A stretch of 10,406 bases of DNA from assembly GCA_036478295.1 (NCBI GenBank), contig JAZGDW010000283.1, forward strand, positions 1 to 10,406, read 5' to 3'. The position numbers were made by a program, and so were the translations under genes. Positions 1 through 10,406 of the stretch are shown here, piece after piece. Numbering within the stretch: the first letter of the stretch is position 1; every line of letters starts with the position of its first letter. The DNA is from Candidatus Krumholzibacteriia bacterium (lineage in GTDB: Bacteria; Krumholzibacteriota; Krumholzibacteriia; WVZY01). Under the pieces are notes generated by a model, which was not told the origin of the DNA, ran no database searches, and worked only from the letters and a program-made list of their open reading frames with translations.

Positions 1-60
1 CTGAAAGTGAAAAAGGAAGAGCCGATCATACCGGCTGAACTAAGGGAGAGTGTCTATTAA
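1..60 (+). CDS. 3' end of a gene running in from the left edge (LKVKKEEPIIPAELRESVY*), probably the transposase of the IS
   Basis: Frame 1 is open from base 1 to TAA at 58-60 and lies 12 nt before the putative IR. It is too short to identify directly. Confidence 0.4.
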   Translation: MKVKKEEPIIPAELRESVY

Positions 61-99
61 TTTTTGAGGCGTCTGTCCCATTGTGCTTGACGACATACA
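1..99 (+). mobile_element. Probable right end of an IS3/IS481-like insertion sequence (3' end of transposase ORF plus terminal inverted repeat at about 73-99)
   Basis: 73-99 reads CTGTCCCATTGTGCTTGACGACATACA (reverse complement TGTATGTCGTCAAGCACAATGGGACAG). This has the TGT...ACA terminus of IS481/IS3-type elements and resembles terminal repeats I recall of the form TGTNNGTCGTCAA...GGGACA. An ORF ends just upstream (TAA at 58-60) and a headless gene fragment starts right after 99. The left IR is outside the window. Confidence 0.55.
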
Positions 100-100
100 C

Positions 101-295
101 CCGCAATCGCAGTTGCTCGCGCGAATCGATAAGTTCGAGGCGGATGGTGTCGGCGAAGACTCAGACGAGCTCTTTCTGGGCTACAGTCGCCGGCCGACGA
201 CTTACACCCGGTTTCAGATAAACGTTGCCCTGCCGACCGACATCTCCGAGTTTGATAAGTATCGAATCCTTCTCTCCGGTCAGTTGAAATTCTAG
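101..295 (+). pseudogene. 3' fragment of an outer-membrane beta-barrel/porin gene (N-terminus missing, probably IS-interrupted)
   Basis: PQSQLLARIDKFEADGVGEDSDELFLGYSRRPTTYTRFQINVALPTDISEFDKYRILLSGQLKF* has amphipathic beta-strands with turns and a C-terminal Phe beta-signal (QLKF). There is no signal peptide, an in-frame TGA lies at 65-67, and the porin-like sequence begins at the putative IS end. Confidence 0.55.
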
Positions 296-389
296 GCTAT
301 GACTATCAAGTCGACAGTCCCAAAGAGAGAATGCGCGCGACGGGGCATCCAAAAAAAAGCGGCTTATCGGGAGGAACCGCGTCACCGTC

Positions 390-2693
390 ATGGCTGCTGA
401 CCCTTTGCGACCGTGGAAGCGCGCGGCATTCGTCGCCTCACTGATCATCGTCCTGACGATACCGGTCTACTTGGTCAAGGAACGCGTGGTTCGATCGCGT
501 TCGGGCGACACCGGTCCGGCCACGGCGACCTTTGTCGGTCGTGAGAAATGCGTCTCCTGCCACAGGGAGGCATACGAGAAGTGGCTGGGCTCCCACCACG
601 ATCGCGCTATGGCGGTAGCCGCCGACAGCACGGTCCTCGGCGATTTCGACGATACCGCTTTTGAACACGGCGGCATAAGCAGCCGCTTCTACCGGAAGCA
701 CGGCAAGTACTTTGTCCACACCGAGGGAGCGGACGGCGAGATGGACGATTTCGAAATCGCCTATACATTCGGTGTCGAACCGCTCCAGCAGTATCTGATT
801 CCGTTTCCCGGTGGTCGTTACCAGGCGCTCTCCATCGCCTGGGACAGCGAGCGCGGCAGGTGGTTTCATCTCTATCCGGACGAGGACATCCCGCCCGGCG
901 ACTGGCTGCACTGGACCCGAAACGGTCAGAACTGGAACGGCATGTGCGCCGAATGCCATTCCACAAATCTTCAAAAAGGTTACGACCCGGCATCGGAGAC
1001 CTTTACAACTACGTGGTCGGAGATCGACGTCAGCTGCGAGGCATGCCACGGTCCCGGCTCACGCCATGTCGAATGGGCGGAGATCGAACCGATGGGACGT
1101 CCCGCGGTAGAAAACCTCGGCCTTTTGATAAAGACCAGCGGTATCAGTTCCCAGCGGCAGGTCGAGCTGTGCGCGTCGTGTCATTCCCGCCGCACGGAGT
1201 TCGGTGACTACGACCACACGAAGATCGATCTCATGGAAAATCTCGTGCCCGCAGTGCTGCGGGAAGGGTTGTATTTTGCGGACGGCCAGGTGTTAGACGA
1301 AGTGTATGTCTATGGATCTTTTGTTCAGAGCAAGATGTACCGGAACAAGGTTCGCTGTGGTGATTGTCACGACGTCCACAGCCTGAGGCTCGTCAAAGAA
1401 GGCAACGACCTGTGCCTGCAGTGCCACCGCGCAGACGCCTACGACACCTACGATCATCACTTCCACAAGAAGATTTACGAAGGCAAACCGAGTGACGGCG
1501 CGCTGTGCATCAAGTGCCACATGCCCGAGCGCCCCTACATGGTCATCGATTGGCGGGCGGACCACAGCATGCGCGCGCCGCGGCCGGACCTTACCCAGGA
1601 GATCGGCACACCGAATTCGTGCGGACAGGGCGGGTGCCATGACGACAAAAGCGTGGAATGGTCCGTCACCCATTTCACGGAGTGGTACGGGCGTGCGCGG
1701 AAGCCGCATTATGGCCGGATCCTCCATGCGGGGCGCGAGGGAGATCCGGAGGCATACCTGCCGCTGGTTAGACTGGCGGGGGACACGCTGTATCCGGCCA
1801 TCGTGCGGGCCACAGCGCTATCGTTGTTGGGTTCGTACCCGGGTGAGGAGAGCACGCGAGCTTTCAACACGGCGCTGCAGGATGAGGATGGCCTGGTGCG
1901 TTACACGGCCGTACAAAGCGTAAACACTTCCGACCCCAGGGTGCTGGTCGATCTGGTGGCACCGCTGCTATTCGACCCACTGAAAGTGATTCGAGGGCAG
2001 TCCGCAACGCGGCTGGCGGCGCTGCCGCCCGACCTGTTGAAGCCGTATCAGAGTGAAGCGCTGCAAACGGCGTTGTCGGAATACGAGCAAGCCATGGAAC
2101 GTTCCCTCGATTTCGCCTTCGCCGGGCACAACCTCGGTAACCTCTACGCCAACCTCGGTCAACACGACAAGGCCGAGGCCTATTTCAAAACCGCGATCGA
2201 AATCGACGGGCTTTTCTACCCGCCCAAGATGAACCTCGCCGTGCTCTACAGCCAGATGGGCCGGAACAAGGAGGCGGAGGCTCTTCTCCGCGAGGTTCTC
2301 GAGGCCTATCCGGAGATGCACGACGCGGCGTACTCGCTGGCACTCCTGCTAGCGGAGATGAACCGGCATGCGGAAGCCGTCGAGTTTCTGCAGAAAGCGT
2401 TGGAGGGGATGCCTGAAGTGGCGAGGGTGCAATACAATCTTGGGCTCATCCTGCAATACCTGCAACGGGACGCGGAGGCCGAAGCGGCCCTGGCGAAAGC
2501 TCTCGCTATCGAACCGGAAAACGTCGATTACCTCTACGCCCTGGCCGATCACTACGTGAAGCGCGGACGATTCCAGGAGGCCTTGCCCCTGGCGGAGAAG
2601 ATGGTTGCCGTCCGGCCGGATGTTCCTGCGGGCCACTCGCTAAAGGCCTTTATCGAGAGGGCGTTACAGGCTCCCGTTGAAGGCTCCCGTTGA
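390..2693 (+). CDS. Membrane-anchored multiheme (8-heme) c-type cytochrome with HEAT-like and tetratricopeptide repeats, 767 aa
   Basis: N-terminal TM helix (AAFVASLIIVLTIPVYLV). Seven CxxCH motifs (CVSCH, CAECH, CEACH, CASCH, CGDCH, CLQCH, CIKCH) plus CGQGGCH. HEAT-like repeats (PAIVRATALSLL, DEDGLVRYTAV, DPLKVIRGQSA). C-terminal TPRs (HNLGNLYANLGQHDKAEAYFKTAIEID, YNLGLILQYLQRDAEAEAALAKALAIEP). GGAGG at 370-374. Confidence 0.92.
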   Translation: MAADPLRPWKRAAFVASLIIVLTIPVYLVKERVVRSRSGDTGPATATFVGREKCVSCHREAYEKWLGSHHDRAMAVAADSTVLGDFDDTAFEHGGISSRFYRKHGKYFVHTEGADGEMDDFEIAYTFGVEPLQQYLIPFPGGRYQALSIAWDSERGRWFHLYPDEDIPPGDWLHWTRNGQNWNGMCAECHSTNLQKGYDPASETFTTTWSEIDVSCEACHGPGSRHVEWAEIEPMGRPAVENLGLLIKTSGISSQRQVELCASCHSRRTEFGDYDHTKIDLMENLVPAVLREGLYFADGQVLDEVYVYGSFVQSKMYRNKVRCGDCHDVHSLRLVKEGNDLCLQCHRADAYDTYDHHFHKKIYEGKPSDGALCIKCHMPERPYMVIDWRADHSMRAPRPDLTQEIGTPNSCGQGGCHDDKSVEWSVTHFTEWYGRARKPHYGRILHAGREGDPEAYLPLVRLAGDTLYPAIVRATALSLLGSYPGEESTRAFNTALQDEDGLVRYTAVQSVNTSDPRVLVDLVAPLLFDPLKVIRGQSATRLAALPPDLLKPYQSEALQTALSEYEQAMERSLDFAFAGHNLGNLYANLGQHDKAEAYFKTAIEIDGLFYPPKMNLAVLYSQMGRNKEAEALLREVLEAYPEMHDAAYSLALLLAEMNRHAEAVEFLQKALEGMPEVARVQYNLGLILQYLQRDAEAEAALAKALAIEPENVDYLYALADHYVKRGRFQEALPLAEKMVAVRPDVPAGHSLKAFIERALQAPVEGSR

Positions 2694-2723
2694 AGGCGGG
2701 CAATGAGGGACTCACTTGAAGGC
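2668..2723 (+). repeat. 13-bp tandem repeat across the cytochrome stop codon (2 perfect plus 2 degenerate units)
   Basis: AGGCTCCCGTTGA (2668-2680), AGGCTCCCGTTGA (2681-2693), AGGCGGGCAATGA (2694-2706), GGGACTCACTTGA (2707-2719), then AGGC. Confidence 0.7.
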
Positions 2724-2750
2724 CGAGGCAGGAAATGGTAGACTTCTCGC

Positions 2751-2800
2751 AATTATCAAATCCATGTAACTAATTGATATGACAACGTTTCGCTAATCGT
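2751..2800. promoter_or_regulatory. AT-rich promoter region upstream of the Omp85 operon with an IHF-consensus site at 2767-2779
   Basis: AT-rich island in GC-rich DNA. The reverse complement of 2767-2779 is TATCAATTAGTTA, an exact match to WATCAANNNNTTR. There is also a TATCAA (2754-2759) / TTGATA (2774-2779) inverted pair. Confidence 0.4.
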
Positions 2801-2889
2801 CTGCGTGAGGAGAGCCGCCGTTGTCACGAATAAGCCCCGGCGCGTCGTCCGTGCGCAAGACCAGCAGAGAGACCGAAAGGGTAAGACGT

Positions 2890-4296
2890 ATGACAACAGG
2901 TGCGAGTACATCCGGCGGCGGCGCTCGATCACGAGATTGCCGTCGTGAGGTTAGGCAGCGCCCAAGGCGGCTGCGGACGATATTTGGCGCCGTTTTCTTG
3001 AGAGCTCTGGTGCTGTTTGTGGTCGTCGCGTTTTTTACGGGCGCTCCTTACGCTCAGACGTCGCCCGAGGAGCCGAAGCGCGAGCGCATTACCGATCGCA
3101 AGAAAGGGGAGAGCACCGGCAAGAAGATCGCCCGCTTTCCCATCCGGCTTGCGTTTTCTCCCCTGTGGGTGCTCGACCGCGGGCTTTACCACGGGATGGT
3201 GCTGGTCGACGAAAAGAACCTGGTTGCCCGGGCGATCTATCTGAAGAATGTGTTCAGGAAGTACCGCCTAACGCCGCACATCGGTGGTGCCGGTGACGGC
3301 GCCGGATTCGGCGGTGGTGTCACGTGGGTTGCCTACGGAGGTGTGGTCAAGAAGACGTGGTCAGTCTCCGGGTCGATCAACGGCTATCAGGATCACCATG
3401 TGGATGTCGATTTCCTGGATCTGTTTGGGGAAGAGCTGCGGGTCGTAACAGCCATACACTACCGGTCGAAACCGGAGGAGGACTTTTTCGGTATCGGTCC
3501 CAACAGCCGTGAGGAGAACCGCACGACCTATAACCTGGAGCAGACGGTAGTGACGCTCGACGTGGAGATTCCGATCGCGAGCGTTCTAACGGTGGCGGGG
3601 CAAGTGGAATTCTCCGACAACAACATCTACAGCGGGGAGGATGAGGCGTTTCCGTCCACGGAAGACCTTTTTACCAGTGCGGAAGTCGCCGGGCTCGATA
3701 CCGGCGCCGAGATCGTGACCGGCGATGTCGCGTTAACACTGGATCTGCGGGACCATCCTGGCGACGCCACCGCCGGCGGTCTCCTCCGTGTGTTCGCTGG
3801 TATTGGCGAAGATACCGAGGGCGATGCCTTCAACTACTGGCACTACGGCGCGGAGGTCGAGGGATTTCTCCCGCTGCTGGGATGGAGGAGCCGCTTCGGC
3901 CCAAGAAGCGTTCTGGCAGTGCGGGTCCAGGGCGATTTCTACCAGCCCCGAAACGGGGGGACGGTGCCGTTCTTCAACATGCCATACCTTGGGGGCAGTT
4001 CGACGCTCCGGGGATTCCGCGAGTTTCGCTTCTACGATCAGGACGTCGTCTTTGCCAACTTCGAGTACCGCTGGTCACTTAATTACTTAAAGTCCGACCC
4101 GCTGGTCGAAGCCGTGCTGTTTCTTGATGAAGGCCAGGTGTTTAACCGCAGCGACGATTTCGATTTTGACAGCTTCCGAGAATCATTCGGTGGAGGCATT
4201 CGGGTGGCGTTCAAGCACAACGTCTTGTTTCGTGTGGAAGCAGGTCGCAGCACCGAAGGGACACGAGTGTTTACGAAGTTCGAGTTGATATTCTAA
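2890..4296 (+). CDS. Omp85 superfamily (BamA/TamA-type) outer-membrane beta-barrel protein lacking recognisable POTRA domains, about 468 aa
   Basis: Signal peptide ending ...LVLFVVVAFFTGAPYA|Q. Omp85 loop-6 motif LGGSSTLRGFREFRFYD, then NFEYRW, LFLDEGQVF and SFGGGIRV strands, and a terminal Phe (ELIF). The ATG at 2890 follows GAAAGGG and is preferred over the TTG at 2821; the exact start is uncertain. Confidence 0.85.
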   Translation: MTTGASTSGGGARSRDCRREVRQRPRRLRTIFGAVFLRALVLFVVVAFFTGAPYAQTSPEEPKRERITDRKKGESTGKKIARFPIRLAFSPLWVLDRGLYHGMVLVDEKNLVARAIYLKNVFRKYRLTPHIGGAGDGAGFGGGVTWVAYGGVVKKTWSVSGSINGYQDHHVDVDFLDLFGEELRVVTAIHYRSKPEEDFFGIGPNSREENRTTYNLEQTVVTLDVEIPIASVLTVAGQVEFSDNNIYSGEDEAFPSTEDLFTSAEVAGLDTGAEIVTGDVALTLDLRDHPGDATAGGLLRVFAGIGEDTEGDAFNYWHYGAEVEGFLPLLGWRSRFGPRSVLAVRVQGDFYQPRNGGTVPFFNMPYLGGSSTLRGFREFRFYDQDVVFANFEYRWSLNYLKSDPLVEAVLFLDEGQVFNRSDDFDFDSFRESFGGGIRVAFKHNVLFRVEAGRSTEGTRVFTKFELIF

Positions 4297-4312
4297 CGAT
4301 GGACTCACGGTA

Positions 4313-6061
4313 ATGCGAAATAGCACCTCAGTCCTGTTACTCTTGATATTGCTCGGTGTCACCGCGCTCACGCTCGGATGCGGTTCAAACCGCCACGAGT
4401 TCAGGAAAAATATCGAAGTGGATTTTGACATGGAGGATATCCCCGAGCCCAAGACGGACCCGGCCCCGCAGTACTATGATTTCTTCGATAGAACCTTTAG
4501 CAAGCAGATCCACCAGGGCTTCGATATGCCACGCAACTTCCGCAAGATTGCCGGCAAGCCGAAACAAGCCGAAAACGTCGACGCTTTCGGCAACGTGCCA
4601 AACTCGAGCTGGTTCACCAATCGCAACGGCAAGCGAAGTAGGTCGATCGAGGAGATCAAGCGCGGGCCGGATACAGGAGACGGGCCCGCCGACGGCATGT
4701 GGACAGTCATTCGCGCAAAGACGGAGGGTGTTACACCGGGCTTTACGGTGCGCGATGGGCGTGGCGGTACCTTCGTCATAAAGTTCGATCCGCAGAGTAA
4801 TCCGGAAATGGGCACGGGCGCGGAAATTATTTCGACCAAACTCTTTTACGCAATGGGCTACAACACACCGGAGAACCGGATTGTCTTTTTCACAGCAGAC
4901 CGCCTGCGGATCGACCCCGAAGCTACGGTAACCGATCCGCTCGGCCACAAGCGGCCCATGACCCGGGACGATCTCGATGACATCCGGAGCCGTGTTCACA
5001 AGCGGTCCGATGGTATATACAGAGCGGTGGCCAGCAAGTTTCTGGCGGGCAAGCCGAAGGGCCCGTACTTATATGTCGGGACCCGCAAGGATGACGCCAA
5101 CGATATCATTCCGCACGAACACCGGCGCGAACTCCGGGGCCTGAGACTCTTCGGCGCGTGGCTGAATCATAACGATATCCGGCGCATCAACTCGCTGGAT
5201 ATGTACGTCGAAGAGGAAGGGCGGCGTTTCCTCAGGCACTATCTGATCGACTTCGGGGCGACATTGGGCAGCGCCAGCGTTCACGCCAACGTCCCTAGCG
5301 AAGGGTTGGAATATCAGTTCGATCACTGGGAAGCGCAGAAATCGCTCTACACCCTGGGCCTCTACAACCGTCGCTGGCGCGAAGCCAAAGAGCCGCAATA
5401 CCAGAGCGTGGGATACTTTGAATCCGAACTTTTCAACCCCGCCAGGTGGAAACCCAACTATCCCAATCCGGCTTTCGAGAACATGACCAACCTGGACGCT
5501 CTGTGGGCGACGAAGATCATCATGTCCTTCACAGATGAGCAAATCCAGGCAGCCGTGGAGATGGGAGAGCTCAGTGATCCCGAGGCCGCCGCGTACCTCG
5601 CCAGGATTCTCATCGAGCGCCGTGACAAGATAGGACGCCACTGGTACGGCAAGGTCAACGCGATAGACAATTTCGAACTCTCGGGGTCCGGGGCATCACA
5701 AACGCTCCAGTTTGCGGACCTCGAGGTACGCGCCGGGTTCGAGAGCCTCGCCGGGACGCAGTACCGCTACCGGCTAACCCACAATGCTTGCAAGGGAACC
5801 AAAGACATCTCCGACCAATGGATACTGGACGGCAATGGGGTAAGCGGCGTTCCGGCTATATCGCTCGAGGACGCGCTGGCGGCGGCGGCACAGGCGTGGG
5901 AGGGCGCCGGCTCCCGGGAAGAATGTGACCGGTTCTTTTATCTGACGTTCTGGACCCGCCGGGTGGCCACATCGGACTGGGGCAAATGGGCGAAAGTGCA
6001 TTTCTACTTCAATGACCCGCAGGCAGGGTTCGAGATCATCGCGGTGCAACACGAGGAATAG
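4313..6061 (+). CDS. Lipoprotein with an atypical protein/lipid-kinase-like fold (HipA/PI3K-PI4K/CotH/Fam20-like motif order), 582 aa
   Basis: SPII signal MRNSTSVLLLLILLGVTALTLG|C23. Motifs in kinase order: KTEGVTPGFTVRD (Gly loop), FVIK157FD, GAE171IISTKLFYAMGY (alphaC-like), WLNHND288IRRIN293 (catalytic loop), YLID313FG. The CDS itself is certain; the kinase call rests on motifs. Confidence 0.75.
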   Translation: MRNSTSVLLLLILLGVTALTLGCGSNRHEFRKNIEVDFDMEDIPEPKTDPAPQYYDFFDRTFSKQIHQGFDMPRNFRKIAGKPKQAENVDAFGNVPNSSWFTNRNGKRSRSIEEIKRGPDTGDGPADGMWTVIRAKTEGVTPGFTVRDGRGGTFVIKFDPQSNPEMGTGAEIISTKLFYAMGYNTPENRIVFFTADRLRIDPEATVTDPLGHKRPMTRDDLDDIRSRVHKRSDGIYRAVASKFLAGKPKGPYLYVGTRKDDANDIIPHEHRRELRGLRLFGAWLNHNDIRRINSLDMYVEEEGRRFLRHYLIDFGATLGSASVHANVPSEGLEYQFDHWEAQKSLYTLGLYNRRWREAKEPQYQSVGYFESELFNPARWKPNYPNPAFENMTNLDALWATKIIMSFTDEQIQAAVEMGELSDPEAAAYLARILIERRDKIGRHWYGKVNAIDNFELSGSGASQTLQFADLEVRAGFESLAGTQYRYRLTHNACKGTKDISDQWILDGNGVSGVPAISLEDALAAAAQAWEGAGSREECDRFFYLTFWTRRVATSDWGKWAKVHFYFNDPQAGFEIIAVQHEE

Positions 6062-6128
6062 CCCCGGTGCGGCCGGGCGCTGGCGCCCTATCGGCGCGGT
6101 GACCGCTCGGGGTTGAAAGGATACAGGG

Positions 6129-7475
6129 ATGGCAATTAGCGCTACGAAGACACCGCTGGAACGCTTTCTCGGTCTGTTTGCGGAGGTGAAACCCGGAGAG
6201 GCCGGAACGGCGCTGCTGCTCACGTTGAACATATTTCTTATCCTGATATCCTATCTCATTATGAAGCCGGTCAGGGAGGCGCTGATCCTTTCCGAGACAG
6301 GACCGGAATTCAAGGCGTACATGGCGGCGGGCATGACGTTCCTGCTCCTGTTCACCGTTCCGCTCTATGCGAAACTCGTCAGCCGCTTTTCCAGGCAATC
6401 CTTGATAAACGGTGTCACGTTCTTTTTTGCCGCGTGCCTGGTTGTATTCTGGTTACTGGCGCGTATGAAAGTTCCTCTCGGAGTCACGTTTTTTATCTGG
6501 ATCGGAATTTTCAATGTGGTCGTCATCGCCCAGTTTTGGTCCTTTGCCAACGATATTTACACGGAGGAACAGGGCAAACGGCTGTTTGCGATTATCGCGT
6601 TCGGCGCGTCGGCGGGTGCCGTCTTCGGCCCGCAAATCGCCAAAGCGTTCGTCAGAGCCATAGGACCATACGGGCTGCTGTTGACTGCCGGGGGGATCTT
6701 GCTCTTGAGCCTGTTCTTCACGAACATCGTGAATGCCCGGGAGCGCGCTCGGGAGCGCAGGCCGGAAGAAAAGGCGGAATCGAAAGAGGAACCGATCAAG
6801 AAAGGCGGTGCCTACAAGCTGGTCTTCGGGAGCCGCTATCTGCTGGCGGTCGCCCTGCTCATTCTCTTTCTGAACTGGGTGAACACGACCGGCGGGTACA
6901 TCCTGGACCGGGTCGTCAGCGAAAAGGCTGTGGAGGCGGTCGCGGCGCAACCCGGCCTAGATGAAAAGGTCTTTTATACCGAGTTTTACGGTGGGTTTTA
7001 CGGCGTTGTCAACGTCGCTGGATTGTTGATACAGCTTTTCCTGGTTTCCCGAATCCTCAAGTATTTCGGTGTGCGCGTCGCCCTGATGATCCTTCCCGTT
7101 ATCGCGCTGGCCGGATACATGTGCATCGCGTTCTTTCCCGTGTTGTCCCTCATCCGCTGGACGAAAACGGCCGAGAACGCTACGGACTACTCGCTTCAGA
7201 ATACGCTGCGTGGTATCCTGTTTCTGCCAACGACCCGTGAGGAGAAATACAAGGCCAAGCAGGCGATCGACACGATTTTCGTGCGCATCGGAGATGCGCT
7301 CTCCGGGCTGCTCGTTTTTGTGGGCACGCACCTGGCGTTCCAGACCAAACATTTCGCCATGGTGAACCTCTCGTTCGTTGTGGTGTGGTTGGGACTCGCG
7401 GCGTTCGTCGGCAAAGAATACTTGAAACTCGCGAAGAAACGCTCTGAGGAAAGGAGTGAGGAGGCCTGCGCATGA
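6129..7475 (+). CDS. NTT/TLC-family (ATP:ADP antiporter family, MFS fold) nucleotide transporter, 448 aa
   Basis: About 12 hydrophobic segments. Family motifs YLIMKPVREALIL, AQFWSFANDIYTEEQGKRLFAII and DYSLQNTLRGILFLPTTREEKYKAKQAIDTIFVRIGD parallel the NTT motifs FWGFAN..EAKRFY and YSLFD..KEMAYIPL..K.KGKAAIDV..R.GK. RBS GAAAGGA at 6115-6121. Confidence 0.85.
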   Translation: MAISATKTPLERFLGLFAEVKPGEAGTALLLTLNIFLILISYLIMKPVREALILSETGPEFKAYMAAGMTFLLLFTVPLYAKLVSRFSRQSLINGVTFFFAACLVVFWLLARMKVPLGVTFFIWIGIFNVVVIAQFWSFANDIYTEEQGKRLFAIIAFGASAGAVFGPQIAKAFVRAIGPYGLLLTAGGILLLSLFFTNIVNARERARERRPEEKAESKEEPIKKGGAYKLVFGSRYLLAVALLILFLNWVNTTGGYILDRVVSEKAVEAVAAQPGLDEKVFYTEFYGGFYGVVNVAGLLIQLFLVSRILKYFGVRVALMILPVIALAGYMCIAFFPVLSLIRWTKTAENATDYSLQNTLRGILFLPTTREEKYKAKQAIDTIFVRIGDALSGLLVFVGTHLAFQTKHFAMVNLSFVVVWLGLAAFVGKEYLKLAKKRSEERSEEACA

Positions 7476-8236
7476 GAAAACTTCTTACATTTCTTCTGGC
7501 AGTGGTGGTCCACTTGTCAGGCATTCCATCGGCTCGCTCGGAAGGGCTTAGTGACGAGGCACTGGATCGACTGGAAAAGACCCATCCTTTTTTTATCATC
7601 CTCGATCGGAATGAGAAAGGGTTCGTCAGATACCTTTACACCGACCGGAGTGGTCATCTCCACGTTTATTCCGTTCAAGAGGGCAAATCGGTGCTGGAGT
7701 GGGAGACGGAGAGCATGGGGTCACGGGTCAGCTCCGTCTTTGTGACGGACGTGAACGCTGATGGACGTGATGAGATCCTGGTGTCGACGGTGGGCGGTCG
7801 CATCGTCGCCTTTGACGCTATGAATTATGACAAGCTGGGCGAGAACCTGCTAGAACCTTTCAAGAATATCAAGTGCATGGTAGCCGCGAACCTCGACAAC
7901 GATGAACAGCAGGAAATCATTTTTATCGCAGACGGGTACTTGTATATCTATGACGGGCTGACGAGAGTCCGTGAATGGAAGAGCCACAACGAGTACCAGG
8001 CTACGGAACTGCTGGTCGCGAACATCGATGACGATGAACAACCCGAGATCATCTTGAACTCGGGTGCGATAATCGATTCCCAATTCTACCGGGAAGATCT
8101 CAACTACGATATGGGGTTCGGAAACAGGATGCGGCTCGTGGATATCAATGGAGACGGGTATCCGGAGATCATCGGAGACGTCGGGGATTACAGTCTTAGG
8201 ATCTTCGATCTCTACGCCGAGAGGGAACTCTGGTAA
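7472..8236 (+). CDS. Secreted FG-GAP/VCBS-repeat (beta-propeller-type, Ca2+-binding) protein, 254 aa
   Basis: Signal peptide MRKLLTFLLAVVVHLSGIPSARS. Four DxDxDG-type loops: DVNADGRDEI, NLDNDEQQEI, NIDDDEQPEI, DINGDGYPEI. ATGA overlap with the NTT stop and a GAGGAGG RBS. Confidence 0.8.
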   Translation: MRKLLTFLLAVVVHLSGIPSARSEGLSDEALDRLEKTHPFFIILDRNEKGFVRYLYTDRSGHLHVYSVQEGKSVLEWETESMGSRVSSVFVTDVNADGRDEILVSTVGGRIVAFDAMNYDKLGENLLEPFKNIKCMVAANLDNDEQQEIIFIADGYLYIYDGLTRVREWKSHNEYQATELLVANIDDDEQPEIILNSGAIIDSQFYREDLNYDMGFGNRMRLVDINGDGYPEIIGDVGDYSLRIFDLYAERELW

Positions 8237-8253
8237 GCTGAAGCGGAAGGTCG

Positions 8254-8811
8254 CTAGTCGCCCATTAGACTCTTGAGCTTTGCGAGCACCGCCCCCAACT
8301 CGGCCTGCGCCGGCTCGCGGCCGTGTGTCTGGTGGACCAGTACTCCGTGCCGGTCGAAGACGAAAATATTGCTGGCGCCTTTCTCGAACTGATACGCCTC
8401 GGCGAACTCGCCTTCCCAGTCCAGGAGTACCCAGTTCTCTTTTTCTTTCGGCAGCTTTCCCCTGACCATTTCCCTCATGAAGTGCGGGATCCCGCGCATG
8501 TTCGCTACCCGCAGGAATCTGATGTCATCGAACCCGCTCTCGTCCTCCAGGGAATCCTTGATCGCCCGGGTCCACAGGCGGCTGTACTTGCGGCCCTCCC
8601 GGCCGCTTGCAATCACGACAACCACGTGGCCGTGGTAATCCTCGTCGGCGTGGACACGTTCGAATTGATCTTTGATCTTGAACGAGATCAGCGTGTCTTC
8701 CTGTGCGGCCCGCGGGTGCGTGGGAAGAAGCACCGCCATAATTGAGAGGAGAAGCGCTACGGAGAGAAGTGACATCGAAGTGACAGACAATGCGCTGCGA
8801 GGTCGGCTCAT
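8254..8811 (-). CDS. Exported thioredoxin-fold protein without CxxC (YtfJ/ATP10/redoxin-like), about 185 aa
   Basis: Start ATG at 8811 lies 4 nt after the permease stop. Signal peptide ending ...LLPTHPRAA|Q. Redoxin-like motifs FKIKDQFERVH, GHVVVVIAS, VLLDWEGEFAEAY and NIFVFDRHGVLV. No Cys from this start onward. Confidence 0.7.
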   Translation of the reverse strand: MSRPRSALSVTSMSLLSVALLLSIMAVLLPTHPRAAQEDTLISFKIKDQFERVHADEDYHGHVVVVIASGREGRKYSRLWTRAIKDSLEDESGFDDIRFLRVANMRGIPHFMREMVRGKLPKEKENWVLLDWEGEFAEAYQFEKGASNIFVFDRHGVLVHQTHGREPAQAELGAVLAKLKSLMGD

Positions 8812-8815
8812 GTCT

Positions 8816-9955
8816 CTACTCGAAGCGGAACACCTTGACCGACAGCGCGACCAGCAACGCCGTGGCCGCGGCCATGCCAAGAAGATGTGGCGCCACGCTG
8901 GCGGGCCCGGCGGCAAAGCTGATCAGCTTGTGCAGCGCGTCCATCGCCCAGCCCGTGGGGATGAAGAGCTGGATCGACTGCATCCAGGCGGGCGTAATCT
9001 CGATCGGCCACCAGCAGCCGCCGAGGGCAGCGAGCACGTTGGCCGCTATGACACCGATCGCGACCGCCTGCCCTTCCGTGCGCGCGACGCTTCCGAGAAC
9101 CACTCCCAGGGCGGCCATCATCGCCCCGTAGACCAGCATGACGGCGATGACCGCCGCCAGGTCGGGACCCCAGTTCATCTTGAACAACACCGTGCCGGCC
9201 AGCATGCCGAAGGCGATCTGCACGACGCCCAGCGCCAGCTTGCCGCCCCACTTACCGAGGACGACGCTCAGGCGGCTGATCGGCGTGTAGGCCAGGCGGC
9301 GGAGCAAACCCTCTCTGCGCTCGCTCAGCAGCAGGACCGATCCGCTGGTGGCCATGACCATCAGTGTGAACATAACCAGGATGCCGGGAATGGATTGCTC
9401 GAATCCATGCGGGATGTGTTTACGTTTGCCGGCGGGCTTGACCTCGAGCTTCAGCGCTCGCGGCATTTCGGCCAGGCCCTTGAAATTCTCCGGCGTCGGG
9501 GCGTCGTCCATTTCACCCAGGGCCACGAGATCGGCGAGGACGGTGTAAGCGGCTCGCTGGACGCGGAGCTGGTCGTAGTCGGTGCCGATGCCTTCACCCT
9601 TGCGCGCAAACTCGAGGGTGACCGGGCGTCCGGCGAGAACCGAGTCGGTGAAACCATCGGGTACCACGAGCTGCCGGGTGTAGCGGGCGAACAGCGCCGC
9701 CGAATCCGGGCGGGCGACCACATAGTCGTTCTCCTCCAGGCGCCGTGTCAGCTCGTCGACGAGAAAACCGGCGGACTCGTCCGCCTGGAGAGCCACGGTG
9801 TCCTTGCGCGTGCCGCTCGGCCCGAAGCCGCCCGTGATGGTGCCGATAAAATAGAAAAACACGATCGGCATCACGAAGACCCAGAAGAGCGTCTCCCGGG
9901 CCCGCAGCATGTACTTCACGTCTTTGCTTGCTATAAAGAACACATCTTTCAGCAT
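8816..9955 (-). CDS. ABC-2 type transporter permease, 379 aa
   Basis: MLKDVFFIASKDVKYMLRARETLFWVFVMP N-terminus, an extracytoplasmic domain, then ERREGLLRRLAYTPISRLSVVLGK and LGGCWWPIEITPAWMQSIQLFIPTGWAMDAL ABC-2 signatures. ATG at 9955 lies 4 nt after the upstream stop. Confidence 0.9.
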   Translation of the reverse strand: MLKDVFFIASKDVKYMLRARETLFWVFVMPIVFFYFIGTITGGFGPSGTRKDTVALQADESAGFLVDELTRRLEENDYVVARPDSAALFARYTRQLVVPDGFTDSVLAGRPVTLEFARKGEGIGTDYDQLRVQRAAYTVLADLVALGEMDDAPTPENFKGLAEMPRALKLEVKPAGKRKHIPHGFEQSIPGILVMFTLMVMATSGSVLLLSERREGLLRRLAYTPISRLSVVLGKWGGKLALGVVQIAFGMLAGTVLFKMNWGPDLAAVIAVMLVYGAMMAALGVVLGSVARTEGQAVAIGVIAANVLAALGGCWWPIEITPAWMQSIQLFIPTGWAMDALHKLISFAAGPASVAPHLLGMAAATALLVALSVKVFRFE

Positions 9956-9959
9956 AATT

Positions 9960-10163
9960 TCAACCCTGGGCAAAGCCGCTTCGCAGCCGCCTCGCGCTCC
10001 ACAGGAACAACACGGTCCCTGCCACAAGCAGCCCGGCGAAGACGCGGGCAAGTGTCCCCAACTCCATCCGCCCGAGTAGAATCGCCTTCAGCTGGTCGAG
10101 CGCCCAACCGTTGGGTGTGAGCCGGCCGACAGCCGCCATCGCAGGAGGCATAGCCTCGAAGGG
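9960..10163 (-). pseudogene. 3' fragment of a second ABC-2 permease, truncated at about 10164
   Basis: PFEAMPPAMAAVGRLTPNGWALDQLKAILLG followed by a TM helix is the same C-terminal motif as in the downstream permease (PIEITPAWMQSIQLFIPTGWAMDAL). Upstream of PFEA the frame turns hydrophilic and non-permease-like and reaches TAA at 10226-10224. Confidence 0.75.
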
Positions 10164-10349
10164 GTGGAGTACGTCACCTTCATCCGCGACTCGCCGGAAG
10201 TGCGGACGGCCTACACCGACACGTTAGGCGATCTTGGGCTAGGCCTGTCAGGCTCCGTAATCGCGTCGACTCTGGTCGTCGTGGTTAGTTTCTACCAGCG
10301 GCGCATGCGGTCAGCGCAACAGGAGCGCGCGTACCGAGCGAGCGGTTAA
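10164..10349 (+). pseudogene. 3' fragment of a small membrane-protein gene (DUF2238/VanZ-like E...DT..DL motif), N-terminus missing
   Basis: EYVTFIRDSPEVRTAYTDTLGDLGLGLSGSVIASTLVVVVSFYQRR contains the DTxxDL motif followed by a TM helix and a positive-inside tail. The WE-containing helix expected before it is absent, and the fragment begins where the permease breaks off. Confidence 0.45.
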
Positions 10350-10406
10350 GTGCCCTGCTCGTGGCTCTTAGCCTGATCGCGACTGCCGAAGGTATGGCTG
10401 CACATG

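Follow-up and report, generated by a model that had tools for sequence, protein, structure and literature searches.

The open reading frame at positions 4313..6061 (+ strand; P0001) raises the question of what a kinase could be doing outside the cytoplasm and where it would find its ATP. It encodes 582 aa and is predicted from sequence, homologue alignment and structure model to be an exported atypical kinase lipoprotein. It lies in the window, by which we mean the whole stretch of 10,406 nucleotides analysed here (Candidatus Krumholzibacteriia bacterium, GCA_036478295.1, contig JAZGDW010000283.1, positions 1-10,406, forward strand). The kinase gene is paired almost constantly with an Omp85-family barrel gene and usually accompanied by a gene resembling NTT nucleotide carriers, which suggests, without proof, that ATP is delivered into the envelope for phosphorylation. 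This barrel and carrier context, absent from the original prediction that had been read from the sequence only, makes up most of the interest of the locus, which joins three questions in one module. How the periplasm obtains ATP is stated to be open in the available text of PMC7432876, Gram-negative bacteria not being known to encode an ATP/ADP translocase. For NTTs in free-living bacteria, no role is known according to the accessible part of PMC5381601, and the function of noNterm Omp85 proteins is called poorly understood in the available sections of PMC11358297.

All motif positions named in the original prediction were confirmed: Cys23 followed by Gly-Ser, EGVTPG at residues 138-143, K157, E171, D288-x4-N293, D313-F-G, C493 and C538. 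The codons of the catalytic residues lie on the + strand at 4781 (K157), 4823 (E171), 5174 (D288), 5189 (N293) and 5249 (D313), within a kinase domain of approximately residues 119-450 (4667..5662, + strand) that was delimited by the ranges of the structural alignment and the secondary structure of the model. Since the ordered motif pattern was matched by only 1 out of 2000 shuffles and by 4 out of 1053 open reading frames of 400-800 aa in the same genome, namely two Hanks-type kinases, the kinase itself and its paralogue, the motif set is beyond chance. Conservation of the five catalytic residues had been put forward as a check, and they proved invariant in 120 out of 120 close homologues. 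Among distant representatives (50%-identity clusters, n=145) the Lys was kept in 138 out of 144, D288 in 140 out of 145, N293 in 137 and D313 in 141; at the position of E171, 103 out of 145 have Glu and 30 more have Asp. The model places K157 at a strand end, E171 within the helix 166-181 and D313 just after the strand 304-311. Judged from this topology and the fold match, the catalytic residues probably meet in one active site.

The bilobal, atypical kinase fold that had been proposed was borne out by an AlphaFold2 model (pLDDT 94.4, pTM 0.93), whose best matches are CtkA, Fam20, CotH and PI4KIIalpha. Foldseek ranked Fam20A/C and CtkA at the top. In a wide structural search the top 14 rows were all atypical kinases (Z 9.2-13.3), led by CtkA (3akj; Z 13.3, rmsd 4.2 A over 232 residues) and followed by Fam20C (Z 12.9), hydra Fam20 (12.8), CotH (12.4) and PI4KIIalpha (12.3), with HipT, actin-fragmin kinase and HipA in the next ranks. 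As the first five are tied, the fold cannot separate a protein from a lipid or glycan substrate. No Pfam or NCBIfam family covers the kinase: PF08757 (CotH), PF00454 (PI3/PI4 kinase) and the HipA Pfam gave no matches, and PF06702 (Fam20) none at E up to 1. The nearest Atlas cluster, 11% of whose members are Fam20C, scored 0.79 and is a lead only. When the kinase alignment was compared with the sequences of solved structures, only armadillo repeats came up (E 0.46-0.87). The fold, the conserved residues and the signal peptide support the reading of the open reading frame as an exported, putatively active atypical kinase. Homologues are annotated as hypothetical proteins wherever they are named, as had been expected.

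The related characterised kinases differ from the window's kinase in several respects. The Helicobacter pylori CtkA and the HipA/HipT kinases share the D-x4-N and DFG layout with the window's kinase, CtkA being the top fold match, but identity is about 12%, and the window's protein differs in its signal peptide, two insertions and a fibronectin type III (FN3)-like tail. Membership among the HipA toxins is further contradicted by the recurring neighbour clusters, which contain no antitoxin gene. The relation to Fam20A/B/C (Z 11-12.9) would extend to function if the enzyme phosphorylates outside the cytoplasm with ATP delivered by a carrier, as the lumen of the secretory pathway is supplied with ATP by a carrier. 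Unlike Fam20, the window's kinase is bacterial, lacks conserved disulfides and has a beta-barrel partner. CotH and PI4KIIalpha are precedents for extracytoplasmic and membrane-surface kinases, respectively, although both have other partners and work in another compartment.

Export was likewise upheld, with a hydrophobic signal peptide in 108 out of 110 close and 125 out of 129 distant complete homologues. The claim of a lipoprotein stood in part. The window's protein has a signal peptide with lipobox up to Cys23 (4313..4381, + strand; Cys codon 4379-4381; assigned from sequence and family counts), but a lipobox was found by a pattern rule in only 58 out of 110 close and 61 out of 129 distant homologues, and a Cys occupies the lipobox column in 63 out of 120 close homologues. 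With about half of the family being lipoproteins, export and not lipidation is the conserved trait. Absence of Asp at +2 directs lipoproteins to the outer membrane by the E. coli rule; Asp was absent in all 58 and all 61 lipobox homologues, a pattern read by a rule that may not hold in these bacteria. The C-terminal region had been described as beta-rich and possibly disulfide-bonded. The first part is correct, since residues 449-570 approximately (5657..6022, + strand) form a beta-sandwich that the structural search matched to fibronectin type III domains (Z 7-8, rmsd 2.5-3.1 A over some 90 residues). This fold is common, and its sequence is poorly conserved here. The C493-C538 disulfide was rejected as a family trait, because each Cys occurs in only 10 out of 120 close homologues and in 1 out of 133 and 0 out of 86 distant representatives.

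The gene directly upstream, ending 16 bases 5' of the kinase gene (2890..4296, + strand), encodes an Omp85-family barrel with a signal peptide (PF01103, E 1.8e-16). Its reading frame is open from TTG 2821, and ATG 2890 is preceded by a ribosome-binding site. With PF01103, no POTRA family and the loop-6 RGF motif, in which R374 is kept in 56 out of 57 and G375 in 53 out of 57 sequences, it has the defining features of noNterm Omp85 proteins, and its profile matches BamA/TamA. It differs from noNterm Omp85 proteins in general in that it belongs to a subset with a dedicated periplasmic enzyme partner; the main text of PMC11358297, as far as available, does not contain the word 'kinase'. The pairing is almost constant: a barrel gene lies directly upstream of the kinase gene in 70 out of 72 loci with enough upstream DNA (83 metagenome and genome loci, of which 11 were dropped for short upstream DNA; from the metagenomes, the 80 best among 436 confirmed matches were taken). 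In one of the two exceptions, L003, kinases occur in tandem and the barrel precedes the first of the pair. A barrel is also directly upstream in 21 out of 23 hand-picked 20-kb genome loci.

A complex model of barrel residues 56-468 and kinase residues 24-582 scored 0.66, against 0.00 for the best control. This mark was reached by 116 out of 157 solved complexes and by 2 out of 215 mismatched pairs, a rough calibration in which own alignments were used. The runs had at least 77% of their contacts in common and a partner pLDDT of at least 81. According to the model, the kinase is predicted to dock on periplasmic turns of the barrel: the barrel residues in contact (330-340, 393-410 and 62-74) align with turns of BamA that we take to be periplasmic from its topology. 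On the kinase side, most of the predicted contact is made by the segment after the DFG motif (residues 327-360; 5291..5392, + strand; from alignment and complex model), in which G331, D337 and G349 are invariant among close homologues, G349 being part of the predicted interface. Two of the interface turns of the barrel bear insertions that are missing from most homologues. A fusion of the window's kinase family to a barrel was sought and rejected; 11 longer forms of the kinase were found, all consisting of the kinase and an uncharacterised domain, which is weak evidence of absence.

Such a fusion is known for a second family. Heinz and Lithgow (2014) defined the noNterm and 'Metallo' Omp85 subfamilies (PMC4104836, available parts), and supplementary file 3 of that paper gives, among the rows listed, Phyre2 matches to CtkA (3akj, 99.6-99.8) between a phosphoesterase and the barrel; the code 3akj occurs 62 times in the accessible file. 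An Omp85 barrel bearing a kinase-fold domain is therefore already on record in this supplement, although the main text, as available, proposes a protease role for Metallo Omp85 and does not use the word 'kinase'. Our second family is of this kind: a kinase-fold domain (PI4KIIalpha Z 14.9, CotH 14.7, CtkA 13.4) is fused to a barrel homologous to that of the window (probability 99.3%). In Bacteroidota it carries a phosphoesterase in front, and the Fulvitalea protein WP_338395284.1 combines phosphoesterase, second-family kinase and barrel in one protein. With Arg at the position of the beta3 Lys and Gln at that of the catalytic-loop Asn, the fused family may not be a conventional kinase. Judged by sequence comparison, the window's system is a split counterpart of Metallo Omp85 with a different, canonical kinase: the same parts are found, but they are encoded by separate genes, the kinase is lipid-anchored with an FN3-like tail, and it belongs to another family that keeps Lys and Asn and whose profile does not match that of the fused kinase. 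The fused domain architecture had been listed before; the split kinase family and its link to NTTs were not found described in our literature search, which covered few subscription papers, and surveys of bacterial kinase-like families may list the family.

The third element is the downstream gene at 6129..7475 (+ strand), encoding a single-domain homologue of NTT/TLC nucleotide carriers of 448 aa. It matches PF03219 with 64.9 bits (cut-off 21) and solved ADP,ATP carriers with a profile E-value of 1.3e-38, and its score of 62.8 against TIGR00769 is under the cut-off of 387.2. In contrast to characterised NTT/TLC carriers, it belongs to a free-living host and lacks three functional residues of AtNTT1: K155, E245 and K527 align with A66, G126 and D389, in a numbering fixed by one offset with which all three agree. 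Basic residues elsewhere are kept (R49, K373, K377 and R386). The three residues are needed for nucleotide binding or exchange in AtNTT1 according to the available part of PMC3306366, and substrates of NTTs cannot be predicted from sequence, as stated in the accessible text of PMC6995639. ATP as substrate and export as direction are a putative assignment. Major et al. (2017) reported NTTs and NTT-HEAT-cNBD proteins in free-living bacteria, and the available text does not mention kinases, the periplasm, Omp85 or export (PMC5381601). In a midpoint-rooted tree of 101 NTT domains from which characterised NTTs were left out, the short NTTs adjacent to kinases of each of the three families described here fall into one clade of 47 (support 0.986), and a kinase-unlinked clade of 8 is separate. 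Three close NTTs are not near any kinase, and in each of two sets an NTT lies within 6 kb of the kinase in only 13 out of 21 loci with long flanks. Characterised NTT carriers are known for taking up ATP or nucleotides. This, the missing AtNTT1 residues, the distant position of many NTTs and the kinase-bearing genomes without an NTT count against an ATP-export step, as do the non-canonical residues of the fused family and the plasmids that encode it but no NTT.

The co-occurrence of kinases and NTTs was followed by counts that are only descriptive, because related genomes are not independent. The genome of the window has two kinases and two NTTs, every NTT being inside a kinase operon. Among 151 genomes of its phylum, an NTT was found in 53 out of 55 with the window's kinase family versus 41 out of 96 without it. 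When the fused family was added, the figures became 66 out of 68 versus 28 out of 83, or 38 out of 39 versus 3 out of 30 when both families were counted by genus. A stricter NTT cut-off (E <=1e-90) gave 63 out of 68 versus 1 out of 83, which we do not use as main evidence, since the threshold was chosen post hoc and kinase-linked NTTs had served to build the profile. The fused family occurs in 13 genomes of the phylum without the first family, and in one genus lacking the window's kinase it was found beside an NTT; a 14th match, in genome G126, was left out as only linker and barrel were covered. Three Bacteroidota plasmids with a fused-family kinase bore no NTT in a search of the plasmids only.

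A second phylum (121 genomes, centred on an Acidobacteria record) gave a similar picture, with NTTs in 20 out of 23 genomes with the window's kinase family (leaving out 7 weak kinase matches with E >1e-7) and in 7 out of 7 with the fused family. Of 11 NTT loci in second-phylum genomes that lack the window's kinase, 7 held yet another family of exported kinases, the third, which has many paralogues. An NTT is present in all 31 second-phylum genomes with the third family; the profile had been seeded from 5 of these genomes and not from the remaining 26. The third family was found in none of the 151 genomes of the window's own phylum. Taken together, 37 out of 40 second-phylum genomes with any of the three exported families have an NTT, versus 15 out of 81 with none. 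Profile-profile links among the three families were not significant, so their kinship rests on fold and motifs. Five kinase-bearing genomes had no NTT at E 0.01. Two of these are single contigs (G238, 5.3 Mb; G126, 3.8 Mb, 80% complete and with runs of N), and both kinases have intact catalytic motifs.

The commonest further neighbour is a calcineurin-like phosphoesterase, present in 18 out of 114 loci in the neighbour clustering and within 6 kb in 11 out of 83 and 6 out of 23 loci. At the paralogous locus, and in the window's own lineage, it is a lipoprotein by sequence; the window's own locus has no phosphoesterase. Other recurring neighbours are Hanks kinases, PAP2 phosphatases, two-component genes and an NTT-HEAT accompanied by a cNMP-binding protein.

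On this joint evidence we tentatively propose, giving it a little less than an even chance, a periplasmic kinase/phosphatase switch under the barrel, fed with ATP by the NTT and aimed at a target at the outer membrane. The kinase would be an active, ATP-dependent enzyme of the periplasm, held by its lipid anchor in the outer membrane's inner leaflet and docked beneath the barrel encoded upstream, in the position that POTRA domains take in other Omp85 proteins. The NTT in the inner membrane would export ATP, probably swapping it for the ADP made by the kinase. The target would be at or in the outer membrane, the likeliest candidate being an envelope protein that the barrel handles or binds. The exported metallophosphoesterase often encoded in kinase loci would take the phosphate off, resulting in a reversible envelope switch. 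Three points favour a protein as target: a phosphatase is paired with the kinase, signalling genes are among the neighbours, and the third family has many paralogues. Of the elements of this proposal, the fold, the catalytic set, the export signal, the pairing with the barrel and the co-occurrence with NTTs are computational results and the docking is a prediction, whereas catalytic activity, the direction and substrate of the NTT, the target and the part played by the phosphoesterase are inferred.

In a wider form, which we also consider possible though somewhat short of an even chance, ATP exported by NTTs in many free-living diderm bacteria would feed exported atypical kinases of at least three families together with their phosphatases, as a dedicated periplasmic ATP economy. 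If true, this economy would be a bacterial counterpart of phosphorylation in the secretory pathway. It would also provide a route for ATP across the inner membrane and a function for free-living NTTs as well as for some of the noNterm and Metallo Omp85 proteins. The module can be assayed: the carrier in E. coli, the kinase with a clean catalytic-dead control, and the barrel at its predicted interface.

The main rival to a protein target is a lipid or glycan. In this unlikely alternative the place and the ATP supply are the same, but the kinase would phosphorylate, within the outer membrane's inner leaflet, either a glycan or the head group of a lipid, like PI4K or Fam20B, and the barrel would be a scaffold or a lipid-presenting gate. 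The hydrophobic segment after the DFG motif faces barrel and membrane in the complex model, which would fit such a substrate, as would the tie of PI4KIIalpha and hydra Fam20 with protein kinases, the latter being a xylose kinase according to the available part of PMC7948968. The patatin-Omp85 fusion PlpD is an architectural precedent for a lipid enzyme on such a barrel (PMC4104836, accessible text). PAP2-family genes within 6 kb (6 out of 83 loci) and GT87 glycosyltransferase genes (4 loci) point in the same direction, but phosphoesterases, Hanks kinases and two-component genes are all more frequent as neighbours, and the PI3_PI4_kinase Pfam is not matched by the window's kinase family.

Quite unlikely is a function in inward signalling or uptake, in which a small molecule would enter via the barrel, be phosphorylated by the kinase and be imported or sensed by the NTT or NTT-HEAT, the signal passing on to the cyclic-nucleotide-binding-like protein and the two-component genes. 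This is suggested by the paralogous locus, which has the order barrel, kinase, phosphoesterase, NTT-HEAT, cNMP-binding protein, histidine kinase and response regulator, and by the frequent presence of short and HEAT-type NTTs in one locus. The divergence of the carrier from AtNTT1 would also fit, as would the cNMP-like protein, which has Thr/Ala/Ile where the canonical cNMP-binding motif usually has Glu. However, a periplasmic phosphoryl donor would be required anyway, and the window's locus has the short NTT alone, without signalling genes.

It is very unlikely that the barrel secretes the kinase to the surface or medium in a two-partner-like manner, as an effector using external ATP. CtkA, the top structural match, is thought to act in this way; the gene order of barrel and then passenger resembles TpsB/TpsA, and the periplasmic pose might be a pre-secretion state. 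Against this, the barrel is of Omp85 type without a POTRA or ShlB match, and neither barrel nor kinase matches POTRA_2 or TPS-domain Pfam families. Half of the family is lipid-anchored, the second-family kinase remains fused to its barrel, no immunity-like gene recurs among the neighbour clusters, and the link to an inner-membrane carrier would be left unexplained. Highly improbable as well is that the fold serves otherwise (as a nucleotide sensor, an AMPylase or other transferase, or a regulator of the barrel), or that leaked periplasmic ATP suffices, with the NTT link stemming from a shared regulon: the genomes with an intact kinase and no NTT, the non-canonical residues of the fused family and the roughly 24 uM periplasmic ATP reported for E. 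coli without such a carrier (PMC7432876, available text) would agree with this, but the Lys, Glu, Asp, Asn, Asp set is canonical and intact in the window's family, and three kinase families without detectable similarity in pairwise profile tests each track NTTs.

Several candidates for further module parts were discarded. The FG-GAP gene (7472-8236), the cytochrome c gene and the ABC permease of the window were rejected as parts of the module, and FG-GAP, redoxin-like and permease queries had no matches at other kinase loci. An apparent NTT-Omp85 fusion at locus L126 is treated as a frameshift artefact, as the NTT match ends early and continues in another frame. A promoter and terminator scan gave chance-level results only, a plasmid search with the window's kinase gave no match, and a single-protein scan of genome contigs yielded only 4 loci. 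The kinase family itself is large, with 4459 matches among 8000 scored candidates, and a profile search reached 4246 clusters of 50% identity at E <=0.001, of which 1571 are at E <=1e-30. Among the scored candidates, the closest named homologues belong to Candidatus Latescibacterota/Latescibacteria.

The genome of the window encodes a paralogous operon (8750-18476 in L115, contig G000:C301), the kinase of which is 49% identical to that of the window. Its genes are arranged in the order barrel, kinase, phosphoesterase lipoprotein, NTT carrier with HEAT repeats (NTT-HEAT), cNMP-binding protein, PAS histidine kinase, and response regulator. In the cNMP-binding-like protein encoded behind NTT-HEAT (15954-16400 in L115) and in its relatives, the motif mostly reads FGTWALF...PR.AT. 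The canonical phosphate-binding cassette of cNMP-binding domains usually contains a Glu, which is absent from this motif. Another recurrent neighbor of the NTT-HEAT gene is a Hanks-type Ser/Thr kinase of 530-620 aa (loci L012, L056, L064, L075, and L135-L139).

Two further families were found. Members of the second family (L137, 6802-9351; also L138, L139, and L179-L184) combine a signal peptide, a kinase-fold domain, a beta-rich linker, and an Omp85 barrel in a single chain. In their kinase-fold domain the position of the beta3 Lys is occupied by an invariant Arg. This family was present in 11 out of 12 genomes of one genus without the window's kinase family. The third family (L168, 13086-13979; L170, 7036-9225; L007, 4124-6337; also L173 and L177) comprises putative exported kinases of about 280 aa with weak similarity to TIGR03843 and PF00454; some of these kinases form fusions with a phosphoesterase. 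Individual genomes contain as many as 11 matches to this family, and their neighbors are NTTs. In Fulvitalea, the triple fusion of phosphoesterase, second-family kinase domain, and barrel (L185, 2727-10493, NZ_AP025316.1) has as neighbors genes for an HD-PycTM protein and for an adenylate/guanylate cyclase. Proteins P0121-P0131 are 1150-aa versions of the window's kinase with an additional C-terminal region of 600 aa, for which no Pfam match was obtained.

Short, single-domain NTTs also occur apart from kinases. Eight of these (L143-L150) form a separate clade (support 1.0), and no kinase was located within 6.5 kb of them; one is followed by a NAD-dependent epimerase gene. Closely related short NTTs at L151-L153 adjoin aminotransferase/nitrilase or peptidase genes, and in these genomes the kinase is present at another locus.

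The remaining genes of the window were assigned by domain matches. A multiheme cytochrome c of 767 aa with HEAT and TPR repeats (390-2693, forward strand) is not a conserved neighbor of the kinase. The gene of an exported FG-GAP/beta-propeller protein (7472-8236, forward strand), a homologue of which is absent from the other loci, overlaps with its start the stop codon of the NTT gene. A redoxin/YtfJ-like protein and an ABC-2 permease are encoded on the opposite strand (8254-10051).
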